This document shows positions 1-64,000 of a DNA stretch of 64,000 nt, piece by piece. The stretch lies in the NCBI GenBank assembly GCA_016873275.1, contig VGXO01000001.1, positions 61,678 through 125,677 of the forward strand, in the 5' to 3' direction. This DNA comes from Phycisphaerae bacterium. Lineage in GTDB: Bacteria; Planctomycetota; Phycisphaerae; Phycisphaerales; SM1A02. The notes under the pieces were generated by a model that was given only the letters and a program-made list of their open reading frames with translations, did not search any database and was not told the origin of the DNA. The position numbers and the translations under genes are program-made. Within the stretch, counting starts at the first letter, position 1, and every line of letters starts with the position of its first letter.

Positions 1-644
1 ACCGCCACGCCCTTCCGACCCTTCACGAGCTCCTTGGAGGACTCGGCGATCGCCGCGTCCACCCGCGCCTCGACGAGGGCGTTCCACCTCTCCCACTGCG
101 GGCTCGCCGGGGTCATCGCGCCACGGAGGGTGAGACCCTCGGCGGCGAGGTCGGCGAAGCGGCGGTCGTTGCGGATCGCCATCCAGACGAGGTCGGAGGC
201 ATCGTCGAGCTTCTCGGCCCGCAGCGGATTGACCTCGTCGACGAGGATCACGTCGAGCCCGGTCCGGCGGCTGGCGACGACGGCGGCGAGCCGGTCGAGG
301 TCGCGGCGGACCTTCGCCACGCCGTCCTCGAGCCAGGGTCCTGGATAGTCGGTGAGTCGGCCGCGGACCGCGACGCGGTCCGCCGGCGCCTCGGTGAGCC
401 GCGTCAGCAGGGTGCGGCTCAGCAGCGCCCGGCGTCCCTCCGGCACGCGGCGGAGCTGGTCCGCGAGGTGCTCCTCGGTCGCGCCATCGAGCTCGATCAC
501 CGGCACGAGCCGCGACGACCGGACGCCGGGATCCGTCAGGATCCAGGCGAACGGCTCCTCGGATGCGCCCGCGCCGCCCGCGATGAACGCCGCGCCGAGG
601 ATCATCCCCCACGCGCCACGGCTGCCACTGGTCGAGATCAGCAT
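1..644 (-). CDS. hypothetical exported protein, partial (C-terminus lies left of the window)
   Basis: My own reverse-strand translation from the ATG at about 644 gives MLISTSGSRGAWGMILGAAFIAGGAGAS..., a signal-peptide-like start. It stays open to position 1 with strong G/C third-position bias. It is absent from the ORF track because there is no stop in the window. No family recognised. Confidence 0.45.
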   Translation of the reverse strand, partial: MLISTSGSRGAWGMILGAAFIAGGAGASEEPFAWILTDPGVRSSRLVPVIELDGATEEHLADQLRRVPEGRRALLSRTLLTRLTEAPADRVAVRGRLTDYPGPWLEDGVAKVRRDLDRLAAVVASRRTGLDVILVDEVNPLRAEKLDDASDLVWMAIRNDRRFADLAAEGLTLRGAMTPASPQWERWNALVEARVDAAIAESSKELVKGRKGVA

Positions 645-765
645 GACCGTCTCCTTCCGGGCGGGGTCCGCCCGATTGAACGCCGTCCGGCGAACCACGC
701 CACCCGGCGACCATCGGGAGATCGGTTCTTGGGCACCTCGCGTCCAGTCGCGTCGGCGGAATCCC

Positions 766-1734
766 TCAACCAACCGCGACGACCCGCTCCTCGGGGACGA
801 AGAGGAGGTCCCGGAACCGCCGGGCATCCCCCTCCGAGGAGAGCGGTCGCGGGGGCTCGTGCCCGCGCGGCACGAAGGTCCGGTACCCATCGGGCAGCAG
901 GGCGCGGAACGCCCGAAAGCGGTCGATGTCGCCGAGCTCCACCACGATCCTCGGCCGATCGCGCGCGAGGAGCCGACGTCCGCCGCGGACGACCGCCGCC
1001 TCGTGTCCCTCGACGTCGATCTTGACGAGGTCGACCTCCACGAAGCCCTCACGATCCGCGACGGCGTCGAGGGTGTCGAGGGGGACCGCCACCGAGTCCT
1101 GCGGGGAATCCGCCCCGAGCCGGCTCGCCCCGGAGTGCCCTCGCTCGACCGAGATCGAGGCGGTGCCGGAGCGATCGGAGAGCGCGACGCGATGCACGCG
1201 GACGTGCTCCTCGGCGCCGCTCATGCTGATGTTCCGCACGAGCCGCGCCGCCGTCGTAGGGTTCGGCTCGAAGGCGTGCACCCGCGCGAAGGTCGACCGC
1301 CCGCAGAGCGCATGCAGGCCCGCGTTCGCCCCGACGTCGAGCATGGTTCGACCGCCCTCCCGCACGAGCCTCGCGATCGGCGGCGCGGGATGCCGGAAGA
1401 GGTAGCCGCACTCGGGGCTCTCCGCGAGGTCGAGCTCCATCTCGAACTCCCGATCGGCGAAGCGGAACACCGCCCGCTTCGGGCATCGAGCGCCGAACCG
1501 ACCGAGCCGCGCGCCCTCCCACAGCATCGACCACACGATCGAGACCGAAGGCGTCGGCGCCGCGAGCTCCTCGTCGAGGTCGCGGCGCACGCCGTCGGCG
1601 ATCGACTCGGCGAGGAACCGGAAGTCACGCGGATCGGTCGCCTCGATCAGGATCCCGTGGAGCATCCACTGCACGCGGGGGCGACCGCGGCAGATCCGCC
1701 GCACCGCGCCTCGAAGCAGGGAGCGCATCGACAC
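766..1734 (-). CDS. FkbM-family SAM-dependent methyltransferase
   Basis: 322-aa ORF. MLDVGANAG...FEPNP...VKIDVEGHE pattern is typical of FkbM-type methyltransferases. Confidence 0.8.
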   Translation of the reverse strand: MSMRSLLRGAVRRICRGRPRVQWMLHGILIEATDPRDFRFLAESIADGVRRDLDEELAAPTPSVSIVWSMLWEGARLGRFGARCPKRAVFRFADREFEMELDLAESPECGYLFRHPAPPIARLVREGGRTMLDVGANAGLHALCGRSTFARVHAFEPNPTTAARLVRNISMSGAEEHVRVHRVALSDRSGTASISVERGHSGASRLGADSPQDSVAVPLDTLDAVADREGFVEVDLVKIDVEGHEAAVVRGGRRLLARDRPRIVVELGDIDRFRAFRALLPDGYRTFVPRGHEPPRPLSSEGDARRFRDLLFVPEERVVAVG

Positions 1735-1743
1735 GAGGAGCGC

Positions 1744-2805
1744 CTACTGGTCGTGACCGAGCGAGGCGGGCAGCTCGTGACCGGCGTCGCGGAGCACCTT
1801 CTCGCGCTGGGCGAGCTCGAGGTCATGCTCGACCATCATGCGGGCGAGCTCCTCGACGGAGGTGCGGGGGGTCCAGCCGAGCTTCTGTCGCGCCTTGCTC
1901 GCGTCCCCGAGGAGCTCGTCGACCTCCGCGGGACGGAAGTACTTCGAGTCGATCTCGACGAACTCCTTGAAGTCGAGTCCGAGGTGCGCGAACGCCATCT
2001 CGCCGAACTGCTTGACGGAGATCATCCGGCCCGTCGCGATGACGTAGTCGTCTGGCTCCGGCTGCTGCAGCATCAGCCACATCGCCTCGACGTAGTCCTT
2101 GGCGAAGCCCCAGTCGCGCTGCGCGTCGCAGTTGCCGAGATAGAGCCGCTTCTGAAGCCCGAGCTTGATGCGGCCGGCGGCGCGGGTGATCTTGCGGGTC
2201 ACGAACGTCTCGCCGCGGCGGGGACTCTCGTGGTTGAAGAGGATGCCGCTCGAAGCGTGCATCCCGTAGCTCTCCCGGTAGTTGACGGTGATCCAGTGCC
2301 CGAAGACCTTCGCGGCGCCGTAGGGCGAGCGCGGGTGGAACGGGGTCGTCTCCCTCTGCGGCACCTCGCGGACCTTGCCGAACATCTCCGAGCTCGACGC
2401 CTGGTAGTAGCGGACCTGCTTGCCGCTCCACTCCTGGTAGGAGCGAAGCGCCTCGAGCACCCGCAGCGTCCCGAGGGCATCGACGTCGGCGGTGAAGATC
2501 GGCTGGTCGAAGGAGACCCGCACGTGGCTCTGGGCGCCGAGGTTGTAGACCTCGTCGGGCTTGGTCTGCTGGAAGAGGCGGCTCAGGCCGTTGCCGTCGG
2601 TGAGGTCGCCGTAGTGGAGGAAGAGCCGGGCGCCGCGCTCGTGGGGGTCGCGGTAGAGGTGATCGATGCGGGCGGTGTTGAAGGACGCGGAGCGGCGGAT
2701 GACGCCATGGACCTCGTAGCCCTTCTCGAGCAGGAGCTCCGCGAGGTAGCTCCCGTCCTGCCCGGTGATGCCGGTGATGATCGCGCGACGGGAGGAACGC
2801 TGCAT
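1744..2805 (-). CDS. gmd: GDP-mannose 4,6-dehydratase
   Basis: C-terminal 353 aa of the 434-aa ORF, trimmed to the in-frame ATG ([34 protein letters not shown]...). The pattern is Gmd-like along the whole length. Confidence 0.93.
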
Positions 2806-3010
2806 CGAGGGTCGAGCTCCGGGGACGGACTGGTCGGAGGGTCGCCGCCTCGGCGACGCCCGCGTTCGTTCCATATCGGCGAATCGCGCAGGATCATCGC
2901 TCTTCCGGGCCTGGGAACCCGAACCTCCGCCCGGATGGAGAGTTCCGCTGCGGGCACGGCCGCGGCGCGCCGATAACCCACCGGAAGTCCACCGATCGAG
3001 CGGAGACCCC

Positions 3011-3961
3011 ATGAGCCTCGACCTCGCGAGCCAGCGGATCGTCGTCACCGGAGGCGCCGGCTTCCTCGGTCATGCGGTGCTCGAGCGCCTCGCCGCCCGC
3101 GGCGCCGCGTCGCCGATCGTCCCCCGCCGCCGGGAGTACGACCTCACCCACGAGGCGGACGCCGCCCGCCTCTACGCCGACCATCGCCCCGACGTGGTCA
3201 TCCACCTCGCCGCCGAGGTCGGCGGGATCGGCGCGAACCGGGCGAACCCCGGGCGCTACTTCTTCGCCAACATGGCGATGGCGCTCCACCTCATCGAGCA
3301 GGCGAGGATCCACCGCCTCCGGAAGTTCGTGCAGGTGGGCACCATCTGCGCGTACCCGAAGTTCGCGCCGGTCCCCTTCCGCGAGGAGGACCTCTGGAAC
3401 GGCTACCCCGAGGAGACCAACGCCCCATACGGGGTCGCCAAGAAGGCGGCGATGGTGATGCTCGACGGCTACCAGCGCCAGTACGGGCTCCCCAGCGCGT
3501 ACCTGCTGCCGGTCAACCTCTACGGTCCGCGCGACAACTTCGACCTCGAGACCTCGCACGTCATCCCCGCGCTCATCCGCAAGTGCGAGACCGCGCGGCG
3601 GGAGGGTCGCCCCTTCATCGAGTGCTGGGGCACCGGCTCGGCGAGCCGCGAGTTCCTCTACGTGGACGACGCCGCCGAGGGAATCGTCCGCGCCGCCGAG
3701 GCGATGGAGGAGCCGGAGCCGATCAACCTCGGCACCAACATGGAGATCTCGATCCGCGACCTCGTCGCGCTGATCGCCCGGCTCGTCGGGTTCCATGGCG
3801 AGATCCGCTGGGACCCCACCAAGCCCGACGGCCAGCCGCGGCGATGCCTCGACGTGACGCGGGCGCGAGAGCGGCTCGGCTGGACCGCGCGGGTCGGCTT
3901 CGAGGAGGGACTCCGGCGGACCATCGAGTGGTGGCGGTCGGCGGGAGAGCGTCGGGCATGA
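3011..3961 (+). CDS. fcl: GDP-L-fucose synthase (GDP-4-keto-6-deoxymannose epimerase/reductase)
   Basis: Trimmed to [20 protein letters not shown].... Extended-SDR pattern with ...[11 protein letters not shown]... and ...REFLYVDD.... Divergent from gmd. Confidence 0.88.
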
Positions 3962-5208
3962 GCGAGGCGGCGAGCGGCGCCCCGAGCGTCCTCATCATCA
4001 ATCAGTACTACGTCCCCGACGTCGCGTCGACGGGCCACCTCCTGCACGAGCTCGCGACCGAGATGGCCCGATCGGGTCGGTCGGTCAGCGTGACCACCTG
4101 CTTTCCTTCCTACGGCCCGCCCGAGACCTGGCAGGCGTGCCCGTCGCGCGAGGTGGCGGCGGGCGTCTCGGTGCGGCGGATGTGGACGACGCGGTTCAGC
4201 AAGGATCGGCTGCTCGGTCGACTGGTGAACTCGATCACGTTCCTGCTCCCGCTCGCGGTGCGGCAGTTCCTTCGACCTCGCTCCGCGGAGATCTGCCTCT
4301 ACACGAGCAATCCGCCCTACCTCGGCGTCATCGGCGGACTCGTGAGCCTCGCGAGGCGGCATCCCTACGTCGTGCTGCTGCACGACTCCTATCCCCACAT
4401 GCCGACGCTCCTCGGGAAGATCCGGCGGGGCGGACGGCTCGAGCGGGCGTGGCACCGCATGAACCGGCTGATGTACGGTCGCGCCCGCGGCACCATCGTC
4501 CTCTGCCGGCGGGCGAAGGAGCTGGTGTGTCGGGAGTACGGGCTCGATCCGGCGAAGGTCCACGTCGTCCACAACTGGGCCGATCCCGCCGCGCTTCGAC
4601 CCGTGCCGAAGCGGGACACCGCCTTCGCCCGGACGCACGGGCTCGTCGAGCCGTTCACCATCCTCTACTCCGGAAACCTCGGGCTCTACTACGACTTCGA
4701 CACGCTGCTCTCGGCGGCGGAGCGACTCTCCGGCGAGCCGTTCCGGCTCGTCCTGATCGGCGCGGGCGGCAAGCGGCAGCACCTCGCCGACGAGATCCGG
4801 CGGCGCCGGCTCTCGAACGTGCTGATGTTGCCCTACCAGCCGTTCGAGACGCTGAACGACAGCCTCAACGCCTGCGACGCGTCGCTCGTGACGATCGCCC
4901 CGGGCATCGAGGGGATCTCCTTCCCCTCGAAGCTCTACTCCTCGCTCGCGGCGGGCAAGCCGATCCTCGCGCTAGGCGAGCCCGGCTCGGAGCTCGAGGA
5001 GGTCGTGCGCGGCGCCGACTGCGGCGAGTGGTGCCGCGTGGGCGACGTGGACGCGGTGGTGGCGGCGGTCCGAAGGCTCATGGCGGATCCCGCCCGCGCC
5101 GAGGCGATGGGGCGACGCGCCCGCCGCGCGCTCGAGGAGAAGTTCACCCTCGGCTCCGCGACGCGGCGCTACGAGGAGATCCTCGACGCCGCGACGCGAC
5201 CGGAGTGA
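3958..5208 (+). CDS. GT4-family glycosyltransferase (WcaI-like)
   Basis: The ATG overlaps the fcl stop (ATGA). [33 protein letters not shown]... N-terminus, plus a C-terminal GT1/GT4 EX7E-type region. Confidence 0.85.
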
Positions 5209-5226
5209 GGATCGACGCGGTCGGGT

Positions 5227-6255
5227 TCAGGTCGAGGGGAACCGCCTCACCTCCGCGGGAGGCTGGCGCCACGTCACCGCGCGGTCCTTGCCCTCCGCGA
5301 GGTACCACTCCGCCATGCGCCGGATGCCCTCGCGGATCGAGACGCGGGAGCGGAATCCGGCGGCGGCGAGCTTCTCCGCCTCGAAGAGCGTCTCCATCTG
5401 GAAGAGCTTCCGGACCCGCATCGAGGAGACCGGCAGGTTCCAGCCGGTGAGGGCGATGACGAGGTCGAACGGCCTCGCGGCGAGCAGCACGAGCCACATC
5501 GGAAGCCGAACGCCCGCGGAGCGTCGGCCCAGCGCATCCGCCACCGCCTGGGCGATCTCGCGGCTCTTGAGGTCGGGCTTCTCGACGAAGTTGAAGACGT
5601 CGAAGCCCTCGCCGTGCCTCGCCCAGAGGTGCATGGTCGCGTCGACGAGGTTCTCGACGTAGGCGAGGCTCTTTCGGTTCACGCCGTCCCCGGCGACCAC
5701 GAACCGTCGCCGGTGGATCTGCCGGATGAGCGAGTACATGTTCGCGAGGTTGCGCGGTCCGAAGCAGATGGTCGGTCGGATGACGAGCGCCGAGCGCCCG
5801 CCGCCGAGCGCCGCCCACTCGCGCCAGACCGCCTCGCCGGCGAGCTTCGACGCGCCGTAGAAGTTGTTCGGTCGCGGCGTCGACTGCTCGTCGCGTGGCG
5901 CCGGGCAGTCGCCGTAGACCGCCACCGACGAGAACCAGCACGCCCGCCGGATGCCGCAGGCGTCGAGCGCCTCGCAGGTCAGCCGCGAGGCGTGCTCGTT
6001 GACGCCGAAGTAGGTCGCCTCGTCGATCCCGAAGTCGTGGTGCGCCGCGGCGAGGGCGAGCACCGCGTCCTGACCGGCGAACGCCCGACGGAGCGCGTCC
6101 GGATCGCGCACGTCGCCCTGCACGAAGCGGGTGACCCGCGAGCCGGGAGAGGGCGGATGCAGGTCAAGCGCGGTGACCTCCGCGCCCTCGCGCAGGAGGC
6201 GCTCCGTGAACCACTCCCCGATGAAGCCGGTGCCTCCCGTGATGCAGATCTTCAT
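5227..6255 (-). CDS. NAD-dependent epimerase/dehydratase
   Basis: Trimmed to MKICITGGTGFIGEW... (GxxGxxG). A YGASK (YxxxK) motif is present. Confidence 0.85.
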   Translation of the reverse strand: MKICITGGTGFIGEWFTERLLREGAEVTALDLHPPSPGSRVTRFVQGDVRDPDALRRAFAGQDAVLALAAAHHDFGIDEATYFGVNEHASRLTCEALDACGIRRACWFSSVAVYGDCPAPRDEQSTPRPNNFYGASKLAGEAVWREWAALGGGRSALVIRPTICFGPRNLANMYSLIRQIHRRRFVVAGDGVNRKSLAYVENLVDATMHLWARHGEGFDVFNFVEKPDLKSREIAQAVADALGRRSAGVRLPMWLVLLAARPFDLVIALTGWNLPVSSMRVRKLFQMETLFEAEKLAAAGFRSRVSIREGIRRMAEWYLAEGKDRAVTWRQPPAEVRRFPST

Positions 6256-6400
6256 GGACCGGTCTGAGGGGCGTGCGGGACGACGAGACGACGACGGCGG
6301 TCCCCCGGACCCGAGGCGACGACGCCTCGGACCATCATCATCGGTCCGAACGGATCTCCGCCTGCGGCGGATCGCCCCGCCAAGGATCGATCGACCGCGT

Positions 6401-7291
6401 TCAGGGACCACTTCCCGCGGCGGACTGCTCGATCTCGACCACCTTGAGGTCGATCAGGAGCTCGTAGGAGGAGATGAAGAGGCAGAACCGCCAGCCCGCG
6501 AGCCCGTCGAGGAATCCGAGGCGGAGGACGTACATGTGCAGGAAGCGGAAGAGCCACCGCGCGGGCAGGCGGGGGTAGATCCGCTCCTTGAACCAGCGGC
6601 GCCGGGCGATGGGTCCGCCGAGCCCGCGGGCGCCGGCGGCGGTCGCCTCGCCCCGGCGGAGGCGGACGATCTCCCGCGCCTCGAGGGTCGAGTAGCGGTT
6701 GTGCTTCGCCATGTACGCCTCGAGCCCGCGTCGATCGTGGTGCTCGAGGTGCCCGCGCAGGCGCCCGGCGTCGCCATCGACCACCATGTGCTCGTGGACC
6801 TCGCGCTCCTCGTACCGCGCCCGCCCGCGGCGGAAGAAGCGGAGGTTCCAGCTCGGGTAGTAGCCGCAGTGGCGGATGCGCCGACCGAGGAACACGAAGT
6901 AGCGGTTGATCCAGAATCCCTGCGGACCGGACTCGTCGGGCGGTCGCGACGCGACCGCGAGGAGCTCGTCGCGGAGCTCCGGAAGCACCACCTCGTCCGC
7001 GTCGAGGATGAGGATCCAGTCCGAGGAGAGCGGCAGGTGCCCGAGCGCCCAGTTCTTCTGCCGCGCGTAGCCAAGCCACTCCTTGGACGTGACCTCCGCG
7101 CCGAGCGAGCGGGCAAGCTCGATCGAGCCATCGGTCGAGCCGGAATCGACCACGTGCACGCGGTCCGCCCAGGCGATCACGCTGCCGAGCGAGTGCGGGA
7201 GGTTCACGACCTCGTCGCGCACGATCATCACGACCTCGACGTTGCTGCGTCGGGCGTCGCCGGAGCCGGGCGTTCTCGAGGTTCGTTCCAT
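6401..7291 (-). CDS. GT2-family glycosyltransferase
   Basis: C-terminal part of the 731-aa fused ORF, trimmed to MERTSRT.... Contains VVMIVRDE...VVDSGSTDGS...ILILDADE (DxD) and a ...AKHNRYSTLEA tail. Confidence 0.85.
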   Translation of the reverse strand: MERTSRTPGSGDARRSNVEVVMIVRDEVVNLPHSLGSVIAWADRVHVVDSGSTDGSIELARSLGAEVTSKEWLGYARQKNWALGHLPLSSDWILILDADEVVLPELRDELLAVASRPPDESGPQGFWINRYFVFLGRRIRHCGYYPSWNLRFFRRGRARYEEREVHEHMVVDGDAGRLRGHLEHHDRRGLEAYMAKHNRYSTLEAREIVRLRRGEATAAGARGLGGPIARRRWFKERIYPRLPARWLFRFLHMYVLRLGFLDGLAGWRFCLFISSYELLIDLKVVEIEQSAAGSGP

Positions 7292-7344
7292 GCCGGGACC
7301 CGCCGGTCTATCGACCGTTCGCTCGCGGGCGTTCCAGCGGTCGA

Positions 7345-8493
7345 TCAGGTCGCCCGCCGCGCGGCGAGGGCGGCGAGGTCCGCGAGGTGGCGCGCCGCGA
7401 GCGCCCCGACCGAGAACCCCTGCATGTGCTCCGCCGCCCGTCGACCGAGGCGCGATCGAAGCGCTGGATCGTCGAGCAGGCGCCGCAGCCGGTCGGCAAG
7501 CGCCCGCGTCGCCTCGTCGTCTGCGAGCCCGAGCGGGACCGCGAGCCCGTGCTCGCCGTCGACGACGACCCCCGCGTACTGCGGAAGCGCCGCGACCACG
7601 GGGGCGAGCCCGCACGCCATCGCCTCGAGTGGCGCGACCGGGAGCGCCTCGCCCTCGGCGGCGGTGGAGGGATAGGCGTAGAGGTCGGCGCCGCGCAGCT
7701 CCTCCGCGAGCGCCCGCGGGTCGGCGACCGCCCCGACGAGCTCGATCTCCGAGCCTCGCGCGAGCGCCCGCAGCCGTTCGATCAGCGGGGCGCCGCCGCC
7801 GCCCGCCTCGCGCGAGCTCGGACCGACGAGGCGCAGGCGGACGCGCCTTCCCTCGTCGAGGAGCCGCCGCCACGCCGCGACGAGGAGATCGAGCCGCTTC
7901 TCGGGGTGCAGCCGTCCCGTATAGAGAAGGACGGGAGGATCGCCCGTCGCCCGGGGCGGCGAGGGGGGTCGGAAGACCTCGAGGTCGACCGGGTTGGGCA
8001 GGACGCGGATCCTCTCCGAGAGCGCCGGCTGCTCGGCGGAGATCGCATCGGCGATCGCCCGCGAGACGGTCGAGATCGAGTCGACCCGCGCGTAGAGGCG
8101 CATCTGTCCCTTGGGGAAGCGCTGGACGTGGACCTCGAGGACGCCGAGGCGCCGCCGCGCGGAGGGACCGCCGAGGAGCCACGGGAGCCACACGCAGTTG
8201 GTGATCGTGACGTCCGCGTCCGGCAGGAGCCACCGGGCGCGTCGCGACCAGAAGAAGTCGCGGAGGACGTCGCGCCACAGCCGACCCGAGCGGTCGAGGA
8301 GGGGCATCCGGCGGTAGGACACGCCCTCCCATCCATCGCCTCGCGGAAGGTCGGGGTGGTCGGCGCCCACCACCGTCACCGCGTGCCCGCGCCGCGCGAG
8401 CTCGCGCGCGATCGACCACCAGACCTTCTCGACGGCGCCGCTCGGCGCGGGCGGCGGGGGCTTGAAGGGACCTAGGACGATGGTGAGGCGCAT
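7345..8493 (-). CDS. GT1/GT4-family glycosyltransferase
   Basis: 382-aa ORF starting MRLTIVLGPFKPPPPAPSGAVEKVWW.... C-terminal ...YPSTAAEGEALPVAPLEAMACG... matches a retaining-GT signature. Confidence 0.85.
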   Translation of the reverse strand: MRLTIVLGPFKPPPPAPSGAVEKVWWSIARELARRGHAVTVVGADHPDLPRGDGWEGVSYRRMPLLDRSGRLWRDVLRDFFWSRRARWLLPDADVTITNCVWLPWLLGGPSARRRLGVLEVHVQRFPKGQMRLYARVDSISTVSRAIADAISAEQPALSERIRVLPNPVDLEVFRPPSPPRATGDPPVLLYTGRLHPEKRLDLLVAAWRRLLDEGRRVRLRLVGPSSREAGGGGAPLIERLRALARGSEIELVGAVADPRALAEELRGADLYAYPSTAAEGEALPVAPLEAMACGLAPVVAALPQYAGVVVDGEHGLAVPLGLADDEATRALADRLRRLLDDPALRSRLGRRAAEHMQGFSVGALAARHLADLAALAARRAT

Positions 8494-8564
8494 GCGGAGG
8501 CGCGATCCCGTGGCGCGGGCAGCATACGGGGTGCGTCCGACCGGACCCCACTACGATCCGCGGC

Positions 8565-10094
8565 GTGCCGACGCTGAGGCTCCACAACTCGCTCACCCGC
8601 GCGACGGAGGCGTTCGCGCCCGCCGCCGGTCCGGGCGGACCCGTCCTCTTCTACACCTGCGGCCCGACCGTCTACGACGACGCGCACGTGGGGAACTTCC
8701 GGGCGTTCCTCGCGGCGGACGTCCTGCGCCGAACGCTCGAGCTCCTCGGGCACCGCGTCGAGCACGTGATGAACATCACCGACGTCGGGCACATGACCGA
8801 GGACGACCGCGCCGACGGCGGCGGCGAGGACAAGATGGCGGTCGCCGGGCGGCGCCTCCTCGAGGCGAAGAAGGCGGGCACGCTCCCGCCGGGGGCGAGC
8901 GTCGATCCCTCCGATCCGCTCGCGATCGCGGACTTCTACGCGTCGCGATTCCTCGAGGACGCGCGGCGCCTCGGCGTGAAGGTCGCGGAGGAGCAGGCGT
9001 CGGATCCCTCGCTCATGCCGCGACCGACCCGCTTCATCCCGCAGATGATCGACCTCGTCGAGCGCCTCGTCGCGCGAGGCGCGGCGTACGTCGCCGCCGA
9101 TGGCGCCGTCTACTTCGACGTGCAGTCCTTCCCGGAGTACGGGCGCCTGAGCGGCAACACCCTCGAGGCGCTCCGGGCGGGGGAGGGCGGTCGCGTGAGC
9201 GAGGCGAACCAGTCGGTGAAGCGCCACCCCGCGGACTTCCTGCTCTGGAAGCCCGACCCGCGGCACCTCATGCGCTGGCAAAGCCCCTGGGGCGAGGGCT
9301 ATCCCGGCTGGCACCTCGAGTGCTCGGCGATGGCGGCGGCGCGGCTCGGCGCGGAGATCGACCTCCACTCGGGCGGCGAGGACAACGTCTTCCCGCACCA
9401 CGAGTGCGAGATCGCCCAGACCTGCTGCGGCTACGGCGTGAAGCGGCTCGCGCGGCACTGGTTCCACGTGCGGCACCTCTTCGTCGAGGGCGCGAAGATG
9501 AGCAAGAGCCGCGGCAACTTCCTCACCGCGCGGGACCTCTTCGCCCGCGGCGCGACGCCCGCGATGCTTCGCCTCGAGCTGATCCGCACGCACTACCGCG
9601 CGAACGCGAACTTCACGCTGCAGGGGCTCGAGGATTGCCGCCGCCAGGTCGAGCGCTGGATCCGCCTCGACGCCGCGCTCGCCGCGGCGTCTTCCGCGGC
9701 GCCCGATCCCGCCGCGCCCGCGGGACCGCTCGAGCGCGGGCTCGGCGAGTTCGTCGAGGCGCTCTGCGACGACCTCAACGTCGCCGCCGCGGTCGCGGCG
9801 CTCAACCGCGCGGCGGGGGAGGACCGCGGCGCCGCGTGCCCGGCGCGCGAGCGGGCGGCGCTTCGCCGCATGGACTCGGTGCTCTCGGTCCTCGACCGGC
9901 ACGAGGCGCCCGCCGCGGAGGCCGACCTCGCCGCGCGGATCGCCCCGATCCTCGACGCCCGCGGCGAGGCGCGCCGCCGCAAGGACTGGAAGGAGAGCGA
10001 CCGCCTGCGCGACGAGCTCCTCGCGATGGGCGTCGAGGTGAAGGACTCGGCGGGCGGCACGACCTGGTCGCGGCGGATCGGCGGCGGTGGCTGA
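8565..10094 (+). CDS. cysS: cysteine--tRNA ligase
   Basis: 509 aa. Contains CGPTVYDDAHVGNFR (HIGH-type motif) and KMSKSRGNF. Confidence 0.95.
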   Translation: MPTLRLHNSLTRATEAFAPAAGPGGPVLFYTCGPTVYDDAHVGNFRAFLAADVLRRTLELLGHRVEHVMNITDVGHMTEDDRADGGGEDKMAVAGRRLLEAKKAGTLPPGASVDPSDPLAIADFYASRFLEDARRLGVKVAEEQASDPSLMPRPTRFIPQMIDLVERLVARGAAYVAADGAVYFDVQSFPEYGRLSGNTLEALRAGEGGRVSEANQSVKRHPADFLLWKPDPRHLMRWQSPWGEGYPGWHLECSAMAAARLGAEIDLHSGGEDNVFPHHECEIAQTCCGYGVKRLARHWFHVRHLFVEGAKMSKSRGNFLTARDLFARGATPAMLRLELIRTHYRANANFTLQGLEDCRRQVERWIRLDAALAAASSAAPDPAAPAGPLERGLGEFVEALCDDLNVAAAVAALNRAAGEDRGAACPARERAALRRMDSVLSVLDRHEAPAAEADLAARIAPILDARGEARRRKDWKESDRLRDELLAMGVEVKDSAGGTTWSRRIGGGG

Positions 10095-10722
10095 CCCCGC
10101 GGCGAGGCGCGGCGGACCTCCGGTGATCGGCCTCGCCGGCTCGATCGGCGCCGGCAAGAGCACCGTCGCGGCGATCCTCGCCGAGGCAGGCTGCGTGGTG
10201 AGCGACAGCGACCGCCTCGCCCGCGAGGTCCTCGCCGATCCCGCCTGCGCCGCCGAGCTCGCCTCGTGGTGGGGACCCTCGGTCCTCGACGCCTCGGGCG
10301 CGGTCGACCGGGCGGCGGTCGCCCGGATCGTCTTCGCGCGACCCGAGGAGCGGACGCGGCTCGAGCGGCTCGTCCATCCCCGCATCCACGAGCGGCGAGC
10401 GAGGGCGTTCGCCGCCGCGCCTCCGGGCACGCCCGCGCTCGTGATCGATGCCCCCCTCCTCTTCGAGGTCGGGCTCGACCGGGAGTGCGACCGGACGATC
10501 CTCGTGGACGCCCCCCGCGAGCTCCGCCTCGCGAGGGTTCGGTCGTCGCGGGGCTGGGACGAGGCGGAGCTCCGCCGCCGGGAGGAGTCGCAGTGGCCCC
10601 TTGACCGCAAGCGACGCGCCGCCCATCATGTGCTCGTCAACGACGCGGACCTCGCGTCGCTGCGGACGCGGGTGCTCGACCTGCTGCGTCGGATCCACGC
10701 CGAACGACAGGTCGCGTCCTGA
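10087..10722 (+). CDS. coaE: dephospho-CoA kinase
   Basis: 211 aa with [15 protein letters not shown]-loop and a typical CoaE layout. Its GTG start overlaps the cysS end. Confidence 0.85.
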
Positions 10723-10918
10723 GCCACGGTCGAAGTCGTGCCCGGCGAGGAGTGATCGGCAGGAGCCGGTCATCGCCGGGACGCCTCGAGCGGGCGCGTC
10801 CGAGGAACCATCCCTCTCCGCGAGCAGCATCGACCGCGCGGAGAAGCACCCACCTCGCCTTCATTCCTCGAGTCGGCGCCCCGCGCCGACCTCCCATCCG
10901 AGGCGGATCCATCCGCCC

Positions 10919-12385
10919 ATGCAGGTCCAGAGCAACACGATGAGCAGCAAGAGCAGTCGTCGCCGCCGGCGCAAGGGCGGCGGTCAGGGCTTCCAGGGTC
11001 CTCCCGTCTCCGTCATGACGCTTCCCCCGGGCGCGGTCCCGAGCGACGCGCAGCTCGAGGCGGAGGCGCTCGCCCTCGAGGAGTCTGCCGGGGCGAAGTA
11101 CGAGGTCGCGAAGAAGGACTCCCTCAACCTCGCGGCGATGCAGCGGATGTCGGGCGACCAGCTCGCGAAGCTCGCCCGCGCCGAGGGGCTCGAGGACGCC
11201 CTCTCGCTTCCCAAGCAGCGGCTCGTCTTCGAGGTCCTACGCGCCCGCGCCCGCAAGCAGGGGCTCATGATGGCGGAGGGCACGCTCGAGCTGATGCCCG
11301 ACGGCTTCGGGTTCCTGCGGAGCGCCGAGTACTCCTACCTCCCGTCGCCCGACGACGTGTACGTCAGCCCCTCGCAGGTGCGTCGCTTCGCGCTGCGCCG
11401 CGGGCAGGTCGTGAAGGGACTCATCCGCCCGCCGCAGGAGGCGGAGACCTACTTCGCGCTCCTCCGCGTCGAGGAGGTCAACGGCCGAGATCCCAAGATC
11501 CTCCATGACCTGCCGACGTTCGAGAACCTCACGCCGCTGCATCCCAACCGCCGCATCCAGCTCGAGGTGATCGGCAAGCCGGAGAAGCTCGAGACCCGCG
11601 TGATCGACATGGTGACGCCGCTCGGCTTCGGGCAGCGGGCGCTGATCGTCGCGCCGCCGCGCACCGGCAAGACGGTGATCCTGCAGCAGCTCGCGAACGC
11701 GATCGCCCACAACCATCCCGACGTCCACGTCATCGTGCTGCTGATCGACGAGCGGCCGGAGGAGGTCACCGACTTCCGCCGCAACACGCCCTCGCGGGTC
11801 GAGGTCGTGGCGAGCACCTTCGACGAGGAGGCGTCGCGGCACATCCAGGTCGCGGAGATGGTGATGGAGAAGTCGCGCCGGATGGTCGAGTTCGGCGAGC
11901 ACGTGGTGATCCTGCTCGACTCGATCACCCGCCTCGCCCGCGGCTACAACAACGCGATGCCCAACTCCGGCAAGATCGGCTCGGGCGGCGTGGACAACGC
12001 GGCGCTCATCAAGCCGAAGAAGTTCTTCGGCTCCGCCCGCAACATCGAGAACGGCGGCTCGCTCACCATCCTCGGCACCGCGCTCGTCGACACCGGAAGC
12101 CGCGCCGACGAGGTGATCTTCGAGGAGTTCAAGGGCACCGGCAACGCCGAGCTCCACCTCGACCGCAAGCTCGTCGAGAAGCGGGTCTGGCCGGCGATCG
12201 ACATCTCCGCGAGCGGCACCCGCCGCGAGGAGCTCCTCCTCGACCCCAAGGAGCACGAGCTCATCACCCGGCTGCGGAAGGTGGTCTCGGACATGAACGT
12301 GGTCGAGGCGATGGAGCTGCTGCGGAGCCGGCTCTCGAAGACCAAGAGCAACGCCGAGTTCCTGATGACGATGAGCATGTCCTGA
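10919..12385 (+). CDS. rho: transcription termination factor Rho
   Basis: Trimmed from the 645-aa ORF to the in-frame ATG ([10 protein letters not shown]...). Has a Rho N-terminal/CSD region (GFGFLR) and the ATPase core (PPRTGKT...[10 protein letters not shown]). Confidence 0.93.
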
Positions 12386-12501
12386 CCCCGGCGCGGTCCT
12401 CCGCCGCCCGCCGGGCGACGGGAACCGCCGGGCGGCACGCGGGGTACTCTCCCGCGGGGACCCGCCGGCGACCGACCGCCGCCTACCCGAGGAGTCGCCG
12501 A

Positions 12502-13350
12502 ATGAGCCGGATCCGCCGACGCGGCATCACGATCATCGAGGTCATCACGGTCATCGGGATCATCATCCTGCTGCTCGCGATCCTCCTTCCCTCGCTCGGC
12601 GTGCTCCGCGACAACGCGGTGCTCTCGCGGAGCCAGGCGAACCTCCGGCAGCTCGCGACGTGGATGAAGGCCTATTCGACCGACCACCGGGAGTTCGTGC
12701 TGCCCGCGGCGTTCGACTACCGCGCGAACCCGCTGCCGGGGAAGGTCCGCAGCATCTCGCCGCCGGGCGCGACGATGCCGATCGAGCCGGAGCACGTGGG
12801 ATCGTGGTCGGACATCCTCTGGACGTACTCCGAGCTTGGTCCGGTCTCGCTCGGTCAGGCGGAGAACGAGTACGACTACCGCTACGACTCGCCGGACGAG
12901 GCGTTCTTCACCGCCCGTCCCGACTACGTGACCCCCATGCGGTCCGACGCCGCGAACACCAAGGCGAAGAACGGGACCAACGCCTACCCCTTCGGCGACG
13001 GCTCGAAGGACCTCGAGAAGGGGCAGCCGGGGTACTTCGCCGCCAACGGCTTCTTCGACGTCCGGCCGCCGAATGGCCGCTGGTACACCACCACCCAGAT
13101 CAAGCGTCCGTTCCAGTCGATCTACTTGGTGGACTCCTACGCCGGCGAGGTGATCGCCCCCGACTGCACCCCCTGGGGCTGCGAGGACACCCCCGCCTCG
13201 GCGGAGGACGTCGAGGTCGACTTCCGCTACGTCGGGGAGGTGGCGCTGATGCTGCTCCTCGACGGGGCGGTCCGGTCGGAGCCCAAGTGGGCAACCTTGG
13301 AGGAGCTCCAGACCGACCGGCAACTTCGGGTCCAGAACCTCGACCGCTGA
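12502..13350 (+). CDS. prepilin-type N-terminal cleavage/methylation domain protein (pseudopilin-like, DUF1559-like DG tail)
   Basis: RRGITIIEVITVIGIIILLLAILLPSL is a class III signal sequence with Glu at +5. The C-terminal ...LLLDGAVRSE resembles the planctomycete DG motif. A GAGGAG Shine-Dalgarno-like sequence lies upstream. Confidence 0.8.
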   Translation: MSRIRRRGITIIEVITVIGIIILLLAILLPSLGVLRDNAVLSRSQANLRQLATWMKAYSTDHREFVLPAAFDYRANPLPGKVRSISPPGATMPIEPEHVGSWSDILWTYSELGPVSLGQAENEYDYRYDSPDEAFFTARPDYVTPMRSDAANTKAKNGTNAYPFGDGSKDLEKGQPGYFAANGFFDVRPPNGRWYTTTQIKRPFQSIYLVDSYAGEVIAPDCTPWGCEDTPASAEDVEVDFRYVGEVALMLLLDGAVRSEPKWATLEELQTDRQLRVQNLDR

Positions 13351-13438
13351 ACGGATCGGATCCCCCGACAGGACTGAAACGAGGGGTTGGGTCGCCGACC
13401 ATCAGGCGCGGGTCCTGTCGCCATGAGGCGGGCCGTGC

Positions 13439-13490
13439 GGGTCTCAAGTCGGGTTTCAAGTCGGGTCTCAAGTCGGGTCTTGGGTCGGGT
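13439..13490. repeat. 12-bp tandem repeat, about 4 copies (GGGTCTCAAGTC)
   Basis: gggtctcaagtc gggtttcaagtc gggtctcaagtc gggtcttgggtc read directly from the sequence. Position anchored on ORF 13100..13471. Confidence 0.7.
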
Positions 13491-13531
13491 CAGGCGGTTC
13501 ATGGACTTCGCGTGACCTCGCGACTCGGCGC

Positions 13532-13559
13532 TTGCCCGGGAGGGGGGGGTCGCTACACT
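13532..13559 (+). promoter_or_regulatory. sigma70-like promoter candidate (TTGCCC, 16-nt spacer, TACACT)
   Basis: Hexamers and spacing read from the sequence. No experimental support. Confidence 0.3.
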
Positions 13560-13566
13560 CCGCGGA

Positions 13567-13591
13567 ACCGTCCCTTCTCGGGACGGTTTTT
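13567..13591 (+). terminator. intrinsic-terminator-like hairpin with T5 tail
   Basis: accgtccc-ttctc-gggacggt forms an 8-bp stem, followed by ttttt. Confidence 0.55.
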
Positions 13592-13717
13592 CATCCCAGA
13601 CCCGGAGCCGGCACCGCCGGAACCGGCGCCGCCCGCGGACCGATGGCCGTGGTCGGTCCGACCCTCCAGACCTTCGGCGACCGCGTCGATCCACCCGCGG
13701 TCGGACAATCAGGTTGC

Positions 13718-13789
13718 GCCACCGTAGCTCAGTGGTAGAGCACACCCTTGGTAAGGGTGAGGTCGTGGGTTCAAGCCCCATCGGTGGCT
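13718..13789 (+). tRNA. tRNA-Thr (anticodon GGT)
   Basis: Cloverleaf drawn by hand. The acceptor GCCACCG pairs with CGGTGGC; the D arm is GCTC..GAGC. The anticodon loop is TTGGTAA and the T arm is GTGGGTTCAAGCCCCAT. No CCA is encoded. It has the classic position upstream of tuf. Confidence 0.9.
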
Positions 13790-13946
13790 CTCGCCGGGTC
13801 CTCCGCGACGGTGCGGGGACGCCTGGCTCGTCGAGATACGCCGCCTCGGGCGGTCCGGCACGTGGGTGCGGACGCCTTGGGCATCCAGTCACGGCCTGCG
13901 GAGCGTCGACACGCTCCGTCTCGGGCCCTTTCGGAGAACCGCCGCC

Positions 13947-15155
<1,209 letters not shown>

Positions 15156-15186
15156 ACCCGGCGCCCCCGGCACACGGAGCGATCCC

Positions 15187-15366
15187 ATGGCGAAGAAGTC
15201 CCTCGACCGAGAGTTCGTCTGGCTGCAGTGCAGCGAGTCCGGCGACCTCAACTACCGCACGAACGTGCGGGTGAAGGGCGGCATGTCGGAGCGCGTGAAG
15301 GAGGGGTTCATGAAGTTCAGCCCCCGGCTCCGCAAGCACACCCTCCACAAGGTCAAGCGCAAGTGA
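15187..15366 (+). CDS. rpmG: 50S ribosomal protein L33
   Basis: 59-aa ORF below the track cutoff, translated by hand: MAKKSLDREFVWLQCSESGDLNYRTNVRVKGGMSERVKEGFMKFSPRLRKHTLHKVKRK. It is L33-like (..RKHTLHKE-type tail) and sits in the tuf-rpmG-secE-nusG context. Confidence 0.85.
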   Translation: MAKKSLDREFVWLQCSESGDLNYRTNVRVKGGMSERVKEGFMKFSPRLRKHTLHKVKRK

Positions 15367-15372
15367 TCACCC

Positions 15373-15400
15373 GCCGGGGGCGCCTTCGGGCGCCCCCGGC
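15373..15400 (+). terminator. perfect 12-bp GC hairpin with TTCG loop; possible terminator or processing signal, no U-tract
   Basis: gccgggggcgcc-ttcg-ggcgcccccggc lies 6 nt after the rpmG stop and 6 nt before tRNA-Trp. Confidence 0.4.
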
Positions 15401-15405
15401 GTCGT

Positions 15406-15478
<73 letters not shown>

Positions 15479-15526
15479 CTGTCCAGAGGCGCGTCCCCGG
15501 CGCGCCGCCCCACGCGGAGACGTTCC

Positions 15527-15937
15527 ATGTCCATCTACAAGCCAGGTCAGGGCTACAACGTCCGCGTCGTGACCGCGATCGGCCTCGGGCTGGTCGTGCT
15601 CCTCGGCGCGTACTGGCTCTGGGAGGAGTTCGCCGCCGCGAGCTGGTTCGGGCTCCCCGCGATCTACATCTCCTCCGGCATCGCGACGACCTTCGTCGCC
15701 GTCCTCGCGGCACTCGGCTACTGGCTGATCGGGGTCAACCCGCGGGCGGTCGACTTCCTGATCGCCACCGACGCCGAGATGAAGAAGGTCAACTGGTCCA
15801 CCCGCCGCGAGGTCCTCGGATCGACCGCGGTGGTGATCGGCTTGTCCCTGCTCGTCGCGGCGTACTGCCTTGGGTTCGACCGTGCATTCCTCGTGGTGTT
15901 CGCGTGGATGGGCGTGCTGGAGACCGGCGGTCTCTGA
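15527..15937 (+). CDS. secE: preprotein translocase subunit SecE
   Basis: Trimmed to MSIYKPGQGY.... Three predicted TM helices, and a C-terminal ...EMKKVNWSTRREVLGSTAVVI... SecE signature. Confidence 0.8.
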   Translation: MSIYKPGQGYNVRVVTAIGLGLVVLLGAYWLWEEFAAASWFGLPAIYISSGIATTFVAVLAALGYWLIGVNPRAVDFLIATDAEMKKVNWSTRREVLGSTAVVIGLSLLVAAYCLGFDRAFLVVFAWMGVLETGGL

Positions 15938-15960
15938 CGCCCGGAAGGGGTTCGAAGGAC

Positions 15961-16758
15961 ATGAACGAAGAAGCCTCATCGATGCAGGGCGCACCGGACG
16001 CGGAGCCCTCGGCGACCTCTGACGCGAAGGCGTCCGAGGCTCCCGCCAAGCGCCTGCTCTCCGGCAAGGACGCCGCCGCGAAGCTCGCCACCGCGCTCTC
16101 CTCGGGCGGCGTGGCGACGCAGCGGATCACCGAGTCGCCCAACGCCCGCCGTCCCGCCGCCTCCGCGGCGCCGGCGTCGGAGGACGACCTGCCCATGTAC
16201 CGCGAGGGCATGGACTGGTTCGTGCTGCGGGTGGCGAGCAACAAGGAGTCGGGCGTCCGCGAGACGCTGCTCCGGAAGGTCGCCATCGAGGGCATGGAGC
16301 ACCTCGTCGGGCGCATCATGGTGCCCACCGAGAAGATCAAGACCTTCAAGGCGGGCAAGCAGAAGGTCACCGAGACCAAGCTCTACCCCGGCTACGTGTT
16401 CGTCGAGATGCGCCTCGAGCCGGATGGCCGCATCCCGCAGGACGTCTTCTTCCTGATCAAGGAGACGACCGGCGTCGGCGACTTCGTGGGCACCGCGGGG
16501 CGACCGACCCCGATGGCGCCGCACGAGGTGCAGAAGATGCTCTTCGACTCGAAGAAGCCCGAGGAGGCGCCGGAGGTCCGGTTCGAGTTCGCCAAGGGCG
16601 ACCCGGTCACGATCAAGGAAGGTCCCTTCGAGAACTACGAGGGCACCGTCGACGAGGTGCTCAAGGACAAGGGCCTCGTCCGCGTGCTCGTCACGATCTT
16701 CGGTCGGCAGGCGCCGATCGAGCTCGAGTACTGGCAGCTCTCCAAGGCGGTTCCCTGA
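15961..16758 (+). CDS. nusG: transcription termination/antitermination factor NusG with about 80-aa N-terminal low-complexity extension
   Basis: NGN domain (WFVLRVASNKE...YPGYVFVEM) and KOW domain (GDPVTIKEGPFENYEGTVDEV). The extension keeps G/C third-position bias and starts 23 nt after secE. Confidence 0.9.
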   Translation: MNEEASSMQGAPDAEPSATSDAKASEAPAKRLLSGKDAAAKLATALSSGGVATQRITESPNARRPAASAAPASEDDLPMYREGMDWFVLRVASNKESGVRETLLRKVAIEGMEHLVGRIMVPTEKIKTFKAGKQKVTETKLYPGYVFVEMRLEPDGRIPQDVFFLIKETTGVGDFVGTAGRPTPMAPHEVQKMLFDSKKPEEAPEVRFEFAKGDPVTIKEGPFENYEGTVDEVLKDKGLVRVLVTIFGRQAPIELEYWQLSKAVP

Positions 16759-16810
16759 CGCCGTCCGCCGCGGGACGCGGCGGATCGACCACGACGAAGG
16801 AGCGAGATCC

Positions 16811-17458
16811 ATGGGCATGCCTCACGCCGTCCGCCGAATGACGAACCTCGCCGCGGCGCTCGCGCTCGCCGCGGCGCTCTCCGGCTGCGCCTCGTGGTCC
16901 ACGTTCCCGCCGGTGGCGGGAGGCGAGACCCTCGCGCCCGGTCTCGCCCCGGCGCCGGACGTGATGGGGCTCGCCCTCGCGTACGCGCACTCGAAGACCG
17001 ACCCGGAGGCGCCCCTCGTCTACAACCTGCCGCCCGGCGTCAGCCCCGGCACCTGGAAGAGCGTGAAGCTCCGCACCGGCGTGAAGGACGCCCGCCCGAT
17101 GCAGCCCGGCGACCGCGAGGTCTGGTCGATCGACCAGGTCCGCCTCCGGGGCGGCTTCGCGGAGGTGGACGTCGTCTACCTCGAGAAGGACGTCTATCAG
17201 ATGGTCACGGTCAAGCTGCAGTCGCGACCCTTCGAGCCCTATCGCCCGGTCTACCTGCAGCGGTGGCTCGTGCCCGTGCCGACGCCGACCTCGAACGACC
17301 CGATGCTCGCCCGGCAGGCGCCTCCCGCCGCCGAGCCCGAGGCGCCGCCGGAGCCCACCGAGCAGCCGGCGTCCTCCTCGCCGACCCTCGCGACCGGCGC
17401 GGAGTCCTCGATGCCCGTCGAGGAGCCTGCCGCGCCGACGGAACCGGCGACGCCGTGA
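16811..17458 (+). CDS. hypothetical lipoprotein
   Basis: Lipobox LAAALSGC after MGMPHAVRRMTNLAAALA. A GAAGGAG Shine-Dalgarno-like sequence lies about 8 nt upstream. Pro/Ala-rich tail. Confidence 0.6.
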   Translation: MGMPHAVRRMTNLAAALALAAALSGCASWSTFPPVAGGETLAPGLAPAPDVMGLALAYAHSKTDPEAPLVYNLPPGVSPGTWKSVKLRTGVKDARPMQPGDREVWSIDQVRLRGGFAEVDVVYLEKDVYQMVTVKLQSRPFEPYRPVYLQRWLVPVPTPTSNDPMLARQAPPAAEPEAPPEPTEQPASSSPTLATGAESSMPVEEPAAPTEPATP

Positions 17459-18072
17459 CCAGCCTGCCGCTCGTCGTCGCGATCACCGGCGCGAGCGGCG
17501 CGCCCTACGCCAAGCGGTTCATCGAGCGCGCCACGCAGTTCGGCGTCCCGATCCACCTCGTCGTCAGCGACCTTGGAAGGCGGCTCCTCGCGGAGGAGCT
17601 CGACCTCAAGAAGATCGAACCGGACGCGCTCTCCGGCGGTCGCGGCTCGATGGTCGCCCTGCACAACGACCGCGACACCGGCGCTTCGCCGGGAAGCGGT
17701 TCGTTCCGCCACCGCGGCATGGCGGTCGTTCCGTGCTCGGGCAACACGCTTGGTCGCATCGCCGCGGGCATCACCGACAACCTCGTGCAGCGGGCGGCGG
17801 CGGTGACGCTCAAGGAGCGCCGACGCCTCGTCCTCGCCCACCGCGAGACGCCGCTCTCCGCGATCGAGATCGACGCGATGCAGAAGGTGACCGCGGCCGG
17901 CGCCATCGTGCTGCCGCTCTCGCCCGGCTTCTACCTCCGCCCGCGCACGATCGACGACCTCCTCGACTTCATGGTCGCCCGCATGCTCGACCTCTTCTCG
18001 ATCGAGCATGACCTGAAGGTCCGCTGGGACGAGCACCTCGCGGCGCGGCGCTCGCGCGGCGAGGATGCCTGA
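17455..18072 (+). CDS. ubiX: UbiX-type flavin prenyltransferase
   Basis: The GTG start overlaps the lipoprotein stop (GTGA). PLVVAITGASGAPYA...VVPCSGNTLGRIAAGITDNLVQRAA... is the UbiX/Pad1 pattern. Confidence 0.9.
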   Translation: MTSLPLVVAITGASGAPYAKRFIERATQFGVPIHLVVSDLGRRLLAEELDLKKIEPDALSGGRGSMVALHNDRDTGASPGSGSFRHRGMAVVPCSGNTLGRIAAGITDNLVQRAAAVTLKERRRLVLAHRETPLSAIEIDAMQKVTAAGAIVLPLSPGFYLRPRTIDDLLDFMVARMLDLFSIEHDLKVRWDEHLAARRSRGEDA

Positions 18073-18233
18073 GCGTCACCCACGCGGGCGGATCACGAGG
18101 TCGCGCCAGAGACCTCCTGCGACGCGTCCGAGAGAAGCGCGGCCCTCGTGGACCGACCGCGGCTCGATGCCGTCGGCTCGTCGGTGACTCCACGCCGACC
18201 GCCGCGATGTCGGCAGAAGCACGCTCAACCTGC

Positions 18234-18263
18234 TTGCAACCGAAGGTTAGTCTACTAGACTAA
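18234..18263 (+). promoter_or_regulatory. promoter candidate (TTGCAA, 16-nt spacer, TAGACT) overlapped by a 17-bp perfect palindrome, TTAGTCTA-C-TAGACTAA
   Basis: Read from the sequence. The -10 hexamer ends 7 nt before the antitoxin ATG at 18269, which suggests a leaderless mRNA. Confidence 0.4.
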
Positions 18264-18268
18264 GTCCG

Positions 18269-18514
18269 ATGGTCATCAACATTCACGATGCCAAGACCCA
18301 CTTCTCGAAGCTCCTTGAGCGGGTCGCGCGGGGCGAGGAGGTGGTGATCGCCCGCGCCGGGCACCCGATCGCCCGCCTCGTCGCCTACTCCCCGCCAACT
18401 GGTCCTCGGCGAGGCGGTGGCTGGAAGGGACTCGTGCGGATCGGCGAGGACTTCGACGCGCCGCTTCCCTCCGAGATCTCCGCTGCCTTCGAGCCCGGAC
18501 GCCGCGGCGGATGA
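18269..18514 (+). CDS. type II antitoxin, Phd/YefM family
   Basis: 81 aa. MVINIHDAKTHFSKLLERVARGEEVVIARAGHPIARLV is a typical Phd/YefM N-terminus. Confidence 0.85.
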   Translation: MVINIHDAKTHFSKLLERVARGEEVVIARAGHPIARLVAYSPPTGPRRGGGWKGLVRIGEDFDAPLPSEISAAFEPGRRGG

Positions 18515-18891
18515 GCGCCGTCCTCCTCGACACCCACGTCCTGCTGTGGTGGCTCGCCGAGCCGGAGCGCCTCGCGCCGCGCACGCAGGAACTCCTCGCG
18601 GACCGATCGCGGCGCATCCTGGTGAGCGCCGCCACGGCATGGGAGATCGCCATCAAGCAGACCCTCGGTCGACTCGACTGCCCCGGCAACCTGCGGGAGG
18701 CAATCGGCGAGCAGGGCTTCGAGGCGCTCGCGGTCTCGATCGAGCACGCCCTCGAGGTGGCGTCGCTGCCGCTTCATCACTCCGACCCCTTCGACCGCCT
18801 GCTCGTCGCGCAGGCGCGGATCGAGCAGGCGTCCCTCGTCACCGCCGATCCGCGGCTCGCCTACTACCGGATCAACCTGATCCCGGCGTGA
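18511..18891 (+). CDS. vapC: type II toxin, PIN-domain ribonuclease (VapC-like)
   Basis: ATGA overlap with the antitoxin. LLDTHVLLWW...AWEIAIK...DPFDRLLVAQA pattern of PIN acidic residues. Confidence 0.85.
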   Translation: MSAVLLDTHVLLWWLAEPERLAPRTQELLADRSRRILVSAATAWEIAIKQTLGRLDCPGNLREAIGEQGFEALAVSIEHALEVASLPLHHSDPFDRLLVAQARIEQASLVTADPRLAYYRINLIPA

Positions 18892-18940
18892 ACGACTCGC
18901 CGGTCGTCGCGGACCGAGATGCCCGCGGCGGGCGTCGTGC

Positions 18941-19843
18941 TCACGCCTCCTCGAGCAGGCTCCGCCTCGCCGCGTCGAGCTCACCTCGGCGCTCCGGCGA
19001 GACCTTGGGGTACTGCAGGTCGAGTCCCTCCAGCGCCTCGACGATCGTCGCCGCGACGAGGGTCCGGCAGAGCCACTTGTCGTCGGCGGGCACCACGTGC
19101 CAGGGGGCATGCGGCGCCGACGTCGCGCGGATCGCCTCCTCGTACGCCTGCATGTACTCGTCCCATCGACCCCGCTCGCGCACGTCCGCCTCCGCGAACT
19201 TCCAGTGCTTCTCGGGGTCCTCGAGCCGCTCGAGAAACCGCCGCTTCTGCTCCGCGGGGGAGACGTTCAGGAAGAACTTGAGGATCCTCGTCCCATTGCG
19301 GGCGAGGTGCTTCTCCCACGCCCGGATGTCCTCGAAGCGCTCCTCCCAGATCCGCTCGGTCACCAGGGAGGGAGGGAGCTTCTGGGCACGGAGGATCTCG
19401 CGCCGCACCCTGACGACCAGCACCTCCTCGTAGTAGGAGCGGTTGAAGATGCCGATCTTCCCCCTCGAGGGAAGCACGCGGGCGCAGCGCCACATCCAGT
19501 CATGGTCGAGTTCCTCGTCGCTCGGCGCCTTGAAGGGATGCACCTCGCAGCCCTGCGGGTTCACGCCGCTCATCACGTGCTTGATGACGCCGTCCTTGCC
19601 GGCGGCGTCCATCGCCTGGAAGACGACGAGCACCGACCAGCGGTCCTGCGCGTAGAGGCGGTCCTGCAGCTCCGCGAGGCGGCGCACGCCCGCCGCGATC
19701 GCCTCCTTCGCCCGCTCCTTGCCGAGACGGTCGCCGACGCTGCCGGCGGGGTCGTGATCCGAGAGCCGGAAGCCGCCGCCCTCCTCCACGCGGGTCCGGC
19801 GGGCGAGACGCCTGGCGTCGTCGAGGAGGTCGTCTCCGTCCAT
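18941..19843 (-). CDS. ppk2: polyphosphate kinase 2 family protein
   Basis: C-terminal 300 aa of the 836-aa fused ORF, trimmed to MDGDDLL.... Contains VVFQAMDAAGKDGVIKHV (Walker A-like) and ...IFNRSYYEEVLVVRV.... Confidence 0.9.
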   Translation of the reverse strand: MDGDDLLDDARRLARRTRVEEGGGFRLSDHDPAGSVGDRLGKERAKEAIAAGVRRLAELQDRLYAQDRWSVLVVFQAMDAAGKDGVIKHVMSGVNPQGCEVHPFKAPSDEELDHDWMWRCARVLPSRGKIGIFNRSYYEEVLVVRVRREILRAQKLPPSLVTERIWEERFEDIRAWEKHLARNGTRILKFFLNVSPAEQKRRFLERLEDPEKHWKFAEADVRERGRWDEYMQAYEEAIRATSAPHAPWHVVPADDKWLCRTLVAATIVEALEGLDLQYPKVSPERRGELDAARRSLLEEA

Positions 19844-19950
19844 GCACGCCCCATCGGCAGGACCGCCGCGGGCTCCTTCGGATTGAGGGTCCGACGATCG
19901 ACCGACCGGCATCCCGCGCGGATCGATGTCCGGGTTCCGCGAGACCGAAC

Positions 19951-21504
19951 CTAGTAGCTCTTCGCCCAGACCACCCGCCGCGGGCTTGACCTGCCGGTGA
20001 AGGGGCAGGTGCCCGGCGTGCCCTCGTCGGCGCAGAGACCCTGCCCGTCGAGGGGGATGCAGCGCACCGTCACCGCGAGGTCGCTCTTGATGCGCTCCTC
20101 GAGCGCCGGATCGCCGCCGAAGTGCGCGAGCGCGAAGCCGCCGTGGATCGGGGTCGGCGCCGCGTCGTCGCCGGCGCCGCCCGGCGCCCGGAAGAAGTCG
20201 TAGAAGTCGTCCTTCGAGTCGATCACCCGCACGTGCTCGCGGCGGAACGCCCGCGCCCGATCGAGGAGCCCCTGCTGGATCTCCGCGAGCATCGACTCGA
20301 TGCCCTCGACGAACGCGCCGACCGGGATCGACTGCTTCTCCTTGACGCCCTTGTCGCGGCGCCCGACGAAGACGCTGCCCGACGCGACGTCCCGCGGTCC
20401 GACCTCGACGCGGACGGGGATGCCCCGCTTCACCCACTGCCAGGTCTTGTCGCCGCCTCGGATGTCCCGCGCGTCGAGCTCGACCTCGACGGCACGACCG
20501 CCGTAGTGCCTCCGGCGAAGGTCGGCGACGAGCTTGTCGCAGAAGCCGCGGACCTCGGCGGCGGTCTCGGGCTTGTGCAGCACCGGCTGCACCACGACGT
20601 GCGCGGGCGCCACCATCGGCGGGCAGACCATGCCATCGTCGTCGGCATGGGTCATGATCGCGCCGCCGATCAGGCGCGTGCTCACGCCCCAGCTCGTCGT
20701 CCAGCAGAACTCGCGGCGTCCAGCGTCGTCCTGGAACTGGATCTCCTGCGCCTTCGCGAAGTTCTGCCCGAGGAAGTGGCTGGTGCCCGCCTGCAGCGCC
20801 TTGCGGTCCTGCATCATCGCCTCGATGCACCAGGTCTCGACGGCGCCCGGGAACCGCTCGCCCGCGGTCTTCTCGCCGCGCACGACCGGCATCGCGAGCC
20901 AGTGCTCCGCGAACTCCGCGTAGACGCCGAGCATCCGCATGGTCTCCTCCCTCGCCTCCTCCGCCGTGGCGTGGGCGGTGTGACCCTCCTGCCAGAGGAA
21001 CTCCGTGGTGCGGAGGAAGAGCCGCGTGCGCATCTCCCAGCGGACCACGTTCGCCCACTGGTTGATGAGGAGCGGCAGGTCGCGGTGGCTCTGCACCCAC
21101 TTCGCGAAGGTCGCGCCGATGATCGTCTCCGAGGTCGGGCGCACGACAAGCGGCTCCTCGAGTTCGCCTGCAGGAACCAGCTTGCCGCCGGGCCCCGCCT
21201 CGAGGCGGTGATGCGTGACGACCGCGCACTCCTTCGCGAAGCCCTCGACGTGCTTCGCCTCCTTCTCGAGGAAGGAGAGCGGGATGAAGAGCGGGAAGTA
21301 GGCGTTCTTGTGACCCGTCGCCTTGAACATCCCGTCGAGCCCGCGCTGGATGTTCTCCCAGATGCCCCAGCCCCACGGCTTGATCACCATGCAGCCGCGC
21401 ACCGGGCTCGTCTCCGCGAGGTCGGCGGCGCGGACCACCTGCTGGTACCACTCCGCGTAGTTCTCGGCTCGCGTGGGGGTGATGGCGGTGCGGGCGTCGC
21501 TCAT
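19951..21504 (-). CDS. proS: proline--tRNA ligase (archaeal/eukaryote-like type)
   Basis: Trimmed to MSDARTAITPTRAENYAEWYQQVV.... Class II motifs present: ...FRTTEFLWQEGHTAH... and ...GTSHFLGQNF.... Confidence 0.95.
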   Translation of the reverse strand: MSDARTAITPTRAENYAEWYQQVVRAADLAETSPVRGCMVIKPWGWGIWENIQRGLDGMFKATGHKNAYFPLFIPLSFLEKEAKHVEGFAKECAVVTHHRLEAGPGGKLVPAGELEEPLVVRPTSETIIGATFAKWVQSHRDLPLLINQWANVVRWEMRTRLFLRTTEFLWQEGHTAHATAEEAREETMRMLGVYAEFAEHWLAMPVVRGEKTAGERFPGAVETWCIEAMMQDRKALQAGTSHFLGQNFAKAQEIQFQDDAGRREFCWTTSWGVSTRLIGGAIMTHADDDGMVCPPMVAPAHVVVQPVLHKPETAAEVRGFCDKLVADLRRRHYGGRAVEVELDARDIRGGDKTWQWVKRGIPVRVEVGPRDVASGSVFVGRRDKGVKEKQSIPVGAFVEGIESMLAEIQQGLLDRARAFRREHVRVIDSKDDFYDFFRAPGGAGDDAAPTPIHGGFALAHFGGDPALEERIKSDLAVTVRCIPLDGQGLCADEGTPGTCPFTGRSSPRRVVWAKSY

Positions 21505-21600
21505 GCGCGTCGCGCTCCTCTCGTGGCGATGGACTCGGCGTCGGCGCGCGTCGCCGAGCACCTCGACGGGTCGCCGCGACCGCGAAGGTACCATCCCCGC

Positions 21601-22578
21601 ATGTCCGCCGCCGATCGCTCCAGCGCGCCCGATCCGGGTCCTCCAGCGCCGGCGCGAGGGCTCGCGGCGCTCGCGGTCATCGCCTCCGACATCAAGCTCG
21701 CCCACAGCGTCTTCGCGCTTCCCTTCGCGCTGCTCGGCGCGTTCCTCGCCGCGGCGAGCCCCGGCGGACCGCTCGCCGCCGATCCCGCGCAGCGGTGGCT
21801 CTTCGGCTGGCAGCTGGCGCTCGTCCTCGTCGCGATGGTCTCCGCCCGCACCACCGCGATGCTCGCGAACCGCCTCGTCGACCGGAAGATCGATGCGCGG
21901 AACCCGCGCACCGCCCACCGGGCGATCCCCTCCGGTCGGCTCTCCGCCGGCACGGCGCTCGTGGCGATGCTCGCCTCGGCGCTCGTCTTCGTCGCGTGCT
22001 GCGGGGGGTTCCGCCTCCTCGACGGCAACGAGTGGCCGCTCTCGCTCGCGCTGCCGGTCCTCCTCTGGATCGCCGCGTACGGCTACCTCAAGCGATTCAC
22101 CTGGCTCTGCCACTTCTGGCTCGGGATCAGCCTCGGGATCAGCCCGATCGCCGCGGCGCTCGCGGTGAGTCCCGAGTCGCTCGGATTCCTCGCGCCGTGG
22201 TTCCTCGGCGTCGCGGTCGCCTGCTGGGTCGCGGGCTTCGACGTGATCTACGCGCTCCAGGACGTCGAGGTCGACAAGGCGCAGCGGCTCCGGAGCCTGC
22301 CCGCGAGCTGGGGCGTCGGTCCCGCGATGCACGCGAGCCGCGTGCTCCACGTCGCGAGCATCGGGCTCCTCGTCTGCGTCTACCTCCTCGACCCGAGCCG
22401 CTCGCTGGGGCGGATCTACGTGGGAGCGGTCGCCCTCGCGGCGGGGGTGCTGCTCTTCGACCATCTGACGATCAGGCGCGAGCCCGGACCGAGGCGCATC
22501 GCCCTCGTGATGACGCTGAATGGACTCGTGAGCCTCCTCGTCGGCGGCGCCGGGATCGCCGACCTGCTCGCGGGGTGA
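21601..22578 (+). CDS. UbiA-family aromatic prenyltransferase (4-hydroxybenzoate polyprenyltransferase-like / MqnP-like)
   Basis: Trimmed to MSAADRSS.... Multi-TM protein with NRLVDRKIDARNPRTAHRAIPSG and a second Asp-rich motif, DVIYALQDVEVD. Confidence 0.85.
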   Translation: MSAADRSSAPDPGPPAPARGLAALAVIASDIKLAHSVFALPFALLGAFLAAASPGGPLAADPAQRWLFGWQLALVLVAMVSARTTAMLANRLVDRKIDARNPRTAHRAIPSGRLSAGTALVAMLASALVFVACCGGFRLLDGNEWPLSLALPVLLWIAAYGYLKRFTWLCHFWLGISLGISPIAAALAVSPESLGFLAPWFLGVAVACWVAGFDVIYALQDVEVDKAQRLRSLPASWGVGPAMHASRVLHVASIGLLVCVYLLDPSRSLGRIYVGAVALAAGVLLFDHLTIRREPGPRRIALVMTLNGLVSLLVGGAGIADLLAG

Positions 22579-22624
22579 GGTTTCCCCTTGCCCCGGCGGA
22601 CCGACCCCGCCACCATCGGCGGCG

Positions 22625-23659
22625 ATGACCTCCGCGGACCCGAGGACCCCGGCGATCGACCCGACGCGGCCGCTGCACGACTCGCTGCGGCGGCTGATGC
22701 GGGCGCTCGTCGACGCCTCGGTCGAGGGGCTCGGATCCGTTCCCGGCTGCCTCGACGACGCCGCCCGCGCCGAGCTGGTGCGCCGAGCGCGCAAGTCGCT
22801 CAAGCGGCTGCGGGCGCTGCTCCCGCTCGCCGGCGAAGGCGGCGAGGATCCCCGCCGCGCTTCGCTTCGTGCCGCCGCCTCCTCCGCGGCGCGGCGCCTC
22901 TCGACCTCGAGGGACCTCCATGCCCGCCGCGAGACGCTCGGGCGCCTCGCGAGGCGCATGCGTCCGGAGCTCTCCGAGCACGCCCGCGACGAGCTCGAGC
23001 GGCTCCTCGACCTCGCGGCGAGCGACTCGGCTCGACCGGCGCGCGACGAGGAGTCCGCCGCCGCCCGCGCCGCGGAGCAGATGCTGCGCCCCGCGCGGCT
23101 CGTCGTCTCCGCGATCGCCATGCCGCGGGCGTCGTGGTCGGCGCTCCGCAACCTCGTGCGGTCGAGGTGGTCGAGCACTCGACGGCGGCTCCGCCGCGAG
23201 CTTGCCGCGGGCGATGACCACCGCCTGCACGAGGTCCGCAAGGCGTGCGGTCGGCTCGAGACGCTGCTTCTCATCGTCGAGCCGATCGACCCCGCGCGGC
23301 TCTCGCCGCTCCGGCGACGGACGAGCCGGATCTACGAGGACCTCGGGCTCGACCGCGACCTCCTCCTCCTCCAGCAGTGGCTCGAGGGAGTCCACGGGCA
23401 GGGGACGGCGCTCGCCGACCCGCTGCGGGAGGAGATCATCTCGATGCGCGGTCGGACCCGCCGCCGCCTCGCGCGGCGGATCAACTCCATGCCCCGCGCC
23501 GGCGATGGACGGTGGCGCTCGATCCGGCGCGTGCGTCCGGGTCCCGCGCCTGCCTCCGACCACCTTCCCGCCTCGTCCGAATCTGTCATCATCCCCGGAT
23601 CACCGGTCGATCCGTCCCCGCCGGCATCCTCCTCCTCTCCAGGATCAATCCGACCATGA
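22625..23659 (+). CDS. CHAD domain-containing protein
   Basis: Helical, Arg-rich protein with repeated H..R(K/R)..K/GRLR-type motifs (VRRARKSLKRLRALL; HRLHEVRKACGRLETLL) as in CHAD domains. Confidence 0.65.
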   Translation: MTSADPRTPAIDPTRPLHDSLRRLMRALVDASVEGLGSVPGCLDDAARAELVRRARKSLKRLRALLPLAGEGGEDPRRASLRAAASSAARRLSTSRDLHARRETLGRLARRMRPELSEHARDELERLLDLAASDSARPARDEESAAARAAEQMLRPARLVVSAIAMPRASWSALRNLVRSRWSSTRRRLRRELAAGDDHRLHEVRKACGRLETLLLIVEPIDPARLSPLRRRTSRIYEDLGLDRDLLLLQQWLEGVHGQGTALADPLREEIISMRGRTRRRLARRINSMPRAGDGRWRSIRRVRPGPAPASDHLPASSESVIIPGSPVDPSPPASSSSPGSIRP

Positions 23660-24519
23660 AGATCCTCCTCCGCCTCGCGATCGGCGTCGTCGTCCTCCTC
23701 GTGGTGGCGGCGGCGGTCACCCTCTTCTTCGTCGACTCGATCGCCCGCCGCGTGGTCGAGAACGCCGGCACCGCCGCGGTCGGCGTGCCGGTGACGCTCG
23801 ACTCGATCTCGATCCGCCCGATCGCCGGCGCCGCGGCGATCGAGGGGCTCGCCGTCGCGAACCCGCCGGGCTACCGGGAGGCGAAGTTCCTCACGCTCTC
23901 CCGCGGCGAGCTCGAGGTCGCGCTCCGGTCGCTCCTCTCCGACCAGCCGGAGGTGCCTCGCATCGAGCTTGACGGGATCCTCGTCGGCGTCGAGCAGAAG
24001 TCCGGGACCTCCAACCTGAAGGAGATCCTCGCCGGCATGAAGTCGAGCCCGGCGCCCGCCGGTCCGGCGAAGGAGTCGGCGCCGAAGCGGTTCAAGGTCG
24101 ACTCGCTCGTCATCCGCGACGTCAAGGTGCGGGCGCAACTCCTGCCTCTTCCCGGCAAGGCGTCGGAGCTCGAGTTCACCATCGACGAGGTGCAGGTGAA
24201 GGACCTCGACCAGGACAACGCCCAGGGCGTCGTCCTCGACGAGCTGATGCGCCGCGTCGTCGGCGCGGTGATGGCGGCGGTGGTGAAGGAGCTCGCGGTC
24301 CAGGCGCCGGGCGAGCTCGTCGCCGGTCTCGGCGACGCGATCAACTCCCTCGGGCTCCCCGACGCGACCATGACGATCGGCGGAGGCATCTTGGACCTCG
24401 GCGGCATGGTCGACTCCGCCGGTCAGGCGCTCCAGGGCGTCGGACAGGACCTTGACCAAGGCCTGCAGGGAATCGGCAAGGGCCTCGGCGACCTGATCGG
24501 CGGACCGAAGAAGGAGTGA
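23656..24519 (+). CDS. membrane-anchored AsmA-N-terminal-like protein
   Basis: ATGA overlap with the CHAD gene. N-terminal TM helix (MKILLRLAIGVVVLLVVAAAV), then ...VPVTLDSISIRP...GLAVANPPGY...L.RGELEVALRSLL... resembles the AsmA N-terminal region. Confidence 0.5.
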   Translation: MKILLRLAIGVVVLLVVAAAVTLFFVDSIARRVVENAGTAAVGVPVTLDSISIRPIAGAAAIEGLAVANPPGYREAKFLTLSRGELEVALRSLLSDQPEVPRIELDGILVGVEQKSGTSNLKEILAGMKSSPAPAGPAKESAPKRFKVDSLVIRDVKVRAQLLPLPGKASELEFTIDEVQVKDLDQDNAQGVVLDELMRRVVGAVMAAVVKELAVQAPGELVAGLGDAINSLGLPDATMTIGGGILDLGGMVDSAGQALQGVGQDLDQGLQGIGKGLGDLIGGPKKE

Positions 24520-24567
24520 GGACCGCGTCGATCCCGGCGCTGTCGATGGCGCTGGCCCTGTCGCCGG

Positions 24568-26139
24568 CTACGGCGCCGGCTCCTCGACCCGCGGGAAGAG
24601 CGCGACCTTCGTCACGCCCGCGTAGGTCCGCGCGGGATCGAGCCGCACCTGCGCCGCGAGCGTGCCGCCCTCCGCGACCGGGGGTCGGGAGAGCGCTCGG
24701 CGGAGCCGGTCCATCGAGCCGGGCATGAGCGGCGACAGGAGCGCGCTCGCCGCCTCGAGCACCTCGAGCGACTGGCGCAGGATCAGCGCAAGCTCGCCGC
24801 GCCGCGCGGGGTCCTTCGCGATCTTGAACGGCTCGGTGCGGTGGATGAAGCCGTCGAGCGACCGCATCAGGCCGATCCCCGCCTCGGCGAGCCGGTCGAT
24901 CGCGAACTCCGACGCCGCCTCCTCCGCCGCCCGCAGCGCCCGCGCGAGCGCCGCCGACCAGTCCTCTCCCGCCACCACCCGCGAGGGATCCTCGACCACG
25001 GGCAGCGTGCCCTCGAAGTAGCGCTCGACCATCGCGGTCACGCGGCTCGCGCCGTTGCCGACGGTGTTGACGAGGTCGGAGAGATACGCCTCGCGGAAGT
25101 GCGCGTCGCGGAAGTCGGCGTCGGAGGCGCCGAGCGGCCCGCGGGTCGCCATGAACCAGCGCCACGCGTCGAGACCGAACCGATCGTGGTAGCCGCGGAT
25201 CGCCTCGAGGTCGATGAAGTTCCCGAGGCTCTTGCTCATCTTCTGCCCGTCCTTGATCCAGAAGGCATGGGCGTAGATGCAGCGGGGCAGCGGCAGGTCG
25301 AGCGCCATCAGGAGCGCCGGCCATACCACCGCGTGGAACCAGAGGATCTCCTTGCCGACGACGTGGAAGGTGGCGGGCCAGTACCTCGCGCGGGGCGATC
25401 CCGCCGGATCCTGCTCGCCGAGACCGAGCGCCGTCGCGTAGTTGAAGAGCGCGTCGATCCACACGTAGACGACGTGCCCCGCCGCGCCCGGCATCGGGAT
25501 GCCCCACGTGAAGTTCGTCCGGGTGATGGGGACGTCCTGCAGGCCTTCCCGGAGCCGACCGATCACCTCGTTGCGACGACCCGCGGGTCGGACGAAGTCG
25601 GGGTTCTCCTCGAGGTGCCGCTCGAGCCTCGAGGTGAAGGCGCTCAGGCGGAAGTAGTAGTTCGACTCCCGCGCCCGCACGAGCGGTCGACCCGAGACGG
25701 GGCTCCGGTAGTCGAGCTCCTTCGCGCGGGTCTCGGTGTGGTACTCCTCCTGCGACTCGTCGTACCAGCCCTCGAACTCGCCGAGGTAGACCGCGCCGGA
25801 GTCCCTCAGCCGCTCGAGGAACCGCTCGACCTGCCGCTCGTGCCGCGGCTCGGTGGTGCGGATGAAGTCGTCGTTGGTGATCCCGAAGTCGCCGAGCACC
25901 CGCCGGAACTCCGCGGAGACCTCGTCGGCGAGCGCCCGCGGCGTCATGCCGCGCTCCTGCGCCGACTTCTCGACCTTCACCCCGTGCTCGTCGGTCCCGG
26001 TCAGGAAGAAGACGTCGCGGCCGGCGAGGCGCATGAACCTCGCCCAGGCGTCGCAGAGCGTCGTCGTATAGGCATGCCCGATGTGCGGCCGGTCGTTGAC
26101 GTAGTAGATCGGCGTGGTGACGTAGGCGGTCTCGGGCAT
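24568..26139 (-). CDS. metG: methionine--tRNA ligase
   Basis: Trimmed to MPETAYVTTPIYYVNDRPHIGHAYTT... (HIGH). KMSKSLGNF is present. Confidence 0.95.
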   Translation of the reverse strand: MPETAYVTTPIYYVNDRPHIGHAYTTTLCDAWARFMRLAGRDVFFLTGTDEHGVKVEKSAQERGMTPRALADEVSAEFRRVLGDFGITNDDFIRTTEPRHERQVERFLERLRDSGAVYLGEFEGWYDESQEEYHTETRAKELDYRSPVSGRPLVRARESNYYFRLSAFTSRLERHLEENPDFVRPAGRRNEVIGRLREGLQDVPITRTNFTWGIPMPGAAGHVVYVWIDALFNYATALGLGEQDPAGSPRARYWPATFHVVGKEILWFHAVVWPALLMALDLPLPRCIYAHAFWIKDGQKMSKSLGNFIDLEAIRGYHDRFGLDAWRWFMATRGPLGASDADFRDAHFREAYLSDLVNTVGNGASRVTAMVERYFEGTLPVVEDPSRVVAGEDWSAALARALRAAEEAASEFAIDRLAEAGIGLMRSLDGFIHRTEPFKIAKDPARRGELALILRQSLEVLEAASALLSPLMPGSMDRLRRALSRPPVAEGGTLAAQVRLDPARTYAGVTKVALFPRVEEPAP

Positions 26140-26196
26140 CGCGCGAGTATAAACCTCGCGGAGGACCTGCCCGCCGTCGCGCGTCGGCGCCCCGTG

Positions 26197-26856
26197 ATGA
26201 TCACCACCGACGACCAAGGCAGGCGACCACGCGGCCGAACGAGCGCGCCCGCGGTCGTCGGCACGATCGTGGTGATCGCCGCGGCGGTGCTCCTCGGGGT
26301 GGTGGGACCGCGTCTCGCCGACCGCGGCCTCGCGCCCACGGGAGTCCCGGTGTCTTCCGTGATCGAGTCGCTCTCCGCCCGTCACGCCGGTCTCGGTCCC
26401 GACCCGGATCCGTCGCGCCTTCCCTCCGACTGGCGGCGGCGCATCGCGGAGGAGACCCATCGAGAGGTGATGCTCCGCGACGACCTCGCCGCCGATGGAT
26501 GGACGCTCGTCGCGTTCCGCGCCGAGCCGCCGCGACCCTTCGCCGACCTGCCCGTCGCCGCGACCGCGCTCCTCGAGGCAGCCGATGGCGGACCACTCCT
26601 CTCGGTCACCGCGATCAGGGATGATGGGTCGATTCACCGCCTCGACGGCTTCGCGCGGCCGCGTCCGCTCCGCGAGGGCGAGCGGCTTCGCCTCGACGGC
26701 TCGCAGACGATCCATGGCACCGCCGTGCTCGCGGTCGTCGAGGGCGATCTGCTCTGGGTCCTCCTCTGCGAGGACGCCGCCCGCCTCGACGCCGTGGAGG
26801 ACGAGCTGCTCGGTCCGCCGCCGACCGCGGGGGACGCCGCGGACTCCCCGGCGTGA
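26197..26856 (+). CDS. hypothetical membrane-anchored protein
   Basis: Tail of the 671-aa fused ORF, trimmed to MITTDDQGRR.... One TM helix (VVGTIVVIAAAVLLGVVG). No family recognised. Confidence 0.5.
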   Translation: MITTDDQGRRPRGRTSAPAVVGTIVVIAAAVLLGVVGPRLADRGLAPTGVPVSSVIESLSARHAGLGPDPDPSRLPSDWRRRIAEETHREVMLRDDLAADGWTLVAFRAEPPRPFADLPVAATALLEAADGGPLLSVTAIRDDGSIHRLDGFARPRPLREGERLRLDGSQTIHGTAVLAVVEGDLLWVLLCEDAARLDAVEDELLGPPPTAGDAADSPA

Positions 26857-26899
26857 TGCGGGGACCCGCTTCGAATCCCTCTCCGCCCATTCCTTGAGC

Positions 26900-26924
26900 G
26901 GTCGCCGCTGCGGCGGCGACCTTT
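26900..26924 (+). terminator. terminator-like hairpin (9-bp stem, TGCG loop, TTT)
   Basis: ggtcgccgc-tgcg-gcggcgacc followed by ttt, 44 nt after the 26197..26856 stop. Confidence 0.4.
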
Positions 26925-26936
26925 GGTGCTTCGACC

Positions 26937-26974
26937 CGTGGTTGTGTTCGCTCGCACCGAGCGGCACAACCACG
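26937..26974. other. long imperfect hairpin at the left edge of the island
   Basis: cgtggttgtg-tt-cgctcg-cac-cgagcg-g-cacaaccacg, giving 10+6 bp of stem. Confidence 0.5.
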
Positions 26975-27126
26975 CTGCGTTTGGGGGGTTACGCGAGGGT
27001 GAAACGAAGCGGTGCGAACCACTGTTTCCGTTTGGGCGGTCGGGTGCTGTGACGCCCAGAATCTCAAACTTGGGCGCCGCTTTGGGGGCGAAGTGCGTCG
27101 CTTTTTGCGTCGCTTTGGAGGCGCGG

Positions 27127-27975
27127 TCAGCCCGCCCGGATCGCGTCTCGCAGCGCCTCGATCGCGGGCGCGCGCTCGGGTGCAACGCCTGCGGCCGCCC
27201 CCTGGAGGACGCCGTCCGCCTTCGTCGCGGCTGCGGAGAGAAGCGGGCTGTCCTCGGCGACGCCCGCCGCGCGCGCGCGCTCCAGCGTGCGCAGGAACTC
27301 GAGCACGGCTCCGTACGCGGCTTGCCAGTCGACCGTCACGACATCGGCCACGTCGCAACGCAGCAGCTGTGCCCACGGCGTCGGATCGAGGATCGTGCAG
27401 AAGCCGTGCTCCAGGCGCACGAGCCCGGCATCCGCCCACGATGCGGCCGTGTCCGCGACGCAGCGGTACGTGTAGCCGGTCGAGTCGGACACGTCGCGGC
27501 AGCGCACGCCGCGCGGGCTTCCGAGGAGCGCCACGATGAGATACGCGGCGCAGTCGTTCCCGAGCACGTCGCGCGACCGCAGGTGAAGCGATGCGGGGGT
27601 CGATGCCGCGAGGCCCACGTGCTTGCGCGTCACGAGTCGGCGAAGGCCGTTGATGCTCCGCCAGGCAGCAACGCGTGTCGCTTCTGCGGGCTCCTGTTCA
27701 TTGCGCCGCGTGAGCGTGTTGAGGCGCTGCGTATTGACGCGCGCGCGGTTCGTGGCGAACCAGCTTCGCACGGCCTCCTCGAGCCGCGGTTCGCTCCCGA
27801 AGAAGTGCAGCGAGCACCACAGCAGCGCCTCGGGGTCGATCACCTCAAGCGGTTGGTCGAACTCCGGTGTCTGGAAGGGCACGCCCAGCTCGCGCCACTG
27901 CACGTGCAGCACGTCGAGCAGCGCCGCGCGGACGCGCTCCTCACGCGATGTAGTAGGCGAGGTCTTCATGGCCAA
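27127..27975 (-). CDS. hypothetical protein with possible winged-helix segment
   Basis: 282-aa ORF that overlaps the upstream NTase gene by about 35 nt. The segment ...CAAYLIVALLGSPRGVRCRDVSDSTGYTYRCVADTAASWADAGLVRLE looks wHTH-like. No family recognised. Confidence 0.55.
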   Translation of the reverse strand: MAMKTSPTTSREERVRAALLDVLHVQWRELGVPFQTPEFDQPLEVIDPEALLWCSLHFFGSEPRLEEAVRSWFATNRARVNTQRLNTLTRRNEQEPAEATRVAAWRSINGLRRLVTRKHVGLAASTPASLHLRSRDVLGNDCAAYLIVALLGSPRGVRCRDVSDSTGYTYRCVADTAASWADAGLVRLEHGFCTILDPTPWAQLLRCDVADVVTVDWQAAYGAVLEFLRTLERARAAGVAEDSPLLSAAATKADGVLQGAAAGVAPERAPAIEALRDAIRAG

Positions 27976-28555
27976 GCTCCTGCAGGAACTCGCGCAGCTC
28001 GGCGCGGAGTTGGTGGTTGCGGTCGGGGATCGTGATCACCCAGTCGATGGCGAACCGCAGCTCTTCTTCGTTCGGGGCGAGTTCGCGCAAGTCCGACTTA
28101 TGCACCGACTGTCGACCGTGTGCGGCGTCGACCGCCGCGAACAGCTTGAAGGCGATCAGGTCGCGCCGGTCCGGAAGCCGCAGCGTGAGGTGCGTGCCGA
28201 TGTGGCGGGGGGTGAGCCTTCCCGTGCATCCAGGTGGCAGGCCGAAGTCGAGGAGTCCCTTGGGACCGAGGTTGACCCAGCTGATCCCAGACGACTTGAG
28301 CTCGGAATGCGCGTCGGCCACGCGCACGATGGCTCGTTCCACCGCGGGTGGGAAGCGATCGATCTGGACGATCTGCAGCGTTGCGGAACTCCAACCGCTG
28401 ATCACGTCGACGTCGCGCGTCGGCCGTTGCACCAGGCCGAGGATCCCGAGGGCGGTACCGCCGCAGACGATCCAGTCCACGGGCTCGGCGCCCTCGATCG
28501 CGAGCGCGTCGTTGAGCTCGCGGAGCAGGGGATGGGTGGCGGCGGGATCGATCAT
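27941..28555 (-). CDS. nucleotidyltransferase-fold protein (AbiEii-like NTase motif, short form)
   Basis: Trimmed to the in-frame ATG (MIDPAATHPLL...), because the upstream codons are AT-rich. WIVCGGTALGILGLVQRPTRDVDVIS fits the hG[GS]x9-13Dh[DE]h motif of pol-beta NTases and AbiEii. Confidence 0.65.
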   Translation of the reverse strand: MIDPAATHPLLRELNDALAIEGAEPVDWIVCGGTALGILGLVQRPTRDVDVISGWSSATLQIVQIDRFPPAVERAIVRVADAHSELKSSGISWVNLGPKGLLDFGLPPGCTGRLTPRHIGTHLTLRLPDRRDLIAFKLFAAVDAAHGRQSVHKSDLRELAPNEEELRFAIDWVITIPDRNHQLRAELREFLQELGHEDLAYYIA

Positions 28556-28640
28556 GGGGGTTCCTCGGCTGGAACAGTAGGCTACAGGGCATAAATGTAG
28601 AAGTTTAAGTTCCACAAAGACGCACCGGAGACTCTTCGAT

Positions 28641-28751
28641 GGACAGATAACTGCTATGACGCCCTACGGCAGTGCAGGAAGGGCGGTCCGATTCGCTCCT
28701 CCTACAGCGGCTGTCCCCGGTGTCACCGGAACCGAAACCCCTTCTCACGCG
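28641..28751. repeat. third, degenerate copy of the island junction module
   Basis: Contains ggacagat and tgtcaccggaaccgaaaccccttctcacgc. Compare cgtcaccggtgccgaaaccccttcgcgc at about 29641 and cgtcaccggtaccgaaaccgcctcgcg at about 32801. Confidence 0.45.
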
Positions 28752-28796
28752 TGCCCGCCATCGATTTCGGCGACGCCGACGGCACGCCGTGGGCGG

Positions 28797-29438
28797 TCAA
28801 CCCCTGGCCGCGAGCAGGACGTCGACGTACGGCGCCATCACCGCCTGCACGCGGTTGATGCGCGCGAAGTGCAGTAGGTCCTTCACCTTTGCATCCTTGC
28901 GACGCAGGTAGGTGCGCAGCGCCTCGATCGCGATGTCCTTGCCGATCTTGTTGCGGAACTTGAAGCAGTCGGCGACGGTCTTCGCGGCCCCGTAGACGCG
29001 GAGCTCGCGACCACCGACCTTGATGCGCTCGATGCCGACGGCAAACGATGCGTCACCGAAGCGATAGAAGCGCACCGGTGGGTGTTCAAGCTTGCGGTCC
29101 TTGAAGCCGCGCGGCACCGCGAGGTCGACCGCATGCGGGATCTGCGTGGTGAGGCGGTGGTGGGCCAGCGCCGAGACAAGACAGACGATTGCCTTGGGCA
29201 CCTTCCGGGCCACCACCGCGAGATCGGGTTCCGATGGCGCTGCATCGGCAAGTTGGTAGACGCCGCGGTCGAGCCTGACCACCGTGCCATCCTCCACGAG
29301 CGCCGCCAGCGTGCGCGGATGGATGCCAGCAGCCTTGGCCTCTTGGGTGCGGAGGATGCCCTCGGCGCGCCGGAAGGCGGCCGTTGCCCTCCGGGTTGGG
29401 GGCTTTGGGATCGGGGTGCTGGAGGGGGCGCGCGGCAT
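28797..29438 (-). CDS. abiEi: AbiEi-family type IV toxin-antitoxin antitoxin / transcriptional regulator
   Basis: ILRTQEAKAAGIHPRTLAALVEDGTVVRLDRGVYQLAD (AbiEi N-terminal wHTH) plus ...IVCLVSALAHHRLTTQIPHAVDLAVP.... Trimmed to MPRAPSS because the first 13 codons of the ORF are AT-rich and hold a promoter-like inverted repeat. Confidence 0.8.
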   Translation of the reverse strand: MPRAPSSTPIPKPPTRRATAAFRRAEGILRTQEAKAAGIHPRTLAALVEDGTVVRLDRGVYQLADAAPSEPDLAVVARKVPKAIVCLVSALAHHRLTTQIPHAVDLAVPRGFKDRKLEHPPVRFYRFGDASFAVGIERIKVGGRELRVYGAAKTVADCFKFRNKIGKDIAIEALRTYLRRKDAKVKDLLHFARINRVQAVMAPYVDVLLAARG

Positions 29439-29450
29439 AGGGATCGAAAG

Positions 29451-29476
29451 TGCTACAGATATCGACAAGTGTAGCA
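29451..29476. promoter_or_regulatory. inverted repeat TGCTACA-N12-TGTAGCA overlapping a TACACT -10-like hexamer upstream of abiEi
   Basis: Read from the sequence. It lies 13-38 nt upstream of the abiEi ATG. Confidence 0.45.
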
Positions 29477-29530
29477 TCTACGATCCATCTTTGTGGATGA
29501 TCTTCGTCGAAAGCCTGTGCTCAGCCCCCG

Positions 29531-29775
29531 CAAAACTGGTCGTCTGAGAAGGACAGATTGGCGGTAATCTGGTCGTCTGAGAAGGACAGATGGTCCTGGC
29601 ACACTGGCCCGACGTATCCCCGCGCCCACGGCGTCACCGCGTCACCGGTGCCGAAACCCCTTCGCGCTCAAGCCGTCGCGCGGACCGGCGCCGCCTGCGC
29701 CTCGGCCTCACCGACCGGGGCATGCACCTGATCGCCACCGCGAAGTGCGCATCCCGCGTCTGCAGGGAGTGCTTC
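29531..29775. repeat. island junction module, copy 1 (about 245 bp)
   Basis: Aligns by eye with 32693..32937 at roughly four-fifths identity. It includes two 23-mers, a palindromic box and the integrase 3' tail. Confidence 0.8.
29536..29591. repeat. two direct 23-bp repeats, CTGGTCGTCTGAGAAGGACAGAT, at 33-bp spacing
   Basis: Identical copies at 29536-29558 and 29569-29591. Anchored on the stop of ORF 29284..29547. Confidence 0.85.
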
Positions 29776-29934
29776 GCCGCCACCAGCGGACTGCGGCCAA
29801 CCCAGTTGGCGACCACGTGGACGGGAGAGGTCTCGGCCCAGTCGGTGGCGAAGTTCGAAGTTCGCGCGCACGACGCACAAGGACGGTGGCCACGAATCGG
29901 ACTCCGCCCGGCGGCCCGGACACGAGCCGATCGG
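29668..29934 (-). pseudogene. tyrosine recombinase C-terminal remnant (frameshifted)
   Basis: Hand translation: ...CASCARTSNFATDWAETSPVHVVANWVGRSPLVAAKHSLQTRDAHFAVAI.... It resembles the box II end of planctomycete-type integrases (LRaS..TeL....P.HVv..WlGhS..vA.kHYLQvtdeHF). The expected Tyr reads Ser, the frame breaks before the ...GEAEAQAAPVRATA stop, and there is no N-terminal part. Confidence 0.55.
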
Positions 29935-31308
29935 TCACTGATCGCCCAAGGAAGGGAGGCTGCCGCCCTCGTCGTCCACCGCTTCCCAGAAGGCCCGCTT
30001 GAGCCGGTGGCGGGACGCCAGTTCGGCGTCGAACGCTCGCTGGTCGGCGTTCAGTCCGGCGACCGGGGCCAGCGCCCGCATCCGGACGAGGTACCACGCG
30101 GCGTGTGCGTAGACCTTGCGGCGGCCATCCGCGAGGATCGACTCGAGCATCGCTCGGTAGAGGCGCCAACTCGCGCTCGGCGCGGCCGGCTCGAGACGCT
30201 TCGCAAGCCGCAGCAGCACGCCGTACTCGTGGCCGTCGAGTTCCGCGGCCCGCTCGGTGACCAGCTGTGCTGCCTCGTGCAGGGCGTCCGCCTCGAGCAG
30301 GAAGTCAAGCGCGACATGGACGTCGGGATGACGCGACGCCACACCGAGCGCCCGCTTCCGCCGCTCCGTCGCGCCGGTGTCCGGGCTCGAACGCGCCTCG
30401 ATGTCCGCAAGCGCCGCGAGGCTCGGTCGGCGACTGAACTCCTCCCACAGTGCTGCAGCGGCCTCGTCCAATCGCCCGAGCCGACGCAACGCCAACGAGC
30501 GCACCATCGCCGCACCATACGGCTCGTCGTGCGGCCGACTTGGATCACGATCCCGATGCGCTGCCACCGCGCGATCGATCCACGCGAGCGCCTCCTCGTG
30601 GCGGCCGGCCTCCATCAGTCGTCGTGCGATCGCGATGCCAAGGTGATGCGCCGGGCCGTCGAGGTTGCACAGGCGGATGAACTCGTCGACTTCCCCCAAG
30701 CCGTCCGCGATGTCGCGGAGATGGGTCGCGAGGCTCGATCGTGCGCTCAGCCGGCTGCTCGACTCGCGCGACCAGGAAGCCCGTTCCGCGGCGGTCAGCG
30801 GAGGAACGGCCGCGAGCTCGGCCTCGTAGCGGCGGCGCAGCGTGTGAAGCCCCTCGGGCCCGAGCGCGGCGACGAATCCTGCGATCATGTGGTCGGAGAT
30901 CGGGCTCGCGGCCTTCTCGACGCGACTGCGGACCATGGCAGCCAGCTTCTTCCGGTCCCGCGGTTCGATGCGGGCCCATGCCGCACCCCAGAGCCGGGTC
31001 GCCCTCGAGCACAGCGGATGGAACACGCCGCCCGAGTCGTCGATCCGTTCGGTCACCGGACCAGATGAGTTCACGATCCGCTTCAGCAGCGGCTCGGCCT
31101 CGGTGGCCCGACCCGCCTCGATCATCCGCTCGAGCTCATCGAGGCAGGGGGCGAGCATCGCCGCGAGTTCGGAGGCGACTCCGTACGGCCCGGGGCGCCG
31201 CCGTGCAGACGCGAAGACGGCTTCCACCGCCTCGTCGATCGGGATCGCCACACCGGTGTTCCTCGGCTTCCTCCTCAATGCCCGAGCTCCCGGCGAGCTT
31301 CGGGGCAC
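29935..31308 (-). CDS. hypothetical alpha-helical repeat protein
   Basis: 457-aa ORF with coding-like composition, immediately downstream of the ATPase. No family confidently recognised. Confidence 0.6.
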   Translation of the reverse strand: MPRSSPGARALRRKPRNTGVAIPIDEAVEAVFASARRRPGPYGVASELAAMLAPCLDELERMIEAGRATEAEPLLKRIVNSSGPVTERIDDSGGVFHPLCSRATRLWGAAWARIEPRDRKKLAAMVRSRVEKAASPISDHMIAGFVAALGPEGLHTLRRRYEAELAAVPPLTAAERASWSRESSSRLSARSSLATHLRDIADGLGEVDEFIRLCNLDGPAHHLGIAIARRLMEAGRHEEALAWIDRAVAAHRDRDPSRPHDEPYGAAMVRSLALRRLGRLDEAAAALWEEFSRRPSLAALADIEARSSPDTGATERRKRALGVASRHPDVHVALDFLLEADALHEAAQLVTERAAELDGHEYGVLLRLAKRLEPAAPSASWRLYRAMLESILADGRRKVYAHAAWYLVRMRALAPVAGLNADQRAFDAELASRHRLKRAFWEAVDDEGGSLPSLGDQ

Positions 31309-31333
31309 GGAACCGGAAGCCGCCTCCGCCCGC

Positions 31334-32677
31334 TCATGGCGACGCCAGCAGCCACTGGTGGGCCGCGATCACGCGTGTCTTGCGATGGGTCATCGAGCGA
31401 ACGAGGCCCGGGTCGAGGACGATCACGGCGCGTTCGGCCTTCGGATGCTCGTCGCCCCCGGCATCGAGAGCGCGAGTCTCGCGGCTCCACGTCGCCGGGT
31501 CCGACCCGTCGGCGCAGACCTGGATCAGTTCCTGCCGACCATCCGGGTGGCGTGCGAGGAAGTCGACCTCGAAGCCGTCCTTCGTCTTCACGTAGGCGAC
31601 TTCGGCGCCGCGCCGGGACAGCTCGTTGTAGACGGCGGTCTCTAGCGCGTGGCCGGTGTTCGATCGCCCGCTCGTGTCGAAGGCGTCGATCAGACCGGGA
31701 TCCGCGGGGTAGACCTTCCGTGGGTTCGTGTTTCGTCGGCGCTCCGAATCCGTGGCGACCGGCACCGCGGCGATGACGAAGGCGTCGATCAGGTGGTCCA
31801 GCAGCGCGTGAACCGTGTCCTTCGCCACGTTGTGGCCTTGCGAGCGAAGATCGTCGTGCAGCTTGTTGGCGCTGAGGCTGCCGCAAGGGTTCCGCAGTGC
31901 GTGTCGGATGATCCAGCGCAGTGCGGCGACCTGCGACACCGCATGCCGCTCGATCACGTCCCGGAAGAGCATGGTGTCGATGTAGCCCTGCAAGAGCGCG
32001 ATCCGGGTGGCGCGGTCGAGCGGCCGCTTGCCCGAACCTTGCGCTTCGGGAAACCCGCCCACCACGAGGTACTCGCGGAGGCGCTTTTCGACCGCGCTCC
32101 TCAATGCTGCCGTCAGTCGATCCGCACGCACCGTCGGCTCCTCGCCGCGGTGGCGGAGCGCCTCGCGGAAGCTGAAGGGCGCGATCACGGTGGGCATGGC
32201 GCGGCCGCGGAGGGAGCTGTGGATCTCGCGCGACAGCATGCGCGCAGACGACCCGGACACGACGATGTCGATCGACTCGGTGTCGAGCACGCGCCGGACG
32301 AAACGATCCCAGCCTTCCACCAGCTGGATCTCGTCGAGGAACCACGCGGCACGGCCCTTCCTTCCATCCTTGCCGCGGATCTCCGGGTGGCGGCGGAAGT
32401 ACTCCTCGAGGAGGGCGTCGAGATGGGACGCGTCGATCCCTGCGAGACGGTCGTCGTCAAAGCTCAGGTAGATCGATCGTTCCGGCGGACCGCTCTTGCG
32501 CCGCTCGGCAAGCAGCTGCCTGAGGAAGCACGTCTTTCCCGCGCGACGCATCCCGATCACGGCATGCGCCTTCCCCGGCACGGCGGGCGGGACGGCGTCG
32601 CGCCGCGTGAGGGTGGTGGCGGCAAGCGGCAGCAGCGCGTCGCTGAGCTTCTCCTGGAGCGCGTCGAGCAGGGGCAT
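31334..32677 (-). CDS. AAA+ ATPase of the AAA_14/DUF4143 type
   Basis: Trimmed to MPLLDALQEKL.... Contains GMRRAGKT (Walker A), AWFLDEIQLVEGW (Walker B) and VVSGSSARML...LRGRA...PFSFREAL, typical of this family. Confidence 0.85.
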   Translation of the reverse strand: MPLLDALQEKLSDALLPLAATTLTRRDAVPPAVPGKAHAVIGMRRAGKTCFLRQLLAERRKSGPPERSIYLSFDDDRLAGIDASHLDALLEEYFRRHPEIRGKDGRKGRAAWFLDEIQLVEGWDRFVRRVLDTESIDIVVSGSSARMLSREIHSSLRGRAMPTVIAPFSFREALRHRGEEPTVRADRLTAALRSAVEKRLREYLVVGGFPEAQGSGKRPLDRATRIALLQGYIDTMLFRDVIERHAVSQVAALRWIIRHALRNPCGSLSANKLHDDLRSQGHNVAKDTVHALLDHLIDAFVIAAVPVATDSERRRNTNPRKVYPADPGLIDAFDTSGRSNTGHALETAVYNELSRRGAEVAYVKTKDGFEVDFLARHPDGRQELIQVCADGSDPATWSRETRALDAGGDEHPKAERAVIVLDPGLVRSMTHRKTRVIAAHQWLLASP

Positions 32678-32692
32678 GTCGCAAGGGTAGTC

Positions 32693-32937
32693 CGAAACTG
32701 GCCGTCTGAGAAGGATAGATTGTAGAGAATCTGGCCGTCTGAGAAGGACAGATGGTTCCGGCTCACTGGCTCGACGCATCCCCGCGCCCACGGTGTCACC
32801 GCGTCACCGGTACCGAAACCGCCTCGCGTTCAGGCCGTTGCCCGGATGGGGGCTGCCTGCGCCTCGACCTCTCCCACGCGGGGCATGTCCCTGATCGCCA
32901 CCTCGAAGTGCGCGTTCGCCCTCCACTGCGGGCGCGG
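32693..32937. repeat. island junction module, copy 2
   Basis: Direct repeat of 29531..29775, offset 3162 bp. Confidence 0.8.
32698..32753. repeat. two direct 23-bp repeats, CTGGCCGTCTGAGAAGGA(T/C)AGAT, at 33-bp spacing
   Basis: Copies at 32698-32720 and 32731-32753. The nearer copy ends 20 nt upstream of the ATPase ATG at 32677. Confidence 0.85.
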
Positions 32938-33518
32938 GCACTGATCGATGATCCGCTGCACCACCTCGTGACGCACGCACACGGCGCGGTCGGGAGTCGA
33001 CTGCGGCCTGGCGCGCAGGTGCTCGAAGGGGTTCTCGGGGACGAGCTTCCAGCGCCGCGCGCGGCTGAAGATGCACTTGGCCACGTTGACGCGCTTCGCG
33101 ATCGTCGCCGCGGCAAGCGGCTTGCGCCGGTCGCCCTTCCCGGATGAACGATCCCTGTTGCCACATGCTGCGGAACCCCCGATCGAGGTACGTCCGTCGG
33201 CACGACCGGTGGTCGCCCGGGGCGCCCGCCCGCTCGCGCAGCGCGACCCACCCAGGAAGCCCCCACGTTGCCCCGTGTGCCCTCGGCCACACCCAGTCCG
33301 CCCGACGCCGGTCCCGCCGCCCCTGCGTTCCGTGTGGCACCAGTACGCGTCCGCCCGCCGCCCGCACCCTCCGTCCGGTCTTCCGCCTTCTGCGCGCGAT
33401 CGCGCCACTCGTCGAGACCCTCGGGATAGAGCCGGGGTTTCGAGTCCTCTCCGCCCCAAGGTCGTTTCCGGACCTTCCCCGTGCTCCTCTTCCGGAACAT
33501 CTTTTCCGGACCAGTCAT
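32830..33518 (-). pseudogene. tyrosine recombinase remnant: N-terminal/core-binding part fused to the extreme C-terminal tail
   Basis: ...PLAAATIAKRVNVAKCIFSRARRWKLVPENPFEHLRARPQSTPDRAVCVRHEVVQRIIDQCPRPQWRA joins directly to NAHFEVAIRDMPRVGEVEAQAAPIRATA. The whole catalytic domain is missing. The upstream N-terminal part is spread over three frames (MTGPEKMFRKRSTGKVRKRPWGG... in another frame). Confidence 0.5.
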
Positions 33519-33606
33519 CGATTCGGAACGGATGACTTCGTACGCTCGATCGCCGCGACGCCGATCAACCTGATCCATCCTTGGACGGTCTCTGCAGACC
33601 GACATC

Positions 33607-35424
33607 ATGAGCCACCCCACGACCCGACACGCCGCCCTCCTGCTCGCCGCCATCGCCGTCTCCGCGGCGAGTGCGCAGAACGCCCTCGACCACAACCTCC
33701 AGCGCGGACCTGGCGCCTCGCGGGTCAACCCCGCCGCCCGCCAGGCCGACCTCCGCTCCCAGAACGAGGACGTGACCGGCACGCTCGCGGGCGGGCGCAG
33801 CTTCCGCGGCCGGGTGGACTACCGACCGAGCGGCGACTTCTACGGGACGGTCGCCGCCGACTCGCTGCAGCGGCCGCTCGCCTTCAGCGCGTTCAGCTCG
33901 CCGTCCTTCTTCAACTCGCCGCTGCGGAACGACCAGTTCCGCGTGGCGGACAACCTCGGCTCGTTCACCTTCCGCCGCGAGTACGCGACGCTGCCCGTCA
34001 TCGAGAACGTCGGGCAGGCGTCGGCGCTCGTCGAGAACCAGATCCGCCTCGACCGCACCAATGCCGCGATGATCAGCGGCACGCTCTTCGGCACCGCGGT
34101 CTCCTCGACGAGCATCGGGCTCGTGCGCGACGCGGAGCGGGGCTCGGCGCTCGTCACCGCCTCGCCGCTGCAGGGCGTGCGGCGGAATCCGCTCTCCGAC
34201 CCGCTCCTCGCCGCGAACCTCTCGCCGCTCGACCGCGCGCGGGTGATGGACGACGCCCGCGAGGGAACGCTCCGCGCCTCCTCGGTGGGCACGCCCTTCC
34301 GCAGCGCCCTCGCCACGCCGAGGTCCTCGAGCGAGGTGACGCCGCCCGCGGGCATGCTGGTGCCGCCCGCCTCGACCGCCCTCGTCACGGGACAGGTCGA
34401 GGCGCCCCGCGTCGAGCCGACGCCGATCGACCGCGACGCCGCCTACGAGCGGATCGTCGAGCGGATCCTGGTCCAGTTCTCCGACCGCGATGACGTCCGG
34501 ATCACCGCCGACGAGCGGGTGCTCGACGTGGTGCGGACGCGGCTCGAGGAGCTCCGCCGCAACATCGACGGGACGCTGCCCTCGACCGACGGCTCCGGGA
34601 CGCGTCGCAGGGGCGATCCCGGCGACCTGATCATGCCGGGCATGCGCGAGGACGCCGCTCCGGCGAGACCGGGCATGCCCAGGCTGCCGGGAGAGCGCCT
34701 CCGCGAGGAGTACGCCCCGGCGGCGGCACCCGAGATGCGCGGCGGCGCCGCCGAGCTGCCGGGAATCGGCGAGCTCACCCGGGACCCGCTCGCCTCGCCC
34801 GCCCAGCAGCGCGAGCGCGACCGCATGGTGCCCGAGGAGCGGGTCCTCTCGATCGACGAGATGGCGACGATCCTGCGGCATGGTCGCCTCGTCGAGAGCC
34901 TCACCGAGGGCGACCGCACCCGCATCGCCGAGCTCATCGACCAGGGTCAGCAGCTGATCGCGAAGGGGGACTTCTTCCGCGCCGAGCGCCGCTTCGAGTC
35001 GGCGCTCCGGCTGCAGCCGGACCACCCGATGGCGTCGGTGGGGATCGCGAGCTCGCAGATCGGCGCGGGGCTCTACCTCTCCGCGGGGCTGACGCTGCGG
35101 AAGCTCTTCTCGACCTATCCCGAGATGATCGACGTCCGCTACGCCGACGACCTGCTTCCCTCGCGCGACCGGCTCGACGCGGTGAAGACGGTGTGCCGCG
35201 AGCGCATCGCGCTCGGTCGGGACGTCGCCGGCTACGCGCTCGTCCTCGCCTTCGTCGGTCACCAGACGAGCGACCGCGAGGCGGTGATCGAGGGACTCGA
35301 GGTGGTGCAGACCGAGGACGAGACCCGCGGGCTCGGCGAGCTCCTGTGGGCGATCTGGATGCCGAAGGACGACGCCGCGGAGGCTCCGTCGGAGGAGCCG
35401 GCCGCGGACCCCTCGTCGCCCTGA
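33607..35424 (+). CDS. hypothetical secreted protein with C-terminal TPR-like region
   Basis: Signal peptide MSHPTTRHAALLLAAIAVSAASAQNA. C-terminal ...LIAKGDFFRAERRFESALRLQPDHPMA... is TPR-like. Confidence 0.6.
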   Translation: MSHPTTRHAALLLAAIAVSAASAQNALDHNLQRGPGASRVNPAARQADLRSQNEDVTGTLAGGRSFRGRVDYRPSGDFYGTVAADSLQRPLAFSAFSSPSFFNSPLRNDQFRVADNLGSFTFRREYATLPVIENVGQASALVENQIRLDRTNAAMISGTLFGTAVSSTSIGLVRDAERGSALVTASPLQGVRRNPLSDPLLAANLSPLDRARVMDDAREGTLRASSVGTPFRSALATPRSSSEVTPPAGMLVPPASTALVTGQVEAPRVEPTPIDRDAAYERIVERILVQFSDRDDVRITADERVLDVVRTRLEELRRNIDGTLPSTDGSGTRRRGDPGDLIMPGMREDAAPARPGMPRLPGERLREEYAPAAAPEMRGGAAELPGIGELTRDPLASPAQQRERDRMVPEERVLSIDEMATILRHGRLVESLTEGDRTRIAELIDQGQQLIAKGDFFRAERRFESALRLQPDHPMASVGIASSQIGAGLYLSAGLTLRKLFSTYPEMIDVRYADDLLPSRDRLDAVKTVCRERIALGRDVAGYALVLAFVGHQTSDREAVIEGLEVVQTEDETRGLGELLWAIWMPKDDAAEAPSEEPAADPSSP

Positions 35425-35442
35425 GCGCCGGCGCTGCGGCGG

Positions 35443-36339
35443 CTACCGCCGCAGCGACTGCGGACCGGCGAGCCCGAGGGTCCGCTGGATGTCGCGGGTC
35501 GCGCGGCTTCGGTTGAGCGTGTAGAAGTGGATGCCCCGCACGCCCTGGTCGATCAGGTCGCGGCACTGCTCGGTCGCCCAATGGGTGCCCACTCGCGCGA
35601 CCGACTCCGGATCGTCGCGGCATCGGTCGAGCGCCCGCAGCAGCGGCGCCGGGAAGCGGGTGCCGCCGGCGAGGTCCGCCATCCGCCGCATGCCCGCGAG
35701 GCTCGTGATCGGCATGATCCCCGCGATGATCGGCACCCCGATGCCCGCGAGGCGGCAGCGGTCGCACCAGTCGAGGAAGACGCGGTTGTCGAAGAACATC
35801 TGCGAGCAGACGTAGTCCGCGCCCGCGTCGACCTTCGCCTTGAGGTGCTCGAGCTGGACGAGGGTGTTGGGCGTCTCGGGATGCCCCTCGGGGAATCCCG
35901 CGACGCCGATCCCGAAGCCGCCCGGCACGCCGAGGTCCGCGCGGCGGATCTCCGCGACGAGGTCGGCGGCGTGGCGGAAGTCGCCTGGCTCGAGCCGACC
36001 CTCCCGCGGCGGGTCGCCGCGGAGCGCGAGGAGGTTCGACACCCCCGCCTGCGCGTAGCGCTCGAGGATGGACCGCACCTCGTCGCGGCGGTGACCGAGG
36101 CAGGTGAGGTGCGGGATCGGCTCGAGCGAGGTCTCGCGGCGGAGGCGCACCACGAGGTCGTGGGTGCGGTCGCGGGTCGATCCGCCGGCGCCGTAGGTGA
36201 CCGAGACGAAGGACGGACGCAGGGACTCGAACTCTCGGATCGACTCGAAGAGCACGCTCCAGCCCGCGTCGTCCTTCGGGGGGAAGAACTCGTAGCTGAT
36301 GGTGACCGGATCGCGTCCGAGGATCTCGCGGATGTGCAT
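35443..36339 (-). CDS. metF: methylenetetrahydrofolate reductase
   Basis: Trimmed to MHIREILGRDPVTISYEFFPPK.... Contains ...VSVTYGAGGSTR...HLTC...LALRGDPP.... Confidence 0.93.
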   Translation of the reverse strand: MHIREILGRDPVTISYEFFPPKDDAGWSVLFESIREFESLRPSFVSVTYGAGGSTRDRTHDLVVRLRRETSLEPIPHLTCLGHRRDEVRSILERYAQAGVSNLLALRGDPPREGRLEPGDFRHAADLVAEIRRADLGVPGGFGIGVAGFPEGHPETPNTLVQLEHLKAKVDAGADYVCSQMFFDNRVFLDWCDRCRLAGIGVPIIAGIMPITSLAGMRRMADLAGGTRFPAPLLRALDRCRDDPESVARVGTHWATEQCRDLIDQGVRGIHFYTLNRSRATRDIQRTLGLAGPQSLRR

Positions 36340-36441
36340 GCGTCTCGTCCGATCGACCGACCTTCCTTCGACCAAGCACCCCGTGGCGCTGCAGTCGGCG
36401 TCGTCGGATCCGCGAGGATGCCCTGATAGACTCCCGCCCCC

Positions 36442-37116
36442 ATGGGGACTCGACCGCGGATCCCGCGCCCGACCGCCGCGCGGATGAGCCTCTACCTCCG
36501 CGACCTCGAGGTGCGGCTCGAGCAGGGCGAGCAGACCGTCCGGTCCCGCCAGCTCGGCGAAGCCCTGGGGCTCACCGACGCGCAGGTCCGCAAGGACCTC
36601 GCCCACTTCGGTCACCTTGGTCATCCCGGCATCGGCTACCCCATCCCCGATCTCCTCGCGAGGCTCCGCCGCCTCGCCGGCACCGACTCGGGATGGACCG
36701 CGGCGCTCGTCGGCGTCGGCAACATCGGGCGGGCGCTCCTCAGCTACCAGCGGTTCGAGGCGGAGGGGTTCCGCATCGTCGCCGCCTTCGACGAGGATCA
36801 CGCGAAGGTCGGCGGCATCATCGGCGGCGTGCGGATCCACGACCTCGCCGACCTTCCGGTGGTGGTCGCGCGGGAGGGAATCCGGCTCGGTCTCCTCGCG
36901 GTGCCTCCCCGCGCCGCGCAGGGGTGCGCCGACGCGATGGTCGCCGCCGGCATCCGGGGCATCCTGAACTTCGCCCCGCGGCGGCTCTCGCCCTCGCCGT
37001 CGACGATCGTGCATGAGGTCGACCTCAGCATGTCGCTCGTCCACCTCGCGCTCTCGGTCGCCCTCGCCGACGCGGAGTCCGCGTCGCCCTGCCTCCACGG
37101 GATCCTCCCGAGATGA
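36442..37116 (+). CDS. rex: redox-sensing transcriptional repressor Rex
   Basis: IPRPTAARMSLYLRDLE...LTDAQVRKDLAHFGHLGHPGIGY...ALVGVGNIGRALL (Rossmann fold). Confidence 0.9.
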   Translation: MGTRPRIPRPTAARMSLYLRDLEVRLEQGEQTVRSRQLGEALGLTDAQVRKDLAHFGHLGHPGIGYPIPDLLARLRRLAGTDSGWTAALVGVGNIGRALLSYQRFEAEGFRIVAAFDEDHAKVGGIIGGVRIHDLADLPVVVAREGIRLGLLAVPPRAAQGCADAMVAAGIRGILNFAPRRLSPSPSTIVHEVDLSMSLVHLALSVALADAESASPCLHGILPR

Positions 37117-37742
37117 GGCTCGCCCTCCTCGCTTCGACGCTCGCCCTCTCGCTCGGCGCCTGCAGCAAGGCGCGGATCCTCTCGCCGACTCCCGCCGACG
37201 AGCGCCGCGTCGAGGTCCGCGACCTCCGCGAGCAGGTCGAGGCGCTCGAGCGCCGCAACGCCGAGCTCGAGCGATCGCTCTCCGCGGAGGTCCGCGCCGA
37301 GGCGGGCGGCGATGCCGACGCCGAGGCGGCGAGACCGCGCCTCGTCGCCATCGAGCTCGGCTCCGCGAGCGGCGTGCGCCGCGACCGGCAGGATCCCGGG
37401 CGGGGAACCCTCGTCGTCTACCTCGAGACCCTCGATGGTCGTGGTCGGTTCCTGCAGGCGACGGGGAGGGCGAGCGTGACGGCGGTCTCCGTCGAGGTCG
37501 GTGCGCCGCCGCGCACCCTCGGCGAGCGGTCCTATTCTCCCGTCGAGTTCAGGGACGCCTGGCGGAGCGGGTTCATGGGCACGCACTACACCCTCGAGGT
37601 CCCGGTCGAGATCCCCGATGGCGCGCGGGAGTGCGCGGTGCTCGTCGAGCTGCGCGAGGCGTTCGGCGGCGGGATGTTCTCGCGCCTCCGCACCGTGCCG
37701 ATCGATCCGCCGGCGCCGGATCCCTCGGAGCCCGGGCGATGA
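37113..37742 (+). CDS. hypothetical lipoprotein
   Basis: MRLALLASTLALSLGAC lipobox. ATGA overlap with the rex stop. Confidence 0.6.
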   Translation: MRLALLASTLALSLGACSKARILSPTPADERRVEVRDLREQVEALERRNAELERSLSAEVRAEAGGDADAEAARPRLVAIELGSASGVRRDRQDPGRGTLVVYLETLDGRGRFLQATGRASVTAVSVEVGAPPRTLGERSYSPVEFRDAWRSGFMGTHYTLEVPVEIPDGARECAVLVELREAFGGGMFSRLRTVPIDPPAPDPSEPGR

Positions 37743-37975
37743 GCCGGATGTCGATCCGCCGCCGCGCCGCGATCGCCGCCGCATGCCTCGGCGCCGCGTG
37801 CCTCGGCGCCGCGGGCTGCCAGAAGGTGCTCTTCCCCAAGAACGAGCCGCGCTCGCAGTTCGAGGCGTATGACACGATGCGGCAGAGGTTCGTGCCGATG
37901 GAGGTGCCGGACGTCTTCGGCAAGCCTCAGCCGGCGCTGCGGGCGCGCCTGACCAATGGGACCAATCCTTCCTGA
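37739..37975 (+). CDS. small hypothetical lipoprotein
   Basis: MSRMSIRRRAAIAAACLGAACLGAAGC lipobox. ATGA overlap with the previous gene. Its 3' end overlaps the convergent recO by about 49 nt. Confidence 0.35.
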   Translation: MSRMSIRRRAAIAAACLGAACLGAAGCQKVLFPKNEPRSQFEAYDTMRQRFVPMEVPDVFGKPQPALRARLTNGTNPS

Positions 37976-38715
37976 TCGGCGCGGCGGGGAAGCCTCGGGA
38001 ACATCTGTCGCATCGTGAGCGGCTCCTCGCCGATCACCTCGCGGACGCACGCCGCGAGGAGCATCGCGGCGCGGGCGACGACCTCCCGCGGCGGCTCCGG
38101 CGGCTCCGACTCGTCGACGACCTCATCGCTCGTCGGCGCGTCGAGCGAGGCGAGGTACCGCAGCGTGTCTGGTCGCACCCGCCACGCGCCCGGCGCCTCC
38201 GTCCCGACCACGCCCTCCCGAGGATGGAACCACGACGGTCCGCCGCCCTCCGGTGCCTCGAATGGCGGCAGGAACCCGCTCGACGCGAGGAGGTCGCGCT
38301 GGTACCGCGCCGCCACCTCCTCGGCGGGAAGTCCCCGCTCGAGCGAGCGGAGCGCCGCGACCGCCGCGTCGAACGCCTCCGGATGCGGATCATGCGGCGC
38401 CATGAGGCGCCCAAGCAGGTCGGCGAGGTAGAAGCCGGCGCGGTTCGCCGCGAGGTCGCTGCGCAGCCGTGGAAATGACTCGAGCATCGCCCAGTCGGTG
38501 AGCGTCAGCAGCTCCGCGTCCGGTCGCCCGACCGCGAGCACCTCGCCGCGGGTCAGCAGGTCGAAGCCGCCGCCGAATCGACCCCGCTCGCGCCGGGCGC
38601 CCTTCGCGAGCCCGCGCACGAGCCCATGGGCGCGACCGAAGAGGCTCACCGTCTGGCTCGTCTCCGACCAGTCCCAATGTCGGATGCACAAGGCGTCGTC
38701 GGCGAGGCGAGGCAT
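37927..38715 (-). CDS. recO: DNA repair protein RecO
   Basis: MPRLADDALCIRHWDWSETSQTVSLFGRAHGLVRGLAKGARR... is the RecO OB-fold N-terminus. Confidence 0.9.
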   Translation of the reverse strand: MPRLADDALCIRHWDWSETSQTVSLFGRAHGLVRGLAKGARRERGRFGGGFDLLTRGEVLAVGRPDAELLTLTDWAMLESFPRLRSDLAANRAGFYLADLLGRLMAPHDPHPEAFDAAVAALRSLERGLPAEEVAARYQRDLLASSGFLPPFEAPEGGGPSWFHPREGVVGTEAPGAWRVRPDTLRYLASLDAPTSDEVVDESEPPEPPREVVARAAMLLAACVREVIGEEPLTMRQMFPRLPRRADQEGLVPLVRRARSAG

Positions 38716-38739
38716 CGCCGGGACGATAGCGTCGGAGGA

Positions 38740-39690
38740 TCAGATCACCCGACGGCGCGAGGTGGATCCGTCGAGGGCATAGACGCGGTCGCGTCCCGCC
38801 GACTTCGCCCGGTAGAGCGCCTCGTCCGCCGCATGGACGAGCGACAGCGACGTGCCCGCCTGCTCGATCGACGCGAGGTCCGCCACCCCGAAGGACGCGG
38901 TGACCACCAGGTCCTCCCGACCGCCGAAGCGCTCCGCGGCGAGGCGCCGCCGGATGCGCTCCGCGACCTCGAGCGCGGAGTCCGTGGAGGTGCCGGGGAG
39001 GATCAGGGCGAACTCCTCGCCGCCGTAGCGGCAGGCGACGTCGCTCGCCCGCCCGGTCGCGAGGATCGACGCGAAGCGGGCGATGACCTCGTCGCCCACC
39101 GGATGACCGAAGCGGTCGTTGATCGACTTGAAGTGATCGACGTCGGCGAGGACGAGCGAGACCGGACGCCCGTAGCGGATCGACTCGGAGACCTCCTCGT
39201 CGAGGCGGCGGTCGAAGTAGGCGCGGTTCCAGAGCCCGGTGAGCCCGTCGATGCGCGCCTTCTGCGCGAGCATCGAGAGCAGCCTGCGAAGGCGCAGCGC
39301 CGAGCGCACCCGCGCCCGGAGCTCCGCCGCGTCGAAGGGCTTGCCGATGAAGTCCACGGCGCCGCGGTCGAGCGCCCGCACGCGGTGCTCGGTGTCGCCG
39401 CTTCCGGAGAGGAAGATCACCGAGAGGTCGTGGGTCCGAGGGTCGTCCTGCAGCGCCGCGAGCACCGCGAACCCCTCGCTTCCCTCCGGTCCGAGGTGGA
39501 CGTCGAGCAGCACCACCTCCGGCAGCAGCTCCCGCGCCATGGCGACGCCGGTCGCCGCGTCGGCGGCGAGGTGCAGCTCCATCGGCTCGTGCCGCAGGTG
39601 ACGCCCGAGCAGCCCGCGGATCATCGGGCAGTCGTCGATCGCCAGCACCCGAGGTACGCGCTCCGGCTCGACCATCTCGGCGCTCCTCAT
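38740..39690 (-). CDS. response-regulator receiver plus GGDEF diguanylate cyclase
   Basis: Trimmed to the ATG that overlaps the Hpt stop (ATGA). Receiver: VLAIDD...VVLLDVHL...KP. GGDEF domain with an intact GGEEF motif and an RASD I-site. Confidence 0.9.
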   Translation of the reverse strand: MRSAEMVEPERVPRVLAIDDCPMIRGLLGRHLRHEPMELHLAADAATGVAMARELLPEVVLLDVHLGPEGSEGFAVLAALQDDPRTHDLSVIFLSGSGDTEHRVRALDRGAVDFIGKPFDAAELRARVRSALRLRRLLSMLAQKARIDGLTGLWNRAYFDRRLDEEVSESIRYGRPVSLVLADVDHFKSINDRFGHPVGDEVIARFASILATGRASDVACRYGGEEFALILPGTSTDSALEVAERIRRRLAAERFGGREDLVVTASFGVADLASIEQAGTSLSLVHAADEALYRAKSAGRDRVYALDGSTSRRRVI

Positions 39691-40016
39691 GCCGCCGAGA
39701 GGCGGCGGACCGTCCGCTCGAGTTCCTCGATCCGCTCGCGGACCAGCGGCGAGTCCGCCTCGCCGCGGAGCAGGTCCTCGATGGCTCCCGCCGCCGTGCC
39801 GACCTCCGGGAAGCCGTAGCCGCCCGCGGCGCCCCGAATCTGGTGCGAGACGAAGCGCACGCCCGCGAGGTCTCCCTGCGACCACGCCGTGCGCATCGCC
39901 TCGAGCCTGACCACGAGCTGGGCAACGAAGAGCTCGGCGAGCTCCGCCATCTCCGGATCGTCCGGGAAGCGGGAGCGACCGATCCCGGTGCCCGCGGTGG
40001 AGGTTCGCTCGACCAT
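39687..40016 (-). CDS. Hpt-domain phosphotransfer protein
   Basis: 109 aa. SHQIRGAAGGYGF matches the HxxKG Hpt motif. Confidence 0.75.
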   Translation of the reverse strand: MVERTSTAGTGIGRSRFPDDPEMAELAELFVAQLVVRLEAMRTAWSQGDLAGVRFVSHQIRGAAGGYGFPEVGTAAGAIEDLLRGEADSPLVRERIEELERTVRRLSAA

Positions 40017-40189
40017 GCCGGCGTCATCGGACGACCGAGGGGGTGACTTCGGCGGGGGTCGGGACTCGGTCGAGGATCCCCGTGATCGTCCCCGCGACCT
40101 CGACCTTCGTTGACCCTCCTCCCCGCGTCCCGTACCCTCGCGCCTTCGCCGACCCGCGCCGGGCGAGAGCCCTGCCCGAGGAGATCCCG

Positions 40190-41155
40190 ATGGTCCCCAA
40201 GCCTCCCGCGAGGGAGACCTCGTCAGGCTTCATCTACGTCCCGCCGTACCGGGTGCAGGGCTTCAGCATCGCCGGCGAGGGCACCGTGGTGCAGGTGCCC
40301 GAGCTCGACGTCTGCTTCGACATCGGCACCTGCCCGCGGATGGTGCTTCCATCGCCGTTGGTCGCCCTCAGTCATGGGCACATGGACCACGTGGGCGGGC
40401 TGCCCTACTGGCTCAGTCAGCGGCACTTCCAGAAGCTTGGTCCGGGGCGCATCGCCTGCCACCAGCGCCTGGAAGGTCCGCTGCGGCGGATGCTCGAGAG
40501 TTGGGTCGACCTCGAGCGGCAGAAGACGCCGTTCGAGATCGTCGGGCTCGAGGATGGCGAGGAGGTCCAGCTCCGACCGAACCTCATGCTCCGCGCGATC
40601 GAGGTGAGCCACACCAGCCCCAGCATGGGATGGGTGGTGATCGAGCGCCGAAGCAAGCTCCGAGAGGAGTTCCTCGACCTGCCGCAGGACCGCCTCGTCG
40701 AGCTCAAGTCGCGCGGCACGCCGATCACCCGCACGCTCGAGATCCCCCTCGTCGCCTACACCGGCGACACCGAGATGGGTCCGTTCCTGCTCCGACCGGA
40801 GTTCTGCGAGGCGAAGATCGTGCTCTCCGAATGCACCTTCTTCGACCCCGACCATCGCGGTCGCGCGAAGGTCGGTCGGCACCTCCACGTCGAGGACGTC
40901 GCGCAGCTCGTCAGGTCGTGGAAGGCGGAGGCGGTGATCATCGTGCACCTCTCGCGGCGGAGCCCGCTCGGCATGATCCGCGAGCGCCTCGACGCGATCG
41001 ACGGCGGCGCCCACAAGGACCGCCTGCTCGTGCTGATGGACCACCGCGCGAACCGACGCCGCCTCGAGGCGCAGGTCGCCGCCGAGGCACCCGCCGGAGA
41101 CGATGCGGCGGAGGCGCGGGCGGCGACCGAGGTCCAGGCGGGCGAGGAGGAATGA
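40190..41155 (+). CDS. MBL-fold metallo-hydrolase (RNase Z-like)
   Basis: Trimmed to MVPKPPARE.... Contains the HGHMDHVGG (HxHxDH) motif. Confidence 0.8.
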   Translation: MVPKPPARETSSGFIYVPPYRVQGFSIAGEGTVVQVPELDVCFDIGTCPRMVLPSPLVALSHGHMDHVGGLPYWLSQRHFQKLGPGRIACHQRLEGPLRRMLESWVDLERQKTPFEIVGLEDGEEVQLRPNLMLRAIEVSHTSPSMGWVVIERRSKLREEFLDLPQDRLVELKSRGTPITRTLEIPLVAYTGDTEMGPFLLRPEFCEAKIVLSECTFFDPDHRGRAKVGRHLHVEDVAQLVRSWKAEAVIIVHLSRRSPLGMIRERLDAIDGGAHKDRLLVLMDHRANRRRLEAQVAAEAPAGDDAAEARAATEVQAGEEE

Positions 41156-41988
41156 CCGCCGCGGCGGCGACCTCCTCGACGATCCAGCCGATCCGGGCTC
41201 AGAGGCTCGAGGCGTTCATCATCAACCTCGACCGCGCGACCGAGCGCCTGCGGTTCGTCGAGCAGGGGATCCTCGCGACGGGCATCCCGTACCGCCGCGT
41301 CTCCGCGGTCGAGGGGCGAAGGATCTCCTTTCCGATCCCCGAGTTCGACGAGCACGGCTATCAGCGGCGTCATGGGCGTCGCCGGAACGACGCCGAGGTC
41401 GGCTGCTACCTGAGCCACCTCGAGTGCCTCCGCCTCCTGCTCGCCTCGGACCTCGACCTCGCGCTCGTCCTCGAGGACGACGCGTCCCCGTCGCCCGACC
41501 TGAGCCTCGTGATCGAGGAGGCGCTCCGCTACCAGGACGCGTGGGACGTGCTTCGCTTGTCGGGCTACCACGATCCCCATCCGATGCCGATCGCCATGCT
41601 TCGCACCGCGATGCCGCGGCGCCTCTGCGTGCCGCTCTCGAGGCTCTCCGGCGCCGCCGCCTACGTGGTGGGGCGACGCGCCGCGGAGGTCCTCCTTCGG
41701 CGCCTCGTCCCGATGCGCGTTCCCTTCGACCACGCGCTCGACCGCGAGTGGTTTCATGGACTTCGGGTCGCGATGGTCGATCCTCTTCCCGTCGCGCAGA
41801 TGGGTCACGACCTCGGGACGCAGATCCCCCTCGCCGCCGACCGGCTCCCGTGGCTTCGCCGCCACGCGACGGTCTTCCCCTACCGCGCGATGAACGAGGC
41901 ATCAAGGGTGATCTTCAGGATCGGGCAATGGTTCCGCGGCCGGAGGATCGCCCGGCGGATCGACCATCGCTCCGCGCCCCGCGCGTGA
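41152..41988 (+). CDS. GT25-family glycosyltransferase (LPS/LOS type)
   Basis: ATGA overlap with the previous gene. ...EAFIINLDRATERL...GCYLSHLECLR...LVLEDDA... is the GT25 pattern. Confidence 0.85.
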   Translation: MTAAAATSSTIQPIRAQRLEAFIINLDRATERLRFVEQGILATGIPYRRVSAVEGRRISFPIPEFDEHGYQRRHGRRRNDAEVGCYLSHLECLRLLLASDLDLALVLEDDASPSPDLSLVIEEALRYQDAWDVLRLSGYHDPHPMPIAMLRTAMPRRLCVPLSRLSGAAAYVVGRRAAEVLLRRLVPMRVPFDHALDREWFHGLRVAMVDPLPVAQMGHDLGTQIPLAADRLPWLRRHATVFPYRAMNEASRVIFRIGQWFRGRRIARRIDHRSAPRA

Positions 41989-42036
41989 GGTCGATTCCCA
42001 TCTCTCCGCATCCCGCCGTCGAGGAGCGTCGCGGCG

Positions 42037-42065
42037 TTGACGCTCGTGGTGGCTCCCTCTACATT
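42037..42065 (+). promoter_or_regulatory. dnaA promoter candidate (TTGACG, 17-nt spacer, TACATT)
   Basis: Read from the sequence. A 17-bp palindrome, GTCGCCAT-G-ATGGCGAC, follows at 42072-42088. Confidence 0.35.
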
Positions 42066-42239
42066 CGATCCGTCGCCATGATGGCGACCAAGGCGGCGTC
42101 CGCGCCGCCGGCACCTACAACGAAGGATCGTTTATGCGGAGATCCGACCCGCCGAGGGTCGGCGTGGGTCCCGCCCGTCGCCGCGTCCGCGGCAGGGATG
42201 GGACCTTTCGTGGGAAGGCGTGGAACAGGCTGAACGTCG

Positions 42240-43613
42240 ATGGCACGACTGGGACCTGACTTCGCGAGGCAGTTCAACGAGCACCTGCGGCGGCACCATC
42301 CCGAGATGTGCCGCCACTGGTTCGACGACATCGAGCCGCTCGACCTCGAGGGCGGCACGGTGCGGATGCTCGTCCGCGAGCCGGTGCAGCTCAGGTACCT
42401 CCAGCGCTGCTGCACGAGGCAGTTCACCGAGGCGGTGCAGGCGGTGACGGGGCGGCTCCTTGCGATCCGCTTCGTCGGTCCGCAGGACGAGTTCACCGCC
42501 TCGCCGGAGCCCGGCGAGCCGAGCACCGAGGGACTGCCACGGCTCGACGAGCAGATGCTGCTCTCGCCCGACTACACCTTCGACAACTTCGTGGTCGGTC
42601 CGGGCAACCGCCTCGCCCATGCGGCGGCGATGGCGGTCGCGGGGAGACCAGGTCGCGCCTACAACCCGTTCTTCGTGCATGGCGGCGTGGGGCTCGGGAA
42701 GACCCACCTGCTGCAGGCGATCACGCAGTCGATCCTCCGCGCCGACCGCACCGCCCGCATCTGCTACATCTCCTGCGGCACCTTCACCGATGCCTTCCAC
42801 GACTCGGTCCGCGCCGGTCGGATGACCGAGTTCCGCGACCGCTTCCGGAACGTGGATGTCCTCGTCATCGACGACATCCACTTCCTCTCGAAGCGCGAGC
42901 AGACCCAGGAGGAGTTCTTCCACACCTTCAACGCCCTCTACCAGGCGGGCAGGCAGATGGTGCTCTCCTCCGACGCGGCGCCCCAGGACATCCCCGACCT
43001 CGAGGAGCGCCTGACGAGCCGCTTCAACTGCGGGCTCGTCGCGCGAGTGGACCGACCCTGCTTCGAGACCCGCGTCTCGATCCTGCGCAACAAGGCGCAG
43101 ATGCTGAACCTGCCGGTCCCGGACGACGTCCCCGCCTACATCGCTGCCCGGATCGACTCGAACATCCGCGAGCTCGAGGGGGCGCTTGCCAAGGTCCGCG
43201 GACTCGCCCACGCGATGGGATGCCCGATCACGCTCGAGCTCGCGAAGACCGCCCTCGCCGCGGACTCGGGACTCGGGCGGGCAGTCGGTCAGCCCAACCT
43301 CCAGATCATCGTGGACGCGGTGACCAAGTTCTACGACGTCAGGCTCACCGACCTCCTCTCGAAGCGGCGGCACAAGTCGATCGCCCTGCCCCGGCAGGTC
43401 TGCATGTGGCTTGCCCGCCGGCACACCCGCTTCAGCCTCGAGGAGATCGGCGGCTACTTCGGCGGTCGCGACCACACCACCGTCATGCACGCGATCCGGA
43501 CGATCGACGCCCGGCGCCAGTCCGACCATCGCTTCAACGGCGAGGTCGAGAGGCTCGACTCCGACCTCTCGACCAATCCTGCGCCAGCCGACGTCGAGTC
43601 TCGGACGACCTGA
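42240..43613 (+). CDS. dnaA: chromosomal replication initiator DnaA
   Basis: 457 aa. ...NPFFVHGGVGLGKTHLLQAI (Walker A), VLVIDDIHFL, and a C-terminal DNA-binding domain (...HTTVMHA...). Confidence 0.97.
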   Translation: MARLGPDFARQFNEHLRRHHPEMCRHWFDDIEPLDLEGGTVRMLVREPVQLRYLQRCCTRQFTEAVQAVTGRLLAIRFVGPQDEFTASPEPGEPSTEGLPRLDEQMLLSPDYTFDNFVVGPGNRLAHAAAMAVAGRPGRAYNPFFVHGGVGLGKTHLLQAITQSILRADRTARICYISCGTFTDAFHDSVRAGRMTEFRDRFRNVDVLVIDDIHFLSKREQTQEEFFHTFNALYQAGRQMVLSSDAAPQDIPDLEERLTSRFNCGLVARVDRPCFETRVSILRNKAQMLNLPVPDDVPAYIAARIDSNIRELEGALAKVRGLAHAMGCPITLELAKTALAADSGLGRAVGQPNLQIIVDAVTKFYDVRLTDLLSKRRHKSIALPRQVCMWLARRHTRFSLEEIGGYFGGRDHTTVMHAIRTIDARRQSDHRFNGEVERLDSDLSTNPAPADVESRTT

Positions 43614-44097
43614 GTCGCGGGGTGGGGGGGTTGGGTGTTGGAGGTTGGGGCATTGGCAATTCCGACTCGAAGTTGCCCTGGCGTCATCGCCCCCAACCCG
43701 TAGAGGCGCCAGAGCGCGGTGCCACTATCTGATTCATGTGGATAACTCGACGGTTGAGGGTGCCTCCTCGTCTGTTCGGACCTTGAACAACCCATCGCCA
43801 TCGATCCGTGTCCGGAGTCGAGTTGGGCTGCGACCGACTTCCTGCGGTCCGATGTGGAGACCCGACAGGATGATGTCAGGTTCTCCACCTGACGCTCCAC
43901 TCCCATCATCATGCCATAAATGGACTTAGCACCGAGATCCGAGACTCATCCACCAACCGACAGGCCTCTCTCTTCTGTGAAGGAGTTACTTCTCAATCAA
44001 TAGGCCGGAGTTGTCTGAGGTGACCTCCTCAAGGTTCGTCTGGTGCACGCGGCTCTTCTGCACTCCTTGTGGATAACCACCTACCCGTTCATCGGAC
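43614..44097. other. candidate oriC
   Basis: Two perfect TGTGGATAA boxes at 43737-43745 and 44068-44076. Degenerate boxes are TGTGGAGAC at 43853, TTCTCCACC at 43881 and TCATCCACC at 43947. The most AT-rich stretches of the window lie at about 43905-43930 and 43986-44003. Adjacent to dnaA. Confidence 0.5.
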
Positions 44098-44919
44098 TCA
44101 ATGTTGACAACTTGGGCAGAAGCAACTGGAGCGACCCCCGATGGCTCGTGATCGAAGGGTCGTTCCACAACCAAGACAGGGGCAGCCGGAGCGCCCGTAG
44201 ACCCGGTGAAGGGTCTGAGCGGAACCCGGTCGACCGGAGGCGTCCCGGTAGTCCCGCAGGGTGGAGCCGCCGGCGCCGATCGCTCCTTCGAGCACCACCG
44301 GCACGAGCCGGGCGACCTCGAGGAGGGTCGCCCGGGAGACCCGGCGGCACCGTCGGGAGGGTCGCACCCCGGCGAGGTGGAGGACCTCGTCCACGTAGAT
44401 GTTCCCGAGTCCCGCGACGAGACCCTGGTCGAGGAGCGCGGACTTGATGGGACGGTCTCGTCCGGCGAGGCGGTCGGCGAGCGCCTCCGGGTCGATCGAG
44501 AGGGCATCCGGTCCCATCGCCGCGATCCGCTGCTCGATCGCCCGCGACCAGGTCGGGTGAAGGGAGATCCCCCCGAAGCGCCTTGGATCGACGAAGGCGA
44601 GGTCGATCCTCGTCCCATCCGGCGCCTCGAGCGAGAACCGGACGTGCTCATGACGCTCGGCGGGGGAGTTGTTCCCGACGATCGTCAGCCGCCCGGACAT
44701 CCCTAGGTGGACGCAGATCGTCCTCGCCTCGCCCGACTCGACGATGGCGAGCAGCTTGCCGTGCCGTCGGAGCGAGCCCACGACGAGGTCCCGGATCGGT
44801 CGATCGAGCTCATCGACGACGACGTCGGGGCGGGCGACGTGGACCTCGCGGATCCTTGCGCCGACCACGCGGTCGAGCATCGACCTCCGCAGCGACTCGA
44901 CCTCTGGCAGCTCCGGCAT
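44098..44919 (-). CDS. mutM: formamidopyrimidine-DNA glycosylase
   Basis: MPELPEVE N-terminus. H2TH region. C-terminal zinc finger CxxC...CxxC. Confidence 0.93.
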   Translation of the reverse strand: MPELPEVESLRRSMLDRVVGARIREVHVARPDVVVDELDRPIRDLVVGSLRRHGKLLAIVESGEARTICVHLGMSGRLTIVGNNSPAERHEHVRFSLEAPDGTRIDLAFVDPRRFGGISLHPTWSRAIEQRIAAMGPDALSIDPEALADRLAGRDRPIKSALLDQGLVAGLGNIYVDEVLHLAGVRPSRRCRRVSRATLLEVARLVPVVLEGAIGAGGSTLRDYRDASGRPGSAQTLHRVYGRSGCPCLGCGTTLRSRAIGGRSSCFCPSCQH

Positions 44920-45043
44920 TCGTTGGCTCGCTCCCGCGGTCGGGTCGAGGGGTCGGCCTCATATACTCGACCCTGCCGCGGCGCCGATGGCGCCCTCGCG
45001 GCGGAATCCGATCGACGAGGCGGGACGAGGCGAGGAGTCTCCG

Positions 45044-46117
45044 ATGAGCGATGGATCGCGTGGAGGTCCGGATCAGGTCGGCATGGTCGCTCCGGTCGAT
45101 CCGGTCGAGGCGGTCGCCGAGGTCCGCCGCGCCGCGGGCAGGGTCCGCGAGGAGGTCCACAAGGTCATCGTGGGGCAGGACGAGGTGCTCGAGCAGGTCC
45201 TGATCGCGATGTTCTGCGGCGGTCACGCGGTCGTGGAGGGGGTGCCGGGTCTCGCGAAGACGCTCCTCATCTCGACGATCGCCCAGACCCTGAGCCTCGG
45301 CTTCAGCCGCATCCAGTTCACCCCCGACCTGATGCCCTCGGACATGACCGGCACGGAGGTCATCGAGGAGGACAAGACCACCGGCTCCCGCGAGCTCCGC
45401 TTCGTGCGGGGACCCATCTTCTCGAACGTGATCCTCGCCGACGAGATCAACCGCACGCCGCCGAAGACGCAGGCGGCGCTCCTCGAGGCGATGCAGGAGC
45501 GTCAGGTGACCGTCGGCGGCGTGCAGCACAAGCTGCCGAGCCCCTTCTTCGTCCTCGCGACGCAGAACCCGATCGAGCAGGAGGGCACGTACCCGCTGCC
45601 GGAGGCGCAGCTCGACCGCTTCATGCTCGACGTCCGGATCGGCTACCCAAGCGAGGAGGAGGAGCTCGACATCGTGCGCCGCACGACCGCGACCGGCGGG
45701 GCGCGACCGCAGCGGATCCTCTCGGGCGACGACTGCCTGCGGATCCAGGACGCGGTGCGCCGCGTGCCGGTCGCCGACCACGTCGCCCGCTACGCGCTCC
45801 GCCTCGTGCGGGCGACCCGCATCAAGGAGCCGGGTCCCAAGCCGCGCAAGGTCGTCGACTACCTCCGATGGGGCGCCGGACCGCGGGCGAGCCAGTTCCT
45901 CGTCCTCGCGGCGAAGGCGAAGGCGGCGATGGCGGGCGACCTGCAGGTGACGCCGGACCACCTCCGCGCGATCGCGCTTCCGGTCCTGAGGCACCGCATC
46001 ATCACGAACTTCAACGCGGAGGCGGACGGCGTGGGCGCGGACGACATCGTGCGGTCGCTCCTCGAGGAGGTCCCGCTCGAGTCGTCCTCCCGCACCCTCG
46101 ACGCGGTGGCGAGGTGA
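45044..46117 (+). CDS. MoxR-family AAA+ ATPase
   Basis: Trimmed to MSDGSRGG.... Contains VEGVPGLAKT, ILADEINRTPPKTQAALLEAMQE and FVLATQNP. Confidence 0.93.
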   Translation: MSDGSRGGPDQVGMVAPVDPVEAVAEVRRAAGRVREEVHKVIVGQDEVLEQVLIAMFCGGHAVVEGVPGLAKTLLISTIAQTLSLGFSRIQFTPDLMPSDMTGTEVIEEDKTTGSRELRFVRGPIFSNVILADEINRTPPKTQAALLEAMQERQVTVGGVQHKLPSPFFVLATQNPIEQEGTYPLPEAQLDRFMLDVRIGYPSEEEELDIVRRTTATGGARPQRILSGDDCLRIQDAVRRVPVADHVARYALRLVRATRIKEPGPKPRKVVDYLRWGAGPRASQFLVLAAKAKAAMAGDLQVTPDHLRAIALPVLRHRIITNFNAEADGVGADDIVRSLLEEVPLESSSRTLDAVAR

Positions 46118-47124
46118 GCGGTGACCGCGCGGGCGAGGCGGGCGATGAGGCGCGGAATGAGGCAAGGCTCCGCGCCGAGCAGTACCTCGCGCCAGAGACG
46201 ATCGGGCAGCTCGGCTCCTTCGAGCTCCGCGCCCGGATGATCGCCGAGGGCGTCACGAGCGGCATGCACCGCTCGCCCTACCAGGGTCCCGCCGTCGAGT
46301 TCGCCGAGCATCGCGCCTACGTCCCCGGCGACGACCTCCGACACCTCGACTGGAAGGTCTTCGGCCGCACCGACAAGCTGCACCTCAAGCGCTTCCAGCA
46401 GGAGACGACGCTCGACGTCCTCGTGATGGTCGACGCCTCCGGCTCGATGGGCTACGGGACGCTGGAGGTCAAGTCCGGCTGGGGCGGCACCAGCGCCTCC
46501 GGGCGCCGCCGCATGTGGACGAAGTTCGACCACGCCGTGGCGACCGCGGCGGCGGTGGCGTACCTCTCGCTCCAGCAGCGCGACCGCGTGGGGCTCGCGA
46601 CCTACTCCGACGGCGCGAAGTCCTCGCTTCGGCGGAGCGCCGGTCGCGACCAGTGGCGCTCGATCGTCCAGGTGCTCTCGGGCGCCTCGGTCGGCGGCGT
46701 CGCCGACCTGCCGCGCAGCCTCGAGCAGGCGCTCGCCCAGAGCCCAGGTCGCCTGCTCGTCGTCCTCGTCTCCGACCTCCTCGGGCCGATCGAGCCGCTG
46801 CGGCAGGCGCTCGCGATCTGCCGGCACCGCCGGCTCGACGTGGTGCTCCTCGAGGTGCTCGACCGCGCCGAGCTCCGCTTCCCGCTCCGCGAGGAGGCGC
46901 CCTTCGAGGGTCTCGAGGGCGAGCCGACCATCGAGGCGGACCCCCGTGCCGTGCGCCAGGAGTACCTCGAGGCGCTGCGGGCGCACCTCGACGCGGTGCA
47001 CCGCACCGCGCGATCCTTCGGCTTCGACCATCTCGTGATGGACTCGCACGACTCGGTCGGTCCGGCGCTTGCGCTCCTCCTCGCGCGGCGGCAGGCGATG
47101 CTTCGCACGGGGCGGGCGGGATGA
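46114..47124 (+). CDS. DUF58 (vWA-like) protein
   Basis: Putative GTG start overlapping the MoxR stop (GTGA). ...HRSPYQGPAVEFAEHRAYVPGDDLRHLDWKV... plus the MIDAS-like VMVDASGSM. Confidence 0.85.
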   Translation: MSGDRAGEAGDEARNEARLRAEQYLAPETIGQLGSFELRARMIAEGVTSGMHRSPYQGPAVEFAEHRAYVPGDDLRHLDWKVFGRTDKLHLKRFQQETTLDVLVMVDASGSMGYGTLEVKSGWGGTSASGRRRMWTKFDHAVATAAAVAYLSLQQRDRVGLATYSDGAKSSLRRSAGRDQWRSIVQVLSGASVGGVADLPRSLEQALAQSPGRLLVVLVSDLLGPIEPLRQALAICRHRRLDVVLLEVLDRAELRFPLREEAPFEGLEGEPTIEADPRAVRQEYLEALRAHLDAVHRTARSFGFDHLVMDSHDSVGPALALLLARRQAMLRTGRAG

Positions 47125-47146
47125 CCATCCGCCACGGAGCCGCGCG

Positions 47147-49294
47147 ATGCTGAGCCTCGCCGTGCCGGCGCTTGCCGTGGGCGGGCTCCTCGCGGCGCTC
47201 GTCCCGCTCGCGATCCACCTCCTCTGGCGACGCCGCCGCCGACCGGTCGAGTGGGCGGCGATGGAGCTCCTCCGCCAGGCGGTGAGGCGGCGCCGCAGGC
47301 GCCTGCAGGTCGAGCGGTGGATCCTCCTCGCCGCGCGGATGCTCGTCCTCGTCCTCCTCGGACTCGCGATCTCGCGCCCGCTGCTCTCCTCCGGCGCGAT
47401 CGTCGGGGGCGGCGGCAGGACGCTCTGGATCGTCCTCGACGATGGACTCGTCTCCGCGGCGCCCGGCGAGGGCGGCACCGCGCTCGACGACGCGCGGGCG
47501 TGGGCGGAGTCGCTCGTGGGATCGCTCGCGCCGGGCGATGCGGCGGGGATCGTGCTCGCCTCCTCGCCGCCGAGGGTCGCCCTCGAGCCGACGAGCGACC
47601 ACGCGGTCGTCCTCGATCGCCTGCGCCGCGCGACCGCGAGCCTCTCGCCGACCGACCTGCCTGGCGCGATCGCGCGTGCCGAGGAGCGGCTCGCCGCGCG
47701 CGGCGCGGTCGAGGGCGAGGTCGCCGTCGTCGCGGTGGCGAGCTCGCTCCGGGAGGGCGCGCTTCCCGAGGTCGTGCCGGCGGCGAGCACGGAGGATGGC
47801 GGCGAGGACGCGGTCCTCCTCCTCGCCATGCCGCCGGCGACGCGGGAGGTCTCGAGCATCTCGGTCGCCTCGGTCGAGCCCGGTCGCGCGGTCGCCGGAG
47901 GACCGACGCCGATCCGCGTGCGGCTCGTCCGCGAGGGCGACCTCTCGCCGCGCCGGACCCGCGTCGCCGCGACCGCGGGCACCTCGGTCGACCGGACCGT
48001 CTCCTGGAGCGCCGGCGAGCGCGAGGTCGAGCTCGAGATGATGCTCGAGCTTCCGGAGGTCGCGCCGGATGCGCCGGGTCGCGTCGGCGTCGAGGTCTCG
48101 GTCGATCCCGACGAGCATGCGGTCGACGATCGACGCACCGCGACGGCGGATGCCCGCTCCCGCGCCCGGGTCGGCATCGCCGACCGCTCGCGCCTCGGCG
48201 TCGGCTCCGGCGCCGGCTGGCTCTCGCGGGCGCTCTCGCCGAGCGCGGACGCGGGGATCGAGGTCGTCGAGCTCGAGCCGGGACTCCTCGAGGATCGCGT
48301 GCTCCGCGACCTCGACGCGGTGGTGCTGCCGCGACCGGACCGGATCACCACCGATGGCTGGGCGGCGCTCGCGGCGATGCGGGCGCGGGGCGGCGTGGTC
48401 CTCGTCGTCCCGCCGGCGCCGCTCGACTCCCATGCGTGGCTCGAGCGCCTCCCGATGCTCGGGATCTCGACCGAGGTCGCCCGCGAGGTCGTGGACGCCG
48501 CCGAGGGCGCCGCGCCGACGATCGATCCGCGGAGCGCAAGCCCCGCGTGGTTCGGGATGGTCGCCGGCGAGATGGAGGACCTTGCCTCGCCGGTCGAGGT
48601 GCGGAGGCGCCTCGCGACCGCGTCGAGGGATTCCGGCGAGTCGATCCTCTCCCTCTCGGACGGCAGCCCGCTGCTGCTCGCCGCGTCGGACGAGTCGACC
48701 GGAGGCTCGACGGTCCTCCTGCTCGCCGCGCCCGACCTCGGGTGGACGGACCTTCCGGTCCGCCCGCTGATGGTGCCGCTCGTGCACGAGGTCCTCCGCG
48801 AGGGTCTCGCCCGAGCGGAGCGCTCGCGGCGGCTGGTGGTGGGGGAGGTCGGTCGTCATCCGGGCGCCTCGCGATCGATCGCGCCGTCGGGCGCGACGAC
48901 CGACGTCGACGACGACGGCATCGCCGAGCGGGCGGCGTCGGAGCCGGGGCTGCATCGCCTGCTCGACGGCGCCGGGCGCGAGATGGGGATCGTCGCGGTG
49001 AACGTCGATGCCCGCGCCGCCCGCGCCTCGCCCTCGCCCGCGGAGGCGGCGCGGCGCTCGCTCGGGCGAGAGGTCGAGTTCGTCGATGCCGCGACCGCGG
49101 GCGCCCGCCTCGCGACCGAGGAGGGCGGTCGTCCGCTCTGGACGGCGCTCGCGGCGGCGGCGCTCCTCCTCGCCGTGGTCGAGACCATGCTCGCGCGACG
49201 CTTCAGTCATGCGTCGCGGGCGGAGGCGTCGTCGTCCGAGGAGGCGCCGGCGTTCCTCGCCTCGTTCGGCGGATCAAGGAGCGCCAGCGCATGA
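47147..49294 (+). CDS. BatA-N-terminal-domain membrane protein
   Basis: MLSLAVPALAVGGLLAALVPLAIHLLWRRRRR...WILLAARMLVLVLLGLAISRP is the aerotolerance-operon-type double-TM N-terminus. Confidence 0.75.
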   Translation: MLSLAVPALAVGGLLAALVPLAIHLLWRRRRRPVEWAAMELLRQAVRRRRRRLQVERWILLAARMLVLVLLGLAISRPLLSSGAIVGGGGRTLWIVLDDGLVSAAPGEGGTALDDARAWAESLVGSLAPGDAAGIVLASSPPRVALEPTSDHAVVLDRLRRATASLSPTDLPGAIARAEERLAARGAVEGEVAVVAVASSLREGALPEVVPAASTEDGGEDAVLLLAMPPATREVSSISVASVEPGRAVAGGPTPIRVRLVREGDLSPRRTRVAATAGTSVDRTVSWSAGEREVELEMMLELPEVAPDAPGRVGVEVSVDPDEHAVDDRRTATADARSRARVGIADRSRLGVGSGAGWLSRALSPSADAGIEVVELEPGLLEDRVLRDLDAVVLPRPDRITTDGWAALAAMRARGGVVLVVPPAPLDSHAWLERLPMLGISTEVAREVVDAAEGAAPTIDPRSASPAWFGMVAGEMEDLASPVEVRRRLATASRDSGESILSLSDGSPLLLAASDESTGGSTVLLLAAPDLGWTDLPVRPLMVPLVHEVLREGLARAERSRRLVVGEVGRHPGASRSIAPSGATTDVDDDGIAERAASEPGLHRLLDGAGREMGIVAVNVDARAARASPSPAEAARRSLGREVEFVDAATAGARLATEEGGRPLWTALAAAALLLAVVETMLARRFSHASRAEASSSEEAPAFLASFGGSRSASA

Positions 49295-51555
49295 GCGCCG
49301 CGACCGCCGGCTGGTGGCGATGGCTCCTCGGGATCGACTCGATCCCCGAGGGCGCCGCGGGCGTCCGCCTCGGCTGGGAGCATCCGCTGCCGACCTGGGG
49401 ATGGGCGATCGCGATCGCGGCGGCGGTCGGGCTCGCGTGGTTCGGCTACGCGCGGATCCAGGGTCCGACCACGGCGAGGGTCGCGCTCGGCTCGCTCCGC
49501 GCGGCGGCGATCGCCTGGCTCCTCGCGGTGCTGCTCGGACCCGAGCTCGTCCTTCCCCGCGAGCGGATCGAGCCGGATCGAGTCGCGGTGGTCGTCGATC
49601 GAAGCGCGAGCCTCGAGGTGCGCGACGCGCCCGGCGGCTCCTCGCGGGACGAGCAGGCGCGGGAGGCAGTGGATCTCCTCGCGGAGGCGCTCCGATCGGA
49701 CGAGCGCTCGCATGAGGTCCGATGGTTCGGCTTCCACGCCGATGCGTTCCCGCTCGAGGCGGCGGATGGCGCGGCGCCGGGCCTCGGTGCCCCCGAGGGC
49801 GCACGGACGAGGCTTGGTCGGGCGATCGAGCGGGCGCTCCGCGACGCCGCGGAGCGGCCGATCGCCGCGGTCGTCGTCGCGAGCGACGGGCGGACCGACG
49901 ATCCGCCGGACCGCGGGCTCCTCCGCCGCCTCGCGGAGGAGGGGATCCCGCTGATCGTCGTGCCGCTTGGATCGTCGGAGCCGCTCGGCGACGTCGCGGT
50001 CGCGGAGGCGAGGGCACCAGGTCGGGCGTTCCGCGACGACGAGGTGCCGGTCGAGGCGAGGATCTCGCGGGTCGGTCGAGCGGGCACCGAACCCGTGCTC
50101 GTCAGGCTCGTGGACGCGGAGGACGGCACCGTGCTCGCGGAGCAGTCGGTGGCGAGCGAGTCGATCGGGGAGCCGGTCGTCCTCCTCGCCCGCGCCGAGG
50201 ATGCCGGTCGGCGGCGCTGGCGGGTCGAGGTGGTCGCGCCGGGCGACGACCTCGTCCCCGCGAACGACTCGCGCGAGGTCGAGGTCGAGCTCCTCGACCG
50301 CCCGCTTCGGGTCCTCTTCTGCGACGCGTCGCCGCGCTGGGAGTACCGCTACCTCAAGAACCTCCTCGTGCGCGAGCCGTCGGTCGAGAGCTCGGTGATG
50401 CTCCTCTCCGCCGACCGCGACTTTGCGCAGGAGGGCAACATGCCGATCTCGCGGCTCCCGCGGAGCCCCGAGGAGCTCGCGGCGTACGACCTCATCGTCC
50501 TCGGCGACGTGCCGGGCGGGTTCTTCTCGCCGGAGCAGCTCGAGATGATCCGCGAGCAGGTCGCGGCGCGCGGCGCTGGGCTCGTGGTGGTCGCGGGTCC
50601 CCGGAACGTGCCGCGCGGCTGGGAGCGGACGGCGCTCGAGGAGCTCCTCCCCTTCGCGCCCCCGACGCCGGCGGTGATCGACCGCGAGGTCTCCCTCCGC
50701 GCGACCGACCTCGCCGCCCGCCTCGGCGTCGTCGGCGCCGACGCGCTTCCGCCGGTCGACGCGCCATGGGGACGCCTCCGCTGGGCGCAGCGGATCGATC
50801 CCGCCACGCTCAAGCCCGCGGCGGAGGTCCTCGCGGAGACGACCGAGGGCGACCCGATCCTCCTCCGCATGCGCTATGGCGCCGGGCAGGTCCTCTACCT
50901 CGCGACCGACGAGACCTGGCGCTGGCGCTACGGTCGCGGCGAGACCCTCCAGGAGCGGTTCTGGATCCCGCTGCTCCGCCTGCTCGGTCGCGAGTCGGTC
51001 GCGGAGGGCGAGGCGCCCTGGCGTCTCCGCGCGGCGCCCTCGCGGATCGCCCTCGGCGAGGCGACGCGGCTCGAGCTCGAGCTCGGCGAGTCGCGGGCGA
51101 TGGAGCTCGACCTCGCCTCGGCGGAGGTCTCGATCTCGCGGCGAGGCGAGGAGGGATCGACGACCACGATCGACCTGCCCCGCACCGCTCCCGGGCTCCA
51201 TGCGGCGAGCTGGATCCCCGACGCCCCGGGCGAGCATCTCGTCGAGGTCTCGGAGCCCGGGCTCCTCCGCCTCGGCGGTCGCGCGGGCGTCCTCGTGGAG
51301 GTCACCCGCGCCGATGCCGAGTGGCGCCGACCCGATGCCGACCACGAGCTCCTCGCCTCGATCGCGGAGGCGACCGGCGGCGCGTCGTTCCCGCCGGACC
51401 AGCTCGGGGGGATCGTGCAGCGCATCCCCAATCGCTCGGTGGTGGTGTCGATGCCGATCATCGAGCCGATCTGGTCGAGTCCCCTCGCGCTCCTCGGGGC
51501 GCTCCTCCTGCTGACGATGGAATGGATTGGTCGGAGGCTCCTCCGGCTCGCGTGA
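49291..51555 (+). CDS. membrane protein with vWA-like and class-I glutamine-amidotransferase-like regions
   Basis: ATGA overlap with the previous gene. Contains VAVVVDRSASLE (DxSxS). ...YDLIVLGDVPGGFFSPEQLEMIREQVAARGAGLVVVAG... is GATase1-like. C-terminal TM helix. Confidence 0.7.
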   Translation: MSAATAGWWRWLLGIDSIPEGAAGVRLGWEHPLPTWGWAIAIAAAVGLAWFGYARIQGPTTARVALGSLRAAAIAWLLAVLLGPELVLPRERIEPDRVAVVVDRSASLEVRDAPGGSSRDEQAREAVDLLAEALRSDERSHEVRWFGFHADAFPLEAADGAAPGLGAPEGARTRLGRAIERALRDAAERPIAAVVVASDGRTDDPPDRGLLRRLAEEGIPLIVVPLGSSEPLGDVAVAEARAPGRAFRDDEVPVEARISRVGRAGTEPVLVRLVDAEDGTVLAEQSVASESIGEPVVLLARAEDAGRRRWRVEVVAPGDDLVPANDSREVEVELLDRPLRVLFCDASPRWEYRYLKNLLVREPSVESSVMLLSADRDFAQEGNMPISRLPRSPEELAAYDLIVLGDVPGGFFSPEQLEMIREQVAARGAGLVVVAGPRNVPRGWERTALEELLPFAPPTPAVIDREVSLRATDLAARLGVVGADALPPVDAPWGRLRWAQRIDPATLKPAAEVLAETTEGDPILLRMRYGAGQVLYLATDETWRWRYGRGETLQERFWIPLLRLLGRESVAEGEAPWRLRAAPSRIALGEATRLELELGESRAMELDLASAEVSISRRGEEGSTTTIDLPRTAPGLHAASWIPDAPGEHLVEVSEPGLLRLGGRAGVLVEVTRADAEWRRPDADHELLASIAEATGGASFPPDQLGGIVQRIPNRSVVVSMPIIEPIWSSPLALLGALLLLTMEWIGRRLLRLA

Positions 51556-51597
51556 GCCCCGCGCCGCCGCGGCGGTCCGCGGCTACCGTCCCCCGCC

Positions 51598-54500
51598 ATG
51601 GACCCGATCCTCGACCGCATCAGGAGGCTGGCGCTCGTCGCGCGGCTGTCCCTCGCGGCCGAGCGGTCGGCGCGGATCCTCGCGTGGTCGATCGCGGCGC
51701 TCCTCGCGGCGATCCTCCTCGACGCGGCATTCCGATGGCCGGGCGCGATCCGCTGGGTGATCCTCGCGGCGATGGCGGCGGCACTCCTCGCCGCGGCGCG
51801 GCGATCGCTGCTGCCGGGGCTCCGCTTCCGTCCCGAGCCGGTCGAGATCGCGCTCCGCCTCGAGCGGGGTCGCCCGGACCTTCGTGGTCGCCTCGCGTCG
51901 GCGGTCGACTTCCGCCTCCGCGGCGCGGACTCGGTCGATCCCGTCGCCGCCGCGGCGGTGCGCGAGGTCGCGTCGCGCCTCGGCGCCGGGGCGTCGTCGC
52001 TCTGCCTCGACTGGCGCCGCGACCGCCTCGCCCGCTCGGGCGGCATGCTCGCGGCAGGCGTGCTCCTCGCCGCCTCGCTCCTCGCGGCGTTTCCCCTCGA
52101 GGCGAGGATCGGGCTCGAGCGCACGCTCGCCCCATGGAGCTCGGCGCGATGGCCCGCCCGGACCGAGGTCACCGACCTCGTCTCGATCGAGGTCGCCCCG
52201 CGCGGGCGACCGCTCGTCCTCTCGGCGGCGCTCGTCAAGGGCGATCCAGAGCAGGAGCGGGTCGAGGCGGTGGTTCGGATCGAGCGCGACGGCGTCGTCC
52301 TTCCGGAGGAGGTGCTCGTCCTCACCCGCCAGGGCGGTCGCCGCTTCGAGCGGCGCATCCCAAGCGACGCGGACCGCGTGACCTACTTCCTGCGGAGCGA
52401 GGACCACGAGACCGAGCCGCGGCGCATCGAGCTCGTCGAGCCGCCGGAGGTCCTCGGCGCGACGCTCATGGTCGAGCCGCCCGAGTACGCCGCGGCGGAC
52501 CGCGCGACGCAGCGGATCGACCTCGGACCAGGCACCGACCGACGCGCGTCGATGGCGGGCGCCATCCTCTCGGGGAGCCGGGTGGTCCTCGGGCTCGACC
52601 TCGCGAAGCCGCTGCCGGTGCCCGAGCCATCCGCGCAGGCTGCATGGCTCGGCGAGGTGCTGCCCGGACTTCCGCCCGAGGCGGTCGTCTCGGTCGATCC
52701 GCAGGATCCGCGTCGCTGGCTCGCCGCGTGGACGATGCAGTCGCCGGTCGTCCTGGAGCCGCGCCTCCGCGACGAGCATGGGCTCGAGTCGACCACGGGC
52801 GCGACCTACCGGATCGACGCGGTCGACGACGCGCCGCCGACGGTCGTGATCCTCGAGCCCTCGAGCGACGAGAGCGTGCTCGCGACGGCGGTGATCGACC
52901 TCCGCGCCGAGGCACGGGACGACGTCGCGGTCGCGGCGGCATCCTTCGACGTCGCGCGGCAGGGCGCCGCGCAGCCTTCGCTCCTCGGCGAGGGCGGCGA
53001 GCCTGGTCCGCGGCGCGGGTTCGCCGCGACGCTCTCCCTCGAGTCGATCGGCGCCGCGGCGGGCGACCTCGTCGAGGTCGTCGCGGTCGCCACCGACCGC
53101 TTCGACGGCGGCGCGGGTCCTCGCGACCCGTCCCGCTCGCAGCCTCGGCGGCTCAAGGTCGTCGGGGAGGGCGAGTTCCTGCGACAGGTGCGGGAGGACC
53201 TCGCGGCGATGCGGCAGGGCGCGATCCGGGTGGACGCGGAGCAGGCGCGGGTGCTCGAGGGGGAGCCTGGCGCCGCGCCGCAGGCGTCGATCTCCGACCG
53301 CCTCGCCTCGCTCGGCGAGGGCGCGAAGGCGGTGGGCGAGCGCCTCGCGCGGAACCGCCTCGATCCGGAGGGACTGCCTGCGCTTCTTGGTCAGGCGCAG
53401 GATCGGCTCGACCGCGCCGCGGATGCCTCGCGGCGCGCGGAGGACCTCCGCCGCGCGATGGCGGAGGAGCGTGGCGATGACGCGGGGGAAGCCCGGCAGG
53501 AGCAGGAACTGGACGAGCAGGCCGCGACGGCGGAGTCGCTTTCCTCCGCGAGGCGCGAGGTGCGCCGCGAGCTGCAGTCGCTCGTCGAGCTCCTCGACCG
53601 CGACGAGGACACCTGGTCGCTCAGGCGCGAGGCGGAGCGGCTCTCCGAGGATCTCGCGCGTCTTGCCCGCGAGGTCGCGGAGGTCGCGCCCTCGACGGTC
53701 GGTCGATCGCCCGAGGATCTTCCCGCGGGTCCGCGCGAGGCGCTCGGCGAGCTCGCCCGCCGTCAGCAGGAGCTCGCCGACGCCGCGGAGGCGCTCCTCG
53801 ACCAGATGGAGGAGCGGTCGGAGCGGCTCGCCGGGAGCGACCTTGCCCAGGCGGAGGCGCTTCGCCAGGCGGCGGAGCTCGCGCGGCAGGAGGGGCTCGA
53901 GCAATCGATGGAGCAGGCGACCGAGCAGGTCGCGGGCAACCGGCTCGAGCAGGCGGCGGCGTCGCAGCAGCAGGCGCAGCAGGCGCTCGACCGGATGCGG
54001 CGCGGGCTCGAGGACACCCGGCGCGTGCGGACCGAGACGCTCCGGCGTCTCATGACCGAGCTGGAGGACTCGATCGAGGCGCTCCTTCGCGCGAGCGAGT
54101 CGGAGGCGCGGCTCCTCCGCGGGCTCGCCCCGCTCGGACCGCCATGGGACGCCGCGTCGACGGGCGCGAGGCGCGACGCGGTCGTCCGCCTCGAGCGGAA
54201 CACCCGCGCGACCGAGGTCGCCGCCCTCGCGGGAGGCGCGGAGGCGGCGCCGGTCGCCGAGGCGATCGCCCGCGCCGCAAGCGCGCAGGGCGAGGCGATC
54301 GGCGGACTGTCGTCCGATCGCGGTCGAGTCCCCGAGGTGCCGGCGTCGCTCGCGTCGCTCGAGCGCTCGACGATGGCGCTCCGCGAGGCGCTCGACCTCG
54401 CGCGGAGGATCGGCGAGGACGCCGAGCAGGAGGCTCGACGGCAGCGGCAGGAGGAGCTCGCGGCGGCGTACCGCGAGCTTGCCGGTCGGCAGGCGATGCG

Positions 54501-55812
54501 GCGAGGCGAGGTCGAGGCGCTCGATGCGGCGATCGCCCGCGGCGACGTGCCCGAGAGGCGCCGCGTCCTCGAGCGCCGCCGTGCCGCGACCGCGCAGGAG
54601 GAGGTCACCGCCTCGGCGCGGACCCTCCGCGAGGGCGCCGCGGAGCTCGCCGACGCCGCGGTCTTCGCGAGCTCGCAGGAGTGGATCGAGCGCTGGAGCG
54701 AGTCGGCGGCGTCGATGATCCGCGACGGCTCGCTTCCGGATGCGCCGCGCCGGCAAGCGCTCGTCGAGGAGGCGGCGCTCGCGATGGCGGAGTCGCTCGA
54801 GGCGCTCGCCGAGGACGAGGACGCCTTCGCGGGCGAGGAGTCCTCCGCGAGAGGCGGAGGATCCGGCTCGGGCGGAGGCGGGGAGGACGAGGCGATCCCG
54901 CCGATCGCGCAGCTCAGGCTCCTGCGGAGCATGCAGGATGGCGTCCATCGCCGGACGCGGGCGCTCGCGGAGGAGCCGGTCGCGGATCAGGCGGCACGGG
55001 CGTCGGAGGTCGCGGAGCTCGCCGCGATGCAGGAGGCGATCGAGTCGCTTGCCGAGGCGCTCCTCGAGGAGGTCGAGTCGAAGGAGGAGCCTCGGACGGA
55101 GCCGCCGCCGGCGCCGATCGGGGCGCCCCCGCCGCGCGCCCTGTCGTCGCCGGCGCAGGATCCGCCTCCTCCGGCTCCGCCGAAGACGAAGGGAGCCGCG
55201 CCCGCGAAGGCAGGCGAGCCCGGCGACGAGCCGCCCTCCCTCGACGAGCTCCTCGGAATCGAGGAGGAGGCGCCGGGCGACGAGGGCGCCGCGGAGTCCG
55301 CGCGGCGGGTCGGCGAGCGCCTCCGCGAGCGACCGGTCGCCGACGACTTCCGCGAGGCGATCGCGCAGATGAGGCGGAGCACCGAGCTCCTCCGCGACGC
55401 GGGCGACGTCGGGCTCGACGCCCAGCGGGCGCAGCTCGAGGCGATCCGCCGGCTCGACGCGCTCATCGAGGGCGCCGAGCGCCAGCGTCAGCGCCAGCGC
55501 CAGCGCGGCAGCCCCTCCGGATCGCCCGAGCAGCAGCCATCGCCGCCGGAGTCGTCCTCGTCCTCCTCGGGCGAGCCGCAGGGATCTCGACGCCCTGGCG
55601 CCGCCGCCGAGGGAGGCGAGGCGGAGCCGCCGCCCTTCGAGGAGGCGGAGCTTGGTCGCCTCCTCGAGGAGGGTCGCGTCGAGTGGGGTCAGCTTCCCGA
55701 GCGGGTGCGCGAGCTCGTCCGCCAGGGTCGCCGCGACCGCGTCTCGTCGATCTACCGCCGGCTGACCGAGGAGTACTACCGGCGCCTCGCCGAGGAGGCG
55801 ATGCCGCGATGA
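51598..55812 (+). CDS. large membrane-anchored, acidic coiled-coil protein (DUF4175-like)
   Basis: 1404 aa. N-terminal TM helices, then a long Glu/Arg/Ala-rich helical region. C-terminal ...IYRRLTEEYYRRLAEE tail. Confidence 0.65.
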   Translation: MDPILDRIRRLALVARLSLAAERSARILAWSIAALLAAILLDAAFRWPGAIRWVILAAMAAALLAAARRSLLPGLRFRPEPVEIALRLERGRPDLRGRLASAVDFRLRGADSVDPVAAAAVREVASRLGAGASSLCLDWRRDRLARSGGMLAAGVLLAASLLAAFPLEARIGLERTLAPWSSARWPARTEVTDLVSIEVAPRGRPLVLSAALVKGDPEQERVEAVVRIERDGVVLPEEVLVLTRQGGRRFERRIPSDADRVTYFLRSEDHETEPRRIELVEPPEVLGATLMVEPPEYAAADRATQRIDLGPGTDRRASMAGAILSGSRVVLGLDLAKPLPVPEPSAQAAWLGEVLPGLPPEAVVSVDPQDPRRWLAAWTMQSPVVLEPRLRDEHGLESTTGATYRIDAVDDAPPTVVILEPSSDESVLATAVIDLRAEARDDVAVAAASFDVARQGAAQPSLLGEGGEPGPRRGFAATLSLESIGAAAGDLVEVVAVATDRFDGGAGPRDPSRSQPRRLKVVGEGEFLRQVREDLAAMRQGAIRVDAEQARVLEGEPGAAPQASISDRLASLGEGAKAVGERLARNRLDPEGLPALLGQAQDRLDRAADASRRAEDLRRAMAEERGDDAGEARQEQELDEQAATAESLSSARREVRRELQSLVELLDRDEDTWSLRREAERLSEDLARLAREVAEVAPSTVGRSPEDLPAGPREALGELARRQQELADAAEALLDQMEERSERLAGSDLAQAEALRQAAELARQEGLEQSMEQATEQVAGNRLEQAAASQQQAQQALDRMRRGLEDTRRVRTETLRRLMTELEDSIEALLRASESEARLLRGLAPLGPPWDAASTGARRDAVVRLERNTRATEVAALAGGAEAAPVAEAIARAASAQGEAIGGLSSDRGRVPEVPASLASLERSTMALREALDLARRIGEDAEQEARRQRQEELAAAYRELAGRQAMRRGEVEALDAAIARGDVPERRRVLERRRAATAQEEVTASARTLREGAAELADAAVFASSQEWIERWSESAASMIRDGSLPDAPRRQALVEEAALAMAESLEALAEDEDAFAGEESSARGGGSGSGGGGEDEAIPPIAQLRLLRSMQDGVHRRTRALAEEPVADQAARASEVAELAAMQEAIESLAEALLEEVESKEEPRTEPPPAPIGAPPPRALSSPAQDPPPPAPPKTKGAAPAKAGEPGDEPPSLDELLGIEEEAPGDEGAAESARRVGERLRERPVADDFREAIAQMRRSTELLRDAGDVGLDAQRAQLEAIRRLDALIEGAERQRQRQRQRGSPSGSPEQQPSPPESSSSSSGEPQGSRRPGAAAEGGEAEPPPFEEAELGRLLEEGRVEWGQLPERVRELVRQGRRDRVSSIYRRLTEEYYRRLAEEAMPR

Positions 55813-56906
55813 GTCCCGCCAGCCTGCTGATCGCCTCGATCCTGATCCTTCGGCAGGACGCCGCGCCTCCGGCGGGAGCGCCCTCCGAGGCGCCGCCGCC
55901 ACCACCGACTCCCACGAGCAGCCCGCCGCCGCCCGCCGAGCTCGGCGCGGAGAACGCCCCCGCCGCGGGCGAGATCGACGAGAGGCTCGAGCGGGCGATC
56001 GCCCGCGGGCTCGACCACCTCGCGGCGCAGCAGGCGGAGGACGGCTCGTTCGGCTCCGGTCGCTTCTCCGACAACGTCGGCATCGTCTCGCTCGCCGCGA
56101 TCGCGTTCATGGCGGACGGGAGCGTGCCGGGTCGCGGTCGCCACGGCGAGGTCGTGCGTCGCGCCCTCGACTACGTCCTCGCGCACGTCACGGAGACCGG
56201 GCTCATCGCGGGGGAGACCGGGCACGGTCCGATGTACGGGCACGGGTTCGCGACGCTCTTCCTCGGCGAGGTCTACGGCATGACCCCCGAGGACGCGCGG
56301 GTGCGCGATGCCCTCCAGCGGGCGGTCGAGCTCATCGTCAACAGCCAGAACGAGGAGGGCGGCTGGCGCTACAACCCCGTCCCCTACGAGGCGGACGTCT
56401 CCGTGACGATCTGCCAGGTGATGGCGCTCCGCTCGGCGCGCAACGCCGGCGTCAAGGTGCCCGCGAGCACGATCGAGCGGGCGGTCGCCTACGTGAAGGA
56501 GTGCCAGAACCCCGACGGCGGCTTCAAGTACATGCGGAACGCCGGCGGCAGCGGATGGCCGCGCTCGGCGGCGGGCGTCGCGACCCTCTTCTACGCGGGC
56601 GAGCACGATGACCCCGCGGTCGAGCGCGGGCTCGAGTACCTCGTGCGCCAGGCGATGCCCTCGGGCGGCTCGGCGATGAGCCAGGCGCACTACTTCTACG
56701 GTCACTACTACGCGGTGCAGGCGATGTACCTCGCGGGCGGGGACTGGTGGAGCCGGTGGTGGCCGGCGATCCGCGAGGACCTCCTCGAGCAGCAGACCGC
56801 CTCCGGCGGCTGGATCGACCAGCAGCAGGGCGGTCCCTACGCGACGGCGATGGCGTTGATCGTCCTGCAGATGCCGAAGCGCTACCTGCCGATCTTCCAG
56901 CGATGA
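55809..56906 (+). CDS. prenyltransferase/squalene-oxidase-repeat (alpha-alpha toroid) protein
   Basis: ATGA overlap with the previous gene. Signal/TM segment plus a Pro-rich linker, then repeated ..Q..DGSFG.., ..Q.EEGGWRY.., ..CQNPDGGFKY.., ..QQTASGGWID.. motifs. Confidence 0.8.
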   Translation: MSPASLLIASILILRQDAAPPAGAPSEAPPPPPTPTSSPPPPAELGAENAPAAGEIDERLERAIARGLDHLAAQQAEDGSFGSGRFSDNVGIVSLAAIAFMADGSVPGRGRHGEVVRRALDYVLAHVTETGLIAGETGHGPMYGHGFATLFLGEVYGMTPEDARVRDALQRAVELIVNSQNEEGGWRYNPVPYEADVSVTICQVMALRSARNAGVKVPASTIERAVAYVKECQNPDGGFKYMRNAGGSGWPRSAAGVATLFYAGEHDDPAVERGLEYLVRQAMPSGGSAMSQAHYFYGHYYAVQAMYLAGGDWWSRWWPAIREDLLEQQTASGGWIDQQQGGPYATAMALIVLQMPKRYLPIFQR

Positions 56907-58144
56907 ACGCGCCCATGCTGACGTCGCTCCTCCTTCCGCTCGTCCTCGTGGCGGTCGAGGCGGTCGCGGCGGTCGTGCCCGGCGCAAGCAGGCAGGATCC
57001 ACCCCCCTCCGAGGTCGCCGAGGAGCCTCGCCGCGCCGAGGTCATCCTCCGCGACGGTCGCCGCGTGGCGGCGCTCCGCGCCTCGGTCTCGGCGGACGGT
57101 CGCGCGGTCGAGCTCGCGTCGGCGGATGGCGGTCGATCGCGCGTGGTGCCGGTCGAGGAGGTCGCGGCGATCCTCTTCTCGCCGGCGGGCGGCGCGCCAT
57201 CCGACGCGCCGGGCATGCTCGAGATGCAGGACGGGGAGCGCCTGCCCGGTCGACTCGAGCGCGCGGAGCAGGGCGTCGCGTGGGTGCATCCGTGGCTCGG
57301 GGCGATGCCGGTCGACCTCGATCGCGTCCGCCGCCTCGAGATCGAGCGCCTGCCGGGACCACGGCGAGGAGTCACCGGCAAGGACGCCGCGCCCGCCGAC
57401 GCGGACCTCGTCCTCCTCGCGAACGGCGACGCGGTCGCTGGACTCGTCGCGGAGGTCTCGATCGACGTGCTCGTCGAGCCGCTCGACGGCGGCGAGCCGC
57501 GGCGGGTGCCGCTCGAGCGGGTGCGATCGATCGAGCTCGCTAGGCGTCCGGCGGCGCCGGGGACGATCCGCCTCTGGACCGCCGACGGCACGGTGCTCGA
57601 CGCGGAGTCGCTGCGGGCGAGCGGTCGCGACCTCCTTGCCCTCCGCCGCGAGGGAGCCAGCGACGCGAGCACGCGGGAGACGACGCTCTTCCTCCGCGAG
57701 ATCGACGCGGTCGCGTGGCGACCCGCCTCGATCCTCTCGCTCGCGTCACGACCGGTCGAGGTCTCGGCGCTTGCCGCCGAGGACTCGCGCTCGCCGCGAT
57801 CATGGCTCCCCGGTCCCCGGATCGGAATGGACGGCGCCCTCGACGCGCCCCCGATCGAGCTCTCGGGTCCCGCACGGTTCGCCTTCACGGTGCCTGCCGG
57901 CTCGGTGCTGTCGGCGGTCGCGCTCCTTCCCGAGCCGATGCGGCGCTTCGGCGACCTCGAGCTCGTCGCGTTCGACGATGGACGCGAGGTCCTTCGGCGC
58001 CGATTCTCCGGGTCGGATCCAAGCGCCGAGCTCATCGTGCCCTGCGCGAGCGGCGTCCTCGTCCTCGAGCTCCGCGAGGGTCGCCACGGTCCGGTGCAGG
58101 ACGTGCTGCGGCTCTTGGGCGCGGTGGTGGTGCTTCGGCGCTGA
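56903..58144 (+). CDS. hypothetical exported protein
   Basis: ATGA overlap with the previous gene. Signal-like MNAPMLTSLLLPLVLVAVEAVAA. No family recognised. Confidence 0.55.
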   Translation: MNAPMLTSLLLPLVLVAVEAVAAVVPGASRQDPPPSEVAEEPRRAEVILRDGRRVAALRASVSADGRAVELASADGGRSRVVPVEEVAAILFSPAGGAPSDAPGMLEMQDGERLPGRLERAEQGVAWVHPWLGAMPVDLDRVRRLEIERLPGPRRGVTGKDAAPADADLVLLANGDAVAGLVAEVSIDVLVEPLDGGEPRRVPLERVRSIELARRPAAPGTIRLWTADGTVLDAESLRASGRDLLALRREGASDASTRETTLFLREIDAVAWRPASILSLASRPVEVSALAAEDSRSPRSWLPGPRIGMDGALDAPPIELSGPARFAFTVPAGSVLSAVALLPEPMRRFGDLELVAFDDGREVLRRRFSGSDPSAELIVPCASGVLVLELREGRHGPVQDVLRLLGAVVVLRR

Positions 58145-58199
58145 GTCGGGACCGCGGCGGGCGTTCATCGCCACAGGTCTTGATCAGGACGGGTCGTGA

Positions 58200-60878
58200 T
58201 CACGGCATCCATTCGAGCGCCTCCCATCCGCCGCGATGGCGCTCGAGGCGAAGGAGCAGGGGACCGGACGCGCGGAGCGCGACGACCGCGCGGAGCGCCC
58301 CGTGCTCGGCGGTCGACGGCGGCGTCGGGCAGGATCGCGCGGCGAGCCCGGCGGCGAGGCGGTCGTCGAGGAGCCGCCGCGTCGAGCAGGAGCGGAGCCA
58401 GAGCGTCTCCCGCCACGACGCGAGCAGCTCGACCGCGTGGAGGTCGGCGGCGCCGTGATGGGGCACCTCCGCGACGAGCGGCTCCCCTCCGATCTCGATG
58501 GCGACGTCGTCGAGCCTCGGTCCGCCGAGGTCGCCGAAGGTGGCGAGGATCGCCCGTCCGCCGCGCGGATCCTCGAGGAGAAGCGCGAGCGACGCGTCGT
58601 TCGTCGCGATCGTCCGATCGCCTGGCGATGGTGCCATGACCCTCGCGCGGAGCCCGAGCGGTCTCGGCGGGAAGCCGGCGTCGGCGCGACCGATCTCGTC
58701 GCCCGCGGCGGCGATCATCACGGGGACGCCGCGACGCCGCGCCTCGGCGATGAGCAGCCGCTCGGACCTCGCCGCGTCGAGTCTTGCCCGCCGCGCCGTC
58801 TCCTCGCCCACGACGAGGAGGTCGGTCGGGATCCCGCCGAGCACCTCCGCGGCGCCGGAGAAGTGATCGAGGTCCGGATGGCTGACGACGAGCGCCTCGA
58901 GCCTGCGGATCCCGAGGGACCGACACGCCCGCACGATCATCGAGCCGGCTCGGGCGTCCCCGCCGCTGCCGCAGTCGATGAGGATCGCCGCCTGACCGCG
59001 GGCGACCGCGATCGCGGTGCCGTCGCCGACCGAGAGCGCGACGATCGCCACCTCGTCGGGTCGGCTCGACCATGGTGCCGGGATCATCAGCGCCGTGGTC
59101 GACGACGCGGCAGCGAGCAGCGAGAGCCGGGCGAGGAGGAGTGGTCGCCGCGGAATCCTCGCGTCTCCCCGCTCGCGCGGCGCCGAGAGCCACCATGCTC
59201 CCGCGAGGAGGAGCGCGACGCAGGACGCCGCGGGAGGCGCTGGTCCGGCGAGGTGGGACCCCGGCAGGCGCTCGGCGCACGCCGCGACCGCGATCATGAG
59301 CCGCGCGGCAAGGTCGAGGATCGAGCCCACGACGGGGGCAAGCCCCGGCGCGACGAGCGATGCGGGAAGACCCGCGGCCGCGGTCACGATCGCCGCCGCG
59401 GCGAGCGGGGAGGCGAGGATCGTCGCGGGCACGCCGAGGAGCGCCGCCTGCCCGAAGTGACCAAGCGCAATCGGCGTCGAGATGAGCCATGCCGCGGTCG
59501 AGGCGACGAGGGCGCCACCTCCCGTGCTCCGCAGGAGCGAAGCGGCATCGCCGAGGTCGCGGCGCGAGGGCAGCCAGCGGCGGCGGAGCCGAGGCGCGAG
59601 CTCCTCGAGCGCGACGACCGCGGCGAAGGAGAGCTGGAACGCGGCGCCCCGCGCCTCGCCCGGGGCGACCGCGAGCACGAGGATCGCCGCGAGCGCCGTC
59701 GCCGCGCGGGGGTCCCAGCGCCGCCCCAGCACCACGGCGAGCCCGATGATCGATGCCGCGAGCGCCGCCCGCAGCACCGGCACCGCCGGAGGAAGGACGA
59801 GGAGGTAGAGAAGGACCGCGGCGACCGCGGTCATCGCCCGCCGCGACGCCCGAGCCCCGACGAGCCCGGCGGCGGCGGAGGCGAGCGAGGCGATCACCGC
59901 GAGGTTGAAGCCGGAGATCGCGAGGAGATGCGCGAGTCCTGCCGCGGTGAACTGCTCGCGCACGCCTCGAAAGGACGCCGCCGAGCGCTCGCCGAGGAGG
60001 AGCGCCGCGAGGAGGTCCCGCCGTGCCGCGGCGCCCGGATCCGGATCCGCCCCGAGGGCGCTGCGGAGCGACTCCGATCCCGCCCCGCGAAGCCGCTCGC
60101 GCAGGCGCTCGAGGATCGGAGGCGTCGCGTCGTCGAGGGGTCGGAGGAGGCGACGATCGGCGACGACGAGGACGCCGAGACGCGGCGGCTCGAGCCGACC
60201 ACCGCCCGAGACGGATCGACCTGGATTCGGCGCCGGTCGTGGTCCGAGGAGGATCCCTCGCGCCTCGATCCTCGCGCCGACCGACGCGGGAATCGCGCTC
60301 GAGGGAAGGCGCACGTCGATTCGTCCATGGGCATCGACGGCGGGCATGCCGACGCCCGCGATCGACTCGACGTCGATCGAGAGGAGGATCGATCGGGTCC
60401 GCGGCAAGCGCTCCGCGAGGAGGTCGCCGCCGCCGTCGGCGCGCGGCGGCGCCGCGATCCGTCCGACGACCGTCGCCGGTCGCGGCGGACCCATGGCGAC
60501 GACCCGCGCGGCGAGGTCCTCGCGCACGCGGAGGTCCGCCCAGCCGGCGGCGAGGAGCACGACGGAGGCGAGCACGAGGATCGCGCGGCGGATCCCGTCG
60601 TGGCGCCTTCCCGCGAGGATCGAGAGGAGCGCGGCGACCGCGGCGGCGGCGAGCCAGGCTTGGTGCGGCGGACCGGCGGACGCCTCCGCGAGGGCACCGC
60701 GCATGCCGAGCGGACCATCCTCGATGGCGCCGCCCGTGCCGAGGACGGCGCCGGTCCACGCCGCGAGCGCGATCCACGTCGCGCGCGGCGGCGGGAGCGG
60801 GGGCTCCTCGGTGGATCGGTCGGGGTCCTCGTCGACCGCGTCGGCAAGGCGGGCGATCGCGCGTCGATCGGTCCTCAC
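58200..60878 (-). CDS. comEC: ComEC/Rec2 DNA internalization protein with C-terminal MBL domain
   Basis: 892 aa from a GTG start. ...LAHLLAISGFNLAVI... competence-domain signature, multiple TM helices, and a C-terminal ...ALSVGDGTAIAV...LIDCGSG...VVSHPDLDH. Confidence 0.9.
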   Translation of the reverse strand: MRTDRRAIARLADAVDEDPDRSTEEPPLPPPRATWIALAAWTGAVLGTGGAIEDGPLGMRGALAEASAGPPHQAWLAAAAVAALLSILAGRRHDGIRRAILVLASVVLLAAGWADLRVREDLAARVVAMGPPRPATVVGRIAAPPRADGGGDLLAERLPRTRSILLSIDVESIAGVGMPAVDAHGRIDVRLPSSAIPASVGARIEARGILLGPRPAPNPGRSVSGGGRLEPPRLGVLVVADRRLLRPLDDATPPILERLRERLRGAGSESLRSALGADPDPGAAARRDLLAALLLGERSAASFRGVREQFTAAGLAHLLAISGFNLAVIASLASAAAGLVGARASRRAMTAVAAVLLYLLVLPPAVPVLRAALAASIIGLAVVLGRRWDPRAATALAAILVLAVAPGEARGAAFQLSFAAVVALEELAPRLRRRWLPSRRDLGDAASLLRSTGGGALVASTAAWLISTPIALGHFGQAALLGVPATILASPLAAAAIVTAAAGLPASLVAPGLAPVVGSILDLAARLMIAVAACAERLPGSHLAGPAPPAASCVALLLAGAWWLSAPRERGDARIPRRPLLLARLSLLAAASSTTALMIPAPWSSRPDEVAIVALSVGDGTAIAVARGQAAILIDCGSGGDARAGSMIVRACRSLGIRRLEALVVSHPDLDHFSGAAEVLGGIPTDLLVVGEETARRARLDAARSERLLIAEARRRGVPVMIAAAGDEIGRADAGFPPRPLGLRARVMAPSPGDRTIATNDASLALLLEDPRGGRAILATFGDLGGPRLDDVAIEIGGEPLVAEVPHHGAADLHAVELLASWRETLWLRSCSTRRLLDDRLAAGLAARSCPTPPSTAEHGALRAVVALRASGPLLLRLERHRGGWEALEWMP

Positions 60879-60990
60879 GCGGCGAGGCTACGGGCGCGTC
60901 GCGGGCGATCCCGGGATCGAGGCGGAAGTTCCGAGGGGCGGCGGTCCGGCGGCGTCCGGACGACGGATTGAGCCGACTGCGGGACCGACC

Positions 60991-61800
60991 TCAGCCGAGC
61001 GCGAGGCGACCACCGTCGACGGGCAGGTTCACGCCGGTGAGGTAGCTCGCCGCGGGCGAGGCGAGGAACGCGGCGACGCGGGCGATCTCCTCGGGCTCGG
61101 CGAAGCGCCGCATCGGCACGCCGCGGAGCGCGTCCTCCTCGACCTCGGCGACGCTCGAGCCACCGCGGCTTGCGCGACCCTTGAAGAGCGCCTCGAGCCG
61201 CGCGGTGCGGGTGAAGCCTGGCAGGATCGAGTTCACGGTGATCCCGAAGGGCGCGAGCTCGACCGCGAGCGTCCGCGCCCAGTTCGCGACGGCGCCGCGG
61301 ATCGTGTTCGAGACCCCGAGCCCGCGGATCGGCGTGACGACGGAGGTGGAGATCACGTTCACGACGCGGCCGTAGCGGCGCTCGCGCATCCCCGGGGCGA
61401 GCGCCTGCACCAGGATCTGCCCGCAGAGGAGGTGGTGCTCGAACGCCCGCGCGAAGTGGTCGGGCGACGCCTCGATCGCGGGACCGGCGGCGGGACCGCC
61501 GCCGTTGTGGACGAGGATCTCGACCGGTCCGCGCGAGGCGAGGAACGCGTGCACCTTGCCGCCGAGCGAGCGCCAGTCGTCGAGGTCCACCTCGAGCGAG
61601 GCGTGTCGCTGGGAGTCGGACCTCGGGAGCGCCTCGAGGGCACCGAGGGTCTTGGCGAGTCCGTCCGGGTTCCGACCCATCGCGACGACGCTCGCGCCGA
61701 GGCGGGCGAGCTCGAGGGCGATCGCCTTGCCGATTCCCTGCGTGGCGCCGCCGACGAGCGCGGTGCGTCGGGCGAGGGAGAAGTGGTTGGTCTCGCTCAT
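60991..61800 (-). CDS. short-chain dehydrogenase/reductase family protein
   Basis: Trimmed to MSETNHFSLARRTALVGGATQGIGKAIA (TGxxxGIG). ...GITVNSILPGF.... By my hand alignment the canonical YxxxK position reads SNTIR. Confidence 0.88.
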   Translation of the reverse strand: MSETNHFSLARRTALVGGATQGIGKAIALELARLGASVVAMGRNPDGLAKTLGALEALPRSDSQRHASLEVDLDDWRSLGGKVHAFLASRGPVEILVHNGGGPAAGPAIEASPDHFARAFEHHLLCGQILVQALAPGMRERRYGRVVNVISTSVVTPIRGLGVSNTIRGAVANWARTLAVELAPFGITVNSILPGFTRTARLEALFKGRASRGGSSVAEVEEDALRGVPMRRFAEPEEIARVAAFLASPAASYLTGVNLPVDGGRLALG

Positions 61801-61822
61801 GGCGTCGAGGGTAGCGGGAGGC

Positions 61823-62050
61823 GGCGCCTGCGGCCGCAGGCGCGGGGTTCGGGGGCTGGTGCTTCGGGAGTCTCGCGGGGCTATGGACACGGCGCGGGCG
61901 GCCGCAGGCGCGGGATTCGGGTGCTGGTGCTTCGGGAGTCTCGCGAGGCTTCGGACACGGCGCCTGCGGCCGCAGGCGCGGGGTTCGGGTGCTGGTGCTT
62001 CGGGAGTCTCGAGAGGCTTCGGATACGGCGCGGGTGGCCGCCGGGCCGAC
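61823..62050. repeat. 68-bp tandem repeat, 3 full copies plus a partial fourth; each copy starts with a GC palindrome around GCGGCCGC
   Basis: Copies start at 61823, 61891, 61959 and 62027. Copies 1 and 3 carry the perfect 20-bp palindrome GCGCCTGCGGCCGCAGGCGC. Confidence 0.85.
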
Positions 62051-62078
62051 CGTCGAGGTGCGCACACGGGCGTGGCCT

Positions 62079-62135
62079 GTGGACCCAGTAGACCTTGTGG
62101 ACCCAGTGGAGGTGGACGGCGTGTGGACGGTGGAC
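62079..62135. repeat. cluster of 5 GTGGAC hexamers, inverted relative to the downstream array
   Basis: gtggacccagtagaccttgtggacccagtggaggtggacggcgtgtggacggtggac. Anchored on the ORF 62095 start. Confidence 0.75.
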
Positions 62136-62164
62136 GTTGGTGCGGCAGGCTGGCGACGTTCGGA

Positions 62165-62885
62165 CGCGGCGCCTGCGGCCGCAGGCACTGGATTCCTGTT
62201 GCCGTGCTACGGCAGTCTTGCGTGACTCCGGAAGCCCGTGCTTCGGAAGGCATCCATCACCCAGGTGCAGCGCTTCGCCCACCCAGTTGTCCACCGGGTC
62301 CACTGGGTCCACCGGGTCCACGTCCACCGATCCGAAGTCCCATGACGACGGAAGGCGCCCGCCACGCGAGCCCGTGCTTCGGAAGGCATCCGCCCGTCAC
62401 CGCAGCGCTTCGCCCACCCAGTTGTCTACTGGGTCCACTGGGTCCACCGGGTCCACGTCCACCGACCCGAAGTCCCATGACGACGGAAGGCGTCCGCCGC
62501 GCGAGCCTGTGCGACGGAAGGTGTCCGCGACTCCGGCAGCCCGTTCTTCGGGGAGCGTCCATCATCCAGGTGCAGCGCTTCGCCCACCCAGTTGTCCACA
62601 AGGTCCACTGGGTCCACCGGGTCCACGTCCACCGATCCGAAGTCCCATGACGACGGAAGGCGCCCGCCACGCGAGGCTGTGCGACGGAAGGCATCCGCGA
62701 CTCCGGAAGCCCGTGCTTCGGAAGGCATCCATCATCCATGGTGCAGCGCTTCGCCCACCCAGTTGTCTACTGGGTCCACTGGGTCCACCGGGTCCACGTC
62801 CACCGACGAACACCACCACCGGGTCCACGTCCACCGATCCGAAGTCCCACGACGACGGAAGGCATCCGCCGCGCGAGACCCTCGC
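62165..62885. repeat. 135-171-bp tandem units (4 units plus a leading partial), each with 4-6 GTCCAC hexamers at 9-bp phasing and 3 CGGAAGGC motifs
   Basis: Unit starts (GCGCTTCGCCCACCCAGTTGTC...) at 62270, 62405, 62575 and 62746. The spacings are 135, 170 and 171 bp. Confidence 0.85.
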
Positions 62886-62904
62886 CTCCCACTACACTCG
62901 CCCC

Positions 62905-63324
62905 ATGCACGACGTCCACTCCTCCCGCGCGGCGGAGCCGGTGGGGCCGTTCCCGCACGCGAAGCGGGTCGGCGGTCTCCTCTTCCTCTCGGGGATCGGT
63001 CCGCGCCGCCGGGGCGAGAAGGCGATCCCGGGCGTCACGCTCGCCGTCGACGGCACCGTCGCCGCCTACGACTTCGAGGTCCAGTGCCGCGCGTGCATCG
63101 AGAACGTGCGGCTCGTGATGGAGGACGCGGGCGTCCCATTCGATCGCATCGTGGACGTCACCGCGTTCCTGACCGACATGAAGAAGGACTTCGCGGCGTT
63201 CAACCGGATCTACGGCGAGCACTTCGCCGGACCGGGTCGCCCCAACCCGACCCGCACCACCATCGAGGTCGGGAGCCTTCCCACCCCGATCGCGGTCGAG
63301 CTGAAGGTGATCGCGGCGGGCTGA
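62905..63324 (+). CDS. ridA: RidA/YjgF-family reactive-intermediate deaminase
   Basis: Trimmed to MHDVHSSRAAEPVGPFPHAKRVGGLLFLSG.... C-terminal ...PTRTTIEVGSLPTPIAVELKVIA. A TACACT hexamer lies 6 nt upstream of the ATG. Confidence 0.9.
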   Translation: MHDVHSSRAAEPVGPFPHAKRVGGLLFLSGIGPRRRGEKAIPGVTLAVDGTVAAYDFEVQCRACIENVRLVMEDAGVPFDRIVDVTAFLTDMKKDFAAFNRIYGEHFAGPGRPNPTRTTIEVGSLPTPIAVELKVIAAG

Positions 63325-63593
63325 GGCGGGTCGGGGGCGGTCCATCCGGCGCCTCAGCCGTTGCCGTCGGTGAGGCGCTGCACTAGTCTCGCTCGACCGG
63401 GGCGCGCGACCTCGTCTGGTCGCGGGAACCGGTGGAAGGACGACGCTTGAGCCGACCTGCTCCAGAGGAGTTCCGCGTCGACGAGGAGACCCGCCTCGAG
63501 GCGGCGACGGATCCCTCTCCAGGCGGCACCGTCTTCGGGTCCGAGGACGTGGAGGTCCCGCCGGCCGAGACGACCGGCGGAACGGTCGAGCCG

Positions 63594-64000
63594 ATGCCGA
63601 CCCCGCCGCCGCGTCCGCAGGACGCGCGGAGCGCGTCGCCTCGACGAACCGCCGAATCAGCGCCGCCGGTCCGTGACCGCATCGTCATCCTCGGACGCCG
63701 CAACGCCGGCAAGACCATCTTCCTCGCGCGGCTCTACGAGCGCCTCTGGAAGTCGACCGGCTCGATCCACATGCGGGCGCTCGACGGCAACGACCACCTC
63801 TTCTTCATGGAGTCGATCCGCGTGCTCGGCGACCGCGTGTGGCCGCCCGCCACCGGATCGAGCACCCGCGTCAGGCTCGAGGTCCTCCTCGACGGGCGAC
63901 CACGGACCCTCTGCTCGCTCGACTACTCCGGCGAGGTCTTCCGTCGGGCGTTCCTCGAGCAGGTCGAGGACGCGGATACCGCCGAGCTCCTCGATCATCT
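63594..64000 (+). CDS. P-loop GTPase-like protein, partial (continues beyond the window)
   Basis: Hand translation with the frame anchored on the antisense ORF 63657..63998: MPTPPPRPQDARSASPRRTAESAPPVRDRIVILGRRNAGKTIFLARLYERLW...LCSLDYSGEVFRRAF.... G1 motif GRRNAGKT and G3-like DYSGE. An in-frame TTG at 63447 would add an acidic N-terminal extension. Confidence 0.55.
   Translation, partial: MPTPPPRPQDARSASPRRTAESAPPVRDRIVILGRRNAGKTIFLARLYERLWKSTGSIHMRALDGNDHLFFMESIRVLGDRVWPPATGSSTRVRLEVLLDGRPRTLCSLDYSGEVFRRAFLEQVEDADTAELLDH

What the first reader, a model, noticed from the sequence alone, without database searches (positions are those of the whole stretch)
26880..33600. Decayed integrative island between metG and metF
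About 6.7 kb is wedged between housekeeping genes, and every gene in it is on the minus strand. The intergenic stretches are visibly AT-richer than the surroundings. The region holds two tyrosine-recombinase fragments and three copies of one non-coding module. The cargo is of the toxin-antitoxin or defence type: abiEi, an NTase, a wHTH protein, an AAA_14/DUF4143 ATPase and a helical protein. It reads as serial accretion and decay of small integrative elements at one site.
Basis: partly seen in the sequence, partly recalled or inferred. Interest (0 to 1): 0.7.

Follow-up and report, generated by a model that had tools for sequence, protein, structure and literature searches.

The report
Fossil stack of tRNA-Tyr integrative elements
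A 6.5-kb insertion in a freshwater Phycisphaerales genome is the decayed remnant of about three stacked mobile elements that normally insert at the tRNA-Tyr gene; it still carries toxin-antitoxin and candidate anti-phage genes, and it is a well-documented but ordinary kind of genomic island.

Summary
Window 26,870-33,457 is a real insertion. The three closest relatives (metG 79-80% identical) have the same gene order, with only about 0.35-0.5 kb where the window has 6.75 kb. No island gene lies near metG in any of 64 Planctomycetota loci.

The island is bounded by two direct copies of the last 20 nt of tRNA-Tyr(GTA). These are the only two matches in the 64 kb. Just inside them lie two terminal arms that are homologous to the ends of related elements, and those related elements sit at genuine tRNA-Tyr genes. 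No tRNA gene exists at this site, so this was most likely a secondary-site integration.

Reading along the minus strand, the island holds three "integrase tail + cargo" units:
- An integrase with an in-frame deletion of residues 222-364, followed by an AAA_14/DUF4143 ATPase (PADLOC candidate PDC-S01) and a DUF6880 protein.
- An integrase C-terminal stub (Tyr changed to Ser), followed by AbiEi without its usual AbiEii partner.
- A trace of a third integrase 3' flank, followed by a DUF6036-type nucleotidyltransferase and a 280-aa winged-helix protein from an unnamed family.

The backbone genes of intact relatives are gone. The cargo genes are under purifying selection.

This is a known kind of feature. 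Interest is modest (0.3).

The parts
26870..26889 (+). Left att core (attL-like). It is a perfect copy of the last 20 nt of tRNA-Tyr(GTA), from the T-loop to the discriminator base. No tRNA body lies upstream of it.
   Evidence: It is identical to the 3' end of the tRNA-Tyr genes in L091, L094, L106, L107, L129, L145 and L149. ARAGORN finds no tRNA here.
26890..27126 (.). tRNA-proximal terminal arm of the element (P' arm). It includes the conserved hairpin GTGGTTGTG...CACAACCAC at about 26939-26974.
   Evidence: blastn gives 73-86% identity to the segment next to tRNA-Tyr in more than 25 loci. The sequence is shown.
27127..27969 (-). p282, a 280-aa protein from an unnamed family with a central winged helix-turn-helix. 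It is the inferred regulator or antitoxin partner of the NTase.
   Evidence: No Pfam, NCBIfam or PADLOC hit. It has 108 homologues without annotation. The AlphaFold2 model has pLDDT 92. It has no global PDB match, only local winged-helix matches. dN/dS is 0.14-0.18. Its start overlaps the NTase stop by 29 nt.
27941..28555 (-). 204-aa nucleotidyltransferase of DUF6036 / weak AbiEii type. It is the inferred toxin or effector.
   Evidence: PF08843 scores 24.8 bits against a cut-off of 22.5; PF19502 E=4e-4. The pair with p282 is conserved in L099, L100 and L148. The L094 copy has an in-frame stop while p284 stays intact. There is no blastp similarity to the L091 AbiEii.
28597..28615 (-). Palindrome GTGGAACTTAAACTTCTAC upstream of the NTase. 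It is a candidate operator.
   Evidence: It is conserved in L094, L095 and L099. Its function is inferred.
28722..28744 (-). Core motif copy C (GAAGGGGTTTCGGTTCCGGTGAC). It is the last trace of a third integrase 3' flank.
   Evidence: In L148 the same motif follows an integrase tail and precedes NTase-p282. It is also present upstream of the NTase in L094 and L095.
28797..29477 (-). AbiEi antitoxin / transcriptional regulator (the start may be at 29438). Its usual AbiEii partner is missing.
   Evidence: PADLOC AbiEi E=8e-70 and Pfam AbiEi_4 E=2e-11. It is 84% identical to the L091 AbiEi, which is followed within 14 nt by a 305-aa AbiEii. dN/dS is 0.16.
29533..29750 (-). Module copy B. It comprises the integrase C-terminal codons, the stop, the core motif (29641-29663) and two direct repeats TCCTTCTCAGACGACCAG (29536-29553 and 29569-29586).
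   Evidence: It is 84% identical to L091 across AbiEi + module + integrase tail.
29671..29935 (-). Integrase remnant B. It covers roughly the C-terminal 60-90 residues, is frameshifted, and has the catalytic Tyr replaced by Ser (AAKHS).
   Evidence: tblastn with the reconstructed integrase. DNA homology to L091 runs 29671-29853. The tblastn extension to 30029 overlaps the DUF6880 coding sequence and is not trusted (L103 match).
29935..31251 (-). DUF6880 helical / TPR-like protein (438 aa).
   Evidence: PF21810 E=8e-54 and a weak PADLOC PDC-S62 hit at E=3e-5. Homologues elsewhere are not linked to AAA_14.
31334..32677 (-). AAA_14 ATPase + DUF4143 (a PD-(D/E)XK family) protein, 447 aa. It matches the PADLOC defence candidate PDC-S01.
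   Evidence: PF13173 E=1.5e-29, PF13635 E=2.5e-15, PDC-S01 E=5e-88. DUF4143 is listed as a PD-(D/E)XK family in PMC3424549.
32695..32913 (-). Module copy A. It comprises the integrase tail, the stop, the core motif (32803-32825) and two direct repeats TCCTTCTCAGACGGCCAG (32698-32715 and 32731-32748).
   Evidence: It is 92% identical to L091 and 98.5% identical to L104.
32833..33207 (-). Integrase remnant A. Residues 125-221 are fused in frame to residues 365-392, with the junction at 32917/32916. The catalytic domain and residues 1-124 are missing.
   Evidence: tblastn. The same internal deletion occurs in P0001, P0002 and L104.
33195..33433 (.). Integrase-distal terminal arm of the element (P arm).
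   Evidence: It is 72-79% identical to the sequence next to the att core at tandem-junction (attP-like) sites in L134, L152, L154 and L168, and to the start of the L163 locus, upstream of its backbone genes, where no att core was found.
33434..33457 (+). Right att core (attR-like), GGGGTTTCGAGTCCTCTCCGCCCC. It is a degenerate tRNA-Tyr 3'-end copy, followed by native intergenic DNA (GTTTCCGGACC is conserved in relatives).

Best explanation
Window 26,870-33,457 is an immobile fossil of about three stacked members of one family of small integrative elements. In freshwater Phycisphaerae this family normally integrates into the 3' end of tRNA-Tyr(GTA).

Intact members have this layout: distal arm, 246-aa gene, 77-aa gene, HTH_17, DUF3987 (846 aa), 121-aa gene, tyrosine integrase, an optional cargo slot, proximal arm, tRNA-Tyr.

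Here the element or stack entered a site with no tRNA, the geneX-p605 spacer. Entry was most likely by integrase-mediated recombination with a pseudo-attB that resembled the tRNA-Tyr 3' end, with the crossover at or near the T-loop sequence TTCGA. This is inferred.

Deletions then removed all backbone genes and most of each integrase. They spared both terminal arms, both att cores, the last 30-120 codons of each integrase with the adjoining ~130-nt non-coding stretch (the 'module'), and the cargo.

The cargo probably still functions as three independent units:
1. A PDC-S01-type AAA_14 ATPase with a DUF4143 PD-(D/E)XK nuclease domain, plus a DUF6880 protein. This is a candidate anti-phage effector.
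2. An orphan AbiEi repressor/antitoxin.
3. A translationally coupled DUF6036 nucleotidyltransferase and winged-helix pair. It is inferred to work like an AbiE/MenT-type toxin-antitoxin with the gene order reversed.

The module is inferred to be the promoter/operator region, or the integrase arm-site region, of the cargo slot. That would explain why it is retained repeatedly when the rest of the integrase is deleted.
For: Shown:
- The island is absent from L011-L013, whose gene order is otherwise identical, and no island gene lies next to metG in any of 64 loci.
- The boundary repeat matches exactly twice in the window, with 0.00 expected by chance.
- The left arm is homologous to the tRNA-Tyr-adjacent arm of more than 25 loci. 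The right arm is homologous to the distal arm at tandem junctions.
- tRNA-Tyr lies next to related integrases or cargo in L091, L094, L106, L107, L129, L145 and L149.
- The intact backbone and a full-length integrase are present in L107 and L105.
- The reconstructed integrase hits PF00589. The window fragments map to residues 125-221+365-392 and to about 273/333-392.
- Each cargo unit occurs alone behind an integrase of this family elsewhere.
- Cargo dN/dS is 0.14-0.19, against 0.23 for metF.
- Pfam and PADLOC assignments come, and the p282 model.
- The island is present in every contig of this population that reaches the junction.

Crossover inference: the left core is canonical only from TTCGAAT onward. 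The right core keeps the canonical GGGG(G/T) and P arm upstream but is degenerate downstream.
Against: - No empty-site allele was found, so the pseudo-attB is reconstructed rather than observed.
- In relatives the stop-to-GTTTCCGGACC spacing (16-19 nt) is closer to the window spacing with both cores removed. This weakly suggests that neither core was native.
- L104 carries the same dead integrase + AAA_14 + DUF6880 block at 98.5% identity in a different upstream context. Homologous recombination between element copies, not only serial integration, therefore built or moved at least part of the stack.
- No junction att core survives between the units.
- The functions of the cargo and of the module are inferred from family membership and position only. 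No sigma-70-like promoter was detected.
Confidence: 0.85

Rival explanations
1. The stack was assembled mainly by homologous recombination, meaning cassette exchange between related element copies that used integrase tails, modules and arms as homology. Under this view a single integration event was followed by swapping or insertion of cargo blocks, rather than by successive integrase-mediated integrations.
For: L104 has the identical internally deleted integrase + module + AAA_14 + DUF6880 at 98.5% identity, but with the L091-type upstream junction. The window's left unit is a mosaic: 26870-28625 resembles L094 (83%) and 28827-29853 resembles L091 (84%), with AbiEii replaced exactly between them. 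No internal att junction survives.
Against: Tandem junctions with an intact att core between two elements do exist in this family (L134, L152, L154, L158, L168), so true serial integration happens. Modules A and B are only 86% identical to each other, so they come from different donor elements. The two routes are not mutually exclusive.
Confidence: 0.3
2. The island can still be mobilised. An intact integrase and excisionase from a sister element elsewhere in the genome could excise it in trans, because both att cores and both arms are retained.
For: Both cores and about 240 nt of each arm are present. Intact integrases of the family (90-97% identical to the reconstruction) exist in related metagenomes, including Lake Tanganyika-type samples. 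Assemblies often break inside the arms or modules, as expected if other copies exist.
Against: The right core has three changes. The proximal arm is separated from the module by cargo. Every contig of the population that reaches the junction carries the island, and no empty site or circular junction was seen.
Confidence: 0.1
3. The region is ancestral and was deleted in the relatives, or it is a native operon with slightly unusual composition.
For: The GC difference is modest (0.687 against 0.72). Some native genes (geneX, recO, CHAD) have equally low GC3.
Against: The island is absent from all 64 related loci, including about 38 that keep p605 next to metG. It is flanked by element arms and tRNA-Tyr-derived repeats. 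It contains integrase remnants.
Confidence: 0.02
4. The repeated modules are recombination sites of an integron-like or dif-module-like cassette array served by a dedicated recombinase.
For: A short core motif precedes each of the three cargo units, and all units are co-oriented.
Against: There is no intact recombinase. Half of each module is integrase coding sequence. The third copy is only 23-35 nt. No attC-like imperfect palindrome or Xer-type site was seen. In a cargo-free intact element (L107) the same position holds different direct repeats. Rfam finds nothing.
Confidence: 0.03

Closest known systems
tRNA-gene-targeting genomic islands / integrative elements with tyrosine integrases (sublocation classes of Williams 2002, cited from my own knowledge)
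   Same: The tyrosine integrase sits next to the target. There are direct repeats of the tRNA 3' end at both ends. The crossover is inferred in the T-loop. Tandem accretion occurs at one att site, followed by decay into an anchored island.
   Different: There is no tRNA gene at this site. Only 20-nt tRNA-Tyr 3'-end copies are present, so it is a secondary (pseudo-attB) site. The integrases are dead and the backbone is deleted.
Defence-gene hotspots of small integrative elements and phage satellites (P4/P2 hotspots, Rousset et al. 2022; cited from my own knowledge)
   Same: A conserved backbone (integrase, HTH_17/AlpA-like gene, large DUF3987 protein) has one variable slot. Across copies the slot carries different toxin-antitoxin or defence genes: none, AbiE, PDC-S01-like, NTase-wHTH or ParE.
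   Different: The host is Planctomycetota. There is no evidence of a helper phage or capsid-related genes. The slot lies between the integrase 3' end and the tRNA-proximal arm.
AbiE type IV toxin-antitoxin / abortive infection system (AbiEi wHTH antitoxin + AbiEii GTP-specific NTase; Dy et al. 2014, Hampton et al. 2018; cited from my own knowledge)
   Same: The AbiEi homologue is clear (PADLOC E=8e-70). An NTase gene lies downstream on the same strand.
   Different: The cognate 305-aa AbiEii seen in L091, L129, L130 and L159 is missing. The downstream NTase is a 204-aa DUF6036 type with no blastp similarity to that AbiEii. It is separated from AbiEi by about 240 nt and is coupled to p282 in other genomes.
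PADLOC phage-defence candidate PDC-S01 (AAA_14 + DUF4143 single-gene candidate)
   Same: The match covers nearly the full length, E=5e-88. The domain pair AAA_14 + DUF4143 is present.
   Different: This is a candidate only, and I know of no experimental validation. Here it is followed by a DUF6880 gene that is not a conserved partner (L149 lacks it).

Membership tests
Tyrosine recombinase (Pfam PF00589 Phage_integrase) | Sequence homology to the family | tested here: met
   The window fragments alone give no Pfam or NCBIfam hit. They are 74-93% identical to parts of a 392-aa reconstruction (P0003+P0010) that hits PF00589 at E=6e-12, 46 bits against a cut-off of 27.
Tyrosine recombinase (Pfam PF00589 Phage_integrase) | Complete catalytic domain with the R..K..H-x-x-R..H/W..Y residues, meaning a functional enzyme | tested here: not met
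   Remnant A lacks residues 222-364 and 1-124. Remnant B covers only the C-terminal part, is frameshifted and reads KHS instead of KHY.
tRNA-linked integrative genomic island | Flanking direct repeats derived from the target tRNA 3' end | tested here: met
   The repeats are at 26870-26888 and 33439-33456. They are the only matches in 64 kb, with 0.00 expected by chance, and they match the tRNA-Tyr genes of L091, L094, L106, L107 and others.
tRNA-linked integrative genomic island | An intact target tRNA gene at one end | tested here: not met
   ARAGORN finds only tRNA-Thr and tRNA-Trp, about 11-13 kb away. Sequence upstream of the left core is not tRNA-like. No relative examined has a tRNA between metG and p605.
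tRNA-linked integrative genomic island | Presence/absence polymorphism relative to related genomes | tested here: met
   The island is absent from L011-L013 and from all other syntenic loci. It is fixed within its own population.
AbiE type IV toxin-antitoxin | AbiEi antitoxin (N-terminal wHTH plus C-terminal domain) | tested here: met
   PADLOC AbiEi E=8e-70 over residues 32-221; Pfam AbiEi_4 E=2e-11.
AbiE type IV toxin-antitoxin | Cognate AbiEii NTase immediately downstream in a bicistronic operon | tested here: not met
   There is a 240-nt gap containing core motif C. The downstream NTase only just passes PF08843 (24.8 against 22.5 bits), its PADLOC AbiEii hit is E=0.006, and it has no blastp similarity to the L091 AbiEii.
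PADLOC PDC-S01 | Full-length match to the candidate's HMM | tested here: met
   E=5e-88, residues 37-445 against profile positions 29-408 of 412.
PADLOC PDC-S01 | Demonstrated anti-phage activity | not testable with these tools
   The family has candidate status only, and nothing on it was found in the paper library.
Integron / cassette array | Intact IntI-type integrase, attI, and attC sites bounding each cassette | tested here: not met
   There is no intact recombinase. The repeated modules are integrase tails plus flank rather than attC-like palindromes.

The most novel reading that the evidence does not exclude
Two novel readings are not excluded.

First, the integrase tail + module may be a selected cis-element. 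It would act both as the promoter/operator of the cargo slot and as a portable homology handle. On this reading the tRNA-Tyr elements of freshwater Phycisphaerae form a cassette-exchange platform that keeps working after the integrase dies.

Second, the DUF6036 NTase + p282 pair may be a new two-gene toxin-antitoxin or abortive-infection system with a previously undescribed winged-helix antitoxin fold.
Probability: 0.25. Interest if true: 0.5.

Novelty: new member of a known kind. Interest (0 to 1): 0.3.

Why it matters
The locus gives a clean, fully bounded example of how defence and toxin-antitoxin genes become fixed in a poorly studied phylum. Mobile elements deliver them, the mobility genes decay, and the cargo stays under selection.

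It also defines a family of tRNA-Tyr-targeting elements in freshwater Phycisphaerae with a variable cargo slot.

It points to one uncharacterised gene pair worth testing: the DUF6036 NTase with a 280-aa winged-helix protein that has no Pfam family and no global structural match in the PDB.

None of this changes current understanding of genomic islands.

Tried and rejected
- A decayed tRNA-Tyr gene in situ. Rejected: sequence upstream of the left core is not tRNA-like, and no relative has a tRNA here.
- SSV-type integrase partition (att inside int). Rejected: the att cores lie in the terminal arms, not in the integrase gene.
- An integron-like or dif-module array. Rejected; see the rival explanations.
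- AAA_14 and DUF6880 as a conserved two-gene system. Rejected: DUF6880 homologues in L101-L103 have no AAA_14 neighbour, and L149 has AAA_14 without DUF6880.
- Core-motif copies inside the DUF3987 coding sequence (L107, L105, L121, L124). They have 3-5 mismatches and were treated as coincidental coding similarity, not as evidence of arm sites.
- An empty-site allele. Looked for by looking up identical geneX and p605 proteins in about 20 contigs. None was found: every contig carries the junction or ends inside the arm.
- Rfam scan of 26000-34000: no hit at E<=0.1.
- Sigma-70 promoter scan: none. Terminator-like sites were no more frequent than chance.
- PDB sequence searches for p282, the NTase and the AAA_14 protein: nothing significant.
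- Literature searches for DUF6036 and DUF4143: only the PD-(D/E)XK survey was useful.
- An RNA fold of the modules failed on the tool's length limit and was not repeated.

Full report
**Context and gene map.** The window has 71.8% GC. GC3 and frame analysis, together with Pfam, give this map:
- metG at 24568-26004 (-)
- a membrane protein, here called geneX, at 26197-26856 (+)
- five minus-strand ORFs
- a 605-aa secreted TPR-like protein, here called p605, at 33607-35424 (+)
- metF at 35443-36339 (-)

Searching genome collections with metG shows that the organism is a freshwater Phycisphaerales bacterium of the Planctomycetota. The closest genomes are at 79-80% MetG identity. Twenty or so metagenome contigs, many of them JGI Ga0194xxx and Logan assemblies, are 99.4-100% identical to the window across the region.

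**Is it an insertion?** Yes.
- L011, L012 and L013 have recO-p209-rex-metF-p605-geneX-metG-AsmA-CHAD in the same order and orientation.
- In those three loci only about 0.35-0.5 kb separates the geneX 3' end from the p605 start. The window has 6.75 kb there.
- Across 64 Planctomycetota loci, about 38 of which keep p605 beside metG, none has a homologue of any island gene nearby.
- Island GC is 0.687, against 0.72-0.73 in the flanks, which is the lowest 2% of 6.5-kb windows. Island GC3 is 0.82-0.86, against 0.91-0.96 for most neighbouring core genes.
- Island spacers are AT-richer (0.61-0.64), but native spacers are too, so that point is true without being diagnostic.

**Boundaries.**
- The left edge carries TTCGAATCCCTCTCCGCCCA (26870-26889). 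The right edge carries GGGGTTTCGAGTCCTCTCCGCCCC (33434-33457).
- These are the only two matches in 64 kb to the 3' end of a tRNA-Tyr(GTA) gene within five edits. A gapped pattern gives 2 matches against 0.00 expected by chance.
- The identity of the repeat came from related loci. In L091, L094, L106, L107, L129, L145 and L149 the same 20-mer is the 3' end of an intact tRNA-Tyr lying just beyond the cargo of a related element.
- Inside the left core, 26937-27126 is 73-86% identical to the tRNA-adjacent arm of more than 25 loci and includes a conserved hairpin.
- Inside the right core, 33195-33433 is 72-79% identical to the arm on the other side of the att core at tandem-element junctions in L134, L152, L154 and L168, and to the start of the L163 locus, upstream of its backbone genes, where no att core was found.
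- The island therefore has both genuine element termini.
- No tRNA gene exists here, nor in any relative's metG-p605 interval.
- The left core is canonical only from the T-loop onward. The right core keeps the canonical upstream GGGG plus the P arm but is degenerate downstream. This is the pattern expected from an integrase crossover in the T-loop with a pseudo-attB. It is an inference.
- A 20-mer within three or four edits of the target is expected by chance roughly once per genome (my own estimate).
- The spacing seen in relatives is weak evidence against a native 20-mer.

**The integrase.**
- The fragments alone hit no family. A homology search recovered overlapping partial proteins that assemble into a 392-aa protein, and this protein matches PF00589 (E=6e-12).
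- Full-length copies exist in L105, L106 and L107.
- Remnant A (33207-32833) equals residues 125-221 fused in frame to residues 365-392. The catalytic domain and the first 124 residues are gone.
- Remnant B (about 29935-29671) is a frameshifted C-terminal stub that reads KHS in place of KHY.
- More distant relatives of the integrase sit at tRNA-Val and tRNA-Met.

**The element family.** Intact copies (L107, L105/L093, L121, L124, L163) carry 246-aa, 77-aa, HTH_17, DUF3987 (846 aa), 121-aa and integrase genes, followed by the proximal arm and tRNA-Tyr. The stretch between the integrase stop and the arm is a variable slot:
- empty in L107 (450 nt)
- AbiEi-AbiEii in L091, L129, L130 and L159
- AAA_14/DUF4143 alone in L149
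- NTase-p282 in L148
- ParE-HTH followed by a second decayed integrase in L093

The window contains three such "integrase tail + cargo" units in series and none of the backbone. Similar stacks, and tandem junctions with an intact att core, occur elsewhere (L134, L148, L152, L154). This supports serial accretion followed by deletion.

L104 adds a qualification. It carries the same internally deleted integrase + module + AAA_14 + DUF6880 at 98.5% identity, but with the 246-aa gene upstream. Homologous recombination between copies therefore also moves these blocks.

**The 'module'.**
- Copies A (32695-32913) and B (29533-29750) are 86% identical.
- Each consists of the last ~30 integrase codons, the stop codon, a core motif GAAGGGGTTTCGGnnCCGGTGAC, and two 18-nt direct repeats 33 nt apart that end 20-60 nt before the first cargo gene.
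- The third copy is only the core (28722-28744). In L148 the same core follows an integrase tail and precedes NTase-p282, so copy C is the last trace of a third integrase flank.
- The repeat pair occurs upstream of different cargo: AbiEi, AAA_14 and an unidentified cargo in L134. It therefore belongs to the element, not to AbiEi.
- The cargo-free L107 has four different direct repeats at the same place.
- I infer that the module is the slot's promoter/operator region, its integrase arm-site region, or both.
- Deletion endpoints in integrase remnants differ among loci (residues 238, 292, 298, 315, 365), yet the tail is always kept. This fits selection on the module. It is not shown.

**Cargo.**
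- The AAA_14/DUF4143 protein matches PADLOC candidate PDC-S01 (E=5e-88). DUF4143 is listed as a PD-(D/E)XK family (PMC3424549).
- The DUF6880 assignment is clear (E=8e-54), but the gene is not a conserved partner of AAA_14.
- The AbiEi assignment is clear (E=8e-70). Its 305-aa AbiEii partner, present in L091 and others, has been replaced here.
- The downstream 204-aa NTase is a DUF6036 type. It barely passes the AbiEii Pfam cut-off and shows no blastp similarity to the L091 AbiEii.
- In L099, L100 and L148 that NTase is coupled to p282 instead. In L094 it carries an in-frame stop while its partner is intact, as expected if the NTase is the toxic component.
- p282 has 108 unannotated homologues. 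Its AlphaFold2 model is confident (pLDDT 92) and has a central winged helix. No global PDB match exists; the only matches are local ones to ArsR/MarR-type domains with weak E-values.
- Cargo dN/dS is 0.14-0.19, so these genes have been under purifying selection.

**Verdict.** Added here are exact boundaries, the tRNA-Tyr origin of the att sites, the absence of a tRNA at this site, the structure of the parent element family, the nature of the module, and the orphan status of AbiEi. The feature is a new member of a well-known kind. The only parts with some novelty potential are the NTase-p282 pair and the repeated retention of the integrase-tail module.

Noticed in passing
window 28597-28615 (minus strand): The near-perfect palindrome GTGGAACTTAAACTTCTAC lies about 45 nt upstream of the NTase start. 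It is conserved in L094, L095 and L099 (77-93% identical surroundings). It is a likely operator of the NTase-p282 operon.
   Followed up: partly
window 29362-29421: Among contigs that are otherwise 99.7-100% identical, there is a 15-nt in-frame indel plus a cluster of SNPs in the AbiEi N-terminal region. Most SNPs across the 13-kb comparison fall inside the island.
   Followed up: partly
window 26939-26974: The hairpin GTGGTTGTGTTCGCTCGCACCGAGCGGCACAACCAC is conserved immediately next to tRNA-Tyr in more than 25 related loci. It may be a tRNA terminator or a protein-binding site in the attachment arm.
   Followed up: partly
L104 1-2820 (ENA ERZ27247375 k141_1405751): This contig has the same internally deleted integrase, module, AAA_14 and DUF6880 as the window at 98.5% identity. 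Upstream, however, it is joined to the 246-aa backbone gene, as in L091. A dead block therefore exists in a second context, which implies movement by homologous recombination.
   Followed up: partly
L107 5638-11706 (Ga0255182_1000134): This is an apparently intact, cargo-free element: 246-aa, 77-aa, HTH_17, DUF3987, 121-aa genes and a full-length integrase, then 450 nt with four CTACGGAG direct repeats, then tRNA-Tyr and tRNA-Thr(TGT). Its distal att was not found within five edits.
   Followed up: partly
L091 1-9768 (ENA KRAE22-1 scaffold_181): A BREX-like cluster (PglZ, methyltransferase, a 1154-aa protein, BrxB) sits directly upstream of the 246-aa gene and the decayed integrase of the same element family at tRNA-Tyr. 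This suggests a larger defence island at that site.
   Followed up: no
L109, L110, L113, L159 (tRNA-Val) and L138 (tRNA-Met): Integrase relatives at 40-63% identity lie next to tRNA-Val or tRNA-Met instead of tRNA-Tyr. L159 has AbiEi-AbiEii and a tRNA-Tyr-type arm but ends at tRNA-Val(CAC).
   Followed up: no
window 24568-26973 (minus) and 24841-26856 (plus): Long mechanical ORFs here are misleading. The 801-aa minus ORF is metG plus a non-coding extension. The C-terminal third of the 671-aa plus ORF is the real geneX (26197-26856).
   Followed up: yes
window 33458-33606: The native spacer upstream of p605 contains two copies of TTTCCGGACC (33466-33475 and 33503-33512). One copy of this motif is conserved in the same spacer of L011-L013. 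Function unknown.
   Followed up: no

Follow-up and report, generated by a model that had tools for sequence, protein, structure and literature searches.

Between positions 26870 and 33458 of the window (the whole 64-kb stretch of DNA that was analysed) lies a 6.6-kb region in which minus-strand cargo genes are interspersed with junction modules, each module combining a conserved 18-bp box with 23-bp direct repeats (23-mers). Its features are listed below; related loci are given by L numbers.

26870-26889, plus strand: predicted att core at the cargo end of the array (TTCGAATCCCTCTCCGCCCA), the last 20 nt of tRNA-Tyr(GTA)
26896-27120, plus strand: island arm adjoining the core; the same arm follows tRNA-Tyr in L028, L021, L016, L077 and L109
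27127-27975, minus strand: gene for a 282-aa protein (p282), 88-93% identical and syntenic in L003 and L021
27941-28555, minus strand: nucleotidyltransferase gene (weak Pfam matches to AbiEii, 3.4e-05, and DUF6036, 5.8e-04)
28597-28739, minus strand: copy C of the junction (box, diverged spacer, degenerate 23-mer, hairpin)
28797-29477, minus strand: AbiEi antitoxin/regulator gene (Pfam AbiEi_4, 1.8e-11; PADLOC AbiEi, 7.7e-70)
29536-29558 and 29569-29591, minus strand: the two 23-mers (R23) of module A, with a 33-nt period (repeat and pattern search)
29641-29658, minus strand: box of module A (GGTTTCGGCACCGGTGAC on the minus strand; pattern count)
29671-29849, minus strand: integrase remnant A (tblastn against P0001; three-frame translation)
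29935-31308, minus strand: gene for a DUF6880 / TPR protein (Pfam DUF6880, 8e-54)
31334-32677, minus strand: AAA_14 + DUF4143 ATPase gene (Pfam AAA_14, 1.5e-29; DUF4143, 2.5e-15)
32698-32720 and 32731-32753, minus strand: the two 23-mers (R23) of module B (repeat and pattern search)
32803-32820, minus strand: box of module B (pattern count)
32833-33207, minus strand: integrase remnant B (translation and comparison with the integrase of intact relatives)
33200-33433, plus strand: G+C-rich arm on the other side of the att core, homologous to the pre-core stretch in L047, L077 and L026
33434-33458, plus strand: second, diverged tRNA-Tyr 3' end (GGGGTTTCGAGTCCTCTCCGCCCCA), at the opposite array boundary

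Concerning the cargo, the ATPase corresponds to the PADLOC defence candidate PDC-S01 (5.4e-88), and the DUF6880 protein is its downstream partner, a pairing also present in L026. The cognate AbiEii is apparently absent beside the AbiEi of the window: the next gene is 240 nt off, across copy C, and its AbiEii match is weak (24 bits). Canonical overlapping AbiEi-AbiEii pairs are found in L004, L039 and L109. A palindromic operator candidate, GCTACA-N12-TGTAGC, lies at the 5' end of the AbiEi gene. The 282-aa protein, for which no family match was found in Pfam, NCBIfam or PADLOC, is always accompanied by the upstream nucleotidyltransferase, and the order AbiEi, box, nucleotidyltransferase and p282 is the same in L003 and L021 as in the window. 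As a whole, the cargoes seen here are AbiE, PDC-S01 and HTH_17-PIN, with BREX nearby.

A sequence-only reading had described a direct repeat of about 245 bp and a third, degenerate copy, and both are present. The two modules lie 3162 bp apart and are 80-85% identical: the repeat search aligned 29533-29720 with 32695-32882 (188 nt, 85% identity, spacing 3162), the next 35 nt are 91% identical at a spacing of 3163, which corresponds to a 1-nt indel, and over the full length (tail, box, spacer and both 23-mers) the identity is 79.8%. Copy C is shorter, with a box at 28722-28739 (one mismatch), a degenerate 23-mer at 28626-28648 (15/23) and a hairpin, GTGGAACTTAAACTTCTAC, at 28597-28615. Modules A and B have the described content of integrase tail, box and two 23-mers; no tail was found in copy C, where the alignment score was at shuffle level. 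Each copy does lie upstream of a minus-strand unit, namely the PDC-S01 ATPase with the DUF6880 protein (module B), AbiEi (module A) and the nucleotidyltransferase with the 282-aa protein (copy C). The box, GTCACCGGTRCCGAAACC, occurs three times in the window (28722, 29641 and 32803) vs. 0.11 expected, in one shared orientation; it follows the integrase stop codon, as had been stated, though at about 10 nt rather than immediately, and in module A it is followed by an 8-nt repeat, GGTGACRC. As for the 23-mer, CTGGYCGTCTGAGAAGGAYAGAT, four occurrences (29536, 29569, 32698 and 32731) were counted vs. 0.00 expected, also in a single orientation.

The reference integrase, P0001 of L047, is intact (392 aa; Pfam Phage_integrase, 8.4e-14) and has the catalytic signatures AGLR, HNMRAS and KHY. 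The R..HxxR..Y residues of tyrosine recombinases are present in the relatives, whereas both copies of the window are pseudogenes. Remnant A covers only residues ~333-392, carries a 1-nt frameshift and has KHS in place of the catalytic KHY, and remnant B joins residues ~125-221 in frame to 365-392, lacking the first ~124 residues and the catalytic domain. The coding tails recognised earlier were indeed those of the relatives' 392-aa integrase (365-392 in copy B; 333-392, frameshifted, in copy A). In L047, the intact gene is followed by the box, 67 nt and two 23-mers, and the same arrangement of box and 23-mers follows integrase remnants in L109 and L110, these three loci having been found via the protein and not via the motif. 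Integrase remnants of many lengths occur among the relatives; in more distant family members, the integrase gene runs right up to the tRNA gene, and one more distant relative, L049, has HTH_17 and a DUF3987 primase. The 245-bp module is the 3' end of a dead integrase and the conserved stretch that comes after that gene.

At the cargo end, positions 26870-26889 match exactly (20/20) the tRNA-Tyr gene 3' ends of L004, L021 and L016; no tRNA was found by ARAGORN at or next to these positions, where only the 20-nt fragment is present. The opposite end, 33434-33458, matches the tRNA-Tyr 3' end at about 21/25 positions with one indel, and the array is flanked in this way by direct repeats of a tRNA 3' end. 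Within the arm adjoining the core are two hairpins, one terminator-like (26896-26921) and one long, GTGGTTGTG...CACAACCAC (26938-26973), together with direct repeats of GCGYCGCTTT (27095-27118) that are candidate arm-type integrase sites. The arms are conserved on both sides of the core and have a repeated motif of their own, GCCGCTTT, which flanks the core on both sides in L077; no 8-mer is common to the att arms and the 23-mer. An intact tRNA-Tyr stands at the cargo end in seven relatives (L004, L008, L016, L021, L028, L082 and L109) and is absent from the border in the window, where only the fragment is found, and likewise in L026, L033, L058, L069 and L077. In L077 and L026, the order arm, core, arm without a tRNA body marks tandem junctions. 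Judging from these alignments, the tRNA-Tyr(GTA) 3' end is the real attachment core. The 18-bp box had been proposed as the core site of the integrase, but the islands are bounded instead by the last 20-25 nt of tRNA-Tyr(GTA). Two observations were counted against an array of islands: there is no intact tRNA-Tyr beside it, and positions 26184-26869 are unaccounted for.

In intact relatives from freshwater Phycisphaerae, the order is integrase, box, ~49 nt, two 23-mers, defence or toxin-antitoxin cargo, arm and tRNA-Tyr; upstream, on the integrase side, it is (tRNA-Tyr 3' fragment), G+C-rich arm, variable genes, orf102, orf117 and integrase, and the tRNA-Tyr lies on the strand opposite to the integrase. 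Tyrosine integrases are known to insert genomic islands in tandem at tRNA genes, a pattern of the Islander type. With a probability of about 0.72, we read 26870-33458 as a tandem array, now decayed, of two or more related islands targeting the tRNA-Tyr(GTA) 3' end. Two direct copies in the same orientation, 3162 bp apart, could also come from a local segmental duplication of a 3.2-kb unit in this genome; this is very improbable, because module A is 92% identical to L028 and module B 86% to L004, L008 and L074, yet A and B are only 80% identical to each other, and the sequences between and after the copies are unrelated (ATPase-DUF6880 vs. AbiEi). The modules belong to different lineages and were therefore acquired separately. 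Separate acquisitions, a tRNA-Tyr core and dead integrases together point to an ordinary architecture, produced by islands that accreted in tandem at a tRNA hotspot and were then cut back by deletions.

Under this tandem-island reading, successive integrations at one tRNA would have stacked the islands, and later deletions would have eliminated the bulk of each integrase along with all that lay between a cargo and the following integrase. The 245-bp module, made up of integrase tail, box and 23-mers, would be what was left before each cargo. The deletions may stop short of the box and 23-mers because the downstream cargo needs that stretch. The layout had been called unlike any standard architecture, a claim given up here in favour of the leftovers of tandem tRNA-gene integration and deletion. 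Of the earlier description, the module anatomy, the tie to an integrase family and the position at cargo heads are retained, while the box as core and the non-standard architecture are not. The junction module itself needs no new biology, and its only unusual part is the near-invariant 23-bp motif. Like tandem tRNA islands elsewhere, the array has a tyrosine integrase, border repeats of a tRNA 3' end, arm-core-arm junctions and older integrases that have decayed; unlike them, a cargo slot of 1-3 kb parts the integrase from the tRNA, and the window is without the tRNA body. The defence-cargo hotspots reported for P2-like phages and P4-like satellites also have a conserved frame of integrase and core genes, with slot contents swapped among defence and toxin-antitoxin systems, but here the slot is headed by the near-invariant motif. 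In this integrase subfamily, genes for capsid hijacking, a primase or packaging were not seen, and no primase/replicase, AlpA-type regulator or packaging-redirection genes of phage satellites (P4-like or PICI) were found in the window, L047 or L109. The locus is a record of a defence hotspot at tRNA-Tyr in freshwater Phycisphaerae, which have been little studied, and illustrates that dead integrase tails can mimic a cassette system.

The 23-mer belongs to a 25-bp pseudo-palindrome with a 1-nt centre, and it occurs singly or in pairs 33 bp apart. Its conservation is 99% vs. 76% for the spacer and 90% for third codon positions of the ATPase. The value for the 23-mer is inflated by the ascertainment of most loci with a 23-mer sub-pattern, but non-ascertained copies still have just 0.85 mismatches per 23 nt. 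In about 50 arrays, the flanking sequences switch exactly at the edges of the motif, which is itself nearly invariant there. The distance from the 23-mer end to the ATG of the PDC-S01 ATPase is 19-20 nt, distant lineages included (20 nt in the window), and in L082 the 23-mer is preceded by a p282-tail remnant alone. A sigma-70 consensus scan of the region found no promoter; the proposed -35 (TTCTCA) and -10 (TACCCT) are weak, and TACCCT is lost in distant lineages. We tentatively take the 23-mer to be a protein-recognition or regulatory site of the cargo. It would then be an operator-like, sequence-specific protein site overlapping or adjoining the cargo promoter, with the ATPase transcript predicted to be leaderless or nearly so. 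Since the AbiEi and HTH_17-PIN modules have palindromic operator candidates of their own downstream of the 23-mers, they may not need the latter. Being short and perfectly conserved, the 23-mer may also serve as a joint for swaps of cargo modules by recombination.

A comparable role is reported for PeSL (promoter-early stem-loop) cassettes, which are said to mediate module shuffling in T4-type phages: there too, a short conserved regulatory sequence heads small modules and gives homology for shuffling, although the present case concerns host islands, not phage hyperplastic regions, and a 25-bp pseudo-palindrome without a recognisable promoter consensus. The AbiEi operator of type IV AbiE reportedly consists of two 23-bp inverted repeats, and two 23-bp repeats upstream of abiEi are also found here. 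However, these are direct, the inverted repeat of abiEi itself lies nearer its start, and 23-mers also head ATPase and PIN modules in islands without abiEi (L028 and L077). The useful lead is the 23-mer, an island-specific and almost invariant sequence heading interchangeable defence modules and common to phage genomes. Should it prove to have a regulatory or recognition role, it would offer a handle on the control of unvalidated candidates such as PDC-S01 and on cargo exchange within defence hotspots.

Exact 21-25-nt versions of the motif were found in at least four phage contexts, vs. a chance expectation of ~0.05 matches in the viral collection, estimated from a 17-nt pattern count. In 12 IMG/VR contigs, the motif lies between a phosphatase/exonuclease gene and a Lys-rich gene; in 5-6 contigs, it is within an 88-aa HExxH gene; in a phage-type DNA pol A gene, it forms a same-length patch absent from a close homolog; and an AT-rich, T7-like-looking contig carries two copies 33 nt apart. 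An operator role leaves the exact copies inside phage genes unaccounted for.

One rival is an integron-like platform, in which the integrase would recombine at the box and/or the 23-mers and the cargo units would be mobile cassettes captured beside it. There is some likeness to integrons, with an integrase, direct repeats where the cargo begins to vary, and cargo genes that all point the same way. The sequences flanking the 23-mer array are shuffled combinatorially on either side (integrase tail, AbiEi tail, p282 stop and others upstream; ATPase, AbiEi and HTH_17-PIN downstream), the breaks fall precisely at the motif edges with one or two copies per array, and, compared by eye, TCCTTCTCAG of the 23-mer matches 8/10 positions of TCCCTCTCCG in the tRNA-Tyr core. 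However, the repeat is not on both sides of a cassette: in six loci (L004, L028, L021, L016, L109 and the window), the stretch from the last cargo to the arm contains neither 23-mer nor box, and the joints DUF6880/HTH17 (L026) and DUF6880/integrase tail (window) lack the 23-mer. No NCBIfam integron-integrase model matches, only weak Xer-type ones far under the cut-offs, and the real att site is tRNA-Tyr. With its 1-nt centre, the palindrome does not have the arm-spacer-arm layout of core sites used by tyrosine recombinases. Most integrase copies adjoining modules are dead and, unlike in integrons (IntI, an attI with direct-repeat IntI sites, and cassettes bounded by attC), the integrase is co-directional with the cargo and the cassette 3' ends have no attC-like site. 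Such a mechanism is therefore unsupported and we consider it improbable. A dispersed element of REP/MITE-like or IS200/IS605 type, a hairpin mobilised in trans and unrelated to the integrase, would fit an imperfect palindrome with conserved mismatches and one or two direct copies, as well as the occurrence in unrelated places, phage DNA included. It is nevertheless very unlikely. The sequence-only reading had itself named a REP-like element as its refutation, but the module is not dispersed genome-wide: box and 23-mer are confined to the island within the 64-kb window (four 23-mer copies and one degenerate), and scans of one genome per species and of metagenomes found it only in tRNA-Tyr-adjoining islands of Phycisphaerae/Planctomycetota, usually at one locus per genome. 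Island copies are always at cargo heads in a single orientation, no Y1/RAYT transposase was seen in a non-exhaustive look at the loci, and, within coding DNA, the phage copies take the form of same-length patches and not of insertions.

A structured RNA (leader, small RNA or antitermination site) would agree with the conserved non-coding position upstream of genes and the hairpin-capable motif, but is scarcely credible: searches of Rfam gave no match up to E <= 1, the array folds no more stably than shuffled sequence (z = -0.08) with a hairpin of only -5.8 kcal/mol, no compensatory change occurs at the two mismatched pairs, and the observed variants G15A and C20T disrupt pairing. A further proposal, for which the odds are low though appreciable, is that the 23-mer is a recognition sequence common to islands and phages, the junction being a sensor and not a plain operator; its role may be that of a switch responding to phage, of a decoy or of a 'self' mark, similar to Chi, for the cargo nuclease-ATPase. 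The excess of exact phage matches over chance speaks for it, as does the need for over 20 contiguous bases, which protein sites do not usually show. Against it, island-protein homologs are absent from the phage stretches examined, the motif orientation relative to phage genes is inconsistent, and cultured phages gave no match. Tentatively, then, a sequence of more than 20 bp could link host defence islands and phages via a putative reader protein or guide. It is equally doubtful, though conceivable, that phages of these Phycisphaerae repeatedly wrote the exact motif into intergenic DNA and, as same-length patches, into a DNA polymerase gene and an HExxH gene. The islands, for their part, carry one or two copies directly before defence cargo, chiefly the PDC-S01 ATPase-nuclease. 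If true, this would be compatible with a mark of self versus non-self, with a decoy or with a switch triggered by phage; we know of no described recognition mechanism of this kind. The 23-mer could, in addition, be used as a sequence tag to connect uncultured phages with these hosts.

The direct repeat of about 245 bp at a spacing of 3162 bp described by the sequence-only reading was recovered by a repeat search of the window: 29533-29720 and 32695-32882 form a 188-nt pair with 85% identity, spaced by 3162 nt, which extends over another 35 nt at 91% identity with an offset of 1 nt. The two modules, A (ca. 29536-29849) and B (ca. 32698-33207), each consist of an integrase tail, an 18-bp box after the integrase stop and two copies of a 23-mer. 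The third, degenerate copy is also present, at 28597-28739 (copy C), with the box, a diverged spacer and one 23-mer copy matching at 15/23 positions; an integrase tail as part of this copy was ruled out, no homology being detected. In the 64-kb window, the box has three copies (0.11 expected) and the 23-mer four (0 expected), all in a single orientation and none outside the array; a looser symmetric half-site pattern yielded no additional site. The gene order is as follows.

Gene order of the array, read from 33.2 to 27.1 kb
1st, minus strand: integrase remnant B, then the box and two 23-mers
2nd, minus strand: AAA_14/DUF4143 ATPase, i.e. the PADLOC candidate PDC-S01 (5e-88), with a DUF6880 protein
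3rd, minus strand: integrase remnant A, then the box and two 23-mers
4th, minus strand: AbiEi, then the box and a degenerate 23-mer
5th, minus strand: nucleotidyltransferase, weakly AbiEii/DUF6036-like, with a 282-aa protein (p282) without family match

DUF4143 is reported as one of the PD-(D/E)XK families (PMC3424549), and PDC-S01 is a very common, unvalidated candidate system (PMC12988326). The nucleotidyltransferase and its 282-aa partner (27127-28555) are conserved as a pair in two related loci (L003 and L021); AbiEi and a junction copy always precede them, and together they may form a two-gene module not described so far.

As for the borders of the array, they are repeats of the 3' end of tRNA-Tyr(GTA), at 26870 and 33458. 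Positions 26870-26889 are exactly the last 20 nt of this tRNA and are adjoined by a conserved arm that contains GCGYCGCTTT repeats as well as a long hairpin, while a diverged copy at 33434-33458 is preceded by a conserved G+C-rich arm. Among the relatives carrying this integrase subfamily, tRNA-Tyr(GTA) directly adjoins the island at its cargo end in L004, L008, L016, L021, L028, L082 and L109; more distant members of the integrase family end directly on an opposite-strand tRNA gene, either tRNA-Lys (L049) or tRNA-Val (L050). In L077 and L026, a core copy lacking a tRNA body joins the two arms, as is characteristic of stacked islands. Since the islands are bounded by the tRNA-Tyr 3' end and their own arms, the box is not the core site of the integrase that it had been proposed to be; the tRNA end is the att site. 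Nor is the box a tRNA relic, as no D-arm or anticodon-arm remnant follows it on inspection against L049. A tmRNA or tRNA gene was likewise rejected for the G+C-rich stretch that precedes the second core copy, its match to tRNA-Tyr being limited to the last 25 nt. Rfam searches of the island, of L047 and of 26000-27200 (gathering score; E ≤ 1 or 10) gave matches only to the two distant tRNAs. From metG to the tRNA-Tyr fragment, ca. 690 nt (26184-26869) hold no recognised gene and no tRNA body, so that in the window the array does not lie beside an intact tRNA-Tyr.

A separate repeat, GCCGCTTT, is found in the att arms, which have no 8-mer in common with the 23-mer; between the 23-mer and the core lie 1-3 kb of cargo. 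The 23-mers were therefore rejected as arm-type integrase sites. Better candidates for this role are the GCGYCGCTTT / GCCGCTTTC direct repeats, found on both sides of the tRNA-Tyr core (27095-27118 and the L077 arms).

Relatives were found by scanning one genome per species with part of the 23-mer, and the module is present in many Phycisphaerae/Planctomycetota MAGs. A protein search provided a full-length integrase of 392 aa with a Phage_integrase domain (P0001), whose contig (L047) reads orf102, orf117, integrase, box, 67 nt, two exact 23-mers and AbiEi. In L004 and L028, translation of the upstream DNA showed an integrase intact over the part of the gene within each locus. Both integrase copies of the window are pseudogenes. 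Compared with P0001, copy B has residues 125-221 fused in frame to 365-392, and has thus lost the N-terminus and the entire catalytic domain, whereas copy A retains residues 333-392, is frameshifted and has its catalytic tyrosine context changed from KHY to KHS. Integrase remnants of varied length were found in most relatives too.

Concerning the repetition of the module, module A is 92% identical to that of L028 and 80% to module B, and module B reaches 86% identity with the modules of L004, L008 and L074 (the 99.6% match in L080 comes from the same genome). Each module is thus closer to modules of other genomes, which indicates arrival with different islands and not duplication in place. The DUF6880 stop lies just 55 nt from integrase residue 333, so that both arms, the core between them, orf102, orf117 and the greater part of integrase A were lost in a deletion. 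In other genomes, similar deletions likewise end shortly before the box or the 23-mers, for example at the integrase tails of L016, L033, L039 and L019 and at the last 15 p282 codons in L082. Because deletions in several genomes stop short of it, the box-23-mer stretch would be retained as something the downstream cargo needs. As a whole, the architecture is of a known kind, tRNA-Tyr defence islands arrayed in tandem and since decayed; its new part is the conserved motif heading the cargo modules.

With the two bases that follow it, the 23-mer forms a 25-bp pseudo-palindrome, ATCTGTCCTTCT-C-AGACGGCCAGAT, in which 10/12 pairs match and the same two mismatches always recur. In 50 arrays collected from genomes and metagenomes, it occurs as one copy or as two copies 33 nt apart. 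Upstream stand an integrase tail with the box, an AbiEi tail with the box, a p282 stop codon 2-4 nt before the motif, or others; downstream, the PDC-S01 ATPase, three kinds of AbiEi leader or an HTH_17-PIN pair. These classes combine freely, and homology ends exactly at the motif edges. Conservation of the 23-mers is 99% over eleven distinct ATPase-linked arrays, a value to be read knowing that most loci were retrieved with part of the motif; the linker is conserved at 85%, the 20-nt leader at 96%, the spacer at 76%, the box at 77% and ATPase codon positions 1/2/3 at 96/96/90%. Loci retrieved via the integrase (L047, L109, L110) have two exact 23-mers too, and in the genome scan the non-ascertained copy differs at just 0.85/23 positions. 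The distance from the second 23-mer to the ATPase start codon is 19-20 nt, including in distant lineages without other alignable upstream sequence.

No RNA family and no sigma-70 consensus were found in the 23-mer array, its RNA folding gave no signal, and a sigma-70 and terminator scan gave nothing exceeding shuffles. An antisense ORF starting from the 23-mer (MVPAHW...) was rejected as non-coding, since the distance from box to repeat is not constant (61/67/68/86 nt) and the amino acid sequence is not kept across spacer types.

The reading of the array as integron-like cassettes was not supported: in no case does the motif come after the last cargo, some cargo-cargo joints also lack it, the integrase has no integron-integrase signature and the palindrome centre is only 1 nt. 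On these grounds, we infer that the 23-mer is a putative protein-recognition site at the cargo promoter, which would double as short homology for exchanging modules.

The exact 21-nt core of the 23-mer was also found in 14 IMG/VR contigs falling into two groups, whereas about 0.05 such matches are expected by chance in the viral collection, as estimated from the count of a shorter pattern.

Sites of the 23-mer core in phage contigs
L089: 3645-3665
L081: 2942-2962
L064: 388-412
L107: ca. 262-286
L078: 842-897

There are at least four phage contexts with an exact 21-25-nt core. The contigs of the first group (ca. 40 kb) have terminase, portal and major head genes, and their full 23-mer is intergenic, in a 35-nt gap after a phosphatase/exonuclease gene. 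Those of the related group (50 kb) have a DNA polymerase and carry the core within an 88-aa HExxH gene, where it specifies TWPSEKDR; the first-group homolog of this gene has 15/21 of the core bases. In L064, a phage-type DNA pol A gene includes the complete 25 nt as a patch of unaltered length; a 93% homolog has 23/25, and a homolog closer to the native state has unrelated codons there. Within coding phage DNA, the core takes the place of native codons, with length unchanged. Finally, L078, an AT-rich contig with a primase zinc finger that looks T7-like, holds a tandem pair 33 nt apart, preceded by a hairpin 17/18 identical to 28597-28614 of the window. This occurrence in phages was unexpected, and an operator reading of the 23-mer does not account for the exact copies inside phage genes.

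A T7-type phage promoter, an idea drawn from L078, was rejected as the motif is inside a gene or in opposite orientation in the two large phage groups, and a packaging (pac/cos) site because it lies 3.8 kb away from the terminase genes. The box itself is not shared by phages: its nine viral matches are unrelated coding, GSGTGD-type low-complexity sequence, hence chance. GenBank phages gave no L078 relative and no array copy. The L078 23-mers are mid-contig with AT-rich DNA on both sides, and the contig end (1700-1759) is Illumina adapter from an untrimmed assembly. The hairpin GTGGAAC-TTAAA-GTTCCAC is common to copy C (28597-28615), L078 (899-916, directly before the 23-mers) and L081 (ca. 2790-2810), where it is the terminator after the phage HExxH gene.

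After the box, an 8-nt unit, GGTGACRC (29633-29648 and 32795-32810), is present in two copies in most loci and in four in L076 (ca. 2160-2245), where the box-to-repeat spacing is 86 instead of 67 nt. Extra box copies were found in L047 (536-553 and 6178-6195) and L077 (11831-11848), one being inverted at the outer end of the G+C-rich arm, ca. 320 nt past the att core, and another lying within the 3' end of orf102; cargo and att region are thereby bracketed by inverted boxes, a pattern that may in part be chance, the box being of low complexity (GGT-NCC-GGT).

Beside their integrase remnants, related islands have either a BREX system (PglZ, PglX-like methyltransferase, BrxB) or a Fic-domain protein (L109 1-8704; L019 430-2184; L039 767-3082). 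In more distant Planctomycetota (L002 6977-7135; L015 4849-5010), only two 23-mers and the first ca. 28 ATPase codons survive, joined to a PadR-type operon bearing its own palindrome.

Follow-up and report, generated by a model that had tools for sequence, protein, structure and literature searches.

In the genome of a Phycisphaerae bacterium, a pair of near-palindromic 23-bp units, set 33 bp apart immediately ahead of a gene for an AAA_14/DUF4143 ATPase, probably forms an overlapping operator and promoter that travels with this gene, as judged from sequence comparison. We read the pair as belonging to the ATPase because its position, its spacing and the co-variation of its half-sites are kept where homologues of the gene sit in unrelated contexts. 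The pair recurs in the 64,000-nt stretch of DNA that was analysed (the window), ahead of the defence gene abiEi, and there (29536-29591) it is best interpreted as the relic of a duplicated block comprising an integrase gene, a spacer (U1) and the dyads, from which the -10 element and the ATPase gene have been lost. The relic pair sits where modules of a variable defence island near metG adjoin. A further role for the dyads, as a landing site for mobile defence modules, is less certain than their role as an operator.

First, the units themselves are few and well defined. Exact matches to CTGGYCGTCTGAGAAGGAYAGAT lie at four places on the forward strand of the 64-kb window (Table 1), and an exact-match search agrees with the four positions and the 33-bp spacing in both pairs that a first-pass annotation of this DNA had reported. 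No fifth match appears in the window even with three mismatches allowed, a relaxed palindrome pattern run over the window finds no sites beyond the same four, and 100 shuffles contain no match at all, which puts the chance expectation at none. The two distances given earlier, 20 nt from one pair to the ATPase start codon and about 100 nt from the other to abiEi, also hold: the ATPase ATG occupies 32677-32675 on the minus strand, and the abiEi ATG, at 29438, is 97 nt away from its pair. All the genes of the repeat region, namely those for the ATPase, the DUF6880 protein and AbiEi, are on the minus strand.

Each unit has dyad symmetry along its whole length and beyond its ends, which makes it a near-palindrome of 25-27 bp that differs from its own reverse complement at five positions. 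On the gene strand it reads AATCTG-T-CC-T-TCT-C-AGA-C-GG-C-CAGATT, or, written with its edges, (A)ATCTGTCCTTCTCAGACGGCCAG(WTT), and two of its asymmetric positions are conserved. The ATCTG and CAGAT ends that had been ascribed to every unit are found in the integrase-side unit of each pair, whereas the gene-side unit begins with AACTG and ends with CAGAT. The contrast that had been drawn between these direct repeats and the inverted repeats of AbiEi operators is largely moot and carries little weight, because a single 23-bp unit is itself nearly palindromic. As a separate matter, an Rfam scan of 26500-34000 at E<=1 gave one chance microRNA match and nothing relevant, and ARAGORN called no tRNA at the dyad sites; a structured-RNA or tRNA-derived site was rejected on these two results. 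The open frame of the ATPase (31334-32791, minus strand) continues upstream through both dyads without a stop, encoding ...LLRRP... twice, and this read-through inflates the mechanically called ORF to 485 aa, the conserved start being the ATG at 32677.

Table 1. Features of the dyad region and its neighbourhood in the window, with strand as read for the neighbouring genes (a dot marks features listed without a strand)
Feature	Position	Strand	Remarks
Distal dyad (O1), ATPase promoter region	32731..32753	-	ATCTGTCCTTCTCAGACGGCCAG on the gene strand; majority fraction 0.99 in 31 double units
Proximal dyad (O2)	32698..32720	-	Centre TTCTCA (32712-32707), proposed -35
Proposed -10, TACCCT	32684..32689	-	17 nt past the proposed -35, 6 nt before the ATG; below the promoter-scan threshold
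AAA_14 + DUF4143 ATPase, 447 aa	31334..32677	-	Pfam; PADLOC candidate PDC-S01, 5e-88
DUF6880 protein, downstream partner of the ATPase	29935..31308	-	Pfam, 8e-54; order ATPase then DUF6880 also in L009 and L041
U1 spacer, integrase stop codon to dyads	32754..32829	-	Holds GGTTTCGGTACCGGTGAC-GC-GGTGAC; missing at solo ATPase genes
Tyrosine integrase pseudogene B	32833..33207	-	Lacks the N-terminal part; intact reference P0001, 392 aa
Distal dyad, duplicated copy before abiEi	29569..29591	-	Exact match
Proximal dyad, duplicated copy	29536..29558	-	Followed by TTTTGCGGGGGCTG; no -10 and no ATPase
U1 spacer, copy A	29592..29667	-	
Integrase remnant A	29668..29934	-	Last ~60-90 codons; abuts the DUF6880 stop codon
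Inverted repeat immediately upstream of the abiEi ATG	29441..29486	.	Likely AbiEi operator, distinct from the dyads; conserved in L011 and L046
abiEi antitoxin/regulator gene	28797..29438	-	Pfam; PADLOC, 6e-70
Degenerate third copy, between abiEi and the nucleotidyltransferase (NTase) gene	28626..28760	-	U1 motif 28722-28739; 15/23 dyad 28626-28648
AbiEii/DUF6036-like nucleotidyltransferase (27941-28555) and 282-aa ORF of unknown function	27127..28555	-	Final island module
Conserved host sequence upstream of metG	26950..27126	.	AAAGCGACGC repeats; island end here and in at least eight other loci

Second, the 23-mer is conserved well beyond the window, and more strictly than the DNA around it. 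It occurs exactly in 45 loci, nearly all from freshwater Phycisphaerales/Planctomycetota: a scan of species-representative genomes found it in 15 stretches of metagenome-assembled genomes of Planctomycetota/Phycisphaerales, bar two bins labelled otherwise that we take to be mislabelled, and a metagenome scan added 30 loci, mostly from lake samples. A viral contig collection held no copy of the 23-mer, and a plasmid collection no match to the 151-nt dyad region. Across the loci the site is single or double, always at 33 nt when double, and is always co-oriented with the next gene, be it the ATPase (ATG 20 nt on), abiEi or a PIN toxin-antitoxin cassette; upstream of it stand usually an integrase stop codon and U1, sometimes abiEi and U1, or directly the stop codon of the 282-aa ORF. 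When the 31 distinct double units are compared column by column, the majority base makes up fractions of 0.99 and 0.98 in the two dyads, 0.82 in the 10-nt spacer between them and about 0.65 in the flanking DNA. One exact dyad was enough for a unit to be picked up by the search; that the second is exact too in 17 of the 31, together with this conservation, means that both sites are under strong constraint. The dyads are likewise unchanged in three loci (L001, L005 and L018) whose flanks differ by about 10% and whose context has neither the ATPase nor the integrase.

Two observations on unusual copies may be recorded here. In the same three loci (L001 at 6977-7579, L005 and L018), the dyads, together with no more than the opening ~27 codons of the ATPase, have become fused in front of a PadR-family gene. 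In L039 (863-918), an exact dyad pair lies in a contig of 46% GC beside the motif GGAAGTTTAAGTTCC, which is also found at 28603-28617 of the window, adjacent to the degenerate dyad that precedes the NTase gene.

Third, the dyads follow the ATPase gene into unrelated genomic surroundings. A protein search returned ATPase homologues of stepwise decreasing identity, five of which were compared together with their surrounding DNA. Two dyads precede the homologues that are 85% (L052/L053), 70% (L054/L055), 66% (L059/L060) and 65% (L056/L057) identical to the window ATPase, and one clear dyad, at the same position as in the others, precedes the most distant (L058, 63%). All five are single genes amid unrelated housekeeping genes, with no integrase of the family in question called within 3-6 kb. 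In L052, L054, L056 and L059 the dyads are exactly 33 nt apart from start to start and end 18-21 nt before the start codon. Their half-sites co-vary, being CTGTCC and GGACAG in most lineages and CTGGA and TCCAG in L056 (ATCTGGA...TCCAGTT), and one site in L052 is a perfect 12-1-12 palindrome, ATCTGTCCTTCT-C-AGAAGGACAGAT; thus the sequence of the dyads drifts along with the divergence of the ATPase protein and their symmetry is kept. A cooperative operator, one of the options raised in the first-pass annotation, is therefore supported with respect to the DUF4143 ATPase, whose homologues the dyads accompany with spacing and start distance kept and with co-variation, but not with respect to AbiEi.

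The same comparison suggests where the promoter may lie. At the centre of the proximal dyad stand TTGACA in L058, TTGTCA in L059, TTGAAA in L056 and TTCTCA in the window and L052; 17 nt past this hexamer follow CATCTT in L058, CATACT in L056 and L059, TACCCT in the window and TACCGT in L052, with the start codon another 6-7 nt on. In L054, the hexamer at the position homologous to the proposed -10 of the window is TATCCT. The hexamers of L056, L058 and L059 are good and those of the window (TTCTCA/TACCCT) weak, and a consensus promoter and terminator scan of 28300-33700 found no promoter. The contigs of the one RNA run (X1) are fragmentary and give no view of transcript ends. If the -35 and -10 elements of the window are assigned correctly, the ATPase mRNA would be leaderless or nearly so.

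It is thus probable that O1 and O2 work as tandem dyad-symmetric operator sites over the ATPase promoter, with their centres three turns of the helix apart. The proximal dyad O2 would carry the -35 hexamer at its centre, to be followed after 17 nt by a -10 of the TAnnnT type and 6-7 nt later by the start codon. A protein dimer on O2, aided by a second dimer on O1 on the same face of the helix, would then occlude RNA polymerase.

Which protein would do so is suggested by the gene content of the solo contexts and by the predicted fold of the ATPase. The ATPase is the only gene common to all solo contexts, and in its structure model (26 homologues, pLDDT 79) the AAA+ domain is followed by a lid, by a winged helix covering roughly residues 250-325 and, at the C-terminus, by an alpha/beta domain resembling PD-(D/E)XK folds. 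The best fold matches of the model are Orc1/Cdc6 on origin DNA (PDB 2qby), NB-ARC/STAND proteins and the archaeal ATPases SSO1545 and PABY2304; a sequence search of the PDB with the ATPase gave nothing useful. Because it alone is shared by the solo contexts and appears to possess a winged helix of its own, the ATPase itself is the likely binder, and through that domain it would repress its own gene in a negative autoregulatory loop. PDC-S01, the candidate to which the ATPase is assigned, is reported to rank as the fourth most common prokaryotic defence candidate, with some 29,500 occurrences in bacteria and 10,000 in archaea, and validation is described as pending for most such candidates (PMC12988326). 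In the literature consulted on PDC-S01 and DUF4143 we found no operator described for this ATPase family; these sources treat PDC-S01 or DUF4143 as uncharacterised, and PDC-S01 as very common.

An unlinked host transcription factor might instead own the dyads, as is the case for the regulators of several island defence modules. This would sit well with their occurrence before three kinds of defence or toxin-antitoxin module and before a PadR gene, and regulators of the WYL/BrxR family are reportedly common to diverse defence islands. We nonetheless consider such a factor unlikely, given that the solo contexts have no gene in common but the ATPase, that the dyad sequence shifts together with ATPase divergence, and that the ATPase is predicted to have a winged helix of its own.

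The AbiEi protein is another candidate binder, and for one pair in the window the resemblance is easy to see: the published operators of AbiEi and Rv2827c consist of paired 23-bp inverted repeats no more than ~130 nt from the start codon (PMC7319586), and the relic pair is at a comparable place upstream of abiEi. We find it most improbable that the repeats are AbiEi operator sites, because abiEi has, immediately ahead of its ATG, an inverted repeat of its own arranged like the published operators, which the abiEi gene of L011 retains with no dyads upstream. Moreover, most dyad pairs stand before the ATPase with no abiEi adjacent, the solo ATPase loci lack abiEi altogether, and the dyads do not, by eye, resemble the published probes. 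The suggestion that AbiEi binds the 23-bp repeats is accordingly not supported. Two arrangements are seen downstream of abiEi: in the window (27127-29438), L002, L008, L016 and L043, the gene is followed by a spacer of ~245 nt, a weakly AbiEii/DUF6036-like nucleotidyltransferase gene and the 282-aa ORF, and in L003, L014, L025, L030, L034 and L044 by an overlapping, canonical abiEii.

Taken alone, the operator reading leaves two features of the dyads unexplained. They also stand before abiEi and before the PIN toxin-antitoxin cassette, where the -10 is missing, and synteny breaks exactly at their edges in many independent combinations. Each dyad pair in the window is the end of a direct repeat of 188-240 nt (29533-29770 and 32695-32930, 85% identity), which also takes in the ~75-nt U1 spacer and the 3′-terminal part of a tyrosine integrase gene, now decayed; pseudogene B has lost about 140 internal codons and with them the catalytic core. 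The link with the integrase is real: in 16 site instances an integrase stop codon precedes the dyads by about 80 nt.

One way to connect dyads and integrase, also raised in the first-pass annotation, is that the repeats are arm-type sites for the N-terminal domain of the integrase. They are indeed directly repeated in tandem, in the interval that separates the integrase gene from the expected core, and the intact integrase P0001 (392 aa) has an N-terminus that looks arm-binding by inspection. Arm-type sites would, however, be short asymmetric boxes, whereas the units are long palindromes of the dimer type (25-27 bp) that are also found at places without any called integrase; within U1, the GGTGAC boxes, short and in tandem, are better candidates, and similar boxes precede the tRNA gene in L047 and L048. 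We therefore give the arm-type interpretation very little credence.

A second way deserves more attention, even though we favour it less than the operator: the dyads might be a core-type attachment or crossover site for the neighbouring family of tyrosine integrases, in addition to or in place of any other role, a possibility that we hold to be real yet short of even. tRNA genes are the usual attachment sites of tyrosine integrases. In place of U1 and the dyads, integrase relatives of ~66% identity have an oppositely oriented tRNA gene (tRNA-Lys in L047, tRNA-Val in L048, tRNA-Met in L051), at the position at which the dyads stand behind the integrase stop codon in the 16 instances above. The unit has the shape of a core site, with inverted arms of ~9-10 bp around a 7-bp TCTCAGA, and the layout ATCTGTCC(T)-TCTCAGA-(C)GGCCAGAT is found ~80 nt after the integrase stop codon. 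Flanks combine almost freely on its two sides: the integrase, abiEi or the 282-aa ORF may precede it and the ATPase, abiEi or the PIN cassette may follow, the breaks falling precisely at ATCTG and CCAG|TTT, and otherwise identical contexts have one site or two (L040 and L003). The contiguous loci L007 and L009 together read dyads-AbiEi...integrase-U1-dyads-ATPase, as would an element between its attachment sites, and flanking dyad copies are seen in the window array as well. The boundary between U1 and the dyads resembles the end of an element, because solo ATPase genes lack U1. Under an attachment-site scenario, elements made of cargo, integrase and U1 would perhaps integrate into the dyads and stack upstream of the resident ATPase near metG, a picture that we hold just as tentatively as the site itself.

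Several observations speak against this role. As the only role of the dyads it is at odds with the solo ATPase genes, which keep co-varying dyads with no integrase of this family called within 3-6 kb. Four lake metagenomes that contain this sequence (DNA runs X2, X3, X7 and X16) gave no excision or alternative joints: their contigs cross both pairs with even depth, and the joints listed rest on 20-21-nt matches elsewhere, a result whose reach is limited by the fact that both integrase copies in the window are dead. L046, the only locus with an intact integrase for which upstream DNA is available, has no second site at its other boundary; CTTCTCAG-CGGCC was tried there as a left-boundary attachment site and scored 22, no better than other windows of the contig. 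Two tandem cores 33 bp apart would, moreover, be an unusual attachment layout. On balance we regard an attachment role additional to the operator as a serious minority option. A fuller version, in which the dyads would have two users, serving both as ATPase operator and as the integration site of an integrase subfamily that switched from tRNA targets, with elements stacking near metG and each bringing dyads along, seems to us somewhat unlikely. In a bolder variant, the ATPase-nuclease might itself recognize or cut the dyads and so drive the exchange of modules.

Other candidates and observations from the integrase side may be listed briefly. A serine-resolvase res site was rejected, there being no serine recombinase in any annotated locus, as was the tRNA-Pro of L032 as a tRNA at the dyad site: it is a genuine tRNA located at the opposite end of the locus, and the mirroring of coordinates is coincidental. 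The U1 motif also occurs inverted, as GGTTCCGGTACCGGTGAC-ACC-GGTGAC, within a conserved segment of L046 (536-553), L038 (11831-11848) and L027 (~400-590), whose distance to the dyads is 7 kb on the upstream side in L046 and 2 kb on the downstream side in L038; this segment could be a further integrase-related site or the end of an inversion. In L047, L050 and L051, distant relatives of the integrase end small elements with HTH_17 excisionase-like genes, accompanied by a DUF3987 gene in L047 and a Prim-Pol gene in L050; the elements of L047 and L051 are inserted at tRNA genes, and the contig of L050 stops just after the integrase.

The island ends at host DNA, and the recurrence of this same end also fits elements that recombine at the dyads and pile up ahead of a resident ATPase. 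In L004, L008, L017, L019, L023, L031 and L035, the 3′ flank of the ATPase is the same sequence upstream of metG, with AAAGCGACGC direct repeats, as in the window, and several loci have a half-dyad-like GGCCGTCTGA between the ATPase stop codon and this sequence. Elsewhere in the window, at 61817-62880, tandem repeats of 68-, 135- and 170-nt period are nested in one another and contain runs of the 9-mer GTCCACYGG.

Returning to the operator, a co-varying dyad pair at the promoter predicts that proteins of the PDC-S01 type are sequence-specific DNA binders that use an Orc1/Cdc6-like winged helix, and it supplies the exact probe sequence with which this prediction can be approached. Should the link with the integrase prove true as well, mobile elements would be landing on the operator of a defence gene instead of on a tRNA gene, which would help to explain how this defence island was assembled.

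Finally, it is instructive to set the dyads beside known systems. Like the operators of AbiEi and Rv2827c, they are paired 23-bp units near the promoter of a defence or toxin-antitoxin gene, in a window that contains abiEi; those operators, however, are inverted pairs in the abiE promoter to which AbiEi binds as monomers (PMC7319586), whereas the dyads track the ATPase. They share with integron attI/attC arrays the repetition of a site between small co-oriented modules, toxin-antitoxin cassettes among them, downstream of a tyrosine recombinase, yet the site is identical between modules, palindromic in double-stranded form and devoid of R''/R' GTTRRRY boxes. Searched against NCBIfam, the integrase does not match the integron-integrase model and has weak Xer-type matches far below cut-off; an integron was rejected on the missing model match and, by inspection of the locus sequences, the lack of inverted GTTRRRY boxes. 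With Orc1/Cdc6 on origin boxes (2qby) the ATPase has in common the order of AAA+ domain and winged helix, and dyad-like DNA beside its own gene; the likeness is one of fold only, at 11-15% identity, the ATPase has an additional nuclease-like domain, and there is no sign of a replication origin here.

Elements with tRNA-targeting tyrosine integrases pile up in tandem at one site, as in integrative islands and tycheposon-like arrays. The integrase of the dyad loci likewise reads toward its site, its relatives abut tRNA genes, and decayed integrases and defence cargo have gathered at one locus; what differs is that the site beside this subfamily appears to be the operator of a protein-coding defence gene, at which recombination is putative. 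The closest parallel is with the OR and OL regions of lambda and with many autoregulated toxin-antitoxin and defence genes, in which tandem dyad operators over a promoter are bound cooperatively by repressor dimers. The dyads of the window are similarly near-palindromic, on the same face of the helix, directly before the gene and conserved in homologues, and the proximal one would cover the -35; the presumed binder, a 447-aa protein predicted to combine AAA+, winged-helix and PD-(D/E)XK domains, differs from the small repressors of those systems, and the mRNA would be leaderless. Taken by their sequence, then, the dyads seem to fall outside the families of AbiEi operators, arm sites, integrons and RNA elements, and to behave as a classical tandem operator.

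Follow-up and report, generated by a model that had tools for sequence, protein, structure and literature searches.

A probable expanded locus of a dispersed mosaic repeat family separating SDR and ridA in an uncultured Phycisphaerae lineage from a lake

Much is known about interspersed mosaic repeats in enterobacteria, pneumococci, neisseriae and mycobacteria. The pneumococcal BOX element, with the order boxA-boxB(n)-boxC, is non-coding and is found at many loci, exclusively in intergenic DNA. It is assembled from distinct modules with a variable internal tandem number, has no transposase of its own, and can lie near promoters and affect neighbouring genes. The repeat block described here resembles BOX in these respects, the likeness being one of architecture only; its modules are larger and more nested (9/31/34/68/135-171 bp), it comes from a different phylum, and no stable fold is predicted for its units, in contrast to BOX. 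The MIRU/VNTR loci of Mycobacterium tuberculosis offer a second parallel, comprising intergenic direct tandem repeats at many loci of a high-GC genome with strain-variable copy number. MIRUs, however, measure 46-101 bp and often contain small ORFs overlapping the flanking stop and start codons, whereas the units here are 135-171 bp long, mosaic and out of frame with each other.

The REP/BIME elements of enterobacteria and pseudomonads are likewise extragenic mosaics of palindromic and other short motifs, both clustered and dispersed; they bind host proteins (IHF, gyrase), and REPINs are mobilised by RAYT transposases. In the present block, by contrast, the main unit is not palindromic, a 20-bp palindrome occurs only in the 68-bp module, where it is degenerate in most copies with uncompensated changes, and palindromes do not alternate in orientation. 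MITEs such as Correia in Neisseria and RUP in pneumococcus are small non-autonomous intergenic insertions, present or absent between relatives and able to displace or donate promoter parts, features which the block shares; it differs in forming tandem arrays and in having terminal inverted repeats only at chance level. The defining feature of neither REP (a palindromic unit) nor MITEs (terminal inverted repeats) was found. A literature search turned up no interspersed mosaic repeats for Planctomycetota or Phycisphaerae.

The window, meaning the whole 64,000-nucleotide stretch of DNA that was analysed, contains a divergent SDR/ridA gene pair separated by a spacer at 61801-62904 (1102-1104 bp, about 70% GC), which on direct reading is entirely repetitive and hierarchical. 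The ComEC, SDR and RidA proteins encoded there have identical counterparts in a Phycisphaerae MAG, where they are three consecutive NCBI proteins. With a probability of roughly 65%, the block represents an expanded locus of a non-coding mosaic repeat family that is both young and dispersed, in a Phycisphaerae lineage that is uncultured and comes from a lake. It is best read as a known kind of bacterial repeat, BOX/MIRU/BIME-like, and not as a new RNA gene or system, with no sequence relation to anything in the databases searched. Table 1 lists the modules of the block, its flanking genes and the other loci at which units were found.

Table 1. Features of the SDR/ridA region in window coordinates, followed by other loci carrying units.
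Feature	Coordinates	Strand	Description
SDR family oxidoreductase, 269 aa	60991..61800	-	divergent flanking gene; start codon 61800-61798
-10-like hexamer TACCCT (AGGGTA on + strand)	61808..61813	-	7 nt upstream of SDR start codon; native flank of repeat block
68-bp tandem array, 3.2 copies	61822..62041	+	Tandem Repeats Finder score 356
Module X	62042..62160	+	unique-looking stretch, then GTGGAC boxes at 62076-62135
Element left part	62161..62263	+	palindrome copy 62169-62188, plus two ~34-nt sub-repeats of type GTGCTACGGCAG... / GTGCTTCGGAAGGCATCC
Unit 1, 135 bp	62264..62398	+	core GCAGCGCTTCGCCCACCCAGTT, 5 GTCCAC boxes, GAAGTCCCATGACGACGGAAGGCG, one sub-repeat
Unit 2, 170 bp	62399..62568	+	core as unit 1; two sub-repeats
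Unit 3, 171 bp	62569..62739	+	core as unit 1; two sub-repeats
Unit 4, 138 bp	62740..62877	+	core with 31-bp internal duplication GTCCACGTCCACCGA CGAACACCACCACCGG GTCCACGTCCACCGA; array end
-10-like hexamer TACACT	62893..62898	+	6 nt upstream of ridA ATG
ridA, 139 aa, Ribonuc_L-PSP	62905..63324	+	flanking gene; ATG at 62905
Units in L206			between feoB-associated small ORF and Na/H exchanger; contig interior
Two-unit block in L207			between two convergent genes; contig interior
Units in L201 (= L214) and L225			upstream of alkaline phosphatase (L201, contig interior), adjoining four-helix-bundle gene
Unit in L225			after feoB-associated small ORF; contig interior
Units in L200			at contig ends beside ABC-F and DEAD-box helicase genes
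Units in L198, L202, L208, L211, L196/L203			at contig ends beside other genes

The initial annotation had placed the starts of four units at 62270, 62405, 62575 and 62746, and direct reading finds the GCGCTTCGCC... starts at these positions. Its description of modular units differing by a 35-bp indel, with a duplicated block in unit 4, is also borne out: the 35 bp by which unit types differ correspond to one copy of a ~34-nt sub-repeat (GTGC..CGGAAGGC..TCCGC), present one to three times per unit, and the duplication spans 31 bp. The distance from the last unit to the ridA ATG, previously given as about 20 bp, is corrected to 27 nt (unit end at about 62877, ATG at 62905). Within a unit the five GTCCAC boxes follow one another at a 9-bp period for four of them, with one 6-bp step. 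Each 68-bp copy further upstream holds the 20-bp palindrome GCGCCTGCGGCCGCAGGCGC or a degenerate form of it, together with GTGCTTCGGGAG / GGCTTCGGACA motifs, and the GTGGAC boxes of module X are the GTCCAC boxes of the units in reversed orientation and at different spacing (inverted repeats I1-I17; minus-strand nhmmer match 62110-62079). The element's left part (62161-62263) matches that of the single elements found in L215 and L225.

Direct reading, Tandem Repeats Finder and a repeat search agree with the earlier claim that the whole spacer of about 1.1 kb is repeat DNA. Tandem Repeats Finder reports a period of 135 at 62233-62528 (score 466) and of 170 at 62402-62807 (score 700), and the repeat search recovers four copies of a 67-nt core, with 93-100% identity and a spacing of 135/170/171 bp. 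Motif counts in the window exceed those of shuffled sequences, with four matches to GAAGTCCCATGACGACGGAAGGCG (0, 0, 0 and 2 mismatches) against 0.00 expected, four to GTGCTTCGGAAGGCATCC against 0.08, and 19 to the box pair GTCCACNGGGTCCAC against 0.86, 16 of the 19 lying in the SDR/ridA spacer. Motif scans and nhmmer found the repeat modules nowhere in the 64-kb window outside this spacer.

Nearly all Lake Tanganyika metagenome contigs carrying identical RidA, SDR and ComEC proteins end inside the repeat block, the entire block is spanned by one assembly only, namely the window's own contig, and at least one further contig (L007) looks chimeric across the repeat. These observations would fit a tandem structure produced by short-read assembly, the artefact against which the initial annotation had cautioned, and yet such an origin is highly improbable. 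L001 and L006, which derive from different samples, match the window at 100% from 62347 or 62370 to 64000, reproducing 3.4 units identically, while L011 matches at 99.96% up to 62145 before breaking. Several samples, some of them from separate studies, show two to four units, which are not collapsed copies, as their sequences differ from each other. The synteny of relatives confirms the adjacency of SDR and ridA, and units at other loci sit in contig interiors. The 3.4 rightmost units are independently supported and the repeats are real; it is the exact copy number in the window that rests on one contig.

The number of modules differs between strains. In short-read contigs, one unit precedes ridA in L215, two in L008, L003 and L221, and at least two in L222, a contig beginning inside a third, compared with four in the window. 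Module X is doubled in L013 and L012, the latter having the order [68x3]-X-pal-U-U-[68]-X-pal-U-U. Assembly error may account for part of the apparent variation in arrangement: in L007 the left flank of the feoB locus is connected to ridA, through a rearrangement or, more probably, a chimeric join across the repeat. The 3' flank of the feoB-associated small ORF leads through the repeat to three different right-hand genes, namely the Na/H exchanger in L206, ridA in L007 and a four-helix-bundle gene in L225, the shared left flank lying at L007 1-220, in L206 (reverse strand) and at L225 2560-2900. This sharing reflects either repeat-mediated rearrangement or chimeric metagenome contigs. A relative at 81% identity (L223) supports the Na/H exchanger as the probable native neighbour of the feoB flank.

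A search for the unit elsewhere, as had been proposed, was productive. Beyond SDR/ridA, BLAST and nhmmer located units in at least eight other intergenic regions of metagenomes from the same lake, in intergenic DNA only. A metagenome scan with the 19-mer AAGTCCCAYGACGACGGAA returned 19 stretches, 13 containing real units and the remainder bare matches to the 19-mer. Sample, GC content and protein relatives place these other loci in the same or a closely related population. The family is mosaic and occupies many intergenic loci, following a fixed and cyclic module order (68 - X - palindrome/sub-repeats - U(n) - 68 ...) of which each locus is a segment. Arrays comprise one to four units with one or two sub-repeats, three or five boxes and one to three copies of the 31-bp block. 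The 68-bp module recurs at L200 3856-4005, in L202 and at L214 1-375, and module X recurs in L202, while the terminal variant seen as unit 4 precedes gene starts in L206, L201 (with the 31-bp block triplicated) and L211. At five loci the element's right end lies against a start codon, and at three it meets the 3' end of a convergent gene. Given this mixed orientation to its neighbours, the element does not qualify as a dedicated promoter or leader.

The family is non-autonomous, with no transposase or composite-transposon structure detected in Pfam searches around L198, L200, L201 and L214, where the flanking genes are ordinary or without match. Adjoining the two-unit block of L207, a 128-aa protein (4459-4845) has C-terminal two thirds of near-pure Glu/Asp. 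A four-helix-bundle gene lies directly downstream of the element at L201 62-763, L214 4815-5516 and L225 2938-3495, and in L201 and L214 its product shows a weak, sub-threshold match to the 23S rRNA intervening-sequence protein PF05635. Genes of that protein family often travel with mobile DNA.

Orthologous sites differ in the presence or absence of the element, with SDR/ridA spacers of 68, 296 and about 1104 bp and feoB-locus spacers of 103 and about 400 bp. In L215 and L216 (about 88% DNA identity), the divergent SDR/ridA pair encloses a 296-bp spacer with exactly one element. In L227-L229, where SDR is 90% identical, the spacer measures 68 bp (2433-2500 in L227) and the element is absent; it is also absent from L226 (SDR 87% identical). 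At the feoB locus, the 103-bp spacer of L223 lacks the element, compared with the spacer of about 400 bp in L206 that contains it. The element has been acquired at SDR/ridA, and judging from the spacer series the window block appears to be an insertion that subsequently expanded in place. Its absence in slightly more distant relatives indicates that the family is young and limited to a narrow clade, and its 35 distinct unit variants are more than 90% alike. Between lineages, the orthologous element retains 86-89% identity, whereas the values are 81-89% for third codon positions and 75-79% for two other spacers; as the element is about as similar as third codon positions, this result is not decisive for extra constraint, and selective constraint on the element is probably weak at most.

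Empty (L227, L223) and filled sites are too diverged for the junctions to be placed to the base, and no target-site duplication is recognisable. When the left end of single elements was compared with the reverse complement of the right end, terminal inverted repeats were at chance level, with 456 of 500 shuffles scoring at least as high as the real sequence for L215 and 55 of 500 for L225. Plasmid and phage collections gave no match in distant-mode BLAST, and viral contigs scanned with the specific 19-mer gave 0 matches. A MITE or IS end was accordingly rejected, and the suggestion that the unit might match a known mobile-element terminus found no backing. With no transposase, terminal inverted repeat or target-site duplication detected, mobility is inferred only from presence/absence and the multi-locus distribution. 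A CRISPR array was rejected as well, given that the whole unit is repeated without unique spacers and that no cas genes occur among the neighbours. The earlier statement that the block is not a CRISPR, riboswitch or IS end thus holds, in the absence of any Rfam, plasmid or phage match, unique spacers or above-chance terminal inverted repeats.

For the expanded mosaic repeat, a plausible history can be proposed. The basic element would measure about 190-235 bp, consisting of a half or whole palindrome, two or three ~34-nt sub-repeats, the box-array core and then GAAGTCCCATGACGACGGAAGGCG. One such element may have entered the 68-bp SDR/ridA spacer between the two -10-like hexamers, after which unequal homologous recombination or replication slippage would have changed the number of modules, the element being prone to these processes because it is built from nested direct repeats (9, 31, ~34, 68 and 135-171 bp). 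The outcome would be one, two or four units, and duplicated 68-bp and X modules, in different strains. Spread between loci could have proceeded via transposition in trans or recombination, and the repeats, occupying the upstream regions of both flanking promoters, may affect both.

Two conserved -10-like hexamers, each located 6-7 nt ahead of a start codon, bracket the repeat block, and these flanks are kept in all three spacer states. On the SDR side, the flank GGGTAGCG is retained in the one-element (L215) and empty (L227, L226) relatives. On the ridA side, the hexamer remains 6 nt before the ATG, reading TACACT in the window, TAGACT in L215 and TACGCT in L227, with the consensus TA(C/G)(A/G)CT. 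No Shine-Dalgarno sequence precedes SDR or ridA. From these sequences we infer that both genes are probably leaderless, the hexamers flanking the insertion being parts of putative promoters. Because the space upstream of both -10 hexamers is filled by repeats, the more distal promoter parts would have to come from, or read through, repeat DNA, and a change in module copy number could alter SDR/ridA expression.

A TAnnnT hexamer 6-7 nt before the start, with no Shine-Dalgarno sequence, is found at SDR, ridA and several other repeat-adjacent genes, including sites at L201 ~5650-5680 and L202 ~12190-12230 (reverse strand). The pattern suggests that leaderless mRNAs may be common in this Phycisphaerae lineage. 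Downstream of ridA, all relatives carry a DO-GTPase1 (double-GTPase) gene and a gene for a 638-aa protein without Pfam match, located at 63448-64000 of the window and beyond (L001 1101-4161). In L226 this DO-GTPase1/638-aa pair directly adjoins SDR, with no ridA called between.

Immediately upstream of ridA and on its strand, the four units follow one another head to tail, making co-transcription possible, and they contain recurring CUUCGG motifs. Such an arrangement could suit units that are each an sRNA gene or a structured 5'-UTR element, whether as tandem sRNAs, as the initial annotation had considered, or as a riboswitch-like ridA leader. We hold this to be very improbable in view of several results. 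Rfam 15 yielded no relevant match at E<=10 in 61000-64000, with one chance miRNA match elsewhere, and only two tRNAs were identified by Rfam in the whole window. The fold of the unit does not stand out from shuffles (z = -0.25 on the plus strand, +1.13 on the minus strand). The RNAalifold consensus of 21 variants is weak (-29.3 kcal/mol, covariation term -0.36), and the covariation check that had been recommended gave 0 of 42 compensated pairs, while in a separate count over 22 variants 1 of 42 plus-strand pairs and 0 of 40 minus-strand pairs were compensated; these covariation tests are low-powered because the copies are more than 90% alike. A scan for sigma-70 promoters and intrinsic terminators returned 0 sites, neither promoter-like nor terminator-like. 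Units at L200, L207 and L196 face the 3' end of convergent genes, and the position of the -10-like hexamer, 6 nt ahead of the ridA ATG, points to a leaderless mRNA lacking such a leader.

An open frame at 62095-63324 runs in phase with ridA, and some gene callers give RidA as 159-172 aa. The repeats might then be coding or coding-derived, forming either a collagen-like G-P-X protein (the reading of the box run GPPGPLGPPGPR) or an N-terminal extension of RidA, and the box pattern does match collagen-like coding repeats in many unrelated genomes. The probability of a coding origin is nevertheless close to negligible. Unit lengths of 135, 169-171 and 138 bp, with indels of 9, 31 and 35 bp, put successive units in different frames, and at 70-75% GC long open frames are the rule. 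In the TTCAAAG variants, a stop codon interrupts a mini-ORF on the opposite strand. RidA of relatives is 139 aa long and starts at the same ATG behind a 68-bp spacer, and units are found after stop codons and between convergent genes.

The DNA pattern GGTCCACNGGGTCCACNGGGTCCAC corresponds to a Gly-Pro-X codon pattern and matches coding repeats in unrelated bacteria and viral contigs (L014-L195). As it reads Gly-Pro-X in one frame, the scan recovered collagen-like coding repeats, and among the matches listed for GGTCCACNGGGTCCACNGGGTCCAC (at least 182 loci in genome and viral contigs) none holds the unit beyond a box run of 30-50 nt. Patterns of this type constitute a trap for motif searches in high-GC DNA.

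The boxes themselves invite a further explanation, in which the units would be arrays of binding sites for a DNA-binding protein, with DnaA, a response-regulator-like factor or a nucleoid protein as candidates, and the family would serve genome-wide as a platform for cis-regulation or titration. With five direct GTCCAC boxes per unit and inverted ones in module X, the hexamer is 74 times denser in the region (20 in 1.1 kb) than outside it (17 in 63 kb). The non-homologous modules U and X share this hexamer in opposite orientation and at different spacing, and the alignment conservation line shows variable columns at 5 of 30 hexamer positions versus 4 of 9 in the spacers. The first box of each unit, TTGTCCACC, agrees at 8 of 9 positions with the actinobacterial DnaA box consensus TTGTCCACA, a likeness that serves as a lead only. 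We regard this explanation as unlikely. The remaining boxes (GGGTCCACY) agree with the DnaA box at only about 5 of 9 positions, and a head-to-tail spacing of 9 bp with one 6-bp step is atypical for known direct-repeat binders. No AT-rich unwinding element is present, dnaA and dnaN are not nearby, no candidate protein was identified, and the boxes are too few for statistical significance. Relatives at 81-90% protein identity lack the arrays in the matching spacers, so the arrays do not constitute a conserved regulatory feature. An oriC was rejected separately, the arrays being multi-locus, about 70% GC and absent in close relatives, with only the first box per unit approaching TTGTCCACA.

Within the family alignment, the core carrying the GTCCAC boxes is more uniform than the sub-repeat region. 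Together with the re-use of the hexamer in module X, this uniformity hints at possible selection on the boxes, a feature that a purely selfish or neutral reading of the repeats would seem not to explain. It is conceivable, though rather unlikely, that the box arrays are the selected part of the element, recruiting a host- or element-specific DNA-binding protein and forming a lineage-specific platform, tunable by copy number, between core promoters. If so, the platform might for example sequester DnaA or a global regulator, or insulate the divergent leaderless promoters.

Understood as an expanded mosaic repeat, the family has practical bearings on metagenomics and strain comparison. It breaks up the metagenome assemblies of this lake lineage and probably gives rise to chimeric joins, a concern for MAG quality, and it could serve as a VNTR-type strain marker. 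The natural series of 0, 1, 2 and 4 units between two apparently leaderless divergent promoters could be used to probe the effect of repeats on promoters.

Two further observations concern the remainder of the window. The ComEC coding region contains a 33-bp tandem duplication at 60676-60743 (2 copies, 80% match). At 13718-15479, tRNA-Thr(GGT) and tRNA-Trp(CCA) flank an ORF (13761-15155), an arrangement resembling the usual tuf / secE-nusG region.
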